The position numbers were made by a program, and so were the translations under genes. Source: an uncultured delta proteobacterium (GTDB lineage Bacteria > Desulfobacterota > Binatia > Binatales > Binataceae). From it: a stretch of 64,000 bases of DNA. Where the stretch lies: positions 192,001 through 256,000 of the forward strand of contig CAVRVY010000004.1 of assembly GCA_963724765.1 (NCBI GenBank). Direction: 5' to 3'. This document shows positions 1-64,000 of the stretch, in pieces. The notes beneath the pieces are model-generated. The model was given only the letters and a program-made list of their open reading frames with translations. It did no database searches and was not told the origin of the DNA. Every line of letters starts with the position of its first letter. Within the stretch, counting starts at the first letter, position 1.

Positions 1-566
1 GCCCGCCAGCATCCGATTCGCACTTCGCTCTCGCCTGCTTCGATCGCGTGCACGTAGAGGCGGTCGAGGTATTCGGCGCCGAGCGCGCGCGAGCGCGAGC
101 GGTAGTGCTCCTTGAGCAGGTTGGAATTGATGAGCCCGTCCTCGGGCGAAAAGGTTGCGCCGGCAATTCCGTCGAGCCGATCGATTTCGGGAACGCGGCG
201 ATGCACCGTGGCGGCGTCCAGTTCCTCGATCGGATGGCCGAGTTCGCGCTGCAAAGCGAGATGTTGTTCGGCCTTGGCCCAGGTCGCGGCGTCGTAGAGC
301 CAGAGGTAGCCCTTCTGACGGAAGCCCACCTCTTCGCGCACGCTTTCGTAATATTCGATCGAAGCGCGGCACAGCGTAATATTGACCGGTTGCCACCAGG
401 TCGCGCGCACGCCGCCGGCATTCTTTTCGCTCGAGCTAAGCCGCCCGCTAAGATCGATATCCGCCACGGCGGTTTTGAGCCCGCGCTCGGCGAGCGCCAT
501 CGCGACCGAGCTTCCGATAACCCCGCCGCCAATCAGTACCACGTCATAGTGCCGCCCGCCCGCCAT
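1..566 (-). CDS. FAD-dependent oxidoreductase, DadA/sarcosine oxidase beta-like (3' part outside window)
   Basis: Not in the ORF track. Manual translation from ATG at 566 gives MAGGRHYDVVLIGGGVIGSSVAMALAERG...SSEKNAGGVR (GxGxxG Rossmann motif plus SxxNAG). Confidence 0.85.
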   Translation of the reverse strand, partial: MAGGRHYDVVLIGGGVIGSSVAMALAERGLKTAVADIDLSGRLSSSEKNAGGVRATWWQPVNITLCRASIEYYESVREEVGFRQKGYLWLYDAATWAKAEQHLALQRELGHPIEELDAATVHRRVPEIDRLDGIAGATFSPEDGLINSNLLKEHYRSRSRALGAEYLDRLYVHAIEAGESEVRIGCWR

Positions 567-671
567 GCGTTGATTCTATCGCAAAGTCCTCCGCTGCGCG
601 CTCACCTGCGGCAGGCGCGAGGAAGAATTTGGGACGGTTGTTCAAGCTTTCAGAAGGGGTTATCCTAAAGA

Positions 672-691
672 GCGTAGACAATCTGCTACGC
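672..691. promoter_or_regulatory. Palindromic operator upstream of the TA operon
   Basis: GCGTAG-N8-CTACGC inverted repeat 16 bp before the antitoxin ATG; type II TA operons autorepress at such palindromes. Confidence 0.5.
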
Positions 692-707
692 GACCACAAA
701 CAGGGAC

Positions 708-956
708 ATGAAAACCATACCCCAACGCGAGCTGCGCAATCGTGTAAGCCGCGTCCTGCGCCAAGTCGAAGCGGGCGAACGCATGCGAATCACCGTCGAC
801 GGCCGCCCGGTTGCCGACCTGGTTCCGATCGGCGGCATACGCCGTACGTTCGTACCTCAGGATGAACTGTTGGACCTCCTCGCGCGCGCATCGCTTGACC
901 GGAAATTTACCCGCGATATCGAAGGCGCGGCGGGCGCGACGATTGAGGAACTCTGA
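708..956 (+). CDS. vapB: Phd/YefM-family antitoxin
   Basis: RELRN..SRVLRQVEAGERMRITVDGRPVADLVP Phd signature; stop overlaps the PIN toxin start. Confidence 0.88.
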   Translation: MKTIPQRELRNRVSRVLRQVEAGERMRITVDGRPVADLVPIGGIRRTFVPQDELLDLLARASLDRKFTRDIEGAAGATIEEL

Positions 957-1360
957 TGCCGCCTGCTCCGGCCGCCCCGGATCGCGGGCTGCTCGACACT
1001 TCCATCTTCATCGCACGCGAAAGCAGCCGACCGTTGGGAAGTTTACCCGCCGCGGCGGCCATTTCTGTGGTGACGGTCGCTGAACTGCACCTGGGAGTAC
1101 TGATGGCGGATCGGCCTGCGGTGAGGATACGACGGTTGCGCACGCTAACGTCAGCGCAGAATCTGTTCGAGCCGCTGCCGGTTGATTCCGAAGTGGCTCG
1201 CGCATTTGCCGAGTTGGTCGCTGAGGCTCGGCGCACCGGCAAGCGACCAAAAATAATGGATACATGGATCGCGGCAACCGCATTAGCCCACGATCTTCCG
1301 ATTTATACGCAGGACGACGACTTTCTGGCGATTCCTCAAGTCAAAGTATTTCGGGTTTAA
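956..1360 (+). CDS. vapC: PIN-domain toxin
   Basis: LLDTS, TVAEL, MDTWIAATA and TQDDDF supply the acidic PIN tetrad. Confidence 0.92.
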   Translation: MPPAPAAPDRGLLDTSIFIARESSRPLGSLPAAAAISVVTVAELHLGVLMADRPAVRIRRLRTLTSAQNLFEPLPVDSEVARAFAELVAEARRTGKRPKIMDTWIAATALAHDLPIYTQDDDFLAIPQVKVFRV

Positions 1361-1469
1361 TCTCACACCAATTGTCCATTTCGGGATTGCGCGAGAAGCG
1401 GAGAACGCTGCGCGCGCCGCGATGCCCCTCTTGTTTCGGCCCGGCGACTTTTGCCAAGTTTGAAAGACG

Positions 1470-2234
1470 ATGTGCACGCTCGCCATCTACTTCAAGGTCT
1501 TTCCCGACTATCCGGTCGTGATCGCGGCCAATCGCGACGAATATCTCGCGCGCCCTGCCCTGCCACCGACCACTCTGCTGGAGCTTCCGCACGTCGTCGG
1601 CGGCAAGGACCTCCAGGCGAGCGGCACCTGGCTCGGAATTAACGAGTACGGACTGGTGGCGGGCCTGCTCAACCGCCGGCGCGCCGACTATGGTGATCCC
1701 AATCCGGCGCTGCGCTCGCGGGGCCTGCTATGCCTCGACGCGCTGCGGCATCGGACGACGGCCGAGGCAGCGGCGTTCGTGCACGGCCAGCGGGGCGCGG
1801 ACTACAACGCGTTTAACCTGCTGGTCGCCTCGCGCGAGGCGGCCTTCGTCGCCTACAACCGCGGCGGCGGGCTCGAACTCGTGAATCTCACGCCCGGGAT
1901 GCATCTGCTGACCAATGTCGACCTGAACGATTTCGAGTGCCCGCGAATAAGCCGCGCGCACGACCGTTTCGCCTCGCTATGCGCGCCGGCGGAGTTCGCG
2001 CGCGACCCGCTGGCCCATCGCGAGCAACTCGCACATCTTCTGGCCGATCACTCCACGCAGCTCGACGCGCGCGAGGGACGGCCCAACGCGCTCTGCCAGC
2101 ACATGGGCGACTACGGCACGCGCTCGGCGAGCCTGATTTTCGAAGGGCGCGACGGGAGCGTCAGGCATTTCTTCGCACCGGGGCCGCCTTGTACGGCCCG
2201 CTTCGCGCCCGCGCCGGTTCCCGTGGCTGCGTGA
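1470..2234 (+). CDS. NRDE/TANGO2-family protein
   Basis: N-terminal MC, ANRDE, GTWLG, SRGLL and YGTRS motifs. Confidence 0.9.
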   Translation: MCTLAIYFKVFPDYPVVIAANRDEYLARPALPPTTLLELPHVVGGKDLQASGTWLGINEYGLVAGLLNRRRADYGDPNPALRSRGLLCLDALRHRTTAEAAAFVHGQRGADYNAFNLLVASREAAFVAYNRGGGLELVNLTPGMHLLTNVDLNDFECPRISRAHDRFASLCAPAEFARDPLAHREQLAHLLADHSTQLDAREGRPNALCQHMGDYGTRSASLIFEGRDGSVRHFFAPGPPCTARFAPAPVPVAA

Positions 2235-2237
2235 GAT

Positions 2238-2963
2238 TCAGGCGCGCCGCGGCGGCCGGCGCGCGTATTCGGTGGGGTCTGGAACTCCGGCTTCGCGAAA
2301 GCCCTCGATCCGCTCCGCGCATTTGGTACATCGCCCGCAATGCACGATGCCTTTGGGCCGCGCGCACGTCACGGTGAAACGCAACGGCAGATTCGCGCCG
2401 CGCCGGATCACTTCGCCCTTGGTCATCCCGACAAACGGGCTCAGAATTTTCAGCCTCAGCCCGACGCCGAGATCGATGGCGCGCTCGAGCGCGCGAAAAA
2501 ACTCCGGCCGCGCGTCGGGGAACGGATTACTCTCCAGCGGCGCCATCGCAATCTCGCCAATCCGGTTGTAGGCGCAGAAAATTGCGGCCTTTGCGAGCAA
2601 GCTCAAGTTGCGCCCCAGGATGTAGTTCGACGACACCGCCGCGCGATAGCCCGGCACTTTGCGCCCGGTCATGCTCCAATGGCCGCCGGCCACGTCGCCC
2701 ATCGGCAATTGCAGCACGCTTACCGCGTGGATGCCGGGCATTTTGAGCCGTCGGATGTAGCTTCTAAGCGCGCCGAGTTCGTGCCGCTCCCACATCAGGC
2801 CCGCGCGCATGTAGACCGGAAAAATTTCGCGTCCGCCGCGCGCCAGCTCGGCGAGCATCACCGAGCTGTCCAGTCCGCCGCTCGCCAGCACGGCGAGCCG
2901 CCGCTTGATGGGCACGATCCGGTAGTCGCGATTCACTGATGTTAGCGGGAGCCCGAGTTTCAT
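2238..2963 (-). CDS. queC: 7-cyano-7-deazaguanine synthase-like PP-loop ATPase
   Basis: SGGLDS PP-loop, GRN, PD and C-x8-CxxCxxC Zn motif. Diverges from the canonical YGQRH/PDCR motifs. Confidence 0.75.
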   Translation of the reverse strand: MKLGLPLTSVNRDYRIVPIKRRLAVLASGGLDSSVMLAELARGGREIFPVYMRAGLMWERHELGALRSYIRRLKMPGIHAVSVLQLPMGDVAGGHWSMTGRKVPGYRAAVSSNYILGRNLSLLAKAAIFCAYNRIGEIAMAPLESNPFPDARPEFFRALERAIDLGVGLRLKILSPFVGMTKGEVIRRGANLPLRFTVTCARPKGIVHCGRCTKCAERIEGFREAGVPDPTEYARRPPRRA

Positions 2964-2964
2964 C

Positions 2965-4524
2965 TCAGCGCGACGAGCTTGCGCTCAGGGCGACGAGCTT
3001 GCGCGCATCAAGATAGGAAGTGATCAGCGCTGCGCCGCGCTCCGAAGCCGCTGTCGCCACGTAGCCGTCGGGTCGCACGAGATACACGGCATCGCGCCGC
3101 AGTCCGGACCGATCCATCTCTGGACGCCAGGGAAAAACGTGTAGCGGCAATTTTCGCTCCTCACACAACGTCCGGATTTCCTCCGGGGCGCCGCCGTATA
3201 CATGAACCTGCCAATCAAGCGAGGTCAGCGGAATGAAGTTGTCCTTGACGCCTTCGTCCGTCTTCGCCCACGGCAGACGGTCGCCACCGTGAACCGCGCC
3301 GACACGCCCCTCACTCAAGCTGCTTGCGCGGTAGTTCACCGCCGTCTGTGAGACCGTACGAAACATGAGGAGCCGCACCGACTTGAGCCTGGACAGGAGC
3401 GGGAGCAGAAGCGGCACGATTTGCATTCGCACCCGGCGAGCGACCGCGCCGGGGCTGGTAACGCCGGTAAACGCCCGATCGGTGGTTGCGACCAGGCGCC
3501 GCGCGAAAGCGATTCGCTCCGGCTCGTAGCTCTCCAGCAGCGACCCGTCCGCACGGCCCTTGACGACGGCAGCCAGTTTCCACGCGAGATTGACCGCGTC
3601 GCCGATGCCGGTGTTCATGCCCTGTCCACCCACGGGACTATGAATGTGCGCAGCGTCGCCGAGCACGAACGCGCGGCCCTTACGAAAATGATCGGCGACT
3701 CGATGATACACATGGTAAGTCGAGAACCAGTTCACGCGTTCAACGGCGATGCCCATCCAATCGATTACGCGCTTGCTGACGTCGTTCCAGGAAAGGTTTT
3801 CATGTCGTGGTTGGGTTTCGCGCACTGTGCCGACGAGCCGGGCGCGCCCCTCGCCCTTCAGCGGGAATACGGCCAGGAAGTCCGTCGTTTCCAGATCGAC
3901 GTGCACCTCGCCATTCATCGTCGATCCTTTCGCTTCAACGTCGGCGACGTAAAAAACGTGATCGTACGCTCCGCCCGGGAACCCGATCTCCAGTGCCTCG
4001 CGGACCCTGGAATGTGCGCCGTCGCATCCGGCTATATAGGCCGCCTCGCATTCCTGCGCGGCTCCGTCGGACCGTTTAAGGCGCGCGCGTACCCGACCGG
4101 CCGAATCTTCGAAGCCCAGTAGCTCCGTCCGGCGCTCGACCTCGACGCCGGCCTGGATCAGGCGATCAATCAACAGACGCTCGTGCTCGTCCTGAGGAAA
4201 AATCAGCGCGTAGGGGAACGGGCTTAGTTCGGCGCCCACATCGCCAAAGGCAAGACGTCCGACCTTTTTGCCGGACACCCATAAATTCACGGCGGCGGTT
4301 TTCCGTCCACGCTCGACCAGCGCGTCAGCCAGACCGATTTGGCTGTACAGCTCCAGCGTGCGTGCCTGCACGGCCAGCGCGCGCGACGTCGTCTCCGGCT
4401 CCGCCGCCTTGTCGATGATCCTCACGCGCACGCCCAGCCGCGTCAGCCACAGCGCCAACACCAAACCTGTCGGCCCTGCGCCGACGATGAGGACGTCCGT
4501 GTCGTGCATCGGTGATGTACTCAT
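2965..4524 (-). CDS. FAD-dependent monooxygenase (PheA/TfdB family)
   Basis: GAGPTG, GCDGAHS and GDAAHIHSPVGGQGMNTG motifs. Confidence 0.92.
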   Translation of the reverse strand: MSTSPMHDTDVLIVGAGPTGLVLALWLTRLGVRVRIIDKAAEPETTSRALAVQARTLELYSQIGLADALVERGRKTAAVNLWVSGKKVGRLAFGDVGAELSPFPYALIFPQDEHERLLIDRLIQAGVEVERRTELLGFEDSAGRVRARLKRSDGAAQECEAAYIAGCDGAHSRVREALEIGFPGGAYDHVFYVADVEAKGSTMNGEVHVDLETTDFLAVFPLKGEGRARLVGTVRETQPRHENLSWNDVSKRVIDWMGIAVERVNWFSTYHVYHRVADHFRKGRAFVLGDAAHIHSPVGGQGMNTGIGDAVNLAWKLAAVVKGRADGSLLESYEPERIAFARRLVATTDRAFTGVTSPGAVARRVRMQIVPLLLPLLSRLKSVRLLMFRTVSQTAVNYRASSLSEGRVGAVHGGDRLPWAKTDEGVKDNFIPLTSLDWQVHVYGGAPEEIRTLCEERKLPLHVFPWRPEMDRSGLRRDAVYLVRPDGYVATAASERGAALITSYLDARKLVALSASSSR

Positions 4525-4583
4525 CGTCTAAGTCAGTTCGGGTAAAATCAGTTCGGGTAAAATCAGTCAGGGCGCCAAAGCTG

Positions 4584-5318
4584 TCAGTTGAGCAGGCGGC
4601 CGCCGTCGAGCACCAGCGTCGCGCCGGTGGCGAAGTCGGTGCCCTCGCACAAGAACATCACCGCGCGCGCAACATCTTCCGGAGAGCCCAGCCGCTTGAC
4701 CAGCGTTCCCGCAACCATGCGAGCGGTTTCCTCGTCGCTGGAGTCCTCGGGCGGCATCACGGGCCCCAGCGCGACGCAGTTGACCTGGACCTCGGGCGCC
4801 AGCGCTTTGGCCAGCGCGCGCGTCAATCCGATGAGCCCGCTCTTGGAGACCGTGTACGGCAGGTAATTGTTGTAGGGGCGAATCCCGGCCCAGTCGCCGA
4901 TGTTGACGATTTTGCCCGCGCCCTGACGACGCATCGCCGCGCCCGCGAACTTGGAAAGAAAAAACGGAGCTTTCAGATTCGTGTCGAGGTTGACGTCCCA
5001 GTCGTGCTCGGTGACCTCCTCGAGCGGCTTGCGATAGAAGACCGACGCGCAGTTGACCAGCACGTCGATACGGCTAAACACGCTTAGCACTTCGCTGACC
5101 ATCCGCTCGATCTCGGCCACGCTTTCGAGATTCGCGCCGAAGGCGCGCGCGGCGCCGCCCGTGCGCGCGATCTCAGCGACAAACGATTCGGCCTCGGCGC
5201 GCGAGCGGTTGTAGTGCACCGCAACCGCGGCTCCGCGCTCGGCGAAGTGCTCCGCAATCGTACGGCCCACGCGGCGCGCGGCGCCGGTCACCAGTGCGAC
5301 CTTGCCCTTGAGTTCCAT
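4584..5318 (-). CDS. SDR oxidoreductase, pteridine reductase/FolM-like
   Basis: TGAARRVG (Arg-containing variant typical of PTR1/FolM), HYNRS, YxxSK. Confidence 0.8.
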   Translation of the reverse strand: MELKGKVALVTGAARRVGRTIAEHFAERGAAVAVHYNRSRAEAESFVAEIARTGGAARAFGANLESVAEIERMVSEVLSVFSRIDVLVNCASVFYRKPLEEVTEHDWDVNLDTNLKAPFFLSKFAGAAMRRQGAGKIVNIGDWAGIRPYNNYLPYTVSKSGLIGLTRALAKALAPEVQVNCVALGPVMPPEDSSDEETARMVAGTLVKRLGSPEDVARAVMFLCEGTDFATGATLVLDGGRLLN

Positions 5319-5399
5319 CCGTTAGTGCAGGCTTCCGGCGTGCAAGCGCGATCCGCCGGATGGCTGCGGGGATATTGTTGCGAAGACCGCGGCGGCGGT

Positions 5400-6662
5400 C
5401 TATAGCGCAGCCTTCACCGCGCGCACTAGCGCGAGGTTGTCCGAATGGCCGGTCTTGTGCGCGATGACGTGGCCCAGGATCGGCCGTCCCAGCAGGTAGA
5501 GGTCGCCGATCAGGTCGAGCACCTTGTGGCGCGCGAATTCGTCAGCGAAGCGCAGCGTCGTGTTAACCACCTTCTCGTCGTCGATTAGGATCAGGTTGTC
5601 GAGCCGCCCGCCGCTGGCGAGACCCATCTCGGCCAGCTTGTGGAATTCATGCACGAAGCCGAAGGTCCGCGCGGGAGCGATCTCGCGTATGTAGGCCGCG
5701 GGTGAGGTCAACTCGAAATGCACGCTCTGGCGTCCGATCGGCCGCGGATATTCCAGGGTGTAGTCGACTATGAGGTGATCGGCGGGCTCGACGCGGATCG
5801 ACTCGCCGTTGTTGCCGACCACGATCGGACGCTCGACTTTGACCGGCTCGACCGCGGCTTCCTGCTCTTCCACACCCACTTCGGATATCTGCCGGCAGAA
5901 TTCGATCGCCGAACCGTCGAGCGCCGGCACTTCGTCGTCGGTCTTGATCAGCAGGTTGCTGATTCCCATCCCGTGCAGCGCGGACATCAGGTGCTCGACC
6001 GTGCGTACGGAACGTCCGCCCGCCGTAAGCGTGGTGTTGTAGCCCGTATCGGTGACGTTCTCCAGCCGCGCCGCGATCGCGGTCTCGTCGGCGACCGAGG
6101 AAAAGACGATTCCGAAGCCGGCCGGCGCGGGATGCAGGATCACCCCGGTCTTGAGCCCCGAATGGAGTCCCTGCCCTGCCGCGACCACCGAGCGCACCAG
6201 CGTGCGCTGTTTGAGTCCGGAAATCCCTGCGAGCGGCGTCGGTCGCGGCACCGCCCCGGCGTCAATTGCCGTCGCGCCTGGCATGCGCACGCCGCCTGCC
6301 TCGCGTTCGAGCACGCGTTCGATCGAAGTCAGCAGACCACTGACCGAAAACGGCTTCTCGATGAAGTCGGCGGCGCCAAGCCGGGTCGCGGCGACCGCGT
6401 TCTGGATGTTGCCGTGGCCCGAGATCATGATCACGCGGACCTCGGGCCGCTCGGCCTTGATCCGGCGGAGTAACTCGATGCCGTCGATGTTGGGCATCCA
6501 GATGTCGAGCAATACGAGCGCCGGGTTCTCGCGCGCGATAAGCGCCATCACGCCGGCGGGATCGCCGGTGTCGAGTACGCGAAAGCCCTCGTCGCCCAAA
6601 ATTCCACGGAGCGATGACCGAATCCGCTCCTCATCATCCACCACCAATACGGTCTCGTTCAC
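5400..6662 (-). CDS. lpxC: Receiver (REC) domain fused to UDP-3-O-acyl-GlcNAc deacetylase LpxC
   Basis: Residues ~1-120 are REC (VVDDE, LLDIWMP, ISGHG, FIEKP). After a linker comes LpxC (KQRTL, GLHSG, TVEHLMSA, EVPALDGSA, APARTFGF, RHKVLDLIGDL, KTGH). Confidence 0.93.
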   Translation of the reverse strand: MNETVLVVDDEERIRSSLRGILGDEGFRVLDTGDPAGVMALIARENPALVLLDIWMPNIDGIELLRRIKAERPEVRVIMISGHGNIQNAVAATRLGAADFIEKPFSVSGLLTSIERVLEREAGGVRMPGATAIDAGAVPRPTPLAGISGLKQRTLVRSVVAAGQGLHSGLKTGVILHPAPAGFGIVFSSVADETAIAARLENVTDTGYNTTLTAGGRSVRTVEHLMSALHGMGISNLLIKTDDEVPALDGSAIEFCRQISEVGVEEQEAAVEPVKVERPIVVGNNGESIRVEPADHLIVDYTLEYPRPIGRQSVHFELTSPAAYIREIAPARTFGFVHEFHKLAEMGLASGGRLDNLILIDDEKVVNTTLRFADEFARHKVLDLIGDLYLLGRPILGHVIAHKTGHSDNLALVRAVKAAL

Positions 6663-6731
6663 TATTGTCCTTTGGATAGAATGGTTCGCGCCGATTGAAT
6701 AGAAGGCTGGCGCGCCGGGATGCCCGCGCGC

Positions 6732-8966
6732 CTAGCCGAGAACCTTGGCTGATAGCTGGTCTTTTATCGGAAACTCGAGCACGAATCTACTTCCCCTGGG
6801 CGGGTTGTCGCGCACCCGCACGAAGCCGTGATGGTCACCGACGATCGCAGAGACGATCGCCAGGCCGAGACCGGTGCCGCCCTTGCGGGTGGAAAAGTAG
6901 GGCTCGAAAATTCGCGACCGCAGCGCCAGTGGGATGCCGGGGCCGTTGTCGCCTACCTCCAGCGTGACCACGCCGCTTTGCGCGTCGAGCGCGGTGCGAA
7001 CTTCGATTCGCGGCCGTGCGCCGTTGGGGTTGGCCGTGACGGCGGCGTTGACCGCGTTCTCGAGCAGGTTGACCAGTGCACGCTTGAGCGCGTCGCGGTC
7101 GATCGCGATTTGTGGCAGCGCGGGCGCCAGCGCGACCCCGAAGTCGACGCCCGGGTTGGCGTCGCGAAAGGTCGCCACTGTCTCCTCCGTCAGCGGGTTG
7201 AGATCGCCCGGCGTGGGATTGAGATGCGGCATCCGGGCGAACGCTGAGAATTCGCTCACCAGGCGCTTTAGGTCCTCAACCTCACCGATAATAATGCGCG
7301 TGCATTCGTCGACCAGCTTGGCGTCGCCGCCGGAGCGCGTGGCGAGCTGGCGGCGTAGCCGCTCGGCCGAGAGCTGGATCGGAGTGAGCGGATTTTTAAT
7401 CTCGTGCGCGATCCTGCGGGCGACCTCGCGCCACGCTTCCATCCGCTCGACCTTGGCCAGCTGGCTCACGTCCTCCAGGAACAGTACCGTGCCCAACTCG
7501 CCGTCGCTGTCCTCGCCGAGCGCGCTCGCCGTGACCATCAGCTCGATTTCGCCGCCGCCCAGCGGCTGCAGCTTAATCGAGGAGCGGGCTTCATGGGGAC
7601 GGCGATGCTCGGCGAAAATTTCCTCCAGCGAGTGCGCCAATGCGGGCTGGAACACGGCGCGCCATCCGCGCCCCAGCACCTCTCCCGCCTTGAGCCCGAG
7701 TATCCTCTCCGCATACGGATTGATCGCGGTCACGATACCGTGAGGGTCCAGGCCGACCACGCCCGCGCTGACGTTACGCAGCAGCGTCTCGGTATACGCA
7801 CGGCGGCGCTCAAGCTCGGTCTGTGAAGCACGCAGGTCGGTCGTCATCCGGTTGAACGAGTTCACCAGTTGACCGATTTCGTCGTCGCCGACCGAGGGGA
7901 TTTCGTAATCGAGGTCGCCATGGGCGATCGCTTGCGTGCCTTCGGCCAACAACTTAATCGGAACCGTCACGCTGCGCGCGAGATACATACCAAACCAGCT
8001 CGCCAGCAGCACCACCACCAGCCCAATCAGCATCAGGGCGAGAAAGTAGCTGCGCATGATGGGCTGACGCAGCGTACGCAATTGAAAGTAATCCTCGAAA
8101 GTCTGCGAGATACCGGCCGCGCGCTGCGCCAGGCTGCGTGGCAGGTAATAGTCGACCACCACCGCGCCGGTCACCACGTCGGACTCCGGCGACGAATAGA
8201 TCGGCGCGGTGCCGCGAATCACGTCCGACTTTCCGAAGCGGTCGGTGCGCGTGACCGCGTGGCCGCCGAGTGTTTGCGCCAGCAATGGCGAGTCTGGCGC
8301 CACGCCGATCCCGGTCGGAGTCCTGGGGCTGAGTGCGATCAGCAGAAGACGGCGAGTGTTATCGAAGACCTCGATCGTACCGAGGTTGTAGTCCTGCTGA
8401 CGCTGCGCGACGAAACTTTTCAACTCGGCGCGCCGTTCGGGCCGCAGCAAGTCCTTGGCCGCGACCTCGCCAGCTATTTCGCGCGCGAAGTGGGCTGCGT
8501 TGTTGGCCGCGCTCAGGTAATAGACTTTCGCGATATCGAGCGAGTCGTCGAGTACGCGTTCATATTCGGGATTAAACCAGCTCGCGACGTCGGCGCGCAA
8601 AAACGCTCCCGCGACGATCAGCAGAAACAGACTTGGCACCAGGGCCACCGCGATGAAGCCGAGCACCAGGCGCACCTGGAACTTGGAGCCGATGAGGCCG
8701 CGGCGATGCTCGAAGATGACCTTGGCCAGGTTGCGTCCGACCAGTAGCAGGAGCAGGCCCAGCAGCAGGAAGCTGATGTCGAACAGCAGGATTACGACCA
8801 GGTTGGAGACCAGTGAAGTATGGCGGGTAAGCGGCGGCAGCTCGGTCTGCGCGAGCACGAAGGCAACCAGCACCGTGGCCGCCACACCCACCGCGATAAG
8901 CTCGCGGCGGCGCCGCTTGAGGTCGGCCTGGCGCGTGGAGTCGCGAGCGCTATGGTCACCGGTCAC
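6732..8966 (-). CDS. ntrY: NtrY-type membrane sensor histidine kinase (TM-HAMP-PAS-HisKA-HATPase)
   Basis: AWREVARRIAHEIKNPLTPIQLSAERL H-box; N, G1, F and G2 boxes; N-terminal TM helices and HAMP. Confidence 0.88.
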   Translation of the reverse strand: MTGDHSARDSTRQADLKRRRRELIAVGVAATVLVAFVLAQTELPPLTRHTSLVSNLVVILLFDISFLLLGLLLLLVGRNLAKVIFEHRRGLIGSKFQVRLVLGFIAVALVPSLFLLIVAGAFLRADVASWFNPEYERVLDDSLDIAKVYYLSAANNAAHFAREIAGEVAAKDLLRPERRAELKSFVAQRQQDYNLGTIEVFDNTRRLLLIALSPRTPTGIGVAPDSPLLAQTLGGHAVTRTDRFGKSDVIRGTAPIYSSPESDVVTGAVVVDYYLPRSLAQRAAGISQTFEDYFQLRTLRQPIMRSYFLALMLIGLVVVLLASWFGMYLARSVTVPIKLLAEGTQAIAHGDLDYEIPSVGDDEIGQLVNSFNRMTTDLRASQTELERRRAYTETLLRNVSAGVVGLDPHGIVTAINPYAERILGLKAGEVLGRGWRAVFQPALAHSLEEIFAEHRRPHEARSSIKLQPLGGGEIELMVTASALGEDSDGELGTVLFLEDVSQLAKVERMEAWREVARRIAHEIKNPLTPIQLSAERLRRQLATRSGGDAKLVDECTRIIIGEVEDLKRLVSEFSAFARMPHLNPTPGDLNPLTEETVATFRDANPGVDFGVALAPALPQIAIDRDALKRALVNLLENAVNAAVTANPNGARPRIEVRTALDAQSGVVTLEVGDNGPGIPLALRSRIFEPYFSTRKGGTGLGLAIVSAIVGDHHGFVRVRDNPPRGSRFVLEFPIKDQLSAKVLG

Positions 8967-8969
8967 GGC

Positions 8970-9182
8970 TCAGCGCCTCAGCCAAGCCACGATCAGGCTC
9001 AGCACGATGCTGACTACGATCGAAGTGGTGATCGGAAAGTAGAAGCTGAAGTTGCCGCCCCGTACGTAAATATCGCCGGGCAGCCGCGTCGGTATTGACC
9101 CCGATCCGAAGCCCCATACCGCCGCTCCCAGCACGACCAGTATCAGCCCCGTCACGATCAGTGCCTTCCCTAACGGCGCCAT
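8970..9182 (-). CDS. DUF2905-family small membrane protein
   Basis: RLPGDI..RGGNFSFYFPITTSIVVSIVLS signature. Confidence 0.85.
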   Translation of the reverse strand: MAPLGKALIVTGLILVVLGAAVWGFGSGSIPTRLPGDIYVRGGNFSFYFPITTSIVVSIVLSLIVAWLRR

Positions 9183-9230
9183 CGTCACGTATTCCGCGCG
9201 CATCCGCGCGCGGCCCAGGCGCTGCGTGCG

Positions 9231-11336
9231 CTAGGCGTGCGCGCGCTCCCTTTGCGCGGCCTCACGCGCCTCGCGCGCCTCCTTGACGATCTTTTCGGTG
9301 ACTGGCGGGGGCGCTTCCTCGTAGTGCGAGAAATGCGCCTCGAACGATCCGCGCCCCGAGGTCTTCGAGCGCAGGTCGGGCGCATACTTCAGGATCTCCG
9401 ACATCGGCACCAGCGCCTTGATGACCTGGCTCTGGCCCTTGCGATCCATCCCGAGCACCTTGCCGCGCCGCGCGTTGAGATCGCCGATCACGTCGCCCAT
9501 GCATTCGTCGGGGCAACTCACATCCAGCGCCATCACTGGCTCCAGGATGATCGGCCGGGCTTTTTCGAACGCCGCCTTAAGCCCCATCGAGGCCGCAATC
9601 TGGAAGGCCATGTCGGAGGAATCGACGTCGTGATAGCTGCCTTCGAAAACCGAGACTTTGATGTCCACCACCGGAAAGCCGGCCAGATAGCCCTCGACCA
9701 GCGTGTTGCGCACGCCCTTTTCGACCGACGGGATGAACTGGCGCGGGATCGCGCCGCCGACGATCTCGTCCTTGAACTCGAAACCGCCGCCGCGCGGGAG
9801 CGGCTCTACCTTGAGCCAGCAGTCGCCATACTGTCCGCGGCCGCCTGATTGGCGCTTGTACTTGCCCTGGGCTTCGGCGCGGCCCTTGATGGTTTCCTTG
9901 TAGGGCACCTTGGGCGGCTGAAGTTCAACTTCTACATTAAATTTTCGCTTGAGCTTCTCGACCGTGACCTCGATATGCATCTGCCCCGTGCCCGAGAGGA
10001 TGATCTCGTGGGTTTGCGGATCGCGATGAGTTTCCAGCGCCCGGTCCTCTTCGACCAGGTGCTGCAGCGCCTGTGAGGCTTTCTGCTCGTCGCCCTTGGT
10101 CTTCGGGCGAATCGCAAAGGAGATGACCGTGGCCGGCCGCTCGGGCGCCGGGAAGATGACCGGGGATTTTTCGTCGCACAGCGTGTCGCAGGTCGTGGTG
10201 TCTTTGAGCTTGGCGACCGCAACGATCTCACCCGGCAGCGCGGTTGCGATTGGCGACTGCTTCTTGCCCTCCAGCCGCAGGAGCTGGCCGAAGCGCTCGC
10301 GCACGCCGCGGGTCGAGTTGAGCACCGTAGCGTCGCTTAGGGCGCGGCCCGAGACCACGCGAAAAATCGACAGCTTGCCGGCAAACGGATCGATGACGGT
10401 TTTGAAGACGAAGGCTGAAAACGGCGCCGCCGGGTCGGGCGCGCGCTCGACCGGCTCGCTGTTTGTGCCGCTGAAGCCCTGGCGCGCCGGCCGCACGTTG
10501 GGCGCTGGGAGCAGCGTGTCGATCGCGTCGAGCAACGGCCCGATGCCGATATTCTTAAGCCCCGAGCCGCATAGTACCGGCGTGAGCTTGCCCGCGGCGG
10601 TGGCCGCGCGCAGCGCCGCGCGCAACTCATCGTCCTCCAGCACGCCCTTGTCGAGGTACTTCTCGAGCAGCGCGTCGTCGGTCTCCGCCACGGCCTCGCA
10701 CAGGCGCGTGCGCGCGGTTTCCGCGCGCTCCTTCTGCTCGGCGCTCAGCACTTCCTCCCTGGGTTTGCCACTGGCGTCGGCGTAAATCAGCGCCTTCATC
10801 GCGAGCACGTCGATCACGCCGTTGAACGTGAGTTCAGCACCGATCGGGAGCGTCAGCGCGACTGGATGCGCGTCGAGCGATTTCTCCAGGTCCGTCATCG
10901 CATGGTCAAAGCTGTTGCGTTCACGGTCCAGGCGCGAGACGAAAGCGATTCGCGGAAGGCCAAGCTCGTTCATCTCGGCCCAAATCTTTTCCGATTCGAC
11001 CTTGAGGTCGCCGCCGGCCGTGGCCACGAACACCAGGCTGTCGACCGCGCGCATGGTCGCAAACGAGTCGGGCAGGAACGCCTGGTAGCCGGGAGTGTCG
11101 GCGAGGATGACCTCGTCTTTTTTCCAGTTGTAGTGATGAAACGCCGAGCTGATCGAGATTTTCCGATGCAACTCCTCGGGCTCGAAGTCCATCGCGGCCG
11201 TGCCGTCGTCGGGCCGCCCCTGCCGGGTCAGCATGCCAGCCGTAAACAGCATCGCCTCGGCCAACTCGGTTTTGCCGGTCGCGCCCTGACCGACGATCGC
11301 GATGCTCCTCAGACGTCCGATTTCCTCCACAGCCAT
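9231..11336 (-). CDS. fusA: Elongation factor G paralog (EF-G2 type)
   Basis: Full EF-G domain order; KYKRQSGGRGQYG, GSYHDVDSS, ILEP. G-motifs are divergent (GQGATGKT, RKISI, DTPGY, SRLD). Confidence 0.9.
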   Translation of the reverse strand: MAVEEIGRLRSIAIVGQGATGKTELAEAMLFTAGMLTRQGRPDDGTAAMDFEPEELHRKISISSAFHHYNWKKDEVILADTPGYQAFLPDSFATMRAVDSLVFVATAGGDLKVESEKIWAEMNELGLPRIAFVSRLDRERNSFDHAMTDLEKSLDAHPVALTLPIGAELTFNGVIDVLAMKALIYADASGKPREEVLSAEQKERAETARTRLCEAVAETDDALLEKYLDKGVLEDDELRAALRAATAAGKLTPVLCGSGLKNIGIGPLLDAIDTLLPAPNVRPARQGFSGTNSEPVERAPDPAAPFSAFVFKTVIDPFAGKLSIFRVVSGRALSDATVLNSTRGVRERFGQLLRLEGKKQSPIATALPGEIVAVAKLKDTTTCDTLCDEKSPVIFPAPERPATVISFAIRPKTKGDEQKASQALQHLVEEDRALETHRDPQTHEIILSGTGQMHIEVTVEKLKRKFNVEVELQPPKVPYKETIKGRAEAQGKYKRQSGGRGQYGDCWLKVEPLPRGGGFEFKDEIVGGAIPRQFIPSVEKGVRNTLVEGYLAGFPVVDIKVSVFEGSYHDVDSSDMAFQIAASMGLKAAFEKARPIILEPVMALDVSCPDECMGDVIGDLNARRGKVLGMDRKGQSQVIKALVPMSEILKYAPDLRSKTSGRGSFEAHFSHYEEAPPPVTEKIVKEAREAREAAQRERAHA

Positions 11337-11477
11337 AGCGTTTGCTCCTGGAGATGTTTTCTAGTTGCGCCTGGCCCCCTCGCGCGACGTCCTGCGCGAT
11401 GCTCTGCGACGCCCTGGACGACCCGCGACGGCTGCGATAGCCGCGGTGCCGATGCTCGCCATACTTTGCACCCTACG

Positions 11478-12278
11478 TCAATCGTACGCGCCCTCGATAC
11501 TTACGTCACCCGCCAGTATCCGTACGATTCGTCCCTCGGCCTCCAGCAACAGCGCGCCGTCCGGGCCGATTCCCCGGACCGTCCCGCCGATGCGGCTTTG
11601 ACCGTCGAGCACCGTGACCTGCCGGCCGGTCAGCGCCGAATAGCGCTCCCAGACGGGTCGCATGGCGGCGAACCCGCCGTCCATAGCCTCCATATAGCGG
11701 GAGTCAAGTCTGGAAAAAAGCTGGCCGGCGAGCTCCACCCGGTCACATGGCCTGCCCGTCGCCGCCATCAGCGAGGTCGCTCGCTCCCGCAGATCAGCCG
11801 GGATATCTTCGGGGGCGAGGTTGAGATTGAGGCCGATTCCCAGCAGGACGCAGACCAGGCGATGGCGCGAGTCGGTCACCGCCTCGGCGATCAGCCCGCC
11901 GGCCTTGCGCCCGCCAAGCCATATGTCGTTAGGCCACTTGAGCGCGACGATTCGCGGCGCGACCATCTCCATCGTTTCGGCCACCGCGACGCCGGCGACC
12001 AGGCTGAGCAGCGGGGCCTCGGCTACCGGCATCTCGGGGCGCAAGATGAAGGTGCCGTAAAAGTTGACGCCCGGCGGCGAATGCCAGGTCCGGCCCATCC
12101 GCCCCCGCCCCGCCGTCTGCCGCTCGGCGATCACGACCTCGCCATGAAGCGCGCTGCGGGAGGCCATCTCCGCCGCAGTCTGCTGCGTGGATTCCAAATC
12201 CTCAAAATAATGCACGCGCCATCCGATCGACCCGCTGCGGCGGCCGGCTTCGGCTGGGCGATAGGGGTTGTCAGTCAC
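11478..12278 (-). CDS. birA: Biotin--[acetyl-CoA-carboxylase] ligase (no HTH)
   Basis: QTAGRGRMGRTWHSP, LKWPND, KAGG and GIGLN motifs. Confidence 0.93.
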   Translation of the reverse strand: MTDNPYRPAEAGRRSGSIGWRVHYFEDLESTQQTAAEMASRSALHGEVVIAERQTAGRGRMGRTWHSPPGVNFYGTFILRPEMPVAEAPLLSLVAGVAVAETMEMVAPRIVALKWPNDIWLGGRKAGGLIAEAVTDSRHRLVCVLLGIGLNLNLAPEDIPADLRERATSLMAATGRPCDRVELAGQLFSRLDSRYMEAMDGGFAAMRPVWERYSALTGRQVTVLDGQSRIGGTVRGIGPDGALLLEAEGRIVRILAGDVSIEGAYD

Positions 12279-12330
12279 TTTGCAGCCGCTCTAATTGATC
12301 CGCGACGTTACTGCGGATCGATTCGCATGC

Positions 12331-13191
12331 TCAGCGATCGATTCGCATGCTCAAATCGATGGCGGGCGCCGAATGGGTCAGCGCACCGACGGAAATCAGA
12401 TCGACACCGGTCTCCGCGATCGCGCGCACGCCCTCGAGCGTCACCCCGCCGGAAACCTCGAGCAGCACGCGCCCGGCCGGAGCGAGCGCGCGCGCCCGGC
12501 GCACGTCGTCGAGCGTCATGTTGTCGAGCAGGATCGAATCGGCCCCGGCGGTCAGCGCCTCCTCGACCTGGGCCAGCGTCTCGCATTCAATTTCGAGCCG
12601 TAGCGTGTGCGGCGCGAGCTGGCGCGCGCGCTCCAGCGCATGGCGCACCGAGCCGGCCGCCGCGATATGGTTCTCCTTGATCAGGACGCCGCTATCGAGG
12701 CCGAAGCGATGGTTGAAGCCGCCGCCGGCGCGCACCGCGTATTTCTCGATCATGCGGAGCCCTGGATGGGTCTTGCGGGTGTCGATGATGCGCGCGCCAG
12801 TGCCGGCCACGGCGTCGACGTAGCGCCGGGTCATGGTCGCAATCCCCGACATCAATTGTGCGAAGTTGAGCGCAGTTCGCTCGCCGATCAGTAGCCCGGC
12901 AAGCTGGCCCCGTATCTCAGCCGCGCGCTCGCCCTGCGCGAGAATCTTGCCCTCCGGCGCGAGCGACTCGATCTCGGGCGCGGCGCCCGCCAGGTGAAAA
13001 ATCTCCGCCAGCAACACGCCGCCGCAAAACACGATGTGCGGCGACTCCTTCACCACGATCTGTGCCCGTCCGGGCTGTCCCGCAGCGACAGTCGCCGCCG
13101 TGGTGATGTCGCCCTGCCCCAGGTCTTCCTGCAAAGTAGCACGCAGCAGCGCGTTCAAATTAAGCCGTTCCACTTGATTGAACAGTTTCAT
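12331..13191 (-). CDS. nadC: Nicotinate-nucleotide pyrophosphorylase (carboxylating)
   Basis: EDLGQGDIT, ERTALN, DTRKTHPG, HRFGL, LLDNM, SGG, ISVGALTHSA. Start reassigned to ATG 13191. Confidence 0.95.
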   Translation of the reverse strand: MKLFNQVERLNLNALLRATLQEDLGQGDITTAATVAAGQPGRAQIVVKESPHIVFCGGVLLAEIFHLAGAAPEIESLAPEGKILAQGERAAEIRGQLAGLLIGERTALNFAQLMSGIATMTRRYVDAVAGTGARIIDTRKTHPGLRMIEKYAVRAGGGFNHRFGLDSGVLIKENHIAAAGSVRHALERARQLAPHTLRLEIECETLAQVEEALTAGADSILLDNMTLDDVRRARALAPAGRVLLEVSGGVTLEGVRAIAETGVDLISVGALTHSAPAIDLSMRIDR

Positions 13192-13199
13192 GTCCGCCC

Positions 13200-15878
13200 T
13201 CAGTTCGCCTCCAGGAGCCGTAACTGCTTGCGCAGAAGCTCCTGCTGGCTCGCCAGTTCCTGGGCGCGTTGCTGCATCTGCTCCTGCATCTCGGGCGCCG
13301 CCTTGGCCACGAAATCGGGATTGTCCAGGCGCGCCTGATGCTGTTTGTGATGGGCGGTCACTTCGTCGAGTTTCTTGCGAATGGCGGCGCGCGCCCGCTC
13401 GAAATCGAATCCCTCGGGCGCCATCACGGCGACCTCGCCCCATCCCAGCACCGCCGTCACCATCCCGCCCGGCGTGTTGTCGGATGGTCCTGCCAATCCG
13501 AGGCTCGCCGCTTTGGCCATCGTCGCAGCGTAGGGTTTCCATCGCTCGAATTCCGCGCGGAACTCCGCAGCCGCACCGTCGGCGCCGAGAAACTTGATCC
13601 GCGCCTCGACTCGTTGTCCCGGATGATAGCCGAGCAGCGAGCGCAATGAATTGATCGCCTCGGTCGCCGCGATACACCGCTCCATCGCCGCCGCTTCGTT
13701 GGGGCCGAGCGCGTCCGCGGCCTGCGCCGAGGGAAACTTCGCGACCGCGAGATGCGGCGCGAGACCGGGCTCGTCAATATACGGCCGCAGCGCCTGCCAG
13801 ATTTCCTCGGTGATGAAAGGCATGAAGGGATGGAGCAGCCGGAGCAACCCGTCGAAGCATCGCACCAGCACCCAACGCACAGCGGTCTGCCGCTCGCCGT
13901 CCTGCTTGAGCGGCTCCTTGGCCAGTTCGATATACCAGTCACAGAACTCGTGCCAGATGAAGCTGTAGGCGCGCAACGCGGCGACGTTGAACTCATAACG
14001 ATCGATCGCGCCGCTGACCGCCGCGATCGCGCTGTCGAGCGAGGCCAGGATCCATCGCTCGGCCAGCGGGAGATCGACAACTTTGGCCGGCGGCAGCGGC
14101 TGCGGCGCGTCCGCGAGGTTCATCAGCACGAAACGCGCCGCGTTCCACACCTTGTTGGCGAAGGCGCGTGAGGCGGCCAGGCGATCGTCGGACAAGATCA
14201 GGTCGCGCCCCTGCACGCTTAGCTGCGCCAGCGTAAAACGAACCGCGTCGGTGCCGTAGCGCTCCATGATTTGCAGCGGATCGACCACGTTGCCGCGCGA
14301 CTTCGTCATCTTCTTGCCGAACTGATCGCGCACCAGCGGCGTGATATAAACGTCGCGAAACGGCACCTCGCCCGTGCACTTCAAGCCCATCATCATCATC
14401 CGCGCGACCCAGAAAAAAATGATGTCGAAGCCGGTGATGAGCAGGCTGGTTGGGTAGTAGCGCGCGAGCTCGGGTGTCTGCTCGGGCCATCCAAGGGTCG
14501 AAAAGGGCCACAGCGCCGAGCTGAACCAGGTGTCGAGCACGTCTTCTTCCTGGCGCAGATCGCCGCTGCCACACTTGGTGCACGCCGGCGGGCGCTCGGC
14601 CGCGACCATCATCTCGCCGCATCGCTCGCACCAATAAGCGGGGATACGATGGCCCCACCAGAGTTGGCGCGAGATGCACCAGTCGTAAACGTTCTCCATC
14701 CAGCTGAAATAGGTGTTCTCCCAGCGCTTCGGATGGAATGTCGTGCGGCCGTCGCGCACCGCCGCAAGCGCCTCGTCGGCGAGCGGCTTGACCCGCACGA
14801 ACCATTGGTTCGAGAGCATCGGCTCGACCACCGTCTCGCAGCGCGAGCAGACGCCGATCGCATGCTGATGCGGCTCCATCTTCTCGAGCAGGCCCAGCAC
14901 CGTGAGGTCGTCGACCACCTTGCTCCGGCAATCTTCGCGTGTCATCCCGCGATACGGGCCGGCCTCGTCGTTCATCCGCCCATGCGTATCCATCACGGAA
15001 ATCTGCGGAAGGTTGTGCCGCCGCCCCATCTGGAAGTCGTTGAAGTCGTGCCCCGGCGTGATCTTGACCGCGCCGGAGCCGAAAGCGGGATCGACGCTGG
15101 GGTCGGAGATTATCGGGATTTCGCGCTCGATGAGCGGCAGGATGATCTTCTTGCCGAACATCGCCTTGTAGCGCGCGTCATCCGGATGCACCGCCACGGC
15201 GGTGTCACCCAGCATCGTCTCCGGCCGCGTCGTCGCCACGGTCACCGCGCCCGAGCCGTCGGCCAGCGGATAGCGGATGTACCAGAGATGGCCGGGCGTA
15301 TCCTTGTGGTCGACTTCTAAATCGCTAAGTGCCGTTTCGCATCGCGGACACCAGTTGATGAGACTGAGCGCGCGGTAAATCAGTCCCTCGCGATAGAGCC
15401 TGACGAAAATTTCAGTCACTGCGCGCGAGAGCCCCGGGTCGAGCGTGAAACGCTCGCGGCTCCAGTCGCATGAGGCGCCCAGCCGGCGCAACTGGTTGAG
15501 AATCCGGCCGCCATAGGTCTCACGCCACTGCCATACGCGGGCGACGAACGCCTCGCGGCCGAGATCGTGGCGGTTCTTGCCCTCTTTTGCCAGTTCGCGC
15601 TCGACCACGTTTTGCGTGGCGATCCCGGCGTGGTCGGTGCCCGGCTGCCACAGCGTGTTGTAGCCCTGCATCCGGCGCGTGCGCACGATAACGTCGTGCA
15701 GGGTGACGTTGAGCGCGTGGCCGAGATGGAGCTGGCCGGTAACGTTGGGCGGCGGAATTACGATCGAGAAGACCGGGCCGGGGCGGGACGGGTCGGCCTT
15801 GAAGTAGCCGAGGTCAATCCAGCGGTGATACCAGTGATCTTCCGCGCTTTTCGGGTCGAAAGTCTTGCCTAATTCCAA
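13200..15878 (-). CDS. valS: Valine--tRNA ligase
   Basis: PPPNVTGQLHLGH, DWCISRQLWWGH, KMTKS and C-terminal coiled coil. Confidence 0.98.
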   Translation of the reverse strand: MELGKTFDPKSAEDHWYHRWIDLGYFKADPSRPGPVFSIVIPPPNVTGQLHLGHALNVTLHDVIVRTRRMQGYNTLWQPGTDHAGIATQNVVERELAKEGKNRHDLGREAFVARVWQWRETYGGRILNQLRRLGASCDWSRERFTLDPGLSRAVTEIFVRLYREGLIYRALSLINWCPRCETALSDLEVDHKDTPGHLWYIRYPLADGSGAVTVATTRPETMLGDTAVAVHPDDARYKAMFGKKIILPLIEREIPIISDPSVDPAFGSGAVKITPGHDFNDFQMGRRHNLPQISVMDTHGRMNDEAGPYRGMTREDCRSKVVDDLTVLGLLEKMEPHQHAIGVCSRCETVVEPMLSNQWFVRVKPLADEALAAVRDGRTTFHPKRWENTYFSWMENVYDWCISRQLWWGHRIPAYWCERCGEMMVAAERPPACTKCGSGDLRQEEDVLDTWFSSALWPFSTLGWPEQTPELARYYPTSLLITGFDIIFFWVARMMMMGLKCTGEVPFRDVYITPLVRDQFGKKMTKSRGNVVDPLQIMERYGTDAVRFTLAQLSVQGRDLILSDDRLAASRAFANKVWNAARFVLMNLADAPQPLPPAKVVDLPLAERWILASLDSAIAAVSGAIDRYEFNVAALRAYSFIWHEFCDWYIELAKEPLKQDGERQTAVRWVLVRCFDGLLRLLHPFMPFITEEIWQALRPYIDEPGLAPHLAVAKFPSAQAADALGPNEAAAMERCIAATEAINSLRSLLGYHPGQRVEARIKFLGADGAAAEFRAEFERWKPYAATMAKAASLGLAGPSDNTPGGMVTAVLGWGEVAVMAPEGFDFERARAAIRKKLDEVTAHHKQHQARLDNPDFVAKAAPEMQEQMQQRAQELASQQELLRKQLRLLEAN

Positions 15879-15925
15879 GAGGTGTCCATCTTACGGATAA
15901 TCGCGTCGCGCTCGACGGTCGAAAC

Positions 15926-16011
15926 TGGTGCGAGAGGGGGGACTTGAACCCCCACGAGCTTGCGCTCACAAGGTCCTGAGCCTTGCGCGTCTGCCGTTCC
16001 GCCACTCTCGC
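15926..16011 (-). tRNA. tRNA-Leu(CAG)
   Basis: Reverse complement GCGAGAG...CAAGG-CT-CAG-GA-CCTTG...GGTTCAAGTCC...CTCTCGCA-CCA; long variable arm and encoded CCA. Confidence 0.96.
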
Positions 16012-16109
16012 ACACCGGTAAGTGAAAGGGTTTAATCGGCTGGGGGAGCGAATTCAAGCTGCCGATCCTCAGCGCAGCATTGGCAGGCTGTTTTTGAGCG
16101 AAAATATTT

Positions 16110-17012
16110 TTGAAACTCTCGATCATAATCGCGACTCACGCGCGTCCCGACGCGCTCGAACGCCTGCTCGGTAGCCTGGCGCCCCAACTCGGCGGCACTG
16201 CCAGCGAAGCTTCGCACGAAATCCTCGTGGCGGAAAACGGCACGCCCGCGCCTTCGATGCTGTCCACGACAGCGCCGCCGCTCGAGCATCTGCACGACCC
16301 GCGCCCGGGCAAATGCCGAATCCAGAACGTCGCCATCCGCCACGCCGCAGGCGATATCATCGTATGCCTTGACGATGACCTCGTCGCCGCGCCGAACTAC
16401 CTCGCCGAGGTCGAGCGCTTTTTTACCGAGCATCCGGGATTCGCCGCGATGAAGGGGCGCATCCTGCCGGCCGAGGACCCAACGGCCAAGGTTGGCCCCG
16501 AGGCCGCGGCATGGCTCGACCTTCCGATCGTTGACCATGGCGAGGAAGTTATCGAGGTGCGCGGCGTGCTGGGCGCGAACATGGCGTTTCGCGCCACTGC
16601 TCTCGCGCGCGTCGGGCTCTTCGACGAACGCCTGGGGCCGGGAGCGGCCGGCCATGAAGAGGAGACCGAAATGTCGGCGCGCCTTGCACGCGCCGGATTC
16701 AGGATCGGTTACGCGCCGCGCGCGCTGGTCTACCACGACGTGGACCCGAGCCGGGCCGATCGCGCCCGCTTTCTGCGCATCGCGCGCGAGCGCGGACGAT
16801 GCCGGATGATCCACGAATCGCATCGCGCGTTTCCAGTGATCGCGGACAACGCGATAGCGGCTCTACGAGTATGGACCGCGCGGCTCGCGGGCGCCGGACC
16901 GCAGCGCCTCGCACGCGAGGAGCGGCGTCTGGCGGTCGCGCGAGGGATGCTCGACGGACTGCGGTCTAATGGATTTCGTTCCTGCGGATTGCGCTCTTGC
17001 GGCCGCGGCTAG
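16110..17012 (+). CDS. Glycosyltransferase family 2
   Basis: LSIIIAT, CLDDD, GANMAFR and FDERLG motifs. Confidence 0.9.
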   Translation: MKLSIIIATHARPDALERLLGSLAPQLGGTASEASHEILVAENGTPAPSMLSTTAPPLEHLHDPRPGKCRIQNVAIRHAAGDIIVCLDDDLVAAPNYLAEVERFFTEHPGFAAMKGRILPAEDPTAKVGPEAAAWLDLPIVDHGEEVIEVRGVLGANMAFRATALARVGLFDERLGPGAAGHEEETEMSARLARAGFRIGYAPRALVYHDVDPSRADRARFLRIARERGRCRMIHESHRAFPVIADNAIAALRVWTARLAGAGPQRLAREERRLAVARGMLDGLRSNGFRSCGLRSCGRG

Positions 17013-18130
17013 TTTTTTAGCGAATCGACTATCTCGAGCAGCCTGGCGCAATAGCCACTCCACGGATGGGCCTCGGCCGCGGCGCGCACGATATCCTCGC
17101 ACTGATGCTCGGTCTGCAACAATGCCGTGAGGCGCTCGGCAATCTCGGCGGAGTTGGCCGGATCTTTCACGACGAACGGACGCATCGTGGCCGGCAGCAG
17201 TTCTGCGACTCCCGATTGCGCGCTGACCAGCACGCCGAGTCCGCCGGCCATCGCTTCCATCACGACATTCCCGAAGGGCTCAAAGAACGAGGGCAGCGCG
17301 AACGCGTCGGCGGCATGCAGCAGTTGCTCGATTTGGCCCATCGCGCCCAGAAAGCGCACCCGCGAGCCGACTCCAAGCCGATGGGCGAGGCGGATATAGC
17401 GGAGCGCCGAGCGGTCGGTGCCGGCGACCAGCAGATACGGATGCGATTTGAGCGCAGGCCACGCTTCGAGCAGCGGCCCGAGTCCTTTGCGCGCGAAACC
17501 GTTGCCCACGAACGCGACCACCGGAGTACCGGTTTCGACTTCGAACATCTGCCGAAAGCGCGCGCGCTCGGCCAGGCTGGAGGGATGGAAGCGTTCGAGG
17601 TCGACTCCATTATACAGCGTCACCGCTTTGTCCGAGTCGAGGGCGAACTCCTCGATTAGCTGGGCGCGAACCAGTTGCGAAACCGCGATCGCCCGGCGCA
17701 TGGTGGGAGATTTGAAGGCCGCCCGTTCGACTATAATTTGCGCGCGATGGTACGGCCGCAGGCGCATCGCAGCCGCCGCCCAGTTCCCGCGCCATCGCTG
17801 TGCCGCCCGCAGATAGGCGATGTGTGCGCCGCCGCCCGAGCGCAGGATGTCTGCGCCCACCGCCCGCGCAAAACTCAGCACCAGTTCGGCACCGTCGCGC
17901 CGCGCCTGCGCCGGCGCCTCCCAGGCAAAACGCATCAATCGGAACGGACCGCTCGGCCATCGCGAGCCAACCTGTACCACGCGCCATCGCTGCGAGGGTC
18001 CGCGCGCTTCAGCGGTATAGACGGTTATGTCGTGTCCCGCTTCGGCAAGACATTGCGCGGTGACGATCAAATCGCGCTCGGTGCCGCCGCCGCCCGGGTC
18101 GAAGCGCCGCGCGATCAATGCTACGCGCAT
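17009..18130 (-). CDS. Glycosyltransferase family 4 (WaaG/RfaG-like)
   Basis: GGTER, YNGVD, RKGL, EPFGNVVMEAMA. Start set at MRVALIARRF. Confidence 0.9.
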   Translation of the reverse strand: MRVALIARRFDPGGGGTERDLIVTAQCLAEAGHDITVYTAEARGPSQRWRVVQVGSRWPSGPFRLMRFAWEAPAQARRDGAELVLSFARAVGADILRSGGGAHIAYLRAAQRWRGNWAAAAMRLRPYHRAQIIVERAAFKSPTMRRAIAVSQLVRAQLIEEFALDSDKAVTLYNGVDLERFHPSSLAERARFRQMFEVETGTPVVAFVGNGFARKGLGPLLEAWPALKSHPYLLVAGTDRSALRYIRLAHRLGVGSRVRFLGAMGQIEQLLHAADAFALPSFFEPFGNVVMEAMAGGLGVLVSAQSGVAELLPATMRPFVVKDPANSAEIAERLTALLQTEHQCEDIVRAAAEAHPWSGYCARLLEIVDSLKN

Positions 18131-18139
18131 AGCGGTCCA

Positions 18140-18202
18140 GCCAGCGCGCTTCGCGCTTGTGCCAGCGCGCATCGCGCTTGTGCCAACGCGCTTCGCGCTT
18201 GC
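18140..18202. repeat. 21-bp tandem repeat x3 with internal palindrome
   Basis: GCCAGCGCGCTTCGCGCTTGT / GCCAGCGCGCATCGCGCTTGT / GCCAACGCGCTTCGCGCTTGC. Confidence 0.9.
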
Positions 18203-18289
18203 GGCCAGTATCGTCGCGAACTCAAGAGATGCCTGACGCGTGGCCTTGTGTTAGCGTAATTGACCAGTGGAGAAAGGGGTGCGGATGCG

Positions 18290-19750
18290 ATGATCGAGAT
18301 CCAGTGCACAAGTTGTCAGACCCGCTATCGAATCGACGAACGGATTCTGCCTGAGGACACGCCTACGTTCAAATGCTCGCGTTGTGGGCATGTCTTTAGC
18401 GCCGAGCCGCGCCAGAAGGCGCCACGGCGCGCGAGCGCCGAGGCGCCGGTGAAATCCGCGCCGTCCTCCGTCGCCCCGGCGACGGAGGAGTCCCCACCAG
18501 CGGGCGGCGCGGCCGCGGGCGCCTCAGCGCCCGCAGCCGCACCGCCCGCGCAAGAGCCAGCCCCGCGACAGCGGGAGGAGGAGCCGCCGCCCGCCGCTGA
18601 CGCGGCGGTGGCGGCTCCTCCTCCTGCTACGCAGGGACCAGCGTCGCGGCCGCGCCAGGCGGGCGTAGCCGGCCGCCGCGCGGCCGCGACGCCGCCGCCT
18701 CCGGCAGCGGCGTCGCGCGCGGCAGAGCCGTCGCGCTCCGCGCCAGCGATGCAACGCGAGGAGCCCGCGGCGGTCCGTCCTGACATATATGACACCAAAG
18801 AACTGCTCCAGCGCCGCTTCGGTCTCATCCCTGACGATGGGGCCGACAAGCCAGGAGACAATCTCGCCTTCGATTTCAACGACGAATCCCAGTCGCCCGA
18901 TTCGACCGCTGATTCAACCTCGCGTACCTATGCGGAGGAAAAATGGGAGGTCGGCGATACTGACATTCCCCCACCGCCGCCCCCTCGTTCAAAGCGCCGC
19001 ATCCGCATCTCCGACATCGACGACGACCCGGAGGGAGAGCCCGGACTGGACCAGAGTTTCGGCCGCAATGAGGCCCGCGATCAGCGTTTGGATCGTGAGG
19101 CGGAGCAGGACTTCGAGCGCATACGTCCCGAGGAAGTCAGCGCGCAGGCGCACAGGCTGGAGACGGAACTGCGCGGCCGCTCGTACAAGCTTCATTCGGC
19201 CGGCTATTTCATCGGACTGTTCGCGATGGTGATCTTCGGCTTCGGGATCGTGACGATAGTGATCCAGAGCGCGCCGATCGCGAGCGCCGGACTGCTGAGC
19301 GCCCTGCCGATCGTCGGCGAGGGTCTCGAGCCACCGATCACGGCCGCCGAGCGCGTGGCGCTGGACCAGGTCCAGGCGCAGTACGCAAAGCTCAAGGGCG
19401 ACCAGACCGCATTGGTCATCAGCGGGACGGCCGAGAACCTGACCTCGGCGCCGCTCGGCGCGGTGCAGATCGAGGCGGCGCTGACCGCGTCCGGGCTGGA
19501 GCCGCTACGCAGCCAGGCGGTATACTGCGGCAACAGCCTGTCGTCGAAGATGATCGGCGAGATGACGCCGCACGAGATCGAGTTTTTCGAGAAGCTGGAC
19601 GCACCCAGGAACTTCACTCTTGCGCCGCAGGCGAGCGCGCCGTTCGTGATTGTCTTCATCGCGCCGCCCGCGGGCGCTGGCCACTTCCAACTGCGAATCG
19701 TGCGCGCCGACCCTGCTGCGGCGCCTCCGCCGTCTGCCGAGGGTGGCTAA
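18290..19750 (+). CDS. MJ0042-type zinc-ribbon, low-complexity linker, TM and DUF3426-like C-terminal domain protein
   Basis: CTSCQTRYRI...FKCSRCGHVF; Pro/Ala and acidic linker; single TM; C-terminal ISGTAEN...PFVIVF. Confidence 0.8.
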   Translation: MIEIQCTSCQTRYRIDERILPEDTPTFKCSRCGHVFSAEPRQKAPRRASAEAPVKSAPSSVAPATEESPPAGGAAAGASAPAAAPPAQEPAPRQREEEPPPAADAAVAAPPPATQGPASRPRQAGVAGRRAAATPPPPAAASRAAEPSRSAPAMQREEPAAVRPDIYDTKELLQRRFGLIPDDGADKPGDNLAFDFNDESQSPDSTADSTSRTYAEEKWEVGDTDIPPPPPPRSKRRIRISDIDDDPEGEPGLDQSFGRNEARDQRLDREAEQDFERIRPEEVSAQAHRLETELRGRSYKLHSAGYFIGLFAMVIFGFGIVTIVIQSAPIASAGLLSALPIVGEGLEPPITAAERVALDQVQAQYAKLKGDQTALVISGTAENLTSAPLGAVQIEAALTASGLEPLRSQAVYCGNSLSSKMIGEMTPHEIEFFEKLDAPRNFTLAPQASAPFVIVFIAPPAGAGHFQLRIVRADPAAAPPPSAEGG

Positions 19751-19754
19751 CGCG

Positions 19755-20144
19755 CTACTCCTTGTCCTTGGCGACCATCTCCTCGTACTCTTCGCCGTCC
19801 ATCAGATCTTCCAGTTCGCTGAGGTCGCTTACCCTAACCTTGATCAGCCAGCCGTCGCCGTAGGGGTCTTCATTGATCACCTCCGGGCTTTCGGGCAAGC
19901 CTTCGTTGACCTCGACCACGGTGCCGCTTACCGGCGCATAGATGTCGGAAACGGCCTTGACCGATTCGACCACTCCGAAGGGATCGTCCTTGCTGATCTT
20001 TTCGCCGACCGACGGCAGTTCGAGGTAAACGATCTCCCCGAGTTGGTCCTGCGCATGGTCGGTGATACCAATCGTCGCAACCGATTCTTCGGCGGCGACC
20101 CATTCATGCTCCTTCGAGTATTTGAGCCCCGGCGGAACTTCCAT
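19755..20144 (-). CDS. gcvH: Glycine cleavage system H protein
   Basis: [22 protein letters not shown] (lipoyl Lys), NEDPYGDGW. Confidence 0.96.
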
Positions 20145-20340
20145 ATCCTCCCCCTGAAACCCGCCTTCGGCGAGCCGGCGCCGCGATGGTGCGGTGTGGC
20201 TCTTACGTCCACGTACTTAATCACGCCCGGCGGAAATCCGCTTGTCAAGTTCCGGCGGGATACTATCCGAAGTTTTATGTTATGCGCACGCCCGCGGCGG
20301 TAAAGACGCGGCTAAACTCGCCCGAAAGGATTGGTTCAAG

Positions 20341-21447
20341 ATGATCGTCGGAGTACCCACCGAGATAAAGCCTGACGAGCGCCGCGTCGCGCTGACGCCG
20401 GCCGGCGCCGCCGCCTTTCGCAGCCACGGCCATCGCGTGCTCGTGCAAAGCGGAGCCGGCGCGGGCAGCGGCTTCAGCGACCGCGACTATAGCTCCGCTG
20501 GCGCGCAGATTGTGCGATCGGCCGCCGCGGTCTGGAAACGCGCGCGGATGGTGCTGAAGGTCAAGGAGCCGCAGCGCTCCGAATTCCGCTTCCTGCGCAG
20601 CGACCTCGTGCTCTTCACTTATCTTCATCTCGCGGCCGAGCCCGCGCTCACCCGCGAACTCGTGCGCTGCGGCACGGCGGCGCTTGGCTATGAGACCGTA
20701 CAGCTCGAAGACCAGAGTCTGCCGCTGCTCGCCCCGATGAGCGAAGTGGCCGGGCGGCTCGCGGTGCAGGTTGGCGGATGGTGTCTGGAGGCGCAGAACG
20801 GCGGATGCGGCGTGTTGCTGAGCGGAGCCTCGGGCGTGCGGCCTGCCCGCGTGGCGGTGCTGGGCGGCGGAATCGCGGGCGCCAACGCTGCGCGGGTTGC
20901 CGCCGGAGTCGGCGCCGAAGTGACGATCCTCGACGTCAATCCGACCCGCCTGCGCTACCTTGGCGATTTGCTGGACGGGCGTGTAACGACGTTGATGTCG
21001 AACCGGGCGACGCTGGAGGAGGAGGTGGTCAACGCCGACCTCGTGGTCGGGACGATATTGGTGGCCGGCGCGCGCACGCCGCGGCTGGTGACGCGTGCGA
21101 TGGTCTCACGGATGAAGCGCGGGGCGGCGCTGGTGGACCTGTCGATTGACCAGGGCGGATTGTCCGAGACCTCACGCCCGACCAGCCATCGGCGGCCGAT
21201 CTATGTTGCCCACGGCGTGGTCCACTACTGCGTGACCAACATGCCGGCAATCGTGCCGCACACCTCGACCTACGCACTAACCAATGCGACGCTGACCTAC
21301 GCGCTGGAACTCGCGGACCGCGGCGTACTCGAAGCGGGCGCGCGCAACGCGGCGCTGCGCAATGGAGTCAACACCTATGGCGGCCACGTTGTTCATCCAG
21401 CGGTGGCCGCGGCGCTGCACATGAAGCCGCACTCGCCGTGGGACTGA
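20341..21447 (+). CDS. ald: Alanine dehydrogenase
   Basis: GVPTEIK..ERRVALTP, KVKEP, FTYLHLA, PMSEVAG, IDQGG, HYCVTNMP. Confidence 0.96.
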   Translation: MIVGVPTEIKPDERRVALTPAGAAAFRSHGHRVLVQSGAGAGSGFSDRDYSSAGAQIVRSAAAVWKRARMVLKVKEPQRSEFRFLRSDLVLFTYLHLAAEPALTRELVRCGTAALGYETVQLEDQSLPLLAPMSEVAGRLAVQVGGWCLEAQNGGCGVLLSGASGVRPARVAVLGGGIAGANAARVAAGVGAEVTILDVNPTRLRYLGDLLDGRVTTLMSNRATLEEEVVNADLVVGTILVAGARTPRLVTRAMVSRMKRGAALVDLSIDQGGLSETSRPTSHRRPIYVAHGVVHYCVTNMPAIVPHTSTYALTNATLTYALELADRGVLEAGARNAALRNGVNTYGGHVVHPAVAAALHMKPHSPWD

Positions 21448-21463
21448 TTAAATACGGGGAGAA

Positions 21464-21565
21464 AGATTCATCGCTTCGCGGAGATCCTTTCGCTGATGCT
21501 CAGGATGACAGAGAGGGAGCTTTTTCGCTGTCATCCCGAACGAAGGTTGACGAAGTGAAGGATCG
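21464..21565. repeat. Decayed palindromic intergenic (REP/MITE-like) element
   Basis: GAGATCCTTTCGCT..GCTCAGGATGACA...TGTCATCCCGAACG...GAAGGATC; related copies at 38316-38491. Confidence 0.65.
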
Positions 21566-21646
21566 ACGCGGAGCGATTCTCGTGTCTATCGATATCCTGG
21601 CGCCGCGTGTAGCGAGCAAAATTGTTACCAGAGTCGATGCCCCCCC

Positions 21647-22414
21647 CTAATCCGCGTTCATCGTCGGCGGCATCGCCTGCGGCGACGCTGGAAGCGTGTA
21701 ACCGAGCTTTGATTTCAGATCGTCGAGCGCTTCATCGATGCCGCGCGAGGCGAGGTCCTGGGCGCGCACCCAGCGTCCGCGGTTGGCCAGGAAGTTGCCC
21801 ACGTTGAAGATGTTCTGAGTCAGCGCCTCCTGCTGGCGGGCGTAGCGCGCGGTCCACAGCACAACGCCGTTATGGACATCGATCAGGTGGAGCGCGAAGG
21901 CGACCGCCGCCGGACTCTTGGCGGCATAGTCGCTGCCCACGCGTTCCTGGTAACGGGTGACGGTGCCGAAGAGCACGGCGTCGGCGGAGAGCTGGCGACC
22001 GAGCTTCATCGCATTGTCCTGCATGTTGGCCAGCGTGGTCGGGGGCAGCTGCTGCATCACGCCGCGCACGTCGGATTCGGGCACCACTTCCCATCCCGAG
22101 ACCAGGGTAATTTGGCCCCAGACATCGGCGGTGATCGATTCGGCCGCGCCCTCCTCGATCGGCTCGCCGGTGGCGTTGGGATGATCGATGATCGGCATCA
22201 CGGCGACGCGATGCACTTTGATCGTACGGATGGCGCGCACCGAATGCAGCTCGAGCGACGAATCCTTTCCAACCAGCGGCAGCGACTCGACCGTGCCGGA
22301 CCACATCTGGCTGGCCGAAATACCACTGCCGCTGCTGCCGTTGCTGCTGCATCCGGGCGCCATCAGCGCCAGGCCGAGCGCCAGCACGTACGCGGCCGGC
22401 AAGCGAATTCTCAC
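21647..22414 (-). CDS. Lipoprotein of unknown function (CsgG/GNA1162-like alpha/beta fold)
   Basis: Signal peptide with lipobox-like MAPGC; RVAVMP, LGRQLSADAVLFGTV, HLIDVHNGVVLW. Confidence 0.7.
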   Translation of the reverse strand: MRIRLPAAYVLALGLALMAPGCSSNGSSGSGISASQMWSGTVESLPLVGKDSSLELHSVRAIRTIKVHRVAVMPIIDHPNATGEPIEEGAAESITADVWGQITLVSGWEVVPESDVRGVMQQLPPTTLANMQDNAMKLGRQLSADAVLFGTVTRYQERVGSDYAAKSPAAVAFALHLIDVHNGVVLWTARYARQQEALTQNIFNVGNFLANRGRWVRAQDLASRGIDEALDDLKSKLGYTLPASPQAMPPTMNAD

Positions 22415-24201
22415 GATGTCACCTTGATTGAAAGTTCGCGCAGCTGGCGCGCGTCGACCTCGGAGGGCGCCCCGCTCATCGGGTCGACCGCCTTCTGTGT
22501 CTTAGGAAAAGCCATCACGTCGCGCAACGAGTCGGTGCCGCAGAGCAGCATCGAAATTCGCTCCACGCCGAATGCGATTCCCCCGTGTGGCGGCGCACCA
22601 TAGCCCAGCGCCTCGATTAGAAAACCGAACTTGCGCATTGCTTCGTCACGCGAAAAACCCAGGTGCTCGAACACCTTGAGCTGGAGCTCGGGATGGTGAA
22701 TACGAATCGAACCGCCGCCCAACTCTTCGCCATTAAGTACCATATCGTAGGCGAGCGCGCGCGCCTTGAGCGGAGCGGAGTCCAGCAGGTCGAGGTCGTC
22801 GGGATGCGGCGCGGTGAACGGATGGTTGACCGCAACCATCCGCTTTTCCTCTTCGTTGTACTCGAGCAGCGGGAATTCGACCACCCACAGAAACTTCAGC
22901 TCGCCGGTCTCGCGCAGCTTGAACTTGCCGCCGAGCTGAAGGCGCAAGTCGCCCAGGATCGGACGCACGCGCTCGGGCGCGCCCGCCACCATCAGCAACG
23001 TGTCGCCCGCCACCAGGCCGGCCGCCTCTGCGGCGCGCGTCCGCTCGGCGGCGCCCAGATGGCGCGCGAGCGGCCCCTGCCATCCGTCGCTTGCGACTTT
23101 GGCGTATGCGAGGCCAAGCCCATAGCGTGCGCGCACGCCCTCGGTCATCTCGTCAAGCTCGCGGCGGCTCAACTGATGCGCCGCGGGGAGCACGATTCCG
23201 TAGATACTCTCGCCGCGGCCGAGCACTTCGGCGAAAACCTTGAACTGCGTGCCGACAAACGCGGCGCTGAGGTTCTTAAGCTCCATCGCGAAGCGCATGT
23301 CGGGTTTGTCGACGCCAAAGCGTTCCATCGCCTCCGCGTAAGGCAGGCGCAAAAACGGCAAGTTCAGCTCGACCCCGAGCACACGCCGGTAAATCTCCGC
23401 CATCATGCCCTCGCCCGTCGCCACCACGTCGTCCACGCGCGGACAGGTCAGCTCGATATCGATCTGGCTGAACTCGGGCTGGCGATTGGCGCGCAGGTCC
23501 TCGTCGCGAAAGCATCGCGCGATCTGATAATAGCGGTCGAAGCCGCTCACCATCAGGAGCTGCTTCAAAAGCTGCGGCGATTGCGGCAGCGCATAGAAGC
23601 GGCCCGGGTTGACGCGGCTCGGCACCAGGTAGTCGCGCGCGCCCTCGGGAGTGGCGCGCCACAGGATCGGAGTTTCGATTTCGACGAAGCCGTTCGCGTC
23701 GAGAAACGAGCGCGTGGCCTGCACGGCTAGCGCGCGCCGGCGCAGGTTGCGCTGCATCGAGGGCCGTCGCAGATCGATATAGCGATAGCGCAGGCGCAGG
23801 TCCTCGGCGGTGATGTTGGCGTCGACCGGAAACGGCGGCGGTTGCGAGCTATTGAGGATGTGCGCCTCGCTCACCGCGATTTCCACTTCGCCGGTCGGAA
23901 GCTCCGCGTTGACCGTACCCTCGGAGCGCATCACCACCTTGCCGCGCGCGGCAAGGTAATACTCCGAGCGGGCGCGCCCGGCTACCTCATGGGCCTCGGG
24001 AGCCTGCGCGGGGTTGAAGACGAGCTGAAGGAGGCCCTCGCGGTCGCGCAGATCGATAAAGATGAGTCCGCCGTGGTCGCGGCGCGAGGCGACCCATCCC
24101 CACAGTGCGACTTCGCGCCCGGCATCGGCGGCGCGCAGTGCGCCGCAATAGTCCGTGCGCTGCCAGGGCGGCAGCGGTGAATATTCGTGCGGGCTGGCCA
24201 T
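22411..24201 (-). CDS. aspS: Aspartate--tRNA ligase, likely non-discriminating (Asp/Asn)
   Basis: RRDHGG (His diagnostic of ND-AspRS), PEGARDY, LPQSPQ, FRDEDLR, GAPPHGG. Confidence 0.97.
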   Translation of the reverse strand: MASPHEYSPLPPWQRTDYCGALRAADAGREVALWGWVASRRDHGGLIFIDLRDREGLLQLVFNPAQAPEAHEVAGRARSEYYLAARGKVVMRSEGTVNAELPTGEVEIAVSEAHILNSSQPPPFPVDANITAEDLRLRYRYIDLRRPSMQRNLRRRALAVQATRSFLDANGFVEIETPILWRATPEGARDYLVPSRVNPGRFYALPQSPQLLKQLLMVSGFDRYYQIARCFRDEDLRANRQPEFSQIDIELTCPRVDDVVATGEGMMAEIYRRVLGVELNLPFLRLPYAEAMERFGVDKPDMRFAMELKNLSAAFVGTQFKVFAEVLGRGESIYGIVLPAAHQLSRRELDEMTEGVRARYGLGLAYAKVASDGWQGPLARHLGAAERTRAAEAAGLVAGDTLLMVAGAPERVRPILGDLRLQLGGKFKLRETGELKFLWVVEFPLLEYNEEEKRMVAVNHPFTAPHPDDLDLLDSAPLKARALAYDMVLNGEELGGGSIRIHHPELQLKVFEHLGFSRDEAMRKFGFLIEALGYGAPPHGGIAFGVERISMLLCGTDSLRDVMAFPKTQKAVDPMSGAPSEVDARQLRELSIKVTS

Positions 24202-24239
24202 CAAATTACGTCGCTGGAAGAATACCTGCGCCGGGCGGG

Positions 24240-25502
24240 CTACGGAATAGCGGGTTCGCCGCGAAGGTGGCCGAGTTCCGCGACGATCTGATGCTGAGCT
24301 ATTTCGCGTTGCACGCTCTGTTTAAGATCGCGCAACATGACGGCGCTGCGCTTAAGTTCCTCATCGCCGATAATCACCGCGTAGCGCGCGCCGATCTTGT
24401 CCGCGCGGCGCAGCAGCGCCTTGAGCCCGCGCCCGGGCGAGAGCAGCTCGACCCGCAGTCCCGCCGCGCGCATTTCGGCCGCCAGCGTCATCCCGCGGCG
24501 CATCGCGGCGTCGCCCAGGGCGGCCAGCGCCACGTCGGCGCGCGAATCAAACCGGGCCGCATCCAGCGCCAGGGCGAGTCGATCGATGCCGATTGCGAAG
24601 CCGGTCCCCGCGACCGCCGCACCGCCCAGCGACTCGACCAAGCCGTCGTAACGGCCGCCTGCCGCCACCGCGCTCTGTGCGCCGACCGCGGTCGAGGTGA
24701 CCTCGAAGGTAGTGCGCGTGTAGTAATCCAGCCCGCGCACCAGGCGCGAATTGACGGCGTGCGGCACGCCGGCGTCCGTCAGCAACTCGCGTACGGTTGC
24801 GAAATGCGCGCGGCAGTTGTCGCACAGGTAGTCCTGGCTCCTGGGCGCGGCCTCGGCCAGCTTGACGTCGATCTTGCAGTCGAGCAGGCGCAGCGGATTG
24901 CGCTCGAGGCGATGACGGCAATCCTCGCACAGCTCGGAGAGATGGGCGCGGCCGTATTCCAGCACCGCCTGGCGAAAGCGCGGACGGCATTCGCCGTCGC
25001 CCAGCGAATTGATCTCGAAATTCAGCTCCAGCCCGAGCTCGCGGCGCAACTCGTCTATCATCACCATCAGCTCGGCATCAGTGGCGGCGTCGGCGCGGCC
25101 GAAAATCTCCACTCCGAACTGCGAGAACTGGCGAAAGCGGCCCTTCTGCGGACGCTCGCGCCGGAACATCGGGCCAACGTAGTAGAAGCGCTGCTCGGGA
25201 TCGCTGCGGTCCATCCCGGTCTCGATATACGCGCGCACCACGCCCGGCGTACCCTCGGGCCGCAGCGCCAGCGTGGTCTCGGCCTCATCGCGGTCGACGA
25301 ACGCGTACATTTGCTTTTCAACGATATCCGAGGTCTCGCCGCTGGAGTGCTGGAACAGCTCCAGCCGCTCGAGCACCGGGATGCGGATTTCGCCGACGTT
25401 GTGGCGCTCGACCACCTTGCGCGCGCAGTCCTCGATCGTGGCGAGGGTGCGCGCCTGCACACCGAGCGTATCCTGGAATCCTCTAAGCCGTGTCAGTTGC
25501 AC
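24240..25502 (-). CDS. hisS: Histidine--tRNA ligase
   Basis: LRPEGT, FRRERPQKGRFRQF, LVRGLDYY, GGRYDGL. Confidence 0.97.
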   Translation of the reverse strand: MQLTRLRGFQDTLGVQARTLATIEDCARKVVERHNVGEIRIPVLERLELFQHSSGETSDIVEKQMYAFVDRDEAETTLALRPEGTPGVVRAYIETGMDRSDPEQRFYYVGPMFRRERPQKGRFRQFSQFGVEIFGRADAATDAELMVMIDELRRELGLELNFEINSLGDGECRPRFRQAVLEYGRAHLSELCEDCRHRLERNPLRLLDCKIDVKLAEAAPRSQDYLCDNCRAHFATVRELLTDAGVPHAVNSRLVRGLDYYTRTTFEVTSTAVGAQSAVAAGGRYDGLVESLGGAAVAGTGFAIGIDRLALALDAARFDSRADVALAALGDAAMRRGMTLAAEMRAAGLRVELLSPGRGLKALLRRADKIGARYAVIIGDEELKRSAVMLRDLKQSVQREIAQHQIVAELGHLRGEPAIP

Positions 25503-25595
25503 AGTGAGCCGAGCAGTTGATCAGTTAAACAGTTAAATCGGCGTTCTCGATGGCGGCGTCACGTCCCAGAGAATTTATCCGCGCAAGCGGACGAG

Positions 25596-25622
25596 AAAAA
25601 GGGCCGCCTCGCGGGCGGCCCT
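25596..25622 (-). terminator. Intrinsic terminator after the thiolase gene
   Basis: AGGGCCGCC-N5-GGCGGCCCT stem with a T-run on the minus strand. Confidence 0.75.
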
Positions 25623-25697
25623 CCATCCTATCAGCGAAAAATCGCGGCCGCTCGAACGACGGCCCATCCTGGACGAAGCAGAATCAGCGAGCCAGCA

Positions 25698-26861
25698 TCA
25701 AATCGTCAGGACATGAATCGTGCAGGCCGAGCCGAGCCCGATAACGTGGGCCTGTCCGACCTTGGCGTTAGGCACCAGACGATCCTTGGCGCGATCGTCT
25801 TCGGTGAGATGCCACACGACCTCGCAGATGTTGGCGACGCCGGTCGCGCCCAGCGGATGGCCCTTGCTGAGCAAGCCTCCCGAGACATTGACCGGGTCGT
25901 GGCCGCCGAGGCTCGGATGCTTGCCGCCGCCCGAGTCGATAAACACGCCGGCCTCGCCGTCGCCGCACAAGCCGAGGTTCTCGTAATGCACCAGTTCCGC
26001 CGTGGCGAAGCAATCATGCAGCTCGGTCAGCGCGATATCCTTGGGGCCGACGCCCGCCTTTTCGTAGGCCTGCTTGGAGGCGCGCCGCGTGAGCGTGCTC
26101 ACGTCGGGAAGCGCCGCGGTGCGGTCGGTCCACGGGTCGGAGGTCAACACGGAGGCCGCCACGCGCGGACGCTTGCGGCCGGCGGCGAGCTGCTTGAGCT
26201 TGCTCTCGGAGACCAGGATCGCGGCCGCCGCGCCGTCGCCGGTGGGGCAGCACATGTAGAGCGTGTTGGGATACGAAATCATGCGCGCGTTGAGCACGTC
26301 CTCGAGCGTGACCTCGTTGCGATACTGCGAGTACGGATTCTTGGTGGCGTGCTGATGGGACTTCACCGAGATCTTGGCGAAGTGCTCCATCTTGGTGCCG
26401 TACTTGCGCATGTGCTCGATCCCGGCCTGTCCGAACACCGCCGGCATCAGGCCCGAGCCCAGCCTGCCCTCCGCGCTGTAGGCCGGATCGCTGCCGCCGC
26501 CGCCACCGCCAAGCAATCCCTGCTTGCCCATCTGCTCGACGCCAACCGCCATCGCGACGTCGTACATCCCCGACGCGACCGCCATGAAGGCCTCGCGAAA
26601 CGCGGTCGAGCCGGTGGCGCAGGCGTTGGCGACATTGACCACCGGGATACCGGTCTGGCCGATTTGCTGCAGGATGCGCTGGCCCACCATAGCGTTGGAC
26701 TGGTAGAGGTTGCCGCAGGCGAACATCTCGACGTCCTTGATTGTGACGCCGGCGTCCTTGAGCGCGAGGATAGCAGCCTCGCCGCCGAGCTCGGGCACCG
26801 TCTTGGTGGGATAGCGGCCGAACTTGATCATTCCGGTTCCCAGTACGTAGACGTTTTGCAT
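25698..26861 (-). CDS. SCP2-type thiolase family protein
   Basis: NACATG, ELHDCF, SGGLLSKGHPLGATG. Confidence 0.92.
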   Translation of the reverse strand: MQNVYVLGTGMIKFGRYPTKTVPELGGEAAILALKDAGVTIKDVEMFACGNLYQSNAMVGQRILQQIGQTGIPVVNVANACATGSTAFREAFMAVASGMYDVAMAVGVEQMGKQGLLGGGGGGSDPAYSAEGRLGSGLMPAVFGQAGIEHMRKYGTKMEHFAKISVKSHQHATKNPYSQYRNEVTLEDVLNARMISYPNTLYMCCPTGDGAAAAILVSESKLKQLAAGRKRPRVAASVLTSDPWTDRTAALPDVSTLTRRASKQAYEKAGVGPKDIALTELHDCFATAELVHYENLGLCGDGEAGVFIDSGGGKHPSLGGHDPVNVSGGLLSKGHPLGATGVANICEVVWHLTEDDRAKDRLVPNAKVGQAHVIGLGSACTIHVLTI

Positions 26862-26960
26862 TTCGGATTCTCCTGCCGGGCGACCCGGCGATGGGGCGCG
26901 CTTAGCTCCGCCCCCGATCCCAATATCGCGTAATCTTTAAACTATAGCTCTATTTCAGGC

Positions 26961-27404
26961 TTATTTCCTGCTCGGCTTGAAGGCGAACGCCACCACGTCG
27001 TGGCCCTCGCGATCCTTGGCCACGACGTTGGTGACCATCTCGACCGGCATATCGAACATCTGCTTGGGATTCTTCTGCGCGTCCTCGGGATCGACGTCGA
27101 TTATGTTGCTGCGCACGCTGACACCCTCGGGCAGGTCGACGATCGCCGTGATGTAGGGCGTCTTGATTCCGGGGAACGACTGGTGCACGACCGAGAAGAC
27201 GTAGACCTTGCCCTTGTCGGAAAGCTGGATCGGCTTGAAGCCCTCGGTCGCGCCGCACTTGGAGCAGGCAATCCGCGTGGTATCGATAAAAACCGAGCCG
27301 CAGGTCCCGCATTTCGAGCCCATCAGATGCGGTTTGGGTTGAAGCTTGAGAAAGGGAACGATCGGACGCGGACCGCTATCGATTGCTTGAGCCTGCTCAG
27401 CCAT
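26961..27404 (-). CDS. DUF35-type Zn-ribbon/OB-fold thiolase partner
   Basis: CGTCG...CSKCG, GKVYVFSVVH, PYITAIVDLPEG; adjacent to the thiolase. Confidence 0.88.
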   Translation of the reverse strand: MAEQAQAIDSGPRPIVPFLKLQPKPHLMGSKCGTCGSVFIDTTRIACSKCGATEGFKPIQLSDKGKVYVFSVVHQSFPGIKTPYITAIVDLPEGVSVRSNIIDVDPEDAQKNPKQMFDMPVEMVTNVVAKDREGHDVVAFAFKPSRK

Positions 27405-27682
27405 TACGATGCCTCCAGAACTTCGAGATCCATGCCACGTCGGCCAGCGCGACTAGGGCGCCAACGACGAGGGGACGGCGACGACAAAAAACGTAAAAAC
27501 GCCCGGGAGGCGGTCAATTCGCCACTTCCCGGCCGCACAGTGAAGTTTCCCACAGCCGCCAGCGAAGCGTCAACCCTGAGAATTCTACCGCGAAGTCGGA
27601 TAGCCCTGAAATCTTCGGCATTTGGGCACGTCGAGCGACGTTCGGGCGAATCTTGTCAGGCTCGCTTCCACGAAACGAGACT

Positions 27683-28651
27683 TCACATCGAGTCCCAGAA
27701 CTCGGCCATGCGGCGGCGAGCGGCAGCGTCGGGCATCGGTGCGTACCCCGTTTTGAGATCGTCGGCCAGATGCGCCAGGTCGGCGGTCGCCGGAATCACG
27801 CAGGTCACCGCAGGATGCGACACGATATATTTTAGGAAGAACTGTGCCCAGCTCGCGCATCTGAGTTCCGCCGCCCACGGCGGCAGAGTTTTTCCGCGCA
27901 CCTGGCGGAACAGGCCGCCGCCGCCGAACGGACGATTCACCATCACCGCGACGCGGCGCTCGGCCGCCAGCGGCAGCATCCGCTTTTCCGCGTCCCGCAC
28001 GTCAATTGAACAGGGCAACTGCACGAAGTCGATTTCCTCGCGCTCGATTATGCCGGCGAGGTCGGCGAACGCCGACGGCGTATAGTGGGTAATCCCGACG
28101 TATCTCACCTGCCCCGCTTCTTTCATCTTGCGGAGCGTCGCGAGTTGCGTGCGCCAGTCGACCAGGTTGTGAATCTGCATCAGGTCGATGACGCGCGTCT
28201 TCAAAAGCTCGGCCGAGCGCCGCATCTCGGCGATTCCTTCCTCGCGCCCGGAGGTCCATACCTTAGTCGCGAGAAACGCGCGCTCGCGGTCGTGCATTTT
28301 CGCGAGCAGCTCACCGACGACGGCCTCGGCCCGCCCATACATCGGCGAGCTGTCGATCACCTTGCCGCCGCCGTCGAAGAAGAGCCGCAGGACCGCGCTC
28401 AGGTTCTCCAAAGCGGCCGGATTGTTGCTGACGTCAAACGTCTGCCAGGTGCCAAGCCCGATCACCGGCAGCATCTCGCCGCTTTTGGGTATTGGCCGCG
28501 AAATCATCTGGCCATTGGGGCCGTTGGTTTTGTCCATTGCGATAGTCTCCGAAGCGCCCGCGAGGCCGCCGAGCGCCACGGCACCCAGCGCGCCCGCAAT
28601 GACACGCAAGAACTCGGCCCGCGACAGCGTCACGGAAATCGCTTTTACCAT
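27683..28651 (-). CDS. Aldo/keto reductase with Tat-like leader
   Basis: GLGTW, DSSPMYG, ATKVW, DLMQIHN. N-terminal SRAEFL followed by a hydrophobic stretch. Confidence 0.9.
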   Translation of the reverse strand: MVKAISVTLSRAEFLRVIAGALGAVALGGLAGASETIAMDKTNGPNGQMISRPIPKSGEMLPVIGLGTWQTFDVSNNPAALENLSAVLRLFFDGGGKVIDSSPMYGRAEAVVGELLAKMHDRERAFLATKVWTSGREEGIAEMRRSAELLKTRVIDLMQIHNLVDWRTQLATLRKMKEAGQVRYVGITHYTPSAFADLAGIIEREEIDFVQLPCSIDVRDAEKRMLPLAAERRVAVMVNRPFGGGGLFRQVRGKTLPPWAAELRCASWAQFFLKYIVSHPAVTCVIPATADLAHLADDLKTGYAPMPDAAARRRMAEFWDSM

Positions 28652-28721
28652 ATCGGCCGCAGTTACCCCGAATTATCCGCGATGCGCTAGACTTCGATCA
28701 GTTTGCAGGGGAGGTAGCGCT

Positions 28722-29267
28722 ATGGCCACGCCATCGGTCGCAAGGCTCGGACACGTCGGTCTGCACGTCGAGGATCTCGAGAAGGAAAAAGCTTTCTACC
28801 GCGACATCATCGGCTTGACCGTAACCGACGAGGACCCGGAGATGGGGATGGTGTTCATGAGCGCCCGCCCCGAGGAAGAGCATCACGAACTGTTGCTTTG
28901 CCGCGGGCGCAACGTCGGCACCGAGGCCCGGGTGGTGCAGCAGGTTTCGTTTCGATGCAACTCGCTCGACGACGTGCTCGGATTTTATCAGCGCTTCAAG
29001 GAGCATGGCGTAAAGTTCGACGTCATCCTCTCCCACGGCAATGCCATTGGCATTTACGTTTACGATCCAGAAGGCAACCGCTGCGAGACCTATTGGAATA
29101 CCGGTCTCAAGGCGAAGCAGCCGTATGGGCAGGTCCTGGATCTGGAAAAGCCGGCGGCCGAGTTGATGAAGGAGGTCGAGGAGTCGGTCCGCAAGTACGG
29201 CAAGACCGGATTCCTCGACCGCGAACGGCTGGCGCTCCAGAACATCGGACCGGCGCCGAAAAAGTAG
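28722..29267 (+). CDS. VOC/glyoxalase family protein
   Basis: LGHVGLHV, FYRDIIGL, HHEL, YVYDPEGNRCE; GGAGG RBS before ATG 28722. Confidence 0.88.
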   Translation: MATPSVARLGHVGLHVEDLEKEKAFYRDIIGLTVTDEDPEMGMVFMSARPEEEHHELLLCRGRNVGTEARVVQQVSFRCNSLDDVLGFYQRFKEHGVKFDVILSHGNAIGIYVYDPEGNRCETYWNTGLKAKQPYGQVLDLEKPAAELMKEVEESVRKYGKTGFLDRERLALQNIGPAPKK

Positions 29268-29276
29268 GCGCCTCGG

Positions 29277-31967
29277 CTACTGCGATTCGGCGTTGTACGC
29301 GCGCACCAATATCGGACGTGCCGCGCGACCTTCGCTGAAGTCCACGCTGACCGCGCCACTGCGATCGGTCCTGAACACGCGCGCTCCCGCCGCGAGGTAA
29401 CGATCGACGACCTCGGTGGCCGGAAATCCAAAACGGTTGCGATAGCCGAGCGAAAGCACGACCACCTGCGGACGCACTGCCGCGACAAACGCGCTGGAGG
29501 ACGACGTGCGGCTGCCGTGATGCGGCGCCTTGAGCACGGTCGCCGCGAGCATCGCAGCCGGCGTGCGCGCAAGCAGCGCTCGCTCGCCCACGGCCTCGAT
29601 ATCGCCGGTGAAAAGCATGCTTTGCGAGGTCGCGTTTTGAGAACCCTGGGCAATCCGCAGCACCATCGAGAGATTATTGTCCCTGGTCGCGGCCTCGTCC
29701 GGCGCGGGACCGAGGCATCGCACCGACGCGCCGCCCAGCCTCAGCGGACGCATCGACGAGTCGACAATCCGCAGCGGAATTTTTTCCGCGGCAACCTCGG
29801 CCATCAGCGCCGTGTACATCGGCTCGCGCTTGACCGCGCTGGTGATCCAGCACTCGCGGGGCGAGAAATTGCGCGCCACGAAAAACATCCCGCCGAAATG
29901 GTCAAGGTCGGGATGGCTCACCACCAGGTAATCGACGCGCATGATCTTCTCGGCCCAGAGATAACGCGCGACCACGCGCTCGCCGAAGTCGAAACCGCCG
30001 GGCCATGCGCTGCCCGCGTCGATCAACATCACGCGCCCGCCCGCAAAACGCACCACCGCGGCGTCGCCCTCACCCACCGAGAGGAACGTGACGCGCAAGC
30101 CAGGTGTGAACCATCGATCGTACGTCCACCATCCCGCGTCCGCGGCCAGTATCACGCCCAGAATTAGGAAGCACGCTAGGCGCCATCGGACAGCGGATCG
30201 CGCGGAAGGTTGCGGCAGCGGGCTCATCGCGGCGCGCTCGATTGGCCTCGTCAGCCACAGGAGCAGGAATCCATAAACGATCGCGATTTCGAGCGGAGTC
30301 GGGGTGAAAATTCCGAAATACGCCGCCGGCCATCGCACGAACCATCCGGCAAGCCACGTGCCCGCCGCAAGCGACCATCCGGCGACGATCAGCAGCGGCG
30401 CGCCGAACGCCGGTGCGATCATCCCGATCGCGCACGCTATCAATCCAAGGATTACCCCGCCGACAGCCATGATCGGCACGACTATCGAGTTGGCGATCAC
30501 GCCAACCGCCGAGAACTGGTTGAAGTGATGGGCAGTGAGCGGCGCAACGCCGATTAGCGCCCAGAACGAGACGGCGACGTAGCCCGCAATCGCAGCGCCG
30601 GCGCGCGGAATCCATTGCCGCGTACGCGCCGCGCCCGGCGGATGCTTCGCCACGTCGTGTATTACAATCCGCCGCCGCCACCACGGCACGAAACGGCGCA
30701 TTCCGAGCACGATCGCCAGCACCGAGGCGAACGATAGCTGGAAACCGATGTCCGCGGTCGAGCCCGGCAGCGCCAGGCAAATCACGATCGCCGCCAGCGC
30801 GAGGCTCGCCAGCAATGCGCGCGCGCGGTCGGCTATCACCGCCAGCGCGTACGCGAGCACCATCACCAGCGCCCGCGCGGTCGAGACGTGAGGCATCGCA
30901 ATCGCGGCATAGGCGCTCGCGGCGAGCGCCGCGGCGAGCGCCGCCGCCTTGTTGGCGTAACCGCGCGCCGTCAGCGCCGGCAACAGCATCATCAGCAGCC
31001 GCACGAAGCTGAACGCGGCGGCGGCGACGAATCCCAGATGCAGTCCGGAGATAACCAGCATGTGCGCCAGTCCGGCCAGCGCGAACCGCTGGCGCAGGGC
31101 TTCGCCGATACCGCCGCGGTCGCCGATTATCAGCGCTCGCATCTCGGCGCGCTCTTCGCCGGCGAGGTTGGCGTCGATAAAGCCGCCGATTCGCGCGCGA
31201 ATCGCGGCGATTTGCGAAGCCGGAAACTCGCGGCGGTAACCGATTACCGCAAGCCGCGTGCGGGCGCCCGCGTTCAGCACCATCGTTGCGGCGATTCCCT
31301 GGCGCGCCAGGTATGTCGCGTAATCGAACTCGCCCGGATCGCCGAAGTTGCGCACAAAGCGCAGCGCACCTTCGACCCGCACCTCGTCGCCGACGCGAAC
31401 GGGCGCGGGCGCGCCCACAACCGTCAAGCGAATAGTGCCCCCTGAAGCCCGAAGCCTGGAGGCGGACGCGCCGGCGCGCTCGACGTCGACGAATACGTAC
31501 TCGCGATCCGGGTATTGTTGCGAGGCGCGGTTGATTCGTCCCTCGAGCGTGAGCGCCGCGCCGTCGGAAAAATTGCGGATGCTGTGCGCTGAGTAATGCG
31601 GCGCGACGGATTCGCGCGCCGGCATCGAAGCGGCCGCGGCGATCGCAAGCATCGCGACGGCGATCGCCGCCGGCGCCGCACGCCGCATGAAGAGTGCGGC
31701 CGATGCTATCGCGAGCGTCGCGGCCAGCCATAGCGGCACGCTAAAGAGGCTCACGCCTATCGCGTCGCCCGCCAGGATCGCGACGGCGACGAGATAGATC
31801 GGCGCAATTTCAAGCAGCAAGCCGAACGATATAAACGCATACGCCGGCGGAGCGCGCGAAGGGGTGAGCGTTGCGGACGGGAGCGCGCGCACTCGCGCTG
31901 GCGTTGGCGCGTTCGCGGCTGCGGCGGCCGCAAGCGGAGCGTTGCTACCGGCCGCCATTGCGCGCAC
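29277..31967 (-). CDS. comEC: DNA uptake channel ComEC/Rec2 (start uncertain)
   Basis: HMLVISGLH, GFQLSF; metallo-beta-lactamase domain (SHPDLDHFGG, LFTGD, PHHGS). Confidence 0.93.
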   Translation of the reverse strand: MRAMAAGSNAPLAAAAAANAPTPARVRALPSATLTPSRAPPAYAFISFGLLLEIAPIYLVAVAILAGDAIGVSLFSVPLWLAATLAIASAALFMRRAAPAAIAVAMLAIAAAASMPARESVAPHYSAHSIRNFSDGAALTLEGRINRASQQYPDREYVFVDVERAGASASRLRASGGTIRLTVVGAPAPVRVGDEVRVEGALRFVRNFGDPGEFDYATYLARQGIAATMVLNAGARTRLAVIGYRREFPASQIAAIRARIGGFIDANLAGEERAEMRALIIGDRGGIGEALRQRFALAGLAHMLVISGLHLGFVAAAAFSFVRLLMMLLPALTARGYANKAAALAAALAASAYAAIAMPHVSTARALVMVLAYALAVIADRARALLASLALAAIVICLALPGSTADIGFQLSFASVLAIVLGMRRFVPWWRRRIVIHDVAKHPPGAARTRQWIPRAGAAIAGYVAVSFWALIGVAPLTAHHFNQFSAVGVIANSIVVPIMAVGGVILGLIACAIGMIAPAFGAPLLIVAGWSLAAGTWLAGWFVRWPAAYFGIFTPTPLEIAIVYGFLLLWLTRPIERAAMSPLPQPSARSAVRWRLACFLILGVILAADAGWWTYDRWFTPGLRVTFLSVGEGDAAVVRFAGGRVMLIDAGSAWPGGFDFGERVVARYLWAEKIMRVDYLVVSHPDLDHFGGMFFVARNFSPRECWITSAVKREPMYTALMAEVAAEKIPLRIVDSSMRPLRLGGASVRCLGPAPDEAATRDNNLSMVLRIAQGSQNATSQSMLFTGDIEAVGERALLARTPAAMLAATVLKAPHHGSRTSSSSAFVAAVRPQVVVLSLGYRNRFGFPATEVVDRYLAAGARVFRTDRSGAVSVDFSEGRAARPILVRAYNAESQ

Positions 31968-32185
31968 CGGAGCCAGCTCTAAATCGGGATGGCCCGAATC
32001 GTTCCACGCATCATTGTGATGCTGATAGTGAAGACGACGCGCTCGCGGACGGGATAATCCGCACCGACCGAAACTCGTTCGCGGTTATTTTTGACCGCCG
32101 CTGATCTTAACCGACGTTGGACCCCGATCAGTGCAAGCGCAGAGGGCCGTTCGTGAACGACCCTTCTTCGGAACATCACCGGGCG

Positions 32186-34447
32186 TCAGTCGGAATCGCC
32201 GCGAGCGTCCGCGTGTCCCGGTGGCTGCTGTGGCATTAGTTCCAATTGCGCGCTGTCAGCGGCATTATCGGCTGCGGCGACCGCGGCGTCTTCCTCGGCC
32301 GTCTCCGCACGCTCCTGCTCCTCGAGCATCGCGCCCATCGTGTCGAGGTACCGCCGCACCTCGGCCGCCAGGTCGCGGTTCATCCCCTTCACCACCCCGA
32401 TCTCATCCACGCTCGCCGCGCGAATCCGCTTGAGGCTGCCGAAATGGCGTAGCAGCGCGCGCCGCCGCACCGGCCCGATACCCTCGATATCGTCGAGCAT
32501 CGAGCGCAGCCGCGAGCGCCGGCGCAACTCGCGGTTATAAGTGATCGCAAAGCGATGGGCCTCGTCGCGGATGCGCACCAGCAGGAAGAGCGCGGTCGAA
32601 TTCTTCGGCAGCACGATAGGATCCTTGCGATTGGGCAGGAATACCCGCTCCTCGGACTTCACCACGGCGCGCGCGCGCGGGTCGTTGAGCACGTGCTGCT
32701 TGGCGAGCGAGACCACGTCGATTTGGTCGAGCAGCTTGAACTCCCGCAATACTTCAAGTGCTACATTAAGTTGCCCTTTGCCGCCGTCGATGACCCACAA
32801 GTCTGGATATTCGCTTTCGGCGGTCGCGCGCTTGAGGCGGCGGCTCAGCACCTCGTACATGCTGGCGAAATCGTCCTGGCCCTCGACGGTGCGGATGCGG
32901 TAGCGGCGGTAGAGGTCCTTGCGCGGCTCGCCCTCGTCGAAAGTGGCCTGCGACCCGACCACCATCGAGCCCTGCAAGTTGGAGATGTCATAACACTCGA
33001 TGCGCTTGGGGGTGTTACGCAGATGGAGCCGCGTGCGCAGTTCCTCGAGCATCCGCTCGCGCGTGTTCTCGTTGTCGCGGCGCGCGGCGAAGCTCTGGCG
33101 CGCATTGTCCATCGCCATCTCGAGCAGCCGCAGTTTCTCGCCGCGCTGCGGCACCAGGAACTCGACTTTTTTTCCGCGCCGCTCGGTCAGCAGCTCGGCG
33201 CGCACGTCGGCGTCCTCCAGCGCGACCGGCACGATCACCTCATCAGGAGCGATTCGAGCGCCCGAATAGAATTGCGTGAGCAGGTCGGCGAGGATGTCCT
33301 CGTCGGCGAATTCGAGGTCGTGGAAACTCCATCCCTGCGTATTGGTGAGCTTGCCGCCGCGCACCATCAGGACGATCGCCTCGATAAAGCCGCCCTCGCG
33401 ATACAGGCCGAAGACGTCCTGGTCGATGCCCCAGTGATGGAGCACGGTCTGGCGCTCGACGGTCCTTTCGATCGCGCGCACCTGGTCGCGCAGGCGCGCC
33501 GCCTCCTCGAACTCCAGCCGCTCGGCATGGCCGCGCATCCGCTCGCGCAACTCCTTGAGCACTTCGAGGTTGCGCCCCTCGAGCAGCATCTGCGCGGCGT
33601 GCAGATGGTCCTCGTATTCGGCGCGGTCGACCGGCAGGCAGCACGGCCCGAGGCATCGCTTGATCTGGTACTCGATGCACGGGCGGGAGCGGTTGCGAAA
33701 CACAGCGTCCGAGCAGGTGCGTAGCGGAAAGACCTTGCGGATGACGTCAATCGTCTCGCGCAAGCCGTCGGCCGAGCCGAAGGGGCCGAAGTATTTGCCG
33801 CCGTCGCGGACAATCTTGCGCGTGACCATGATGCGCGGCCACGGATGGTTGGTCATCTTGGCGCTCAGGTACGACTTGTCGTCCTTGAGCCTGATGTTGT
33901 AGCGCGGGCGGTACTGCTTGATCAGGTTGTTTTCGAGGATCAGCGCCTCTTTCTCGCTGCGCGCGACCAGTACGTCGAAATCGCCGACACGCTTCATCAG
34001 GAAACGCACCTGAAAGCGTGTGTCGCCGCTTTCGCGGAAGTAGGCGCGCACGCGCGCGCGCAGCGACTTGGCCTTGCCGACGTAGAGGACTTTACCGGGA
34101 ATTCGACCCGCGCTCTTTGCGCCGGCGCGGTCGCGCAGCAGATAGACGCCGGGCTCCGCGGGCACGGCGTCGAGCTTGCGCTCGAGCGCGGCGTCGTCTG
34201 CGGCGCGTTGCGCCGCAGACGACGCCACCTCCGAATCCGCCGGCGCGCCGGCGGATTCCGCGCCCTGCGCGGGGGCAGCGCTCGCCAGCGCGCCGGTTTC
34301 GTTCGAAGCCGGCGCTAAAGCATCGACGGCGTCGCCGTCGATGCGGTTCGCGTCGATGCTGGCGGCGAGGGGCCTCGCGTGGAGGCCCTCCGCCGCACGC
34401 ACCATCGCGGCGGCCGAGCGCCGGTCCCCTTTGCGCGCCTTCGACAT
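32186..34447 (-). CDS. uvrC: Excinuclease ABC subunit C
   Basis: PGVY..YVGKAK GIY-YIG, RIECYDIS, IDGGKGQL, RDEAHRFA, HhH. Confidence 0.97.
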   Translation of the reverse strand: MSKARKGDRRSAAAMVRAAEGLHARPLAASIDANRIDGDAVDALAPASNETGALASAAPAQGAESAGAPADSEVASSAAQRAADDAALERKLDAVPAEPGVYLLRDRAGAKSAGRIPGKVLYVGKAKSLRARVRAYFRESGDTRFQVRFLMKRVGDFDVLVARSEKEALILENNLIKQYRPRYNIRLKDDKSYLSAKMTNHPWPRIMVTRKIVRDGGKYFGPFGSADGLRETIDVIRKVFPLRTCSDAVFRNRSRPCIEYQIKRCLGPCCLPVDRAEYEDHLHAAQMLLEGRNLEVLKELRERMRGHAERLEFEEAARLRDQVRAIERTVERQTVLHHWGIDQDVFGLYREGGFIEAIVLMVRGGKLTNTQGWSFHDLEFADEDILADLLTQFYSGARIAPDEVIVPVALEDADVRAELLTERRGKKVEFLVPQRGEKLRLLEMAMDNARQSFAARRDNENTRERMLEELRTRLHLRNTPKRIECYDISNLQGSMVVGSQATFDEGEPRKDLYRRYRIRTVEGQDDFASMYEVLSRRLKRATAESEYPDLWVIDGGKGQLNVALEVLREFKLLDQIDVVSLAKQHVLNDPRARAVVKSEERVFLPNRKDPIVLPKNSTALFLLVRIRDEAHRFAITYNRELRRRSRLRSMLDDIEGIGPVRRRALLRHFGSLKRIRAASVDEIGVVKGMNRDLAAEVRRYLDTMGAMLEEQERAETAEEDAAVAAADNAADSAQLELMPQQPPGHADARGDSD

Positions 34448-34456
34448 AAGGCCGCG

Positions 34457-34465
34457 ATTATACCA
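34457..34465 (-). promoter_or_regulatory. Extended -10 promoter (TGGTATAAT) just upstream of uvrC
   Basis: Minus strand reads TGgTATAAT-N9-ATG with no SD sequence. Confidence 0.6.
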
Positions 34466-34551
34466 TCATGGCGGCGCCGGACTTACTGGAAACCCGGCCG
34501 GGATTTGCCCCGGCCAGCCGGCGGGCGGCAAGCCAGGAGGGCTTCTTTACG

Positions 34552-35394
34552 ATGGGCAGGTTAGACGGCAAGGTTGCGGTGATAACCGGCGCGGCGAGCG
34601 GGATGGGCCGCGCAGCGGCAATACGCTTTGCGGGTGAGGGCGCAGCGGTCGTGGTCGCCGACCTCAACGACGAGGGCGGCGCGGCAGCGGTGCGCGAGTG
34701 CAAGGAAAACGGCGGCCGCGCGGTCTTTCAGAAGACCGACGTCACCAGCGAGGCCGGGATCAAGGCGATGATCGATCGTGCGGTCAAGGAATTCGACCGT
34801 CTCGATATCACCTTCAACAATGCCGGGCTGCCCGGCGCGCTGGGATCGATCGAGCAGACCAGCGTCGAGGACTGGGATCGCACCTTTGCGGTGCTGACGC
34901 GCGGCGTGTTCCTGGGGATCAAGCATTCGGTGGCCGAGATGCGCAAAGTTGGCGCCGGATCGATCATCTCGACCGCGTCGGTGGCGGGACTGGCGGGCGG
35001 CTACGGCCCGCACGCCTACAGCGCGGCCAAAGCGGGCGTGATCAATCTCACGCGCTCGGTCGCGCTCGAGGTCGCCAAGGACAAGATTCGCGTCAACTGT
35101 ATCTGCCCGGGCGGAATCAACACGCCGATTTTCAACTTCCTCACCTCCGACCGCGAGATGACGGGCAAGCTGCTCGGCCCGTTGCATCCGCTGCGCCGCG
35201 CGGGCCTGCCCGAGGACATCGCCAACATGGCGCTGTTCCTGGCCAGCGACGAGGCGGAATGGATCACCGGAGTCGCGATGGTGGTCGATGGCGGGCTGAC
35301 GGCCGGACGCGACATCTTTGGCGATCCGCAGTTCGGCGGCGGGATGTACTCGGCCAACGTGTACGTCGGCCCGTCGTTCGAGATTAAACGCTAG
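34552..35394 (+). CDS. SDR family oxidoreductase
   Basis: TGAASGMG, NNAG, YSAAK; GGAGG RBS. Confidence 0.93.
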   Translation: MGRLDGKVAVITGAASGMGRAAAIRFAGEGAAVVVADLNDEGGAAAVRECKENGGRAVFQKTDVTSEAGIKAMIDRAVKEFDRLDITFNNAGLPGALGSIEQTSVEDWDRTFAVLTRGVFLGIKHSVAEMRKVGAGSIISTASVAGLAGGYGPHAYSAAKAGVINLTRSVALEVAKDKIRVNCICPGGINTPIFNFLTSDREMTGKLLGPLHPLRRAGLPEDIANMALFLASDEAEWITGVAMVVDGGLTAGRDIFGDPQFGGGMYSANVYVGPSFEIKR

Positions 35395-35679
35395 CGCCGG
35401 TTGTGCACGTGAGCAAACCGGGCGTCGGGCTTGATGCGTGGCCCTCGCGCAGGCGCTGGGCACAAACCATCATCGCCAAGGTGCCGTTCCAAGTTCCGCG
35501 CGGCACGCCCGAGCCGCGCGGCTGGCTCGTCGATAGGTTTCCGCGCTTTGCTACAGAAGAAGCCGTGCGCATGTGTTTCGATGCGTGGCTCGCGCGCCAA
35601 GCACCCACGCCCGATGGAGGGGCGAACTTGACACGCGAAATACCATGTCAACTGTGTACAGGGTGTGGGATAAATCCAA

Positions 35680-35957
35680 GTGGTTGACCCGAACGATCTG
35701 AGGCTCGCGCACAAGCACTGTTTCAAGAACCGTACGGAAGTGTTGGCAAGTGAAATGTGTGGTGCTTCTGCTGTTTGGACAATTATCCACCGTCACGTAT
35801 TTCCGAATGGACCATCTAGAGAGACGGGGAGCAGACCGCGCTATGTCCGATGTGCGGAACCGATTCTGTTACAGGTTTCGCTTCTGGATACCCAGTGACC
35901 ACGGAATGGCTCGACCGCATGGAAATGCGCTGGTTTGGCCTCAGGAGAGCGCGTTAA
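35680..35957 (+). pseudogene. Disrupted small Cys-rich protein (CGCFxC...TALCPxCGxDSV type)
   Basis: MVDPNDLRLAHKHCFKNRTEVLASEMCG, 1-bp frameshift near 35763, then CFCCLDNYPPSRISEWTI*RDGEQTALCPMCGTDSVTGFASGYPVTTEWLDRMEMRWF. Confidence 0.75.
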
Positions 35958-36030
35958 CGTTCCAGACGGCATCAAGGAGATACCTGAAGTAGACTCACGA
36001 AATATTATGTCTGCTTGCATACCCACCAGC

Positions 36031-36066
36031 GAAGAACGCGGCGGCCGATTCCGGCCCGCCGCGCTC
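36031..36066 (-). terminator. GC-rich hairpin downstream of paralog A (homologous hairpins ~36650-36682 and ~37688-37725)
   Basis: CGCGGCGG-ccgattccggc-CCGCCGCG stem conserved after all three paralogs. Confidence 0.6.
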
Positions 36067-36105
36067 ACTGATTGTTCAGACGCCTTGGAAAATTAACGCC
36101 CCGGC

Positions 36106-36477
36106 TCAGCTCATCTCCGATATCTTCCCTTTCCACGAGCGCGCGGCCAGGTCGATCTCGCCCTCAGAAGCGAACCTGCGGCCATCCGAGATCTGAGTAA
36201 AGCCCTGCGTGCGCCACCGGTGTTTCCCGATGCTTTCAGTGGTTCCCTGACCGAAGCCGGTGAGGCCTTCGCCATTGTCCAGGTATGCTACTGCACAGTC
36301 ACTGTAAGTCCCGCCTTTGGGACCGCCGACGTAAGTCGCGGTGAGGAAAACGGCTCCGAACCCCGTCGCCGTCCCTTCCCAATTCGCCTGCGCAAGTACG
36401 CTGCCTGCTGGCCCAGGACTGTAGGTGACCGTCACGGCCTTGAACGAAAATTCTCCTAACGCTTTACCCGCTGCCAT
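36106..36477 (-). CDS. Hypothetical 123-aa beta-rich protein, paralog A
   Basis: MAAGKALGEFSFKA...NWEGTATGFGAVF...AYLDNG...DLAARSWKGKISEMS; GGAGG RBS. Confidence 0.85.
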   Translation of the reverse strand: MAAGKALGEFSFKAVTVTYSPGPAGSVLAQANWEGTATGFGAVFLTATYVGGPKGGTYSDCAVAYLDNGEGLTGFGQGTTESIGKHRWRTQGFTQISDGRRFASEGEIDLAARSWKGKISEMS

Positions 36478-36710
36478 GTTCTTGTCCTCCCTTGCGTCGC
36501 TAAGATGCTTGGCTAGCTGTAGTCCCTTGCCAGGCTTAAGGCGAACGCGCAGTGCCCGCATAACTGGCTCTTGAAATATCATGTGTACATCCGTGGGCTT
36601 ATGGCTGTGCCACGCCCCGCCGCGAGCGGACACGCAAGACGCCAGCGAGAAGCGCGGCGGCCGATTCCGGCCCGCCGCGCTCACGACGCTCTCGAAAATT
36701 GACTCCCGGC

Positions 36711-37082
36711 TCAGCTCATCTCGAATATCGTCCCTTTCCACGAGCGCGAGGCCAGGTCCATCTCGCCCTCGCCGCGGACCCGACGACCGTCGGAGATTTG
36801 CACAAAGTTCTCCGTGCGCCACCGGTGTTTCCCGATGCTTTCATAGGTTCCCTGGCCAACTGCGGAGAGTCCGTCGCCATTGTCCAGGTATGCTGCCGCG
36901 CACCAACTGAAGGTCCCGTTCTTGGGGCCACCGACGTAGGTAGCCGTGGCGAAGACTGCTCCAAATCCCGTCGCCGTCCCTTCCCAATTCGTTTCCGCGA
37001 GGACGCTACCCCCCGGCCCAGGACTGTATCTGATGGTGATGGCCTTCAACGAAAATTCTCCTACCTGTTTACCCGATGCCAT
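36711..37082 (-). CDS. Hypothetical 123-aa beta-rich protein, paralog B
   Basis: Same length as A and C and aligns with them without gaps. Confidence 0.85.
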   Translation of the reverse strand: MASGKQVGEFSLKAITIRYSPGPGGSVLAETNWEGTATGFGAVFATATYVGGPKNGTFSWCAAAYLDNGDGLSAVGQGTYESIGKHRWRTENFVQISDGRRVRGEGEMDLASRSWKGTIFEMS

Positions 37083-37457
37083 AGCTTGTTCTCCCTTACG
37101 TCGCTAAGACGTTAACCAGCCCTATTCCTATGCCAAGCTTAAGGCGAACGCGCAGTATGCCCATAACGGGCACTTGAAATATTATGTCATCCGAATCGAA
37201 CACGTTCGGCGAGAGGATGACCGCCTTCTAGCACAGTTGCAAAAGGACCATAACCTTTGTTGGCTATTTCGTTATTGTTGGGAGGGTTGTCTTCAGTCGC
37301 GCCGGTCTTCTGATATCGCGCTTATGATGGGTGTGATGAGCATCCCAGGGGGTCATTATTATTTGCCTGCGCTGGCATCGCGAGCGGCGTAGTGGCATTT
37401 AGGTGAGACACTTGGTACGCGAAATACTATGTGAATTTGGCGAGATACCCATAGTTC

Positions 37458-37628
37458 ATGATACTCAAGGCATGCTGCATTTGCGGCCGCTCCGCTATGT
37501 TCGAATCTTCAGCATACGATTCACATTGTGAGAAGCACAGGAAGCATTGGGATCGTTTGATAAAAATGGATTTGCAGATGTTCGCAAGACTCGACCGCGT
37601 CGAAGGCGTCGGCAAAGGTCTGCGGTAG
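37458..37628 (+). CDS. Small 56-aa ORF with possible CxxC...CxxH Zn motif
   Basis: MILKACCICGRSAMFESSAYDSHCEKHRKHWDRLIKMDLQMFARLDRVEGVGKGLR; nearly fills the interval between two dif-like sites. Confidence 0.5.
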   Translation: MILKACCICGRSAMFESSAYDSHCEKHRKHWDRLIKMDLQMFARLDRVEGVGKGLR

Positions 37629-37755
37629 ACGAGTTGAAGAGACCACCTTGATGCACGAAATATTATGTATGCTTGCTATCCGCCAGCGAAAAGCGCGGCG
37701 GCCGATTTCGGCCCCGCCGCGCTTCACTGACGCTCTGGAAAATTGACGACCCGGC

Positions 37756-38127
37756 TCAGCTCATCTCGGATATCGTCCCTTTCCACGAGCGCGAGGCCAG
37801 ATTGATCTCGCCCTCAACAGCCATCCTTCTGCCATCCGAGAGCTGAACAAAGCCCTTCGAGCGCCACTGGTGTTTCCCGGCGCTTTCAGTGGTTCCCTGA
37901 CCGACGCCGGTAACAGAGTCGCCATTGTCTAGATATGCTATCCCACAGTCACTGTAACTTCCGCCTTTGCCGCCGCCGACGTAAGTCGCAGTGGCGAAGA
38001 CTGCACCGAACCCCGTAGCGGTCCCTTCCCAATTGGCATGCGCCAGTACGCTGCCTGCAGGCCCAGGGCTGTAGCTCACCGTCACGGCCTTGTACGAAAA
38101 TTCCCCTAATGCCTTACCCGATGCCAT
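37756..38127 (-). CDS. Hypothetical 123-aa beta-rich protein, paralog C
   Basis: MASGKALGEFSYKA...NLASRSWKGTISEMS. Confidence 0.85.
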   Translation of the reverse strand: MASGKALGEFSYKAVTVSYSPGPAGSVLAHANWEGTATGFGAVFATATYVGGGKGGSYSDCGIAYLDNGDSVTGVGQGTTESAGKHQWRSKGFVQLSDGRRMAVEGEINLASRSWKGTISEMS

Positions 38128-38315
38128 ACGCTTCCACTTCCTTCGCGTCGCTACGACGCCAACCAACGCTACTCCTATTGCTCGGCTTTAAGCGAACGCG
38201 CAGTGCGCTCATAACGGGCGCTTGAAATATTATGTCTACATCTGTGGTACCATACCTGACCGACGCGCGTTCGTATGCAATGCCAGAAATCAAGCCTACG
38301 CGCGGAGCACCGCGC

Positions 38316-38491
38316 GAGATCCTTCGACTCCGCAGCTCTCACTCGGGATGACGCCGTGAGGCAAATTCGGTTCAGGGTGACCCTGAGCGGTAGCCGCCGT
38401 CCAGAATGACCGAAGAGGGGGACTCGCTTCGTTCAAAAATTCACCAACTCTCAGGATGCTGAAGAGACGGACTCGCGTTGCTCAGGATGAC
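38316..38491. repeat. Cluster of decayed CTCAGGATGAC-type palindromic repeats
   Basis: GAGATCCTTCG..CTCGGGATGAC, GTGACCCTGAGCG, CAGAATGAC, CTCAGGATGC, GCTCAGGATGAC. Confidence 0.65.
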
Positions 38492-38593
38492 CTGAAGGGG
38501 TGGAATAAACGGTGGCCAAGCGGTGGTATCGAAAAAACCGCTTGACCGATCCCGCGCAATTGCGATGGGATGGCGTCCAACAGGGAGGAGATC

Positions 38594-39016
38594 ATGGCGG
38601 ATTTCAAAAAGATCAACGGCGCATGCTTTTGCGGAGAGAACCAGTTCGAGTTGACCCAGCCCGCAGTGGAAATGCATCACTGTCATTGCTCGATTTGCCG
38701 GCGGCTGCAGGGCGCGGCGTTTGTCACCCTCGCGATTTTTCCCCGCGCCGGCTTTCGCTGGACCAAGGGCGGCGACCTGCAAACCTTTAGCAGCTCAGCC
38801 CAGATTCATCGCAACCGATGCAAGAACTGCGGATCCACGCTCACGGTCGATGTCGATCCGATGCCCGACGTGCTGATAGTCACCCGCGCCAGCCTGCCGG
38901 CGGACGCCGAGCCCGGATATCCGCCCGCCACTCTGCGCCACGCCTATTGGCCCGACCATGTGCCGTGGGTGGAATTGGGCGACAAGCTGCCGCGCGTTGC
39001 CGGCTTCGATAAGTAA
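38594..39016 (+). CDS. GFA/CENP-V family protein
   Basis: GACFCG, CHCSICRR, RCKNCGS; GGAGGAG RBS. Confidence 0.92.
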   Translation: MADFKKINGACFCGENQFELTQPAVEMHHCHCSICRRLQGAAFVTLAIFPRAGFRWTKGGDLQTFSSSAQIHRNRCKNCGSTLTVDVDPMPDVLIVTRASLPADAEPGYPPATLRHAYWPDHVPWVELGDKLPRVAGFDK

Positions 39017-39051
39017 GTCCGCAGCTCCGACAAACAAGGAAACCCAGCGCA

Positions 39052-39089
39052 CACCGCCGGCCTCGCCCTGACAAGCAAAGCCGGCGGTG
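39052..39089. terminator. Hairpin between convergent GFA and uvrB genes
   Basis: CACCGCCGGC...GCCGGCGGTG inverted repeat. Confidence 0.55.
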
Positions 39090-39099
39090 CGACGTGTAA

Positions 39100-41358
39100 C
39101 TACTTGGGCTGGTCGGGGACGATCTTCAGGCTGCCCTGACGCGGCGCTGGCGCGGCGGCGCCGCTAGCGCCAGTTCCGCGGCCGCGGCCTTTGCCCCGTC
39201 CGCGCGGCAGCAATGATGGCTTCTCGCTCGCGTCTTTTACCTTGTGACGCTCGGCGCGCCCGCGCGCCGCCTCGCCTGCATGCTGATGTGCCGAGCCGGG
39301 CGGCTGCGGCGGGGCGGCCGCGGTCTCGCGCTTCTGGTCGAGTCCGAAGACCTGGCGCTCGAGGCGCTTGATCCGATCGCGCAGTTCGGCGGCGCGTTCG
39401 TATTCTAGTCGCTCCGCCGCTTCCATCATCTCCTGCCGAAGTCCCGTGATGCGGTCGGGCAGTTCGTGCGCCGCAATCAGTTCCGTGTCGGGCGGCGCGT
39501 CGTCGACCTCCGGCACCACGGCCCATTCGGGCGAATACATCTCGACCAGCGAGGCGTCGATCGCCTTCACGATCGACTGCGGCGTGATCCCGTGCTCCTC
39601 GTTATAAGCGACCTGCCGGGCGCGGCGGCGGTTGGTCTCCTCGATCGCCTTGCGCATCGAGTCGGTCATCGTGTCGGCGTACATGATGACCTTGCCCTCG
39701 ACGTTGCGCGCGGCGCGGCCGATGGTCTGGATGAGCGAGCGGGCCGAGCGCAGGTAGCCCTCCTTGTCGGCGTCAAGGATCGCGACCAGCGAAACCTCGG
39801 GCAGGTCGAGTCCCTCGCGCAGCAGGTTGATGCCGACCAGGACGTCGAACTCGCCCTTGCGCAGGCTCCGGATGATCTCGACGCGCTCGATGGTCTCGAT
39901 GTCCGAGTGCAGGTAGCGCACGCGCACGCCGAGGTCGTGGTAGTAGTCGGTCAGGTCCTCGGCCATCTTCTTGGTCAGGCAGGTGACGAGCACGCGCTCG
40001 CCGGCCTCGACCCGCTTGCGGATTTCGCCCAGCAGATCATCGACCTGTGTGCCCGCCTTGCGCACCTCGATCTCGGGATCGATTAGCCCGGTGGGACGGA
40101 TGAGCTGTTCGACCACCAGGCCGCCCGAGCTTTTGAGCTCGTAGTCGCCCGGCGTGGCCGAGACGTAAACCACCTGGCGCGCCAGCCCTTCCCATTCCTC
40201 GAAGTTGAGCGGGCGGTTGTCGAGCGCCGAGGGCAGGCGGAAGCCGAACTCGACCAGGGTCTGCTTGCGCGAGCGGTCGCCGCGGTACATCCCGCCAAGC
40301 TGCGGGACAGTGACGTGGCTCTCGTCGACGAACATCAGGAAGTCGCGCGGAAAGTAGTCGAGCAGCGTCGGTGGCGGCTGGCCGGGTGCGCGGCCCGTAA
40401 GATGGCGCGAGTAGTTTTCGATCCCCGGGCAAAAGCCCATCTCGGCCAGCAGTTCGAGGTCGTACATCGTGCGCTGCTCCAGGCGCTGGGCCTCGAGCAA
40501 TCGATTCTCGCTGCGGAAGAGCTCCAGCCGCTCCTTGAGCTCGCTGCGGATGTTGCGCACCGCCTCCTCCATCCGGTCCTCGGTAGTCACGTAGTGCGAG
40601 GCCGGATAGATGCATACGCTCTGGAGTTTGCGAATCACTTTGCCGCGCAGCGGATCGATCTCGTACAGCGCCTCGACCTGGTCGCCGAAGAACTCGACGC
40701 GCACCGCGCGGCTTTCTTCGTAGGCCGGGAAGACCTCGACGATATCGCCGCGCACCCGGAAAGTGCCGCGATGGAAGTCGTAGTCATTGCGCTGGTACTG
40801 GATGTCGACCAGCTTGCGCAGCACGCGGTCGCGTTCGATGGTCTGGCCTTCTTCGAGAAACGCCAGCATCTCGAAGTAGACCTCCGGCTCGCCCAGGCCG
40901 TAGATGCACGAGACCGAGGCGACGATCAGGACGTCGTTGCGCTCAAGCAGGGCCTTGGTGGCCGAGTGGCGCAGCTTGTCGATCTCGTCGTTGATGCTGG
41001 CGTCCTTCTCGATGTACGTATCGGTCGAGGGAACGTAGGCCTCGGGCTGGTAGTAGTCGTAGTAGGAGACGAAATAGCGGACAGCGTTGTCCGGGAACAG
41101 GCTCTTGAACTCGTTGTAGAGCTGGGCGGCGAGCGTCTTGTTGGGCGCGATCACCAGCGTGGGCTTGTTCACGTTGGCCACCACGTTGGCCATCGTGAAG
41201 GTCTTGCCTGAGCCGGTGACGCCGAGCAGCACCTGCTGATGCACGCCGTCGCGCACGTTGCGGGTCAGCGCCTCGATCGCGGCGGGCTGATCGCCCTCCG
41301 GACGATAGCCGGAGACCAGCCGAAAGATTCCTTCTTTACCGCGCGCCAACGAAAGCAC
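39100..41358 (-). CDS. uvrB: Excinuclease ABC subunit B
   Basis: [44 protein letters not shown] domain. Confidence 0.98.
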
Positions 41359-41703
41359 AATACAAGTTTAGCAGGCTCGCTTGGTCGCCCGCGACCCCGG
41401 ATTCGATAGCTCGCATGAGGACGGATCCACACAGGCTACTATGCGCTGCACGCCGCAGCCCGTGCCAGAAGGGTCTTGCAGCGCTACAAATTATTGCAAT
41501 GGTCCCAAAAAACTACATATAGTTCTACCGGCGTAGCAATTAGGGTTGTCAACTCTATGCTTGGTTGGCGCCCGCCAAATGGCCCATAGCTGCGGCGGAT
41601 TTGTGTGTAGCGGTTCCCGCTGTGCTCAGCCGATTCGCTGAGCGGAATTGGCGTGACCGATTGCATCGCGCTTCGGCGCCCGGGCGAGATAAAGGAAAGG
41701 TGC

Positions 41704-42369
41704 ATGATAGGACGAAGACGAGGGAAGGGGCTCTGGGTGCTGTGGACTGCGGCTGCGATTACATTCGCCGGTTGCGGCATGACCACGGAGCAGAGGGATT
41801 ACACCATCTATGGTGCCGTGGCCGGTGCCGCAGTCGGCGGTGGTATCGGTGGCGGTGTATTTGCTGCCGATAACCACGATAATTGGCCCGCGATTCCGGC
41901 CGGCATCGTCGGTGGTGCAATCATCGGTGGAATTATCGGCTACCTGATAGCGCCTCCACCCCCACCGCCGCCTCCGCCGCCACCTCCTCCGCCCCCACCT
42001 CCTCCGCCGCCACCTCCTCCGCCGGCGCCAGAGAAGATAATCCTGCGTGGCGTCCACTTTGATTTCGACAAGTCAAACATCCGTCCGCAGGATGCGGCCG
42101 TACTCAATGAGGCCGCGGAAACCCTGAAGTCGCACTCGAACGTGACGGTCAACGTCAATGGCTATTGCGACGCGATCGGCTCGGTCAGGTACAACCTGCG
42201 GCTCTCCGAGCGCCGGTCAGACGCAGTCGTGAAGTATCTGGCCGACCATGGCGTGGCGGAAGGCCGCCTGAGCCCGCACGGCTATGGGAAGACGGACTTC
42301 GTCGCCACCAACAAGACCGCCGAAGGACGCGCCCAGAACCGCCGGGTCGAACTGGTGCCGAGCCAGTGA
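41704..42369 (+). CDS. OmpA-family lipoprotein with glycine zipper and 24-Pro linker
   Basis: Lipobox FAGC, Gly-zipper, (P)24, then OmpA_C (VHFDFDKS, YNLRLSERR, GRAQNRRVE). Confidence 0.92.
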   Translation: MIGRRRGKGLWVLWTAAAITFAGCGMTTEQRDYTIYGAVAGAAVGGGIGGGVFAADNHDNWPAIPAGIVGGAIIGGIIGYLIAPPPPPPPPPPPPPPPPPPPPPPPPAPEKIILRGVHFDFDKSNIRPQDAAVLNEAAETLKSHSNVTVNVNGYCDAIGSVRYNLRLSERRSDAVVKYLADHGVAEGRLSPHGYGKTDFVATNKTAEGRAQNRRVELVPSQ

Positions 42370-42406
42370 AGCCTGTCAGTAAGGTCTGATAGTCGAGCTC
42401 TGAATG

Positions 42407-42439
42407 CGGCAGCAGCCCCCGTCACGGGGGCTGCTGCCG
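42407..42439. terminator. 15-bp perfect stem-loop after the OmpA gene
   Basis: CGGCAGCAGCCCCCG-TCA-CGGGGGCTGCTGCCG. Confidence 0.7.
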
Positions 42440-42546
42440 TGCTAGCAGATTGCATCCTGCCTCTGAAACTCTGTCGTGCCCGCCTCTTTACACGGCTAGA
42501 TAAAGGTTAATAATGCAGTGAAAGGAACGACTTCCCGGGGGAAGCT

Positions 42547-43428
42547 ATGAGTTACGTCAGGCAGGGTGGAAGCAGGCTGAGTGGAATGGCGGCGGGATTT
42601 GTTCTGTTGGGATTGGCTGCGCTTCCAATCACCGGATGCTCACAATTGACTAACCAGTCGGCAGATGAGGTGGCTGCATCCTCACTGTCTGGCTCTTCGA
42701 TGAAGGTGCAAGGCACCGTACCTGCGGGAGCCTCGACGAGCGCCGACGCCGCCAGCGTCCCGGCCGCGCCTGACGCGCAGGCCGCCGCTCCAAACGTGGC
42801 CGCGGCGGCCGCCGTTCCCGCGCCGACAATTCCTCCCGTGACCTCTCCTACGACCCCTGCCCTTGCGGCCGCCGCGCCGTTGGCTGCCGTTTTGCCGCCG
42901 AACCTCGGGCAGGCAAGTCCCAAGGCCACCGCTGTCATCGCAAGCACTGGCCCTACGGCACTGAACGTCGCCGGCGGCGGCAGTCCAGCCGTGGGTGTCG
43001 CGAGCACCGGCACTCCGGTCCTGAAAGGATTGAGCGGCAGCGGGATGCAGGGCACGGCGCAAACGCTCAACCCGGTCATGATGCGGGCGCTCAAGCAGTT
43101 CCAAGTCGCCAGCGCTGCCTTTCCTGGTTTCTGCCGCGACTGGGCGCACAAGCTGAGCGTGCGCGAGCACGACAACCTGGGGAACATCAAGTGGGTGATG
43201 CACGACGGATCCGAGACTGGAAACTATGTCGGCTACAGCCCGATCGACTCTTGCACCTGCAAAGAGGCGAGCAACGGAGTTGCAGTCGGCATACTCACCT
43301 ACAAGGAATTTGACTACACGCTGACCGGCAAGAGCGTCGAGGAAGCGAAGCATGCGACGCCGCACGCGACCGCGGTAGTCCCGACGCGCGAGATCTTCGC
43401 CTACGAGAAGGGCAAGTGGTTCTGGTAA
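42547..43428 (+). CDS. Hypothetical lipoprotein (Ala/Pro linker plus small C-terminal domain)
   Basis: Lipobox ITGC; low-complexity N half; C-terminal domain ends REIFAYEKGKWFW. Confidence 0.75.
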   Translation: MSYVRQGGSRLSGMAAGFVLLGLAALPITGCSQLTNQSADEVAASSLSGSSMKVQGTVPAGASTSADAASVPAAPDAQAAAPNVAAAAAVPAPTIPPVTSPTTPALAAAAPLAAVLPPNLGQASPKATAVIASTGPTALNVAGGGSPAVGVASTGTPVLKGLSGSGMQGTAQTLNPVMMRALKQFQVASAAFPGFCRDWAHKLSVREHDNLGNIKWVMHDGSETGNYVGYSPIDSCTCKEASNGVAVGILTYKEFDYTLTGKSVEEAKHATPHATAVVPTREIFAYEKGKWFW

Positions 43429-43434
43429 GCCGGC

Positions 43435-43689
43435 GTGGCTGAAGTAGCCGGGATCCTGTTCTGCACGTTCATCATCGCGCAGGATGGATTTTGCTATACG
43501 GCACGCATGTCCGCTGGACTGTATTGGTTGACCCGCCACGAGAGGCCCGGTCCTTCTACTCGCTACTCGCAAGCAGCCGTGAGATGGTACTTCGGACCTC
43601 GCGCCGTGATCCTGTGGACCTACCTTCTTCTGGGATTGCTCTTTGCCTCGACGGGGCTGTTCGGACCTTGTAACGGTTACCAGCACTAG
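43435..43689 (+). CDS. Small hypothetical membrane protein
   Basis: 84-aa ORF with hydrophobic segments and no family motif. Confidence 0.35.
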   Translation: MAEVAGILFCTFIIAQDGFCYTARMSAGLYWLTRHERPGPSTRYSQAAVRWYFGPRAVILWTYLLLGLLFASTGLFGPCNGYQH

Positions 43690-43715
43690 TGCCAATTCAG
43701 GCGCGCATCCCAGAT

Positions 43716-43934
43716 ATGGAAAAGATCAAAGTGATCCACGATGCCGTTGGACACACTCTCACGGTCTGGCTCGACGAACCCGCCAAAGAGAGCGTCTGCG
43801 AGGAGACGGCCGACGAGGTCGTGTTGATGAAGGACGTGGGCGGCCCGGTCATCGGCTTCGAGTTACTGGACTATCACCCTGCCCACGGCGAAGCCGTTAT
43901 CGCTGTCGAGACCGTGGTCCGTTCCGAACCCTAG
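43716..43934 (+). CDS. DUF2283-family protein (putative antitoxin)
   Basis: KVIHDAVGHTLTVWLDEP..E..CEETADEVVLMKD..G.VIGFE pattern. Confidence 0.7.
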   Translation: MEKIKVIHDAVGHTLTVWLDEPAKESVCEETADEVVLMKDVGGPVIGFELLDYHPAHGEAVIAVETVVRSEP

Positions 43935-43955
43935 CTTTGCCCGGTGGCGCGCTGC

Positions 43956-45179
43956 TCAGTTCAGGTCCTTGCTCGAGTACTCCAGGATCCGCCGCGCCAC
44001 GATGATCATGTTGATCTGCTGGGTGCCCTCGAAGATGTCGTTGATCTTCGCGTCGCGCATCCACTTCTCGACCAGGTTGCGGCGCGAGTAGCCGAGCGGC
44101 CCCAGCAATTCGACCGCCTTCTGCGTGATCAGCGTGACCGCGAGGCCCGCCTTGGCCTTGGCCATCGAGGCCTCCAGGCTGTTGCGCATTCCCATGTCGA
44201 GCATCCATGCCGCGCGCCAGGTGAGCAGGCGCGCCGCCTTGAGCTGGACTTCCACCTCCATGAAATCGCGCTCGACCGCGCTCAACCGCCGCGGCGAGAG
44301 CCCATAGCGAATTTCGACCTTCTGCTCGGCGAGGAAGTCGCGCACGAAATCGAGCGCCGCGCGTCCCACGCCAATCGCCATAGCCGCCACGATCGGACGG
44401 GTCGCATCGAACGTCGCCATCACGTCCTTGAAACCGCCGCCGTCGCGACTGACCTCGGCGCTGCCGAGCAGGTGGTCGGCCGGAACGCGGCAGTTGTCGA
44501 AAACCAGCGCCGCGGTGTCGCTCACCCGGATCCCGAGCTTCTTTTCCAGCCGCGCGACCGACATCCCGGGCGTGCCGTGCTCGACCACGAAGGGCTTTAT
44601 GCCGGGGCGGCCGGCGCTCTTGTCGACCGTCGCCCAGACCACCACGAAGCCCTCGGATTTCTCCACCGCCATCCAGCCCGAGGTGCAGAAAATCTTGTTG
44701 CCGTTGAGCACCCAGTGATCGCCGTCGCGGGTCGCGGTGGTGGTGATCGCGGCTGAATCCGAACCGCATCCGGGCTCGGTGATAGCCATCGCGCCCCATT
44801 TCGGTTTGCCGCCGCGAAACGGCGCGAGAAACCGCTGCTTCTGCTCAGGGGTGCCGGCCGCCATCACCGCCGCTCCGCCCAGTCCGGCATTGGGAATCGA
44901 CAGGAAGAGCCCGGCGTCGCCCCAGCACAGTTCCTCGGTGGTGGCGACGGTGTATACGTTGCGCATCTTCACGGCGCCCTGCCCGCTCGCGTCGCCGCCA
45001 GCCATCGGATCGCCGCCGGGCGCGGTGCTCGCGGCCCACATCGCGTTGAGGAAGTCCCACGGCTTGTCGTGCTCGCGCTCGTCGTATTCGCGCGAGATCG
45101 GCCGCATCATCTGTTCGGCCACGGTGTGGAAAAGCTCGATACGTTTTTGGGTCTGCGGGTCGATTTCGAAATCGATCAT
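43956..45179 (-). CDS. Acyl-CoA dehydrogenase (FadE23-like)
   Basis: AITEPGCGSD, NGNKIF, KLGIR, DIFEGTQQI with catalytic Glu. Confidence 0.93.
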   Translation of the reverse strand: MIDFEIDPQTQKRIELFHTVAEQMMRPISREYDEREHDKPWDFLNAMWAASTAPGGDPMAGGDASGQGAVKMRNVYTVATTEELCWGDAGLFLSIPNAGLGGAAVMAAGTPEQKQRFLAPFRGGKPKWGAMAITEPGCGSDSAAITTTATRDGDHWVLNGNKIFCTSGWMAVEKSEGFVVVWATVDKSAGRPGIKPFVVEHGTPGMSVARLEKKLGIRVSDTAALVFDNCRVPADHLLGSAEVSRDGGGFKDVMATFDATRPIVAAMAIGVGRAALDFVRDFLAEQKVEIRYGLSPRRLSAVERDFMEVEVQLKAARLLTWRAAWMLDMGMRNSLEASMAKAKAGLAVTLITQKAVELLGPLGYSRRNLVEKWMRDAKINDIFEGTQQINMIIVARRILEYSSKDLN

Positions 45180-45248
45180 GTTATTTGGCTCCGCGTGAAT
45201 TGTCTCCGCACTTGGCTCAAGCGGCTTAAGCTCAAAGTGCCGCGATAC

Positions 45249-46349
45249 TTAGACTGTGGCGAGCCCCTCAAGCGCGGAAAAGCCGCGCGCGTTGCGCAGC
45301 CACATCTCGACCGGATGCTCGCGGATGTAGCCGTGGCCGCCGAGCACCTGGACCGCGTTGTCAGTGACCTTGAGCGCCGAGGCTGCGATATAGTTGCGCG
45401 CGAGGTAGCTCTCCTTGTGCGCGTCCGCGCCGCGGTCGAGATGCCATGCGGCCTCCCATACCAGCAGTCGCGCCGCGTCGATCTCGATCGCCATGTCGGC
45501 CAGCATGAAGGCGACCGCCTGCTTGCTCGCGATCGGCACTCCGAAAGCTTTGCGCTCCTTGGCGTAATCGCGCGCGTAGTCAAAGGCGGCGTGCGCCACC
45601 CCGACGCCCATCGCCGCCATCGCGACCCGCGACTGGCTCATCGCGCGCCTGAAATTGGCTCCGCCCTCGGCGCCCAGATGTGCCTCGGCCCCGACGCGGC
45701 ATCCCTTGAGTTCGACCGCGAAGGTCTCGAGCGCCTTGAGCCCCATGTTTTTCTCGCGCTCGCCGACGCTCAGTCCCGGCGAGTCGCGCGCGAGCAAAAA
45801 GCCGTCGACACGGTCGTAGTTTGCGCTCGCCGCCCACACCAGCAGCGTGTCTGACGCGGCGGCCAGCGCGACCATGCACTTGACGCCGTCGAGCACGAAA
45901 CTGTTGCCGTCGCGGCGCGCCACGGTCGTCATCGCCGCCGGATCGAAATCCCATCGCGGCTCCATCAGTGCCGCGCTCGCGGCGGCGAAGCTTGGGCCGG
46001 TGAAGCGCTTGAGATAGCGCTGGCGCTGCTCGTCGGTCCCCATCTCGAGCACCGGGAAGGCCAGCAGGCGCGGCGCCAGCACGTGGGCCGCGATCGCGAG
46101 GTCGCCGTAGGCGAGTTCCTCGGCGATTATGGCGCCGGTCGTCGCCAGGCGGGTGTCGCCGTTGCCGCCGAGGCTCTCGGGAATCGGCCCCTGCACCAGC
46201 CCCAGTTGCCAAGCCTGCGCGACCAGCGCCGCCGGAATCTCGCCGCTCTCGTCGGCGGGCCGTGCCGCGGGACGAATCTGCTCGCGGGCGAACGCGCCGA
46301 CGGTGTCGCGGATCATCTGTTGTTCTTCGCTTAAATCGAAGCTCAGCAT
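45249..46349 (-). CDS. Acyl-CoA dehydrogenase (FadE24-like partner)
   Basis: ALMEP, RKAFGVPIASKQAVAF, QVLGGHGYIREHPVE; short C-terminus ending LEGLATV. Confidence 0.9.
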   Translation of the reverse strand: MLSFDLSEEQQMIRDTVGAFAREQIRPAARPADESGEIPAALVAQAWQLGLVQGPIPESLGGNGDTRLATTGAIIAEELAYGDLAIAAHVLAPRLLAFPVLEMGTDEQRQRYLKRFTGPSFAAASAALMEPRWDFDPAAMTTVARRDGNSFVLDGVKCMVALAAASDTLLVWAASANYDRVDGFLLARDSPGLSVGEREKNMGLKALETFAVELKGCRVGAEAHLGAEGGANFRRAMSQSRVAMAAMGVGVAHAAFDYARDYAKERKAFGVPIASKQAVAFMLADMAIEIDAARLLVWEAAWHLDRGADAHKESYLARNYIAASALKVTDNAVQVLGGHGYIREHPVEMWLRNARGFSALEGLATV

Positions 46350-46516
46350 GGTCGATTCAAACCGGTTCCATTTGAATTGCGCCGCGCGCGCGGGAAGTCA
46401 CAATGCCCAATGCCGGCGGGCTCGCGACGCGGCAGTCATGTCCGCAATACTAGCTTCGCGCACGCGATAACGCATCCGCAGTGCCGCCCGCTTCGGGACC
46501 TCACGAGCCGCGCCAG

Positions 46517-46678
46517 TCAGGCGCCGCTCTCCTCCTCTTCGCGCCGCAGTCGTTCGCGTTCGCGGGCGCGCCGGTACGTCGTCGGCGGTTCCTCCACCTT
46601 GGTCGGTGGCGGCACGGGCTTGCGCACCTTGCTCGACGGCGACTTGCGCTTGCGCCGGATCGGCTTGCGCGATCGCAT
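46517..46678 (-). CDS. Small basic protein, 53 aa
   Basis: Below the ORF-track cutoff: MRSRKPIRRKRKSPSSKVRKPVPPPTKVEEPPTTYRRARERERLRREEEESGA; TAGTAT -10-like box just upstream. Confidence 0.6.
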   Translation of the reverse strand: MRSRKPIRRKRKSPSSKVRKPVPPPTKVEEPPTTYRRARERERLRREEEESGA

Positions 46679-46729
46679 GCTCCGCAATACTAATCCGAGA
46701 ATCGAGTAAAGCCAGCCCGGAAAGTAGCG

Positions 46730-47530
46730 CTACGTCACAAAGCGCCCAAGAAAGCTGAGCTGCAGGCCGGTGACCGAGCCGCCGGCGGCGCGACGCGAAA
46801 AGTAGCGCTCGGACTCGCACTTGGTGCACGGCCCTACCTTCTGGATTCCCTCGCGCTCGAGACCCGCCGCGGCAAGTTGATCGGTGACGATCCCGCGGAG
46901 ATCGAGGTAAGCTTTGCCCGCGTGATCGCTCGGATGGACATGTGTGTGAGCGCGCTCGAAACGGCGCTCGAAGCGCCTGGCCAACTCGTCGTCGACCTCG
47001 TAGCAGCACGGGCCTATCGAGGGACCCAGCAGCGCGCGAATGGCGCTCGCGCGCGCCCCCTGCCGCACCATGGCGCGTACGCCCGCCCCGGATATCCCGG
47101 CCAGCGTCCCGCGCCATCCCGCGTGCAGGGCCGCAATCACGCCCCGCTCCGTGTCGGCCAGCAGTACCGGCACGCAGTCGGCGGTGAAGATGCAGAGCAC
47201 CACCCCGGGCATCGCAGTGACCAGCCCGTCGCCCTCGGGACGCGGGTCGGCGTCGGCGCGCGGACCTACGGTATAGATGGCCTTGCCATGGACCTGCTTG
47301 AGCTGGGCGAAGCGCACCCCGCGCGGCATCAACCGGCGCGCCCGCTGCCAGTTGACGTCGACCGAGCGCGAGTTGTCGCCGGCCCAGTACGAAAGATTGA
47401 GCGAAGCATAGGGGCCGCGGCTTAAGCCGGCCTCGCGGCCCAAAAAGCCATGACAAAGCGTGGGCTCGTCCCAGACCTGAAGAACCGGGGGAACCGGCGG
47501 AAGCGATGTAGCTCGGCGAAGCGCGCGCAC
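46730..47530 (-). CDS. pgeF: PgeF/YfiH purine-nucleoside phosphorylase-like protein
   Basis: SLNL, QVHG, TADCVP, HAGWRG, GPSIGPCCYEV, FSRR. Confidence 0.93.
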   Translation of the reverse strand: MRALRRATSLPPVPPVLQVWDEPTLCHGFLGREAGLSRGPYASLNLSYWAGDNSRSVDVNWQRARRLMPRGVRFAQLKQVHGKAIYTVGPRADADPRPEGDGLVTAMPGVVLCIFTADCVPVLLADTERGVIAALHAGWRGTLAGISGAGVRAMVRQGARASAIRALLGPSIGPCCYEVDDELARRFERRFERAHTHVHPSDHAGKAYLDLRGIVTDQLAAAGLEREGIQKVGPCTKCESERYFSRRAAGGSVTGLQLSFLGRFVT

Positions 47531-47598
47531 TCGGTTGTCCGGTACCGGAAGGTTAACCTATAATTCTGATCTTTGGAATTCGCGCGCGGGGTCGCCCT

Positions 47599-47820
47599 AT
47601 GAATGGCTACGAATATCTCCTCGAACGTAATCGCCTGATGTACAGGCTGGAAGACGACCTGGCGCGGTTGCGGGACCTGCCTGCGGCCGAGCGCCAGGAG
47701 AAAACCGCACGCCTGCAAGGCGCCTTCGACATCAGGCTGGCCGAGCTTTACGCCAAGGTCGCCAACGAATACCCGGGCGAGCGGCGCAAGAAAGCCCGCC
47801 CATTGGCAGACCCACGCTAA
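47599..47820 (+). CDS. Hypothetical 73-aa protein
   Basis: Genome-typical codon usage; TATAAT upstream. Confidence 0.6.
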   Translation: MNGYEYLLERNRLMYRLEDDLARLRDLPAAERQEKTARLQGAFDIRLAELYAKVANEYPGERRKKARPLADPR

Positions 47821-47881
47821 CCAACGGACCGGCAGCCGTCCGTCGGCGCCCACCTTCGTCCAGGAACCAGAGTAAAAAGCA

Positions 47882-50800
47882 TTGAGCGGCGTGGAGCGCA
47901 CCATCAGTATCCGCGGGGCGCGTACCCACAATCTCAAAGCCATCTCGCTCGACCTGCCGCACAAACAGCTTATCGTAGTGACCGGAGTCTCGGGGTCGGG
48001 CAAATCCAGCCTGGTCTTCGACACGCTCTACGCCGAGGGTCAGCGTCGCTACGTGCAGAGCCTCTCAACCTACGCCCGGATGTTCCTGGAGCGGATGGAC
48101 CGGCCGGACGTCGATTCGATTTCGGAAATTCCGCCCGCGCTCGCGCTGCGCCAGAAGAACACCATCAAGAATGCGCGCTCGACCGTCGGCACCGTCACCG
48201 AGATAAGCGACTACCTGCGCCTGTTGTTCGCGACGCTGGGGCGCACGACATGTCCGCGATGCGGCGGCGAGGTCACGCGCGACAGCGTCGAGAGCGCGGC
48301 GGCCCATGCGCTCAGCGGGACGGGGATGCATCTATTCCTGGCGCCTTTTGAGCCAGGCTCGCGCTCGACCGCGGCGGCCTGCGAGTTCCTCGCGCACAAC
48401 GGATACCATCGGCTGTTCGTCGACGGCGCGATTGTCGAGACCGCCGAGCTGCTGGGGCGCGCGGTGCAAAGCGTTGTGCAAGACGCCGGACCGGACGCGG
48501 CGCAAATCGTCACCGTCGGCACCGAGCTCGAAGCCGCACCTGACGGCGCGGCAGCCCGCTCGGCGGCGCTCGCCGAGCGCAACGGCGCCGCGCCCTTGAT
48601 GGTCGTCATCGACCGCGTCGCCAACGATTCCGCCGACGCGCCCGCCCGCGTGCGCGAGGCGCTCGAGAAAGCCTTCTACCTTGGTGGCGGACGCGCCCGC
48701 GTGGTCACCGTGGTGCGCGAGAATGGGCGCATGACGGCGATCGTCGACGCCGCCTTCGATCGCCGCTTCAACTGCTCGCGCTGCGGCACGCTTTTTCCGG
48801 AGCCCACGCCGGCGCTATTTTCCGCCAACAGCCCGATCGGCGCGTGCCCCGAGTGCGAAGGTTTCGGACGCACCGTCGAACTCGATCTGGAAAAAGTCAT
48901 GCCCGACCCCGGGCTCTCGCTGCGCCAGGGCCTTATCGCGCCATGGCGCACGCCGGCCTACCTGGAAATGAAGACCTGGATGCTCAAGTGCGCGCGGCGC
49001 GCGCGAGTGCGCACCGCAGTGCCGTTTCGCGAGATGACCGAGACCGAGCGGGTGTGGCTGCTCGAGGGCGAGCCCCGCGCCGAGGCGCGAAACGGCGCGA
49101 ACGATGGCGAGCGCGGCGACGATTGGGACCGATGGCCGGGGGTGCGCGGATTTTTCCGCTGGATGGAGAAGCGGCGCTACAAGACCCACGTCCGGATCCT
49201 GCTCGCACGCTACCGCCGCTTCGTCCCCTGCCCCACCTGCGGCGGCGCCAAGCTCAAACCCGAAGCGCTCAACGTGCGGGTCGAAGGAATCACTATCGCG
49301 GAGGTTGGGCGGCTCGCGGTGCGCGAGCTCAAGGTCTGGCTGGAACAACTCGGACGCCAGCCGCGCGCGGCCGAGCGCGCCGGCGTCGTGCTGCGCGAGC
49401 TTAAAAGCCGCGTCGGCTATCTCGCCGAAGTCGGGCTCGGCTACCTGACGGTGGAGCGCCAGGCGCGCACGCTCTCGGGCGGCGAAGCGCAGCGCATCCA
49501 TCTCGCGAGCGCGCTCGGCAGCCTGCTGACCTCCACGATGTACGCCCTCGACGAGCCCACTGTCGGACTGCACGCCGGTGACGTGCGCCGCCTGCTCGGC
49601 GTGCTACGCCATCTACGCGACCTCGGCAACACCGTGGTGGTGGTGGAGCACGACCCGATCATGATCGCGGGCGCGGATTTCACCGTCGAGCTCGGGCCCG
49701 GCGGCGGGCGCGAGGGCGGCAGCCTGATTCGCGCCGGCGCGCCGGTGCGCGCCCGTGGTGCGAAAGGCGTCAAGCGCGCCAACGGCGCCAGGAACGAGAA
49801 CGCGGGGACACCGGGACGGGTGATGCTGATGCGCACGCTCTCGCGCGAGCGGCGCTTCACCAGGCGCGACCCGGCGCTGCGTATCGTGGGCGCGCGCGAG
49901 CACAACCTCAAGGGCCTCGACGTGCGGATTCCGCTCGGCCGGATGGTTTGCGTCACCGGGGTATCGGGGTCGGGCAAATCGACGCTGGTCGAGGACGTGC
50001 TCTACAACAATTATCTGCGCCGGCGCGGCGAGCCGGTGAGCGAAGTCGGCGCCTGCGATCGGATCGAGGGCCTGGAGCTGGTGGGCGAGATGGTCCACAT
50101 GGGCCAGGAGCTGCCGGCGCGCTCGCTGCGCTCCAATCCCGCGACCTATCTGAAAATCTACGACGACATCCGCCGGCTCTTCGCGCAGAGCAACGAGGCG
50201 CGCCGCCTCGGCATCCAGCCCCGCCACTTCTCTTTCAACGTTGACGGCGGACGCTGCGAGAAATGCCACGGCACCGGCACCGTGACGATCGAGATGCACT
50301 TCATGGCCGACCTCGAAGTGCAATGCGACGCGTGCGACGGCCGCCGCTTCCAGAGCCACATCCTGGCCATCCGTTACCAGGGCCGCAACGTCAACGAGGT
50401 GCTCGCGCTGACGGTCGACGAAGCGCGCGGCTTCTTCGCCAAATCGCCGGCGGTCACGCGCCGGCTCGAGGCGCTGAGCGCGGTCGGCCTGGGCTACCTG
50501 TGCCTGGGGCAGGCGACTTCGACGCTCTCCGGCGGCGAGGCGCAGCGCCTCAAGCTCGCGCGCTTTCTGCTCACTGACCTGGAACCGCTGCCGGCGGGTG
50601 AGGACGGCAAACCGCTGGGGCGGGTTTTTCTGCTCGATGAACCGACCACCGGGTTGAGCTCCGCGGATATCCGCCAACTGCTGCGCGTGCTCGGGCGGCT
50701 GGTGACTGAGGGCAACACGTTGGTAGTAATCGAGCACCATCTGGAGTTCATCGCGCACGCGGATTACGTAATCGACCTCGGGCCGGGCGGCGGCGACGAC

Positions 50801-50953
50801 GGCGGGCGCGTGGTGGCCGCGGGTCCGCCGCTGAAGGTCGCGGCGGCGGCGCGTTCGCTGACCGGGCGCGAGCTGCGCGGGCTGTTCGGATTGCCGGCCA
50901 GCGCGCCGCGCGCCGCGGCGCGTTCGGCCAAGCTGCGTGCGAGCGCCGGATGA
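47882..50953 (+). CDS. uvrA: Excinuclease ABC subunit A (divergent, possibly second UvrA)
   Basis: Two GVSGSGKS Walker A motifs, two LSGGEAQR, DEPT, CxxC Zn fingers. Confidence 0.93.
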   Translation: MSGVERTISIRGARTHNLKAISLDLPHKQLIVVTGVSGSGKSSLVFDTLYAEGQRRYVQSLSTYARMFLERMDRPDVDSISEIPPALALRQKNTIKNARSTVGTVTEISDYLRLLFATLGRTTCPRCGGEVTRDSVESAAAHALSGTGMHLFLAPFEPGSRSTAAACEFLAHNGYHRLFVDGAIVETAELLGRAVQSVVQDAGPDAAQIVTVGTELEAAPDGAAARSAALAERNGAAPLMVVIDRVANDSADAPARVREALEKAFYLGGGRARVVTVVRENGRMTAIVDAAFDRRFNCSRCGTLFPEPTPALFSANSPIGACPECEGFGRTVELDLEKVMPDPGLSLRQGLIAPWRTPAYLEMKTWMLKCARRARVRTAVPFREMTETERVWLLEGEPRAEARNGANDGERGDDWDRWPGVRGFFRWMEKRRYKTHVRILLARYRRFVPCPTCGGAKLKPEALNVRVEGITIAEVGRLAVRELKVWLEQLGRQPRAAERAGVVLRELKSRVGYLAEVGLGYLTVERQARTLSGGEAQRIHLASALGSLLTSTMYALDEPTVGLHAGDVRRLLGVLRHLRDLGNTVVVVEHDPIMIAGADFTVELGPGGGREGGSLIRAGAPVRARGAKGVKRANGARNENAGTPGRVMLMRTLSRERRFTRRDPALRIVGAREHNLKGLDVRIPLGRMVCVTGVSGSGKSTLVEDVLYNNYLRRRGEPVSEVGACDRIEGLELVGEMVHMGQELPARSLRSNPATYLKIYDDIRRLFAQSNEARRLGIQPRHFSFNVDGGRCEKCHGTGTVTIEMHFMADLEVQCDACDGRRFQSHILAIRYQGRNVNEVLALTVDEARGFFAKSPAVTRRLEALSAVGLGYLCLGQATSTLSGGEAQRLKLARFLLTDLEPLPAGEDGKPLGRVFLLDEPTTGLSSADIRQLLRVLGRLVTEGNTLVVIEHHLEFIAHADYVIDLGPGGGDDGGRVVAAGPPLKVAAAARSLTGRELRGLFGLPASAPRAAARSAKLRASAG

Positions 50954-51159
50954 CGGGTCGATTACGGGGGTGGTGTCGCGGTGCGACGCGGATCGGTTTC
51001 GTCGACATCGTGGTCATCGCGATCGTGATGGCAATCCTGCTCTTCGCCTCGTGGAAGCAGTTTTCCGACTACAACCGCCCGTTCACGCCGCGCGCGATTC
51101 TCACTCCAGCGCCTCGACTGCCAGCGCCCGGAAGCATCCGCACTCCGGCTCCGCGGTAG
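50950..51159 (+). CDS. Small single-TM hypothetical protein
   Basis: GFVDIVVIAIVMAILLFA hydrophobic helix; start overlaps the uvrA stop. Confidence 0.5.
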   Translation: MTGRLRGWCRGATRIGFVDIVVIAIVMAILLFASWKQFSDYNRPFTPRAILTPAPRLPAPGSIRTPAPR

Positions 51160-51272
51160 TGGATCATTTTGAAATTTTCCGCATCGCAAGGCCAAACGCG
51201 CTCTGGTAAAATCCGTGTCATCTCGTACCGGCGGGGGCGAAAGGCCCGCTGGACATAGCCTGGGAGTGGATC

Positions 51273-51845
51273 ATGAATCCTGAACCACCTTCCGCCAAGC
51301 GACTCAAAGACTTCTTTCTCGCGATGACGCGCACCAGCTTCGGCCAGCTCGGATTGGCTGATCAGCAGGTGGTCGACTACGTCGCGTCGGTGTTGACCGA
51401 CTTCAGCGCCGCTGGAAATTGGCTCGCGCTGCGCGACGCGGAGGGCCGCCGGCTGACCAGCGTGGTCGAGATGCTGGCTTCACAGATGGGCGCGCCGCAG
51501 ACGCGCGGGCGCGTGCTCGGCGAGCGCGAGTTGCGCAAGTACGTCGGCGACTACACGCTGTTCATGTCGGGTCTGTTCCGCACCTTCGTCGAGCGCGGCG
51601 GTTACCTCGACTATTATCTCGAAGAGGGCAAGCGTTCCTACCAAACCGTCTCGGAGCTCGACGTTGCGCTGTATCGGCCGGGCTTTTTGATGTTCGAAGA
51701 GCTGAGCCGCAGCTTCGAGAATTATTCGGGCGCGCTCGACTACATGCGCAAATGCTTCTTCAAGCCCGCGCCCAACCAGGACCCGTTCGCGGGCTTCGCG
51801 GAAAAAATCGACGGCTGGGTTCGGCTGCGCCTCACCCCAAATTGA
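51273..51845 (+). CDS. Conserved-looking hypothetical protein
   Basis: 190 aa, typical codon usage, GGGAG RBS, motif YVGDYTLFMSGLF. Confidence 0.75.
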   Translation: MNPEPPSAKRLKDFFLAMTRTSFGQLGLADQQVVDYVASVLTDFSAAGNWLALRDAEGRRLTSVVEMLASQMGAPQTRGRVLGERELRKYVGDYTLFMSGLFRTFVERGGYLDYYLEEGKRSYQTVSELDVALYRPGFLMFEELSRSFENYSGALDYMRKCFFKPAPNQDPFAGFAEKIDGWVRLRLTPN

Positions 51846-51858
51846 TGCCTACCAACTG

Positions 51859-52761
51859 ATGCCGCCCGACGCGCGCGAGCGCCTCGACCATTACCTGGTG
51901 CGCCTTGGATGGGCGCGCTCGCGGCGCGCCGCACGTGAGATGCTCGCCGGCGGCCTGGTTCGCGTCAACGGCCGCATGCTGCGCAAGGGTGAGCTGGTCG
52001 GCGGCGGCGATGCCGTCGAAATCGGCGAAGTCTCGACGCTACCCGCGCTCGCGCCTGACCCTGAAGTAAAAATCGAAGTGCTCTTCCGTGACCCCGCGAT
52101 CCTGGTGGTCAACAAGCGCGCGCCGATGGCGTGTCATCCGCTGCGTCCGGGCGAGCGCGGCACCCTGATGAACGGCGTCGTCGCCGAGTTTCCCGAGGCG
52201 GCCACGGCAGGTGACAATCCGCGCGAGGGCGGCCTGGTCCACCGTCTCGACAACGGCACCTCGGGCGCCCTGCTCGTGGCGCTTCAGCCGGCCGCCTTCG
52301 TCGCTTTGCGCGAGGCGATTCGCACTGGCCGCATACGCCGGAACTACCAGGCGTTAGTCGCAGGCAATCTTAGAGAATCACTTCAGATTGAAAAATCGAT
52401 CGCCCACGACCCGCGCAATCCGCGCCGGATGATCGCTGTTGCCGCCAGTATCGCGAATGCGCGCACCGCTGCGACCGCGATCGAGCCGATACGGCGCTTT
52501 GGCGATTTCACTTTAGTCGCGGCCAGACCGCGCACCGGGATGCGCCATCAGATTCGCGTGCATCTGGCGCACGCAGGCCATCCGATTGCCGGCGACGCGC
52601 TCTATGGCGGCCCGCCGCTCGACGCGCTCACCGAGGGCCGCTTCTGGCTGCATCTGGCGGAGATCGAATTTCGCTCGCCGCTCACCGGCCCGGTGCGAGC
52701 ACGGTCGCCGCTGCCGCGCGACCTCGAAAACGCGATCAGGGAGGCAAGCCGCCGCGGATAA
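51859..52761 (+). CDS. RluA/RluD-family pseudouridine synthase with S4 domain
   Basis: RLDHYL S4 domain, VVNK, HRLDNGTSG, TGMRHQIRVHL, GHPIAGD..YG. Confidence 0.92.
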   Translation: MPPDARERLDHYLVRLGWARSRRAAREMLAGGLVRVNGRMLRKGELVGGGDAVEIGEVSTLPALAPDPEVKIEVLFRDPAILVVNKRAPMACHPLRPGERGTLMNGVVAEFPEAATAGDNPREGGLVHRLDNGTSGALLVALQPAAFVALREAIRTGRIRRNYQALVAGNLRESLQIEKSIAHDPRNPRRMIAVAASIANARTAATAIEPIRRFGDFTLVAARPRTGMRHQIRVHLAHAGHPIAGDALYGGPPLDALTEGRFWLHLAEIEFRSPLTGPVRARSPLPRDLENAIREASRRG

Positions 52762-52805
52762 GCCTCGAGTATTTTCGGACCCAGACTAATTTGTCGACGT
52801 AAACT

Positions 52806-53213
52806 TTATTTGTCGACGTAAACCTGGCGATGCGCGAACTGCCAGTTGCCGTCAACCTTGCGCAGTTCGTCGCGATACCCGCCCACCGCGGCCAACTCGG
52901 TCTTGCCGCCCTTGATGTGGAAATAGATCAGGTTGCAGGTGCCGTGAGCGTGATCGCCGTGGACGTCGAAGCTGACGTTCACCATCATGTGGCGGACCTG
53001 TGCGCCCGCCCATGATTCCTTGTACGAAGCGCAGAACTTGCGCAGCGCCGTGTGGCCGGCGTGCTTGCCGAAGGACGAATTTTCGAAAACGCCGTCCTCG
53101 GTGAAGCAATTGACCCACTCCTCGAACTTGCTCGAATCGATGTAGAGCGCGTAGCGCGCATAGAGCTCGCGAATCTGTTCGCGATCTTCGCTGTTTCCCG
53201 TAATCGCCGGCAT
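52806..53213 (-). CDS. SnoaL-like/NTF2 family protein
   Basis: IRELYARYA..D, CFTEDG, RH, GGYRDEL...WQF. Confidence 0.88.
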   Translation of the reverse strand: MPAITGNSEDREQIRELYARYALYIDSSKFEEWVNCFTEDGVFENSSFGKHAGHTALRKFCASYKESWAGAQVRHMMVNVSFDVHGDHAHGTCNLIYFHIKGGKTELAAVGGYRDELRKVDGNWQFAHRQVYVDK

Positions 53214-53255
53214 AAGCTTTACCTCCTGCGCGCCCGCGCGGCGCGTCGCGTTGCC

Positions 53256-54467
53256 TCAGATTACACCCGACTCCTTGAGCCTCGCCACGTCCTCCCAGCT
53301 ATAACCCAGCATCTCGGTAAGCACCGCCTCAGTGTGCTCGCCCAACTCCGGCGCGTGGCCGCGCGGGTTGGCCGGCGTCTCGCTGAGCTTGACCGGAAAA
53401 CCGACCAGCTTCATCGCGCCCAGCCCGGGATGCTCGTAATTCACGACATAGTCATTGGCCAGCACCTGCGAATCGTCCGGCAGATCGGAGACGCGGTTGA
53501 CGACCGTATAGATGAAGTCGCCGCCGGCCTTCAGCAATCTCATCCATTCCTCGCGCGGCCTGGTGATGAAAACCTCGTCGAAGATCGCGACCAGCGCCTT
53601 GCAATTCTTGCCGCGCACGTTGATGTCCTTGAAGCGCGGATCGTCGATAAGCTCGGGCCGGCCGAGCGTGTTGCACAGGTCCTTCCAGTAGCGGTCCGCC
53701 TGCAACATCCCGAGCGTCAGCCATTTGCCGTCGGCGCATCGGTAATGATTCCACAGCGGGTTGAAAGCGTTCTCCCGCGTGTTGCGGCGAAACTCGGAGC
53801 CCATGATGTTGCGGCAGGCGAGGTTCAAGCCCTGCAGCGCGATCATCGAGCCCAGGTGCGAAGCGTTGACCTCCTGCCCGACGCCGTAGCGCTCGCGCGC
53901 GAGCAGCGCCGTGATCACGCCGTACGACAGCATGATCGCGCCCATCTGGTCGGCTATGCCGCCGAACAGGTAGACCGGATCGTCGTTGTCGGTTCCCCCG
54001 ATATGCATCACGCCCGAACGCGCTTGGGCCAGGTAGTCGAACGAGGGCTCGCCGCTGTCGGGTCCCTCCGGGCCATAGCCAGACGCGGTCGCGTAGATGA
54101 GCCTGGGGTTGATCTCGCGCAGCGTCTGGTAGTCCAGCCCCAGGCGCTGGGCCACGCCCTTGCGGTAGTTCTGCACGAAGACGTCGCTCTTGGCGACGAG
54201 CTGGTAGACAATCTCGCGCGCCTCGGATTTCTTCATGTCGAGTGTGATGCTTTTTTTGTGGCGGTTATTGGACTCGAAATAGAAGTTCTTGCCGTTGCGC
54301 GCGGTGGTGGCGCCCGAGACCGCGAAGATCGCGCGCCCCGGATCGCCGTCTAGCGTCTCGAGCTTGATTACCTCGGCGCCCAGGTCGGCCAGCAACGCGG
54401 TTGCAAACGGCCCCTGCTGCCAAATCGTCCAGTCGATGACCCTTATTCCGTCAAGCGGCGTCTTCAT
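53256..54467 (-). CDS. Class III CoA-transferase (CaiB/BaiF)
   Basis: PLDGIRVID, ADLGAEVIKLE, NRHKKS, SGYG, APELGEHT. Confidence 0.94.
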   Translation of the reverse strand: MKTPLDGIRVIDWTIWQQGPFATALLADLGAEVIKLETLDGDPGRAIFAVSGATTARNGKNFYFESNNRHKKSITLDMKKSEAREIVYQLVAKSDVFVQNYRKGVAQRLGLDYQTLREINPRLIYATASGYGPEGPDSGEPSFDYLAQARSGVMHIGGTDNDDPVYLFGGIADQMGAIMLSYGVITALLARERYGVGQEVNASHLGSMIALQGLNLACRNIMGSEFRRNTRENAFNPLWNHYRCADGKWLTLGMLQADRYWKDLCNTLGRPELIDDPRFKDINVRGKNCKALVAIFDEVFITRPREEWMRLLKAGGDFIYTVVNRVSDLPDDSQVLANDYVVNYEHPGLGAMKLVGFPVKLSETPANPRGHAPELGEHTEAVLTEMLGYSWEDVARLKESGVI

Positions 54468-54642
54468 ATTTTCCCTATACCACAAGACGGGCCGCGACGG
54501 ATCGCCGCGCCAAACCTCAATTTGAGCGCCTGTCCACAACACCGGCCGGCCTACGGCGGTTATTGGCGGCTCAAATTGACGGATTAATTGACTTGCCGGC
54601 GCTTGAGTTACCGCGCGTGAGCCTTCATCAATAGAAACGGGA

Positions 54643-55383
54643 ATGATGCTGCATTACCTGCTCAATTTTCTTTATCCGCCGCGATGCGCGGTGTGCGAGG
54701 CCGCCCTGCCGATCGACACCACGCATCGCGTATGCGCCCCGTGCCTTGGCGCGGTTGAGCCGATGCGCCCGCCGCTCTGCCTGGTGTGCGGAGCGCCGCT
54801 TGACGCCGCTGACGAGGACGAGCGTTGCGGTCACTGCCGCGCCGATCCGCCGGCATTCGACTCGGCCCGCGCAGTCACGCGCTACCGCTCCGGCGCTGAC
54901 AGTTCCAGGATGGACGGCTCGAGCACGGTCGCGGCGCTGTTGCGCCGGCACAAGTACGGCCTCGACCAGTCGCTGGGCCGCGCGCTGGCCGAGTATCTCG
55001 ACGCCGCGCCGGCGATGGACTCCGGCGCCTACGACGTCGTCATCCCCGTCCCGCTCCATCGCACGCGTCTTCGATGGCGCGGCTTTAACCAGGCCGCGCT
55101 GCTGGGCGCCGCGCTCGCGCGGCGGCTCAATTGCTCGCTCGACGTCGCCACGCTGGCGCGCGTGCGCTCTACCGCGTCGCAGACCGAGCGCGACCGCGCC
55201 CAGCGCGCACGTAACGTTCGCAACGCTTTTTCAGTGCGCCGTCCCTCCCGCGTCGCCGGCCGCCGCATCCTGCTGGTCGACGACGTTATGACTACCGGTG
55301 CGACCGCCGACGAATGTGCGCGCGTTCTGCGCGCCGCGGGCGCGCGACGAATCGACGTCCTGACCCTGGCTCGCGTGTTATGA
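54643..55383 (+). CDS. comF: ComF family competence protein
   Basis: Double Zn ribbon, PVPLH, RGFNQA, LVDDVMTTGAT. Confidence 0.93.
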   Translation: MMLHYLLNFLYPPRCAVCEAALPIDTTHRVCAPCLGAVEPMRPPLCLVCGAPLDAADEDERCGHCRADPPAFDSARAVTRYRSGADSSRMDGSSTVAALLRRHKYGLDQSLGRALAEYLDAAPAMDSGAYDVVIPVPLHRTRLRWRGFNQAALLGAALARRLNCSLDVATLARVRSTASQTERDRAQRARNVRNAFSVRRPSRVAGRRILLVDDVMTTGATADECARVLRAAGARRIDVLTLARVL

Positions 55384-55973
55384 GCGACGCGAACCTGCGC
55401 GAAGCGGAAAAGCGCCGCGACTGGGAAACCCGCCAACGCGCCAGCGCCGGGCCCCGCGCCCCGGAGCCGTCGGTGGTCGAAATGCTCGAGCTGTTGCCGC
55501 GCGGCCTCGCGTTCGACGTCGCTGCCGGGACCGGCCGCCACAGCCTGCTGCTCGCGCGTGCGGGCTTCAAAGTCATCGCGATCGACTACTCCGAAACGGC
55601 GCTCCGCACGCTGCAATCGATCGCGCGCGCCGAGCAGCTCTCCGTATGGCCGCTCGTGGCCGACCTCTCGGTTCTTCCCCTGCCGCGCGGCCGCTTTGAC
55701 GCGATACTCAACGTCAACTTTCTCGACCGCGCACTGGTGCCGCGCCTTATCGACGCGCTGCGGCCCGGCGGCGCACTGCTCTGCGACACCTTTCTGATCG
55801 ATCAGGCGGCGAGCGGCCATCCGCGCAATCCCGACTTCATGCTGCAACACTACGAGCTGCGCGAAATGCTCAGTGAGATGAATCTCGTGCGCTACCGCGA
55901 GGGCCTCGTCGTCTACCCCGACAGCAAAAGCGCCTGGCGTGCGTCGGCGCTGGCCATCCGCAAGGGCGCCTGA
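55380..55973 (+). CDS. Class I SAM-dependent methyltransferase (TehB-like)
   Basis: DVAAGTGRHS, IDYS, NFLDR, LRPGG. Confidence 0.85.
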   Translation: MSDANLREAEKRRDWETRQRASAGPRAPEPSVVEMLELLPRGLAFDVAAGTGRHSLLLARAGFKVIAIDYSETALRTLQSIARAEQLSVWPLVADLSVLPLPRGRFDAILNVNFLDRALVPRLIDALRPGGALLCDTFLIDQAASGHPRNPDFMLQHYELREMLSEMNLVRYREGLVVYPDSKSAWRASALAIRKGA

Positions 55974-55976
55974 GCG

Positions 55977-57026
55977 ATGGTGGCGCGCGGGCTCAGCTAC
56001 AAAGCGGCCGGGGTCGATATCGATCTCAAGGAACGGCTGGTGCCGATGCTGCGGCGGCTCGCGCGGCCGACGCTGGGCCCGCACGTGATTGGCGGGATCG
56101 GCGGCTTCGGCGCGATGATCGCGCTCGACGGCGCGCGCGCGATGCGCTCGCCGGTGCTGGTGGCGGGAACCGACGGCGTCGGGACCAAGCTCAAGATTGC
56201 GTTTATGACCGGTCGCCACGACACGGTCGGTATCGATTGCGTCGCGATGTGCGTCAACGACATCGTGTGCCACGCCGCGCGTCCGCTGTTCTTCCTCGAC
56301 TACATTGCGACCGGCAAGCTCAAGAGCGACGTCGCGCTGGCGCTGGTAAAAAGCGTCGCGCGCGGGTGCAAACTCGCGGGGATGAGTCTGGTCGGCGGCG
56401 AAACGGCGCAGATGCCCGGTTTCTACCGGCCCGGCGAGTATGACATCGCCGGCTTCGCGGTCGGACTCGCCGAGCGCGCCGCGATTCCGCGCCCCGAGCG
56501 CATCCGGCCGGGCGACGTGCTGGTTGGTCTCGCTTCCAACGGACTTCATTCCAACGGCTTCTCGCTGGTCCGCCGCGTACTGCTCGAGCGCGCGCGGCTG
56601 AAACTCAATTCACGCGTCGCAGAGCTGGGCTGCACGCTCGCCGACGAACTCCTGCGTCCGACGAAAATCTACGCCAGGGTTGCGACCTCATTGTTCGAGC
56701 GCTTTCCGCTTCGCGGCCTCGCCAATATCACCGGCGGCGGCATAGTCGAGAACCTGCCGCGCGTGTTGCCAAAAGGGATCGAGGCGGTCGTGCGTCGCGG
56801 GAGCTGGCCGGCGCCGCCGATTTTCGATCTCATCGCGCGGCTGGGCCGAATCAGGCCGGCCGAGATGGATCGCACCTTCAACAACGGCCTCGGAATGATC
56901 GCCGTAGTGCCGCCCGGTGACGCCGATGCCGTCCTCGCTCATTTGCGCCGCCTGCGCACGCGGGCCTATCTTGTCGGCGACGTTAGACGGGTCGGCCGCG
57001 GCAAGCGCGGAGTCGTGCTGCTCTAA
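55977..57026 (+). CDS. purM: Phosphoribosylformylglycinamidine cyclo-ligase
   Basis: YKAAGVDI, TDGVGTK, GGETAQMPG, GLHSNGFS, TFNNGLG. Confidence 0.97.
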   Translation: MVARGLSYKAAGVDIDLKERLVPMLRRLARPTLGPHVIGGIGGFGAMIALDGARAMRSPVLVAGTDGVGTKLKIAFMTGRHDTVGIDCVAMCVNDIVCHAARPLFFLDYIATGKLKSDVALALVKSVARGCKLAGMSLVGGETAQMPGFYRPGEYDIAGFAVGLAERAAIPRPERIRPGDVLVGLASNGLHSNGFSLVRRVLLERARLKLNSRVAELGCTLADELLRPTKIYARVATSLFERFPLRGLANITGGGIVENLPRVLPKGIEAVVRRGSWPAPPIFDLIARLGRIRPAEMDRTFNNGLGMIAVVPPGDADAVLAHLRRLRTRAYLVGDVRRVGRGKRGVVLL

Positions 57027-57064
57027 ACAGCCGCACAGGCTGAGCGGCAAAAGGAAACTACGCG

Positions 57065-57760
57065 ATGGCAGAGCGGGCGCCGGTAAAACTGGGAGTGCTG
57101 ATTTCAGGCGCCGGCACCAACCTGCAGGCGATTATCGACGCGCTCGAGCGCCGCGAACTGCGCGGCGAAATCCGCCTCGTGGTCTCCAACCGCGCGGGCG
57201 CGCAAGGGCTGGAGCGCGCACGCCGCCATGGGATTGCCACCCGCGTTATCGAGCATCGCCGCTTCCCGTCGCGTGAGGACTTCGACCGCGCGCTGGCCGG
57301 CGCGCTGACCGAGCACGGCGTCGAACTCGTCATATGTGCCGGGTTCATGCGGCTGCTGTCGCCGGTGATGCTGGCCGCGTTTCCCGACCGCGTGATGAAT
57401 ATCCATCCCGCGCTGCTGCCGGCCTTTCCGGGCGTGCACGCGCAAGAGGCTGCGCTCAAATATGGCGTCCGCTTCACCGGATGCACCGTGTTTTTCGTGC
57501 GCGAAGGCGTCGACGACGGACCGATCATCGTGCAGGCGGTGGTCCCTGTCCTGCCCGGCGACAGCGAGGAAAGCCTGAGCGAACGCATCCGCGCGCAGGA
57601 GCATCGCATCTATCCCTGGGCGATTCAGCTTTTCCAGGAGGGGCGCCTCACGATCGAGGGCCGCACCGTGCGGATCGCGGATTTCCCGGCCGGCGATGAA
57701 TCGCTCGCGCTGGTGAATCCTCGCTCGCCGCATTCGCCGCGCCTGAAACGTCCGCACTGA
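57065..57760 (+). CDS. purN: Phosphoribosylglycinamide formyltransferase
   Basis: ISGAGTNL, AGFM, NIHPALLP, DDGPII. Confidence 0.96.
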   Translation: MAERAPVKLGVLISGAGTNLQAIIDALERRELRGEIRLVVSNRAGAQGLERARRHGIATRVIEHRRFPSREDFDRALAGALTEHGVELVICAGFMRLLSPVMLAAFPDRVMNIHPALLPAFPGVHAQEAALKYGVRFTGCTVFFVREGVDDGPIIVQAVVPVLPGDSEESLSERIRAQEHRIYPWAIQLFQEGRLTIEGRTVRIADFPAGDESLALVNPRSPHSPRLKRPH

Positions 57761-57777
57761 CTTGCGGGCAATGAAAA

Positions 57778-58509
57778 GTGAAAACGCTTTCAGTGATCGT
57801 CCCGATGCTCAATGAGGAGCGAGAGATCGCACGCACGCTCGACGCGATTGCGGCGGGCGCGCGCGGCGCGGAAGCGATCGTAGAAGTTATTGTAGTCGAC
57901 GGCGGCAGTTCCGATCGCAGCCGCGAGCAAGCGCGGCCGCGATGCGCCCGGGTGCTCGACGCGCCGCGCGGCCTCGCCCGCCAGATGAACGCCGGCGCCG
58001 CAGCCGCGAAGGGCGACGCGCTGGTCTTCGTACACGCCGACACGCTCGTGCCGCTGACCTTTGCCCGCGATATCGCCGCGGCGCTCGCCGACCCTACCGT
58101 CGTGGGCGGCCGTTTCGACCTGCGGCTGAACGACGACGCGCCGATGTTGCGGCTTATCGGATGGCTCATCAGCGCGCGTTCGCGGCTAAGCCGCACGGGC
58201 ACTGGCGATCAGGCGATCTTCGTGCGGCGCGAGGTCTTCGAGCGGCTGGGCGGCTATCCCGACATCCCTCTGTGCGAAGACCTCGACCTCGCGCGCCGGC
58301 TCAAACGCATTGGACGCGTCGCCTGCCTGCGCTCTCGCGTCACGAGCTCGGCGCGGCGATGGCGCCAGCGCGGCGTGCTGGCCACAACGCTGCGGATGTG
58401 GTTCATCCGGGTCGCATTTCTGCTCGGCGTTTCGCCCGCCCGACTGGCCCATCTTTACAACCGTGGCGGGCCAGTCGAAAATGAAAGCCAGAGGTCGATA
58501 AGTGGCTAA
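57778..58509 (+). CDS. GT2 glycosyltransferase, TIGR04283-like
   Basis: VDGGSSD, ARQMNAGA, FVHADT, GDQAIF, EDL, SSARRW. Confidence 0.88.
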   Translation: MKTLSVIVPMLNEEREIARTLDAIAAGARGAEAIVEVIVVDGGSSDRSREQARPRCARVLDAPRGLARQMNAGAAAAKGDALVFVHADTLVPLTFARDIAAALADPTVVGGRFDLRLNDDAPMLRLIGWLISARSRLSRTGTGDQAIFVRREVFERLGGYPDIPLCEDLDLARRLKRIGRVACLRSRVTSSARRWRQRGVLATTLRMWFIRVAFLLGVSPARLAHLYNRGGPVENESQRSISG

Positions 58510-58765
58510 GGTAGAGGTTTACACAACTTCATATTGTCCCTACTGCACACAGGCCAAATCCCTGCTGAGAAGAAAGGGGGTCGCATTCGAGGAGATCGAC
58601 GTCTCCGGCGATTCGGCGTTGCGCGAGAAGATGATCGAGTTGTCCGGCGGCCGCCGCACGGTGCCCGAGATTTTCATCAACGGCAAAATTATCGGCGGCT
58701 ACGATGAGTTGCGTGCCCTGGAGGCCGCGGGCAAGCTCGACCCGCTGCTGACCGATCCCGGCTGA
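58502..58765 (+). CDS. grxC: Glutaredoxin 3
   Basis: CPYC, TVP, IGG motifs. Confidence 0.95.
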   Translation: MAKVEVYTTSYCPYCTQAKSLLRRKGVAFEEIDVSGDSALREKMIELSGGRRTVPEIFINGKIIGGYDELRALEAAGKLDPLLTDPG

Positions 58766-58776
58766 GCGCGTAAGCG

Positions 58777-59070
58777 ATGAACGACGAATTCGACGGCGAA
58801 CGCTTTCCCGGTAATTTCTACCGCGGGATGATCATGCGGTTGGATCGGGCCCGCGGCCGCGGCGCCGTGCGCACGCATCAGGGACGCGAAGTGCCGTTCG
58901 AGTTCCCCTTTGTCGAGGTCGCCGGCGCGCCGCTCGGGGGCCGCTTCCCCGGCATCGATCTCTTGAGCGAAGGCGACAGCGTCGGCTTCGACGTCGGGTG
59001 GACGTCCAGCGGATTGCGCGTCACGCTGATCAAACCGGCACGCTCTCCTCGCGAGGCCGACCCGAACTAA
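58777..59070 (+). CDS. Hypothetical protein, cold-shock-like OB fold
   Basis: YRGMI..LD..RGRGAV..., L.EGDSVGFDV...GLRV pattern parallels CSD beta strands. Confidence 0.55.
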   Translation: MNDEFDGERFPGNFYRGMIMRLDRARGRGAVRTHQGREVPFEFPFVEVAGAPLGGRFPGIDLLSEGDSVGFDVGWTSSGLRVTLIKPARSPREADPN

Positions 59071-59749
59071 AATCGCGACGCGCCTGGAACATCCGCCATA
59101 GCCTTACTCCCAGCGGATAGAACTCTCCGATCACTTCGAAGCGGTTGCGCGTATAGTAGGCGACGTTGGCCTCGGTCGCGGTCTCCAGGTACACGCCGTC
59201 GAGGTCGGAGCGCGTCTCCACCAACTCGCGCAGATGATTGAGGATTGCGACTCCGCAATGCCGCCCCTGGAATGACGGCTCCACGCCGAGGATGTTGAGA
59301 TAGAGATGGGGCTGCGGGGGATGATTGCGCGTGAGCGCATCGAGCAGCTTAATCGACCGCCGCACTCCGCCCCATCCCACCGCACGCACCATCGTGGGTA
59401 GGCTCAGCAGCCCGCTCGCGACGGTAGCGCCGGGCGAAGAGTGCATCGTTCCCTCGACCACCGCCGCGGCAATCAGGCGGCCGGCCTCGAACACGCCGAA
59501 GACCGGCTGGCCCTCGCCGCGCTGGAGCTTGAGCACGACCGCAAACAATCCGGCCAGGCGGCGTGCGCGTTCGACCGGTTCGCGCGGCTGGGGCGCGAGC
59601 GCGTTGATTAGAGGATCGTCGACGAACGCGCGGCTCAGCACGCCGGCGGCGTCGGCGTAGTGCTCGGGAAATACCAGCGCGACGCGCGGCCAGGTTTGAT
59701 CTATTGATTTCTTATCGGTCGATTTCTGATCTGTCGATTTCTGCGCCAT
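59030..59749 (-). CDS. GNAT N-acetyltransferase
   Basis: AFVDDP, HLYLNILGVEPSFQGRHCG, YLET..E.NVAYY...F. Confidence 0.88.
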   Translation of the reverse strand: MAQKSTDQKSTDKKSIDQTWPRVALVFPEHYADAAGVLSRAFVDDPLINALAPQPREPVERARRLAGLFAVVLKLQRGEGQPVFGVFEAGRLIAAAVVEGTMHSSPGATVASGLLSLPTMVRAVGWGGVRRSIKLLDALTRNHPPQPHLYLNILGVEPSFQGRHCGVAILNHLRELVETRSDLDGVYLETATEANVAYYTRNRFEVIGEFYPLGVRLWRMFQARRDFSSGRPREESVPV

Positions 59750-59769
59750 CGATTTCTTTCGCCAAACCT

Positions 59770-61248
59770 TTAGCTGCGCACGCGCGCCACCGCCGCATGC
59801 CATCCGTTGACCAGCCGTACACGCTCGCCGGGTCGCATCGACGGACTAAAGAGCCGCCCGCTACGGCCGAGCGCCGCCAGCTCGTTGGGCGATCGCCACA
59901 GGCCCACCGCCAGTCCGGCCAGCATCGCCGCACCCAGCGCCGTGGTCTCGGCCATTTTCGGCCGCCGCACCGGCCGTCCAAGCACGTCAGCCTGAAACTG
60001 CATCAGGTAGCCGTTGGCGGTGGCGCCGCCGTCGACGCGCAGTTCGGGTACGCGGTGTCCGCTGTCCTTCTCCATCGCGGCCAACGCGTCGCGCACCTGG
60101 TAAGCGATCGAGTCGAGCGCCGCGCGCACGACGTCGGCGCGATTGGTGCCGCGGGTGATGCCGACGATCGCGCCGCGTGCGCCGGCATCCCAGTATGGCG
60201 CGCCGAGGCCGACGAAGGCCGGCACCAGGTAGGGCTGCGAGCGATCGCGGCTTAGTCGCGCGAGCTTTTCGCTCTCGGCCGCAGTTGCGATTATGCGCAT
60301 CTCGTCGCGGAGCCACTGGATCGCCGCGCCCGCGATGAACACCGAGCCCTCCAGCGCGTAGGCGGGCTCGCCCGCCGACCCCAACGCGGCGGTCGTCAGT
60401 AATCGATTGCGCGAGACGACCGCGCGCTCGCCCGTATGCATCAACAAAAACGCGCCGGTGCCGTAGGTCGCCTTGGCCGCGCCCGGGCTGACCGCACGCT
60501 GGCCGTAGAGCGCCGATTGCTGATCGCCGATAACCGCGCCGATAGGGATGGCGCGCGGCCCGAACATGCCTGCGGCCGCCTCGGCCAGCGGACCGCGCGA
60601 GCCGACCGGCTCGGGCAGCATCGCGGCCGGCACTCCGAGCATCCGCAGCATCGCGGCGTCCCACTTGCGCTCTTTAAGATTGAGCATCATGGTGCGCGAC
60701 GCGTTGGTGAAGTCGGTTACGAACGCCGCGCCACGCGAGAGCCGAAAGATCAGCCACGAATCGATCGTGCCGAAGCATAGTTCGCCGCGGGCGGCGCGCC
60801 GGCGCAACGTGCGGTCGCTGTCGAGCAGCCATTTGAGCTTGGTGCCCGAGAAGTATGGATCGATCAGCAGCCCGGTGCGCCGGCGGACCTCAACCTCGCG
60901 CAGGTTAAGCGCGGCGCAAATCGCGGCGCTACGCCGGCATTGCCATACGATTGCGCGATGCACGGGGCGGCCGCTCAGCCGCTCCCACACCACGAACGTC
61001 TCGCGCTGATTGGTGATTCCCACCGCGCCGATGCCGGCGGGCCTGATACGCGAGGCCGCGATCGCCTGGCGGCCCAGGCGCACGACCGAGCGGTAAATCT
61101 GCTCCGGGTCGTGTTCGACCCATCCGGGACGCGGATAGAACTGGCGTATCTCGCCGTAGGCGCGGCCCAGGATACGTCCGCGCCCGTCGAGCACCATCGC
61201 CGTGGTCCCGGTCGTTCCCTGGTCGATCGCAAGCACCCCCTCAGCCAT
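59770..61248 (-). CDS. glpK: Glycerol kinase
   Basis: IDQGTT, ITNQRET, PYFSGTK, NASRT, GDQQ, TYGTG, LGAPYW. Confidence 0.96.
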   Translation of the reverse strand: MAEGVLAIDQGTTGTTAMVLDGRGRILGRAYGEIRQFYPRPGWVEHDPEQIYRSVVRLGRQAIAASRIRPAGIGAVGITNQRETFVVWERLSGRPVHRAIVWQCRRSAAICAALNLREVEVRRRTGLLIDPYFSGTKLKWLLDSDRTLRRRAARGELCFGTIDSWLIFRLSRGAAFVTDFTNASRTMMLNLKERKWDAAMLRMLGVPAAMLPEPVGSRGPLAEAAAGMFGPRAIPIGAVIGDQQSALYGQRAVSPGAAKATYGTGAFLLMHTGERAVVSRNRLLTTAALGSAGEPAYALEGSVFIAGAAIQWLRDEMRIIATAAESEKLARLSRDRSQPYLVPAFVGLGAPYWDAGARGAIVGITRGTNRADVVRAALDSIAYQVRDALAAMEKDSGHRVPELRVDGGATANGYLMQFQADVLGRPVRRPKMAETTALGAAMLAGLAVGLWRSPNELAALGRSGRLFSPSMRPGERVRLVNGWHAAVARVRS

Positions 61249-61446
61249 CTGGATCTTGCCCTTTGCCTTTGCCCTTTGCCCCACCCACTGTGTCGGTCGC
61301 CTCTGCGTACTGCCGCGCGCTGAATCGCGCCTTAAGTTAGGCAAGGGCCGGGACCGCCGACAAGGGCCGCCGACTGCTTGCGTCCGATTTTCACCAGAGC
61401 CATGATAAGCTCGCGGTTGAAGCGCTACCGAAATGGAGCCCTGCGT

Positions 61447-62820
61447 ATGTCAACGAGCGCCGATCTGGTCGAAACCCGCGAACAGCTAATCCGTTACTTC
61501 GAGAGCGGCGCCAAACCGCGCGAGCAATGGCGGGTCGGGACCGAGTACGAAAAGGTAACGGTGTCGGCGCACGACGGGCGCGCCCTGCCCTATTCGGGGC
61601 CCCGCGGTATCGAGCAAATCCTGCGCCGGTTGGCTGAGCGCTATGGCTACGAGCCTGACGAGGAGCAGGGGCGCATGGTCGGGCTCAAGGGCGAGCGCGC
61701 CGCGATCACCATCGAGCCGGGCAGTCAGATCGAACTTTCGGGCGAGCAGTGCGAGACGATTCACTGCGCACACGCCGAGTTCAGCCGGCATATCGAACAG
61801 CTTGTCGAGGTCGGCCACGAATACGGCGCGGCGGTGCTGGGCCTGGGGATGCAGCCCATCAGCACGATCGACGAGATCGAGCTGATACCCAAGAAACGCT
61901 ACCGGATCATGTACCCGTATATGGCGCGCAAGGGACGGCTGGGCCAGCGGATGATGAAGCAGACCGCCGGCGTGCAGGCCAATCTCGACTACGGCGACGA
62001 AGCCGATGCGATGCGCAAGCTGCGCCTGAGCATGGGACTGGTGCCGCTGGTGTACGCGATGTTCGCGAATTCGCCGCTATGCGACGGCCGTCTCAACGGC
62101 TACCAGAGCTATCGCGGCCACATCTGGAACGATACTGACCCCGACCGCTGCGGTACTCTGGAGTTCGCTTTCCGCGACGACGCCGGCTTCGAGGATTACG
62201 TCGATTATGCGCTCGACGTTCCAATGTACTTCATCTATCGCAATCACGAGCCGCAGGATTTCACCAAGCCGCCGGGCATCACCTTTCGCCAATTCATGGA
62301 GCGCGGATGGCATGGCGAGCGCGCCAGCATGGACGACTGGGCCAGCCATCTAACCACGATCTTCACTGAGGTGCGGCTCAAGAAGTACGTCGAAGTGCGC
62401 ACCGCCGACAGTCAGCCGCCGGCGCTGATGCTGGCGCTGCCCGCGCTGTTCAAGGGCCTGCTCTACGATTCCGATTGCATGACCGGCGCCTGGGACCTGA
62501 TCAAGCGCTGGAGCTTCGAGGAGCGCCTGGAACTGACCGACAGCGCGCACAAGCTCGGCCTGGGGGCTCGTGCCGGCCGTATCAGCCTCCGCGAACTCGC
62601 GCTCGAAGCGCTGATGATCGCTACCGTCGGGCTGGAGCGCCAGCGCGGGCTCAACCAGCACGGCGACAACGAAAGCATCTACCTGCTGCGCCTGCTCGAC
62701 CAGGTGCGCAACGGATGGACCCAGGCGAGCCTCACGATCGAGCGCTGGAAGGGGCGATGGAACTACGACGTGCAGCGCCTGGTCGAGGGCACCGCGTACG
62801 AGGCCGAGGGGCTTAGCTGA
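61447..62820 (+). CDS. gshA: Glutamate--cysteine ligase (GCS2/plant-type)
   Basis: VGTEYEK, TIEPGSQIELSG, QANLD, FANSP, EVRLKKYVEVR. Confidence 0.9.
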   Translation: MSTSADLVETREQLIRYFESGAKPREQWRVGTEYEKVTVSAHDGRALPYSGPRGIEQILRRLAERYGYEPDEEQGRMVGLKGERAAITIEPGSQIELSGEQCETIHCAHAEFSRHIEQLVEVGHEYGAAVLGLGMQPISTIDEIELIPKKRYRIMYPYMARKGRLGQRMMKQTAGVQANLDYGDEADAMRKLRLSMGLVPLVYAMFANSPLCDGRLNGYQSYRGHIWNDTDPDRCGTLEFAFRDDAGFEDYVDYALDVPMYFIYRNHEPQDFTKPPGITFRQFMERGWHGERASMDDWASHLTTIFTEVRLKKYVEVRTADSQPPALMLALPALFKGLLYDSDCMTGAWDLIKRWSFEERLELTDSAHKLGLGARAGRISLRELALEALMIATVGLERQRGLNQHGDNESIYLLRLLDQVRNGWTQASLTIERWKGRWNYDVQRLVEGTAYEAEGLS

Positions 62821-63713
62821 TGACGCTGCGCTTTTCCGAGCGCTACGTGATGGCGCTCAACCTGCTGTTGATAGCGATCCTGGCCTACTTCCTCGCGCTC
62901 TCGGTCGACGACATCATCCTCGGCCGCGTGGCCGGCGCGTCGACGCATCTGCCGTCGCTACTGGCCGCCGAGCGCTCCGCTCCGGTCACCCACCCGCGCG
63001 CCTTTTACGAGGCGATCTCCAGGCGGGATATCTTCAACCTGGTGCCGGCAACCGAAGCTCCCGCCGAGGTCGCAACCAATCTGCACATCAGGCTGCTTGG
63101 CACGTCGACGCTCACTCTTTCGCAGCCCTTCATCATCGTCGAAGATAACAACACCCACGAGCAATCGCTCTATCGGATGGGTGATGTGATTCCTGACGCG
63201 GGCACGCTCGTCGGCGTTTACAAAGACCACGCAATCATCCTGCACCTGGGACGGCGCACAAAACTCGAGATGCCGGCCGATGAGAATGGCACGCCGGCCG
63301 AAATGCCGCGTCCATTCGGGTTGCCCGGCACAGCGTTGCGCCGCAACTTTCGCGGGCGCACCAGCCGAAATGGAGTGCACGAGATTCAGCCCAACCGTTA
63401 CGTGCTCGACCGCTCAACCGTCGACAACAACCTCAATAATATGGCCGCGCTCTTCACCCAGGTCCGCGCCATTCCCAACCTGGGCCCGGACGGGCAATCT
63501 CACGGCTTCAAACTCTCCGAAATCCAGCCCGACTCGATTTTTCAACAGATCGGACTGCGCGACGGCGACGTTCTGACCGGCGTCGGCGGGCAGAGCGTGG
63601 GCGACCCCACCAAGGCGATAGAATTGTTGAGCGGCCTGCGCAGCCAGGACTCCATCAGTCTGACCGTGATGCGCGGCGGCCAGCCGGTCCAGCTCCAGTA
63701 CAACATCCGCTGA
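62820..63713 (+). CDS. gspC: Type II secretion system protein C
   Basis: N-terminal TM, HR domain (LLGT...LYRMGD), C-terminal PDZ (GFKL, IGLRDGD). Confidence 0.85.
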   Translation: MTLRFSERYVMALNLLLIAILAYFLALSVDDIILGRVAGASTHLPSLLAAERSAPVTHPRAFYEAISRRDIFNLVPATEAPAEVATNLHIRLLGTSTLTLSQPFIIVEDNNTHEQSLYRMGDVIPDAGTLVGVYKDHAIILHLGRRTKLEMPADENGTPAEMPRPFGLPGTALRRNFRGRTSRNGVHEIQPNRYVLDRSTVDNNLNNMAALFTQVRAIPNLGPDGQSHGFKLSEIQPDSIFQQIGLRDGDVLTGVGGQSVGDPTKAIELLSGLRSQDSISLTVMRGGQPVQLQYNIR

Positions 63714-63715
63714 CC

Positions 63716-64000
63716 ATGGAAGTTCGGCCGGCACGCGGCAGCGAACGAGACCAGGTGCTTGACCTCCTCGCGCTGTGGTACGGCGATCGGGACTTCTTTG
63801 CCCGCTACAACCATTACGACCCCGGCTTCCGCGACCAGCTATGCCTGGTCGCATGCGAGCGCGGCCGTATCGTCGCGACCGCGCAAATTTTCGAGCGCGT
63901 CGTGAACCTGCGCGGCGCGCGCGTACCGATGGGCGGTGTCGGTTCGGTCTACACCATGGAGAGCCATCGCAGCCGCGGCCTCGGCTCCTCGCTGATGCGC
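63716..64000 (+). CDS. GNAT acetyltransferase (Eis-like N-terminus), partial
   Basis: Manual translation MEVRPARGSERDQ...MGGVGSVYTMESHRSRGLGSSLMR; runs off the window. Confidence 0.8.
   Translation, partial: MEVRPARGSERDQVLDLLALWYGDRDFFARYNHYDPGFRDQLCLVACERGRIVATAQIFERVVNLRGARVPMGGVGSVYTMESHRSRGLGSSLMR

Follow-up and report, generated by a model that had tools for sequence, protein, structure and literature searches.

A receiver domain fused to LpxC beside an NtrY-like kinase: possible phospho-control of lipid A synthesis in Binatia

The window analyzed here, a stretch of 64,000 nucleotides from an uncultured member of the Binataceae (class Binatia), carries on its minus strand a sensor kinase gene followed by a gene that joins a response-regulator receiver (REC) domain to LpxC, the UDP-3-O-acyl-GlcNAc deacetylase. 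The NtrY-like histidine kinase, defined by its open reading frame and Pfam matches, spans 6732..8966 (744 aa). The called reading frame of the fused gene (5400..6662) starts with GTG, encodes 420 aa and is interrupted by neither a stop codon nor a frameshift. The kinase stop and this GTG are separated by a minus-strand spacer of 69 nt (6663..6731), the distance given in the original prediction. On reading the spacer sequence, we found an imperfect GC-rich inverted repeat directly past the kinase stop and the motif AAAGGA 6 nt ahead of the GTG. A simple, weak scan of the spacer, limited to the sigma-70 promoter consensus and intrinsic terminators, returned no terminator-like or sigma-70-like site, which makes co-transcription of the two genes plausible. 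One RNA run (X19) yielded pieces that cover parts of the gene only and are 90-99% identical to it, with 27 of 31 at 90-95%; they derive from relatives and thus provide no evidence of expression in this organism.

The kinase begins with a membrane region and an extracytoplasmic stretch of ~175 aa (transmembrane segments read by eye), followed by HAMP (aa 329-379), PAS (393-503), HisKA (512-579, with the H-box AHEIKNPL) and HATPase_c (623-735). NtrY_N scores 33.9 bits against a cut-off of 23.2, but over profile positions 13-151 of 291 only, and this kinase is the sole NtrY_N match in the genome. Long alignments with Sphingomonas-type NtrY show 27-33% identity. The extracytoplasmic part also has a sub-threshold Pfam match to sCache_3_2 (E 0.024), a hint rather than an assignment.

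According to Pfam, NCBIfam and an AF2 model, the fused protein consists of an NtrX-like receiver, a disordered linker of 26 aa and a complete LpxC. The receiver (6300..6662, minus strand, aa 1-121) was delimited by Pfam, NCBIfam and PDB matches. It matches Response_reg over aa 5-114 (1.9e-29), and its best NCBIfam model is NtrX (121.6 bits, aa 4-121). Its top solved-structure matches, 4d6x and 5m7n, are entered in the PDB under the names 'Fis family protein' and, for the latter, 'Nitrogen assimilation regulatory protein'; we take both to be Brucella NtrX. The AF2 secondary structure follows the (beta-alpha)5 fold, with strands at residues 4-8, 28-32, 49-53, 76-81 and 99-102, helices at 12-24, 35-45, 61-71, 86-94 and 107-119, and block-mean pLDDT values of 85-95. 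All five conserved receiver residues are in place, namely the acidic pair D9/D10, the predicted phospho-acceptor D53 (in LLDIWMP, codon 6504-6506), S81 and K103; W55 lies within the same motif as D53. The linker (6216..6299, minus strand, aa 122-149) is enriched in Gly, Ala and Pro; AF2 predicts disorder for residues 122-147 (pLDDT <50). An internal start yielding a free LpxC was considered and rejected as unlikely, since the linker's Met136 lacks conservation.

The LpxC domain (5400..6215, minus strand, aa 150-420 plus the stop codon) was identified with Pfam, TIGR00325 and PDB alignments. The Pfam match runs from aa 152 to 416 (5.4e-89) and takes in profile positions 1-266 of 268, and both family models score above their curated cut-offs (PF03331, 298.7 bits against 27; TIGR00325, 249.4 against 187.25). 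The residues E223/H224, H379/K380/D383/D387 and H406 are present, all seven of them in 180 of 180 fused proteins. E223, H224, H379, D383 and H406 align with the Zn-ligand and catalytic positions of Pseudomonas aeruginosa LpxC; in the E. coli enzyme we take the Zn ligands (His/His/Asp) and the catalytic Glu and His to be E78, H79, H238, D242 and H265. The predicted fold is the two-domain beta-alpha-alpha-beta sandwich of LpxC. The best PDB matches of this part are LpxC entries with P. aeruginosa in their Foldseek titles (1.7e-56), and comparison with the P. aeruginosa, A. aeolicus and E. coli enzymes gave target-normalized TM-scores of 0.83-0.95 and rmsd values of 1.3-2.3 Å. The protein stops right past the last helix, 4 residues beyond the LpxC domain. 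It has no counterpart of the C-terminal tail seen in the enzymes from E. coli and P. aeruginosa, and the TIGR00325 alignment reaches model position 273 of 297. The original prediction had read the gene as an NtrX-like receiver with a DD pair, phospho-acceptor Asp, Ser and Lys, continuing in frame through a Gly/Ala/Pro linker of about 25 aa into a complete LpxC with EH, HKxLD and a catalytic His, and every one of these elements was recovered.

The fused protein belongs to neither of two families that it resembles in part. Its NtrX (NF051870) score comes from the receiver part only and falls far short of the cut-off of 600 set for the whole protein, as it has no AAA+ or HTH part; Pfam finds neither domain in it. 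The protein is a descendant of the NtrX family and not a member. Nor is it a bifunctional LpxC/FabZ (NF009667): its 211.8 bits do not reach that model's cut-off of 465, and it has no C-terminal FabZ domain.

The genome (97% complete, 5% contamination) was assembled in the manner of a metagenome, which lends some weight to the idea that an error of assembly or frame joined separate ntrX-like and lpxC genes. We consider this refuted, and its probability negligible. Both PF03331 and PF00072 occur in 119 of the best 120 database matches, and public genomes, complete chromosomes among them, yielded 49 full-length fused loci. Hundreds of independent assemblies of differing origin show this two-domain frame as well, which puts the fusion far beyond chance. 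Contigs from two sequencing runs of different studies also bridge the junction and linker with no difference (X1 record 3, 6067-6340; X2 record 23, 6190-6377). Within the class Binatia, all 61 sampled genomes have one LpxC locus, with an open frame of at least 411 aa in 59 of them. The genome analyzed here has a single PF03331 match. Speaking against a general rule, two genomes sampled for the fusion (G034 and G199) have a second, stand-alone LpxC. In the genome of the window, LpxB and LpxD are also present, and the occurrence of a sole LpxC beside them indirectly supports the predicted deacetylase activity on UDP-3-O-acyl-GlcNAc. Judging from these assemblies, the fused gene is real, is kept across the whole class and is the only lpxC of its genome. 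Every part of the original prediction's interpretation that was open to a sequence-based test was upheld.

Relatives of the fused protein suggest how it arose. Some are 680-750 aa long and consist of a receiver followed by a degenerate sigma-54 AAA+ domain, an HTH in some of them, and LpxC; in the tree, these long forms and the short REC-LpxC forms make up one clan, and close pairs differ by a clean in-frame loss of the AAA+ module. This supports a history in which an NtrX-type regulator (REC-AAA+-HTH) was fused with LpxC first and the AAA+ and HTH parts were lost later, on more than one occasion. The origin from NtrX proposed in the original prediction is thereby supported, but the order of events has to be corrected: it had the AAA+/HTH deleted between adjacent ntrX and lpxC genes, whereas REC-AAA+(-HTH)-LpxC forms are extant and place the fusion before the loss. 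The seven LpxC/FabZ fusions among the representatives fall with stand-alone LpxC in the tree, apart from the REC fusions.

The association with the kinase is strong in one part of the family. An NtrY-like kinase is the immediate upstream neighbor at 45 of the 49 full-length fused loci from public genomes; of the other four, two have no upstream DNA and two (L053 and L054) have upstream DNA and no kinase. Outside Binatia, such a kinase is adjacent at 6 of the 40 loci examined; for 29 of these 40, the sequence extended 3.9 kb or more beyond the LpxC-coding part on its upstream side. The fused gene is thus mostly an orphan there, and the expected ntrY synteny holds at the full-length fused loci without being universal for the family. 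Several orphan loci have envelope genes as neighbors (a murI-like racemase, OmpA, BamD-like genes, glycosyltransferases). Where the synteny holds, it suggests that the receiver is phosphorylated by a cognate histidine kinase.

The receiver could instead be a structural remnant, a constitutive module that serves dimerization or localizes LpxC (for instance at the membrane or near partner enzymes) and is not subject to regulatory phosphorylation. The lack of an adjacent kinase at most fused genes outside Binatia would fit this, although orphan response regulators are common and are phosphorylated nonetheless. The decay of the ancestral AAA+ and HTH also speaks for it, as a sign that the regulator was being dismantled. 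The pattern of conservation points the other way. Among 180 fused proteins, whose identity to the window protein goes down to 32%, 177-180 retain each of the phosphorylation residues: the acidic pair, the phospho-acceptor (D53 in 178), K103 (in 179) and a Ser or Thr at position 81 (in all 180). A pure dimerization module would have no need of them. In addition, dN/dS over 10 close pairs is 0.030 in the receiver, 0.078 in LpxC and 0.49 in the poorly conserved linker; the receiver is under strong purifying selection, stronger than that on the enzyme it is attached to. We therefore regard the remnant explanation as improbable, even though a 2025 review reports that a LapB homologue of meningococci acts through the localization of LpxC (PMC12444477).

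We favor, as the more probable reading on the whole, a two-component system whose response regulator is LpxC itself, with its phospho-state setting lipid A flux; the fusion probably serves to place the activity or the stability of LpxC under phospho-control. The NtrY-like kinase would sense an extracytoplasmic or membrane cue and phosphorylate D53 of the fused receiver. The phospho-state of the receiver, on its flexible 26-aa tether, could then alter LpxC output by an allosteric or steric effect of the kind seen in CheB. The receiver state would thereby set lipid A flux in place of the E. coli FtsH/LapB/YejM circuit, whose specific parts were not found in this genome. The sign of this control, activating or inhibiting, is not readable from sequence. 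The structural model is consistent with direct contact between the domains. AF2 gave the whole fused protein a pTM of 0.87 and a mean pLDDT of 88, and LpxC alone accounts for only 0.59-0.63 of the model by query-normalized TM-score (Foldseek). From the way pTM is calculated, we infer that the receiver is confidently placed against LpxC, and it is probably packed against that domain.

The same model bears on two further alternatives. Phosphorylation might set how much LpxC is present rather than how active it is, with the receiver as a phospho-dependent degradation or adaptor handle in place of the FtsH degron at the C-terminus of the E. coli enzyme. Response regulators such as RssB and CpdR work as phospho-dependent degradation or adaptor factors, and their NCBIfam models match this receiver (93 and 63 bits), far under their cut-offs. 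Control of amount would also be in keeping with the absence of the C-terminal tail from this LpxC and with the E. coli system, where the 2025 review describes the LpxC level as the regulated quantity, controlled through FtsH and LapB, with Lon possibly involved in alphaproteobacteria (PMC12444477). The high two-domain pTM, however, is more in line with packed, allosterically coupled domains than with a free tag, and no conserved protease or adaptor gene was found beside the locus. We consider this unlikely as a full explanation, though it could operate together with an allosteric mechanism. Less probable still is a phospho-responsive receiver that acts on other proteins or steps (LpxA, LpxD, FabZ, LPS transport) and merely has LpxC as its carrier. 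The envelope genes beside several orphan loci and the lack of any indication of which receiver surface is used leave some room for it. Direct control of the attached enzyme is the simpler assumption, however, no third partner gene is conserved, and the model appears to set the receiver against LpxC.

If direct control by the receiver is confirmed, this would be the first two-component system acting directly and specifically on LpxC, and the fusion would provide a natural allosteric handle on the enzyme. How LpxC activity is controlled outside E. coli and its close relatives is an open question, and the 2025 review calls alternatives to E. coli-type control 'still emerging' (PMC12444477). According to the original prediction, this way of regulating LPS flux, with an enzyme as the direct output of the system, is not known to be characterized; in agreement with this, our literature search returned no paper describing a REC-LpxC fusion or LpxC as an output domain, and the words 'receiver', 'fusion' and 'fused' are absent from a 2025 review of lipid A regulation. 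The lineage also offers a rare, well-resolved case of the stepwise conversion of a transcription factor into a regulated enzyme.

Among known systems, the E. coli FtsH/LapB/YejM circuit is proteolytic and needs a C-terminal degron, whereas the protein described here has no degron tail. In its genome, the best score for the LapB equivalog NF008757 was 30 bits against a cut-off of 363, and neither the LapB Zn-ribbon PF18073 nor the YejM domain DUF3413 was found; PF18073 also matches Gram-positive control genomes and is thus not specific to LapB, which makes NF008757 the better negative. The LpxC/FabZ protein (NF009667) is another natural LpxC fusion, but its partner is C-terminal and metabolic (FabZ), while ours is an N-terminal signaling domain.

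Closer parallels are found in transcriptional control. In Desulfovibrio vulgaris, lpxC is the single mapped target of the sigma-54 response regulator DVU2934, and in Syntrophobacter fumaroxidans lpxC adjoins an operon orthologous to DVU2931/DVU2934, as reported by Rajeev et al. (2011, PMC3333781). As described there, DVU2931/DVU2934 resembles the present system as a dedicated two-component system for lpxC in the former Deltaproteobacteria, but acts on transcription through a GAFTGA-bearing AAA+ regulator, whereas the window protein has no DNA-binding or sigma-54-contacting part. A Desulfobacterales locus (L055) has lpxC, DUF4390, a kinase and a sigma-54 regulator as separate genes; its kinase is 35% and its receiver 46% identical to those of the window. 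The NtrY/NtrX system of alphaproteobacteria has the kinase order NtrY_N, HAMP, PAS, HisKA, HATPase, which the kinase described here follows with its partial NtrY_N match, and the best family and solved-structure matches of our receiver are NtrX. NtrX, however, is a REC-AAA+-HTH protein that acts on transcription of dozens of genes, while here the enzyme itself would be the output. NtrYX has been tied to lpxC or LPS levels in Rhodobacter sphaeroides and Caulobacter crescentus; an 8.8-fold increase of the lpxC transcript and more LPS are described for R. sphaeroides lacking NtrYX (PMC7240162; PMC12444477). The fusion may help to explain the envelope phenotypes of NtrYX mutants. More tentatively, and in our view with less chance of being right than not, the kinase might use its extracytoplasmic domain to read envelope state (such as LPS or outer-membrane load in the periplasm), which would complete a post-translational feedback loop replacing FtsH/LapB/YejM. 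The series from separate genes through REC-AAA+-HTH-LpxC to REC-LpxC, taken with the links to lpxC of NtrYX in alphaproteobacteria and DVU2934 in Desulfovibrio, would then mark control of LpxC as an ancient, central role of the NtrYX lineage.

In architecture, the nearest counterparts are response regulators with enzymatic output, such as CheB (REC-methylesterase), PleD and WspR (REC-GGDEF) and RpfG (REC-HD-GYP). They likewise tie a receiver by a flexible linker to an enzyme, and the receiver of CheB, when unphosphorylated, obstructs the active site, the kind of mechanism envisaged here. Their outputs are signaling enzymes, whereas the output proposed here is a Zn deacetylase that belongs to an essential pathway of biosynthesis.

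The fused gene (5400-6662, minus strand) begins at a GTG (position 6662) with AAAGGA ahead of it and encodes a protein of 420 aa; the gene upstream (6732-8966, minus strand) encodes a histidine kinase of 744 aa, and a spacer of 69 nt separates the two. The original prediction of an NtrY-type kinase with a REC-LpxC fusion just downstream was borne out by the open reading frames and by Pfam and NCBIfam profiles. The kinase carries NtrY_N, HAMP, PAS, HisKA and HATPase_c domains (Pfam), its NtrY_N match scoring 33.9 bits against a cut-off of 23.2 but covering only profile positions 13-151 of 291. Residues 1-114 of the fused protein form a receiver domain (Pfam Response_reg, 1.9e-29), for which NtrX is the best NCBIfam model and the best solved-structure matches are 4d6x and 5m7n, which we take to be Brucella NtrX. 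The receiver is followed, as predicted, by a complete LpxC: residues 152-416 match the Pfam profile nearly end to end (5.4e-89), and the protein passes the NCBIfam equivalog TIGR00325 (lpxC) with 249.4 bits against a cut-off of 187.25. The residues named in the prediction are all present in the window protein, which has D9, D10, D53 (LLDIWMP), S81 and K103 in its receiver and E223-H224, H379-K380-x-x-D383, D387 and H406 in its LpxC part. Between the two genes, a simple scan called nothing resembling a terminator. Directly 3' of the kinase stop codon lies an imperfect GC-rich inverted repeat, GCGCGCGGG-CAT-CCCGGCGCGC (6708-6731), which is not followed by a T-run and was not called by the terminator scan.

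The fusion is a real gene. Both Pfam domains are present in 119 of the 120 best matches among 5.8 billion proteins, the sole exception being a 341-aa protein with 81% of the query covered. Scanning species-representative genomes yielded 79 loci: 49 full-length fusions, several of them on complete chromosomes, 3 fusions interrupted by a contig end, 4 matches to the LpxC part only and 23 to the receiver only (Sphingomonas-type NtrX); the architecture is found in relatives. The junction is also supported, as the linker-coding stretch (6216-6299) is bridged without differences by assembled Logan contigs from two sequencing runs of different studies, X1 (record 3, 6067-6340) and X2 (record 23, 6190-6377), the first of which may derive from the source sample of the window DNA. 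The check for a second lpxC in the genome found none: there is a single LpxC match in the 5.4 Mb assembly (97% complete, 5% contamination), where LpxB and LpxD are also present. Across a class sample of 61 genomes from 17 families and 44 genera, every genome has a single LpxC locus, and in 59 the open frame around LpxC reaches 411 aa or more, which exceeds the length of a stand-alone LpxC. The locus of one genome (G240) is interrupted by a contig end, and that of another (G232, 78% complete; C5:524273-525078) consists of frame-shifted pieces at one place, which may reflect a broken gene or assembly errors. Full-length REC-LpxC matches were likewise found in all six class members of our phylum-wide sample.

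Conservation was assessed over 180 proteins that contain both a complete receiver and, C-terminal to it, a complete LpxC (137 of at most 470 aa, 3 of 471-640 aa and 40 of more than 640 aa). The phospho-acceptor D53 is Asp in 178 of them (Asn in one, Ser in one), D10 is Asp in 179, D9 is Asp in 177 and Glu in 3, position 81 is Ser in 169 and Thr in 11, and K103 is Lys in 179, while E223, H224, H379, K380, D383, D387 and H406 are each kept in all 180. A receiver with a non-phosphorylated, structural role would fit poorly with the retention of these phosphorylation residues, and we regard this alternative as quite improbable. The invariance of W55 (codon 6498-6500; Trp in 180/180), two positions after the phospho-acceptor in the DIWMP motif, is striking; in receivers, this position tunes dephosphorylation rates. 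Nei-Gojobori estimates from five close relatives (10 pairs) gave dN/dS values of 0.030 (receiver), 0.078 (LpxC) and 0.49 (linker), so constraint is strongest on the receiver, which is no decaying remnant. An internal start producing a separate LpxC is unlikely, since the candidate Met136, in the linker, is variable among relatives. By every sequence criterion, both halves thus appear functional. The AlphaFold2 model of the fused protein (42-sequence alignment) has a mean pLDDT of 88.2 and a pTM of 0.87, with pLDDT below 50 for residues 122-147 only, and its LpxC part aligns with solved LpxC structures at target-normalised TM-scores of 0.83-0.95. LpxC alone corresponds to a query-normalised TM of 0.59-0.63, against the pTM of the whole chain; from the way pTM is computed, we infer that the model positions the receiver confidently against LpxC.

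A cognate-looking membrane kinase is conserved upstream of the fusion in this lineage. When the window's kinase was searched by tblastn against the 79 loci, a matching kinase immediately preceded the fused gene at 45 of the 49 full-length loci, with identities as low as 38%. Upstream DNA is lacking for two of the exceptions (L045, L047), and in the remaining two (L053, L054) the 4.4-4.7 kb of upstream DNA holds glycosyltransferase genes and no kinase. The 452-aa REC-LpxC genes of these last loci (L053:882-5775, L054:1302-6086) lie ~1 kb beyond large glycosyltransferase genes of family 4. The window's kinase is the only NtrY_N kinase of its genome, in which no protein reaches the NtrX cut-off and 14 full-length NtrC-type regulators are present. 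Its extracytoplasmic stretch gives a sub-threshold single-Cache match, a hint only. The order birA, EF-G, kinase, REC-LpxC and pteridine-reductase-like SDR (2965-12278) is kept in many Binataceae loci (L002-L030), with the SDR absent from several of them and an FAD monooxygenase next in order in the closest relatives only. Two glycosyltransferase genes (family 2; GT4/GT1) lie at 16110-18172, ~7 kb from the kinase, and the remaining genes in the first 41 kb of the window have housekeeping roles (tRNA synthetases of classes I and II, UvrB, UvrC, a ComEC-like gene).

To gauge the spread of the fusion, we compared 201 genomes sampled evenly across the GTDB phylum; the figures come from the matches listed and are lower bounds (there were 429 further matches). 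Among the matches listed, at least 48 genomes carry the fusion, in 27 short, 14 long and 7 intermediate forms, and 21 of the 27 short forms fall outside the window's class. A receiver-coding stretch lies upstream of LpxC on the same strand in all 40 loci compared from this sample (20 short, 13 long and 7 intermediate), but an NtrY-like kinase adjoins the fusion in only six (L084, L108, L109, L110, L113, L114), and in 29 of the remaining loci the DNA upstream of the LpxC-coding part extends for at least 3.9 kb. These counts indicate that the fusion itself is widespread and old, and that tight kinase linkage characterises Binatia and some of the long forms; synteny with ntrY held in the public-genome scan and failed in most of the 40 loci compared from the phylum sample. 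The neighbours of fusions that do not adjoin an NtrY-like kinase vary (radical SAM and SIR2; glyoxalase; murI-like racemase, HSP20 and sigma-70 factor; OmpA and a BamD-like gene), and one locus (L121) has a different kinase as neighbour. In three genomes of other classes (L090, L096, L120), the orphan REC-LpxC adjoins a murI-like Asp/Glu racemase, together with HSP20 and a sigma-70-family factor in L096 and L120 and with OmpA-family and BamD-like genes in L090. Unlike the single copy of class Binatia, a fused and a stand-alone LpxC coexist in two genomes, G034 (C11:39482-40762, C33:20153-20971) and G199 (C52:6925-7716, C232:4652-5455).

The longer forms bear on the origin of the protein. At two loci (L049, L050), a kinase of the same kind precedes a single 736-737-aa ORF that combines Response_reg, Sigma54_activat, AAA_lid_14 and LpxC. 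When 1.84 billion cluster representatives were searched exhaustively with HMMER and Pfam was run on 42 of the top matches, a graded series of architectures emerged: REC-AAA+-lid-HTH_8-LpxC (P0132, P0134), REC-AAA+-lid-LpxC (13 proteins), REC-HTH_8-LpxC (P0136), REC-long linker-LpxC (P0129, P0147 and others) and REC-short linker-LpxC, the window's type; AAA+/lid-LpxC proteins without REC (P0148, P0155, P0160, P0161, P0203) are possibly 5'-truncated calls. The AAA+ module of the long forms is degenerate, with Sigma54_activat scores of 29-141 bits against 245 bits in the unfused regulator of a Desulfobacterales locus (L055), and in the alignment it lacks the GAFTGA loop and has mostly lost the Walker B glutamate, both present in the L055 regulator. 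Some long forms are named 'NtrX' by JGI, and long forms from Nitrospinota and 'Deltaproteobacteria' MAGs are named LpxC by NCBI.

In a quick IQ-TREE phylogeny of 99 LpxC domains, computed after dropping every second stand-alone row and all rows with under 255 aligned residues, one branch (SH-aLRT 96) separates 42 stand-alone or LpxC-FabZ proteins from the other 57 rows. These 57 include each of the 55 fusions; the two left over, P0154 and P0171, had been classed as 'alone' and may be truncated. Within the fused clan, long, middle and short forms intermingle, and the label 'long' needs 12 changes; since repeated AAA+ insertion at one place is implausible, we read this pattern as repeated loss of the AAA+ module from a fused ancestor. 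P0138 (735 aa) and P0136 (491 aa) share 73% identity over residues 1-127 and 78% between residues 395-728 of the former and 150-483 of the latter, ~267 AAA+ residues being replaced by ~22, and P0122 and P0129 show the same pattern. The LpxC domains of three Binataceae rows (window, L009, L026) stand apart from other Binatia (L031, L032, L046), beside the stand-alone side of this quick tree, which could be a long-branch or rooting effect. The original prediction suggested that the AAA+/HTH part may have been deleted between adjacent ntrX and lpxC genes. The loss is upheld by the close pairs and the graded series; the order is not, as REC-AAA+(-HTH)-LpxC forms exist and fusion came first. On this reading, an NtrX-type regulator gained LpxC by fusion and then shrank.

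As far as sequence can show, the proposed phospho-control of lipid A synthesis holds. The sole LpxC of the genome is covalently joined to a receiver that is under selection and apparently phosphorylatable, and the protein descends from regulators whose lineage governs lpxC transcription elsewhere. The specific parts of E. coli LpxC control were not found for the window's system: in its genome the LapB equivalog scores 30 bits against a cut-off of 363 and the YejM DUF3413 domain has no match, and the window LpxC has no C-terminal tail. The most likely mechanism, which we consider more probable than not, is that the kinase phosphorylates D53 and that the state of the receiver alters LpxC output through intramolecular contact, as in CheB, whose receiver controls its enzyme output in this way. 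Response regulators with enzymatic output are already known; here the output would be an essential, drug-targeted biosynthetic enzyme, with an unusually clear evolutionary trail. The organisms are uncultured, yet the protein is open to tests in vitro and in E. coli.

The original prediction knew of no characterisation of such regulation of LPS flux, and we likewise found no description of a receiver-LpxC protein in the searchable full-text literature, subscription-only papers and Galperin's response-regulator surveys lying outside the search. Domain databases surely list the REC-LpxC architecture, and the novelty is limited to the absence of a study found on the fusion. A review in JBC from 2025, 'The regulation of lipid A biosynthesis' (PMC12444477), covers FtsH/LapB, Lon, transcriptional control by NtrYX and ChvGI, and the meningococcal LapB homologue Ght; the terms 'receiver', 'fusion', 'fused' and 'domain architecture' are all absent from its text.

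The main rival to control of activity is control of LpxC stability, which we think unlikely. R. sphaeroides lacking NtrYX has an 8.8-fold higher lpxC transcript level and more LPS, with no NtrX binding site reported at its lpxC (Lemmer et al., 2020; PMC7240162). By analogy only, the repression of lpxC by alphaproteobacterial NtrYX would hint at inhibition of LpxC on signalling. The sigma-54 regulator DVU2934 of D. vulgaris was mapped to a single target, lpxC, and in S. fumaroxidans lpxC adjoins the orthologous operon (Rajeev et al., 2011; PMC3333781). The Desulfobacterales locus (L055:5974-11429) shows the same arrangement, with separate genes for LpxC, a DUF4390 protein, an NtrY-like kinase and a sigma-54 response regulator bearing GAFTGA; this locus is the unfused counterpart of the window's system.

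Follow-up and report, generated by a model that had tools for sequence, protein, structure and literature searches.

Seven sites of 28 bp, each built as 11-6-11 and all pointing in the same direction, lie within 2.6 kb of the chromosome of an uncultured delta proteobacterium. They raise the question which enzyme they serve and what the short pieces of DNA between them are. We analysed them in the window, the whole stretch of 64,000 nucleotides in which they were first noticed, together with related genomes and metagenome contigs. The sites are real. Each of the seven 28-mers quoted in the first-pass annotation was recovered letter by letter on the plus strand at the positions given below. Scores refer to a weight matrix whose training set consisted of 27 sites from other genomes only.

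35626..35653, plus strand, accessory dif-like site 1, ACTTGACACGC-GAAATA-CCATGTCAACT; 30.4 bits
35988..36015, plus strand, site 2, AGTAGACTCAC-GAAATA-TTATGTCTGCT, bounding p123 cassette 1 on the left; 30.0 bits
36562..36589, plus strand, site 3, AACTGGCTCTT-GAAATA-TCATGTGTACA; 26.9 bits
37165..37192, plus strand, site 4, AACGGGCACTT-GAAATA-TTATGTCATCC; 42.3 bits
37410..37437, plus strand, site 5, ACTTGGTACGC-GAAATA-CTATGTGAATT; 27.7 bits
37646..37673, plus strand, site 6, CCTTGATGCAC-GAAATA-TTATGTATGCT, bounding p123 cassette 3 on the left; 28.8 bits
38213..38240, plus strand, site 7, AACGGGCGCTT-GAAATA-TTATGTCTACA, final site of the array; 39.7 bits

The 12-mer GAAATAYYATGT occurs seven times in the window compared with 0.00 expected occurrences (100 shuffles), and a search of the whole window returned no further copy. 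The core spacings noted earlier (362, 574, 603, 245, 236 and 567 bp) were reproduced, and so was the lower GC content of the array relative to its surroundings (0.562 versus 0.648 for the window). The array is located on a 1.75-Mb chromosomal contig and is flanked by uvrC and uvrB. Sites 1, 3, 4, 5+6 and 7 are each spanned by short public contigs from four studies with 0 differences, so that an artefact of assembly can be dismissed. To the right of the spacer, sites 3 and 7 have 18 nt in common (T[TC]ATGT[GC]TACATC[CT]GTGG), a stretch longer than the 11-nt arm, which counts against a reading as Xer sites. Read on the minus strand, the site contains the word TAATAT, which resembles a -10 box.

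The chromosomal dif and the accessory dif-like sites

In G000, the genome to which the window belongs, the true dif is the single-copy sequence GCTTCGCATAA-GAAATA-TTATGTCAACT. It is located on the minus strand at C4:185887-185914, 42 kb from the array, and the maximum of the cumulative GC skew (C4, 180-185 kb) coincides with this location. The canonical dif was found once per retrieved terminus locus in 10 relatives of the genus, and 36 of 41 genomes of the family contain a single occurrence of the pattern CGCATAA-N6-TTATGT. Comparison with the true dif bore out the suspected relationship: the spacer is identical at 6/6 positions in all seven sites, which also have the start of the XerD arm, TTATGT, in common with dif.

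Copies of the motif are rare. The exact 12-mer was found 14 times in the genome, the true dif included, and the reversed-pattern control gave 0. Within the genus its number varies from 0 to 14 per genome, with a control of 0 in all 17 genomes. Scanning of the 5.4-Mb genome with the weight matrix returned 15 sites against 1 for the control, demonstrating that the motif is not a genome-wide element. The copy at C1:579390, which the weight matrix did not recover, was discarded as a probable chance match.

The two arms of the accessory sites differ in their relation to dif, as seen in a set of 40 distinct accessory 28-mers. In 36 of the 40, at least 8 of the 11 XerD-arm positions agree with dif, six positions being preset by the search pattern. 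At the outer positions, which lie outside that pattern, the dif sequence CAACT was recovered as well (C in 29, A in 20, A in 20, C in 31 and T in 20 of 40 sites). The accessory XerC arm has a consensus of its own, AACTGGCACTC. It matches the dif arm at only 1 to 6 of 11 positions (mode 4), and its inner three positions consistently differ (C-T-Y versus T-A-A). Binding of XerC is not assured because of this poor match.

The description of the array as recombinase-free proved correct. All 15 PF00589 matches of the genome lie outside the window, the nearest ones on the contig being located at C4:56516 and C4:630152, and no recombinase family was found among the cassette ORFs. An XerC/XerD pair is encoded elsewhere, with an XerD-like gene at C2:373047-373922 and an XerC-like gene at C3:1107052-1107933. 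No IntI integrase adjoins the array, the window being devoid of tyrosine recombinases, and TIGR02249 appeared only as a weak secondary match of the two Xer proteins.

A spacer change in the sister genus represented by G020 is accompanied by a change of the host site. The dif spacer of G020 is GAGATA and its accessory sites carry GAGATA as well; they comprise one sequence present on two contigs and 2 sites with one mismatch, and two of them are directly oriented downstream of dif. Extra 12-mers were no commoner than the control in the remaining genera, and the covariation is that of G020's genus.

These data bear on the possibility that a dedicated tyrosine recombinase encoded elsewhere uses the sites, the dif spacer having been copied because the elements of this enzyme target dif. 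The genome has 15 PF00589 matches, and the inner C-T-Y of the accessory XerC arm could mirror the preference of another protein. We regard such an enzyme as unlikely. Recombinase genes are absent from the window and do not accompany the cassettes, an unsystematic look found none co-occurring with the arrays, and XerD arm and spacer follow dif both across the genus and in G020.

Cassette contents and limits

The first-pass annotation had assigned ORFs or pseudogenes to five intervals and a remnant to the sixth, which is a fair description. Three of the six intervals harbor an intact 123-aa gene (p123) on the minus strand, one a pseudogene and one a 56-aa ORF, and interval 4 (245 bp) contains no convincing gene. 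The features of the array and its flanks are as follows.

34468..35394, plus strand, short-chain dehydrogenase (SDR) gene, left chromosomal flank
35403..35600, plus strand, gene fragment filling the space that separates site 1 from the SDR stop codon; aa 166-230, 83% identity to a 278-aa gene in the dif-linked array of G016
35680..35957, plus strand, cargo of cassette 1, Cys-rich pseudogene whose frame is interrupted by a single frameshift and a single in-frame TAG
36106..36477, minus strand, p123 paralog arr1, 123 aa; nearest relative is the G001 copy at the SDR-GFA locus
36652..36680, minus strand, GC-rich hairpin directly 3' of arr2, terminator-like by eye; part of the cassette
36711..37082, minus strand, p123 paralog arr2; nearest relative in the dif-linked array of G005
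37458..37628, plus strand, cargo of cassette 5, 56-aa ORF with Cys and His residues, no family
37756..38127, minus strand, p123 paralog arr3; nearest relative in the dif-linked array of G006
38570..39016, plus strand, GFA-family gene, right chromosomal flank

On their 3' sides, arr1 and arr3 have hairpins comparable to that of arr2 (near 36040-36068 and at 37693-37722, respectively). A consensus terminator scan of the array produced zero matches, since the T run is absent from these hairpins. An Rfam scan of the array likewise gave zero matches, and a consensus scan for sigma-70-type promoters found none in the array region. No family was found for the last 45 aa of the Cys-rich frame in cassette 1. 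The full 278-aa gene of G016 shows a weak resemblance to rolling-circle replication initiators. p123 belongs to no Pfam, NCBIfam or PADLOC family; its 412 homologues are all unnamed, and the single match of its profile to PDB sequences was weak (E 0.015) and concerned a designed protein. A resident p123 ortholog that lacks sites has a 5' motif in common with the cassette copies. Across genomes the cargo is diverse (p123, p135, p88, GNAT, GYD and DUF4412), and the order of cassettes varies, for example p135-p88-p123 in G014 versus p88-p135-p123 in G001.

The array paralogs of p123 show dN/dS values of 0.25-0.37 at a nucleotide identity of 75-85%. In the phylogenetic tree they are placed in three separate clades, each sister to a copy from another species (supports 96/90, 100/99 and 85/92), and two of the three sister copies reside at another locus. 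Judged from this tree, the three genes belong to three old clades, and a recent tandem duplication was dismissed for this reason. An ordinary tandem duplication, in which the 28-mers are a promoter, operator or terminator element of p123 and the extra sites a product of chance or decay, would explain the positions of sites 3, 4 and 7, which precede the three p123 start codons by approximately 95 nt, and of sites 2 and 6, which follow immediately after p123 3' hairpins. The -10-like word on the minus strand would also suit it. Nevertheless, this explanation is hardly tenable. The paralogs are old and each is nearer to the copy of another species than to its neighbours, sites 1 and 5 border unrelated cassettes, cassettes with unrelated genes are bordered by the same type of 28-mer, the motif is that of dif, and the region yielded no sigma-70-type promoter.

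Homology between cassettes breaks at the spacers, as proposed in the annotation, in G000, in its relatives and in metagenome contigs. The five p123 cassettes of G000 can be aligned from GAAATA to GAAATA, while the DNA beyond is unrelated. The copy in G006 matches positions 37653-38236 of the window, which corresponds to the segment from site 6 to site 7, and four p135 cassettes from three genomes are likewise bounded by spacers. The clearest case is provided by the metagenome contigs L103 and L105, which are identical at 215 of 217 positions left of the spacer end but at only 60 of 206 positions to its right, diverging after TTATGTC. Aligned to each other, the two contigs show a naturally occurring recombinant junction that is defined to within a few bases. 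A comparison of site 7 of G000 with a site of G004 was rejected as a clean break point; identity on the right side is clear and the left sides are faintly similar too.

At its outer edges the array lacks clean boundaries. Relatives are homologous up to the SDR stop codon (35398) and again from 38533 onwards, and the intergenic DNA of the 'empty' SDR-GFA loci of relatives is repeat-rich and unalignable base by base. The gene fragment left of site 1 has its break points away from any spacer. Most copies may be fossils, because many of the sites flanking cassettes in relatives are decayed.

Arrays beside dif and a 42-kb inversion

Sister arrays composed of the same cassette types adjoin dif in G000, G003, G004, G005, G014 and G016. 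The arrays of the relatives are also in direct orientation, and that of the window is inverted relative to dif. Relatives differ by an inverted 42-kb segment extending from the dif-linked array to the locus of the window. In G005, G015 and G016 both end points of this inversion lie within site arrays, and G016 retains two decayed sites at its SDR-side junction. The inversion could alternatively stem from homologous recombination of paralogous cassettes in inverted orientation.

XerD sites reportedly unload SMC in Bacillus subtilis. The sites might accordingly serve mainly in chromosome organisation, with XerD binding near the terminus and the position at cassette edges being secondary. A well conserved XerD arm next to a weak XerC arm would suit such a role, and the terminus-near position, with 11 of the 14 exact sites at most 55 kb from dif, is compatible with it. 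It is very unlikely as the main function, however, as it leaves unexplained both the spacer-bounded homology of the cassettes, whose break points suggest recombination, and the identity of the whole 6-bp spacer with that of dif, including its co-variation in G020. Moreover, sites are absent from this locus in 5 relatives, and seven sites in 2.6 kb would be redundant for unloading. A role in SMC unloading and recombination at the sites would be mutually compatible.

Logan contigs from four runs (150-577 nt, depth 2-6) contained no circles and no excision or deletion junctions at spacers. They show the arrangement of the window itself and few joints, none of them at spacers. The joints 37769 to 36725 and 36466 to 38212 were rejected as evidence for or against excision; they are off-spacer and resemble artefacts of k-mers or of the alignment. 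The former coincides with a 31-nt word common to paralogs, and the sides of other joints measure 21-40 nt (25 nt for a side of the latter).

A putative Xer cassette system and its known counterparts

Comparison with the true dif, the rarity of the motif, the spacer-bounded homology and the lack of a local recombinase all support the Xer-type, integron-like reading put forward in the first-pass annotation, as far as sequence comparison can tell. The sites are probably accessory dif sites that act as substrates of the host XerC/XerD and bound recombinase-less cassettes shuffled between two arrays. This suggests that the housekeeping Xer recombinases of the host are used as an integron-like system for gene capture and shuffling.

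The following mechanism is probable. XerC and XerD, the chromosome-dimer resolvases, would cut the accessory dif sites. A cassette would be the DNA between adjacent sites, here 236-603 bp in length and comprising a single small gene together with its 5' region and a 3' hairpin, and each site would be a hybrid composed of the XerC-side arm of the left cassette and the XerD-side arm of the right one. Exchange would take place within or beside the common GAAATA spacer, which equals that of the chromosomal dif. Cassettes, presumably as circles, would enter at dif, whose XerD side is occupied by the sister arrays in direct orientation, as in IMEX arrays. The array of the window would represent a secondary, inverted array 42 kb from dif, and recombination between the oppositely oriented arrays would flip the 42-kb segment and transfer cassettes between both loci. 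The variant inner XerC arm (C-T-Y for T-A-A) may slow the reaction and thereby keep the direct repeats stable.

A more far-reaching and tentative proposal is a 'dif-integron', an integrase-less cassette platform in which the essential XerC/XerD pair would capture single-gene circles at dif, the weakened XerC arm would keep direct arrays, the 42-kb terminus flip would shuffle them and resident genes of the chromosome would be the source of new cassettes. If true, Xer cassettes would be an old and widespread alternative to integrons and not a peculiarity of Acinetobacter plasmids. Xer-bounded modules have so far been studied almost solely on these plasmids, where they spread antibiotic resistance, and the IMEXs recognised to date take the form of phages or islands. 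In the present case, an unrelated, uncultured lineage from soil and peat appears to use this host machinery for an integron-like array of minimal one-gene cassettes on its chromosome. It offers three natural experiments, namely a spacer that co-changes with the host dif, a near-base-exact recombinant junction and an array-bounded inversion polymorphism. The system is tractable for studying how direct repeats of a dimer-resolution site are tolerated near the terminus and how cassettes originate without an integrase.

The closest known systems are IMEX arrays and the dif modules of Acinetobacter. IMEXs are described as elements without a recombinase of their own, which carry a dif-mimicking attachment site, are integrated by host Xer proteins and form direct tandem arrays beside dif (PMC12715192, PMC9765430); CTX-phi, TLC-phi and VGJ-phi of Vibrio, the gonococcal genetic island and LME-1 of Legionella are examples at dif. 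The units described here are recombinase-free as well, their sites mimic the dif spacer fully, the XerD arm well and the XerC arm partly, and the sister arrays beside dif fit the IMEX pattern. In contrast, the known representatives of IMEXs are several kb long and comprise phages, satellites, plasmids and islands endowed with replication or morphogenesis genes, whereas the cassettes measure 236-603 bp with one small gene and the array of the window is located 42 kb off dif in inverted orientation. A putative Xer-activating factor such as XafT was not noticed.

In Acinetobacter, small gene modules are bounded by 28-bp XerC-6-XerD sites and occur in rows, also on chromosomes (PMC12907356), pdif sites with identical spacers recombine and inverted sites generate inversions (PMC13141974), and IS elements home in on dif sites (PMC10132070). 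The modules thus resemble the cassettes in their bounding XerC-spacer-XerD sites. There, C/D and D/C sites alternate and modules lie between inverted sites, whereas all seven sites are direct here, so that the claimed distinction from inverted pdif modules holds. Further differences are the chromosomal location with neither a Rep_3-type nor any other plasmid context, the lack of resistance genes, the spacer equal to that of the chromosomal dif and the host, an uncultured 'delta proteobacterium' MAG lineage. A literature search, with most subscription journals outside it, did not turn up any account of single-gene Xer cassette arrays in direct orientation beyond Acinetobacter and Vibrio.

Integrons and CALINs resemble the array in having single-gene cassettes lined up in rows, with cargo that is varied and for the most part unknown, a GC content below that of the flanks and hybrid junction sites, and CALINs also in the absence of an adjoining integrase. 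Their attC sites are folded, long imperfect palindromes of 57-141 nt with conserved R/L boxes and GTTRRRY cores. By this definition the 28-bp duplex 11-6-11 dif mimics are set apart from attC, again in keeping with the annotation. Unlike integron cassettes, the genes occur in either orientation with their own 5' regions, and the putative enzyme is the housekeeping Xer pair instead of IntI.

Sites of the array and the true dif

The first-pass annotation had described seven dif-like 28-mers of one orientation in a block of lower GC content, with five intervals holding a small ORF or pseudogene and a sixth that looked like a remnant. All seven sequences were confirmed letter for letter on the plus strand, and the array has 56.2% GC compared with 64.8% for the window. 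The positions of the sites and of the true dif in the source genome (G000, a 5.4-Mb MAG of four contigs, C1-C4, in which the window spans C4:192001-256000) are as follows.

35637, 35999, 36573, 37176, 37421, 37657 and 38224, plus strand: spacer starts of sites 1 to 7, read directly from the sequence
C4:185887-185914, minus strand: true dif, GCTTCGCATAA-GAAATA-TTATGTCAACT, one of 14 exact 12-mer copies

The 12-mer GAAATAYYATGT occurs seven times in the window (mean 0.00 in 100 dinucleotide-preserving shuffles) and 14 times in the whole of G000 (reversed-pattern control: 0). The described cargo was also found: an intact 123-aa gene, p123, on the minus strand of three intervals, a Cys-rich frame disrupted by a frameshift and a TAG in interval 1, and a 56-aa ORF in interval 5; ORF inspection of interval 4 revealed no convincing gene. 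The p123 5′ regions (window 36478-36561, 37083-37164 and 38128-38212) carry a conserved perfect hairpin, GCGTCG-NNN-CGACGC, directly before the ribosome-binding site, and this hairpin had no Rfam match in any of the three. Short public contigs from four studies span sites 1, 3, 4, 5+6 and 7 with 0 differences, which shows that the arrangement is genuine and found repeatedly in nature; the short public contigs over the array contained neither a circle nor a deletion junction. The 18 nt that sites 3 and 7 share on their right do not fit neatly.

By reference to E. coli dif, we take C4:185887-185914 to be a textbook XerC arm, spacer and XerD arm. It lies at the peak of cumulative GC skew on C4, where positive skew up to 180 kb gives way to negative skew from 185 kb. 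One canonical dif was present per fetched terminus locus in 10 relatives of the genus, and CGCATAA-N6-TTATGT occurs once in 36/41 family genomes (35/40 without the unpublished G049). Since dif reads GAAATA followed by the same inner XerD arm, the proposed comparison revealed a full 6-bp spacer and an inner XerD arm common to the array sites and to dif, 42 kb away. The genome encodes a XerD-like protein on C2 (TIGR02225 316 bits, TIGR02224 288 bits) and a XerC-like protein on C3 (TIGR02224 306 bits, TIGR02225 267 bits), both scoring slightly below the equivalog cut-offs. None of its 15 PF00589 matches falls in the window, in agreement with a recombinase-free array.

Accessory sites in related genomes

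The accessory sites are a specific, rare class. Counts of the 12-mer within the genus (17 genomes) range from 0 to 14 per genome, with a control count of 0 in each. In a set of 40 distinct accessory 28-mers, the CAACT of the dif arm reappeared at the five outer positions of the XerD arm, which lay outside the search pattern. The XerC side follows its own pattern, AACTGGCACTC (n=40): A1, T4, G6, C7 and A8 agree with dif, three inner positions are consistently unlike dif, and position 9 is C in 35/40 and T in dif. The suggested weight-matrix scan, trained solely on 27 sites from other genomes, gave 15 places above the 18-bit threshold in G000 and one in the reversed genome. Besides dif and one half-site, these 15 comprise all seven sites of the array (26.9-42.3 bits), three more next to dif and three in other places. 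Many decayed sites among the relatives do not fit neatly. Orphan accessory sites lie far from dif at C2:291729-291756 (32.8 bits) and C3:91619-91646 (26.1 bits); the former has a p123-type XerC arm, yet no adjoining p123 gene.

Direct accessory sites occupy the XerD side of dif in G000, G003, G004, G005, G014 and G016. The dif spacer varies among the genera of the family (GAAATA, GAGATA, GATATA, GAAACA, GAAGTA and others). G020, of another genus, has a GAGATA dif, and its accessory sites are all GAGATA: one sequence on two contigs plus two one-mismatch sites. [quoted passage not shown] Extra sites in the remaining genera were not above the control rate, so that spacer covariation rests on one genus. 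In G014, three GAAACA sites adjoin a GAAATA dif and agree with it only on the XerC side of the spacer.

IS1595-family elements (PF12762 and PF12760 transposase, 2.5-3.2 kb) start 3-7 nt past the XerD arm of dif, always in one orientation. In G000 the element lies outside the window at C4:181066-185879 (fetched locus L036, 9066-13879), with the same placement by dif in relatives; it is clear in 9/13 genomes, and in a further 2 the end is truncated or variant. The 8-bp target duplications take in the last 3 nt of the XerD arm (ACTTGTGG, ACTTGCCC, ACTACACG), and tandem copies reflect repeated insertion into one target. The IS1202-family 'dif hunters', described 5 bp from the XerC arm (PMC10132070), are a parallel, but IS1595 is another IS family at the other arm. 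Nearby are two copies, 79% alike, of a 53-bp module (C4:176563-176615 and 181006-181058; L036 4563-4615 and 9006-9058), consisting of an inverted XerD arm, 19 nt and CAGTTGCRYGA-GAAATA-TTATGT, a site type also present in G013, G015 and G016. In the pre-IS state, the dif XerD arm and the inverted arm of the module form a 13-nt palindrome. The module could represent the structure at which a single-stranded element attaches.

Cassette limits and descent

Judged by alignment, the cassette limits coincide with the spacers. In site orientation, homology among the five p123 genes of G000 starts at GAAATA-TTATGTCTGCTTGC and stops at AAC[GA]GGC[GA]CTT-GAAATA, with unrelated DNA outside. The copy on C3 retains one site only, and its match to the dif-linked copy runs to the first base of its own spacer. 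The G006 copy aligns with window 37653-38236, from site 6 to site 7. A second family, encoding a 135-aa membrane protein (p135), is likewise limited at spacers (four copies, three genomes). A metagenome scan for the p123-type junction returned five contigs, among them L103-L105. L103 and L105 diverge after TTATGTC, being identical at 215/217 positions through the spacer end and at 60/206 past it; L104 is a separate record identical to L103. In L103 and L105, then, one and the same cassette end meets two different neighbours at the site.

The three array paralogs share 75-85% nucleotide identity (dN/dS 0.25-0.37) and fall into three clades of a 27-row p123 tree. The copy at window 36711..37082 has as its sister a copy from the G005 dif-linked array (support 96/90), that at 37756..38127 one from the G006 dif-linked array (100/99), in a genome whose SDR-GFA locus is empty, and that at 36106..36477 one from the SDR-GFA locus of G001 (85/92). 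Given this divergence and the three separate clades, local duplication is very unlikely to be their source. A site-less p123 clade occupies a conserved locus in six relatives (L042, L045, L049, L054, L056, L058). This resident ortholog nests beside the cassette clades and shares the 5′ motif CTTAAGGC[GA]AAC with cassette copies, a hint that a resident gene gave rise to the cassettes, or the cassettes to the resident gene. Further cargo comprises a GNAT acetyltransferase, a GYD protein, a DUF4412 protein and small secreted or membrane proteins. Cassette order differs, p135-p88-p123 in G014 versus p88-p135-p123 in G001.

The SDR-GFA locus and comparison with known systems

The uvrC-uvrB distance is 2-6 kb in 3/5 outgroup genera (G020, G063, G044), and SDR beside GFA is therefore the ancestral arrangement. 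The gap is free of sites in five genomes of the genus (G002, G003, G006, G009, G013) and in three (G000, G001, G004) it carries sites, which are on the other strand from dif; G011 also has sites, on a contig with no canonical dif as orientation reference. A REP-like repeat of about 55 nt (window 38297-38352; summed contig depth 128-287 in peat metagenomes), repeated many times in all relatives of the genus, fills variable SDR-GFA intergenic DNA. The stretch from the SDR stop codon to site 1 is a gene fragment corresponding to aa 166-230 (83% identity) of a 278-aa ORF in the G016 dif-linked array, an ORF weakly similar to rolling-circle replication initiators (PF23343 25.8 bits, cut-off 27.8; phrog_3419 E 0.0023). 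Neither end of the fragment is at a spacer, and it does not fit neatly.

The 42-kb segment from dif to the SDR-GFA locus is inverted in G005, G015 and G016, where GFA adjoins the dif-linked array. In G005 and G016, SDR adjoins DNA found across dif in G000, and two decayed sites are left at the G016 SDR junction; for G015 the evidence is the GFA-side junction. With both junctions at arrays, the end points lie in two oppositely oriented arrays, the outcome that recombination between inverted sites would give. For Acinetobacter, inversions between pdif sites have been described (PMC13141974). Inverted paralogous cassettes could also have produced the inversion here, through homologous recombination. 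Under site-specific recombination, a cassette would be a unit with one hybrid site at each junction, and XerC/XerD would exchange strands inside the shared spacer. Cassettes would enter at dif, and the window array would have been seeded and later supplied from the dif-linked array, through inversion or exchange. The variant inner XerC arm may act as a brake that spares direct repeats from resolution at every division.

The array is not an integron, because attC sites and IntI are both absent, a distinction already drawn in the first-pass annotation together with that from inverted pdif modules. Dif modules and 'dif module islands' are described in Acinetobacter (PMC12907356); sites there alternate, whereas those of the array are direct. 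IMEX arrays have the layout seen for the accessory sites beside dif in G000, G003, G004, G005, G014 and G016 (PMC12715192). In contrast, the window array lies away from dif and is made of much smaller units than the known IMEXs. The array thus works like IMEX arrays and Acinetobacter dif modules and is a full member of neither.
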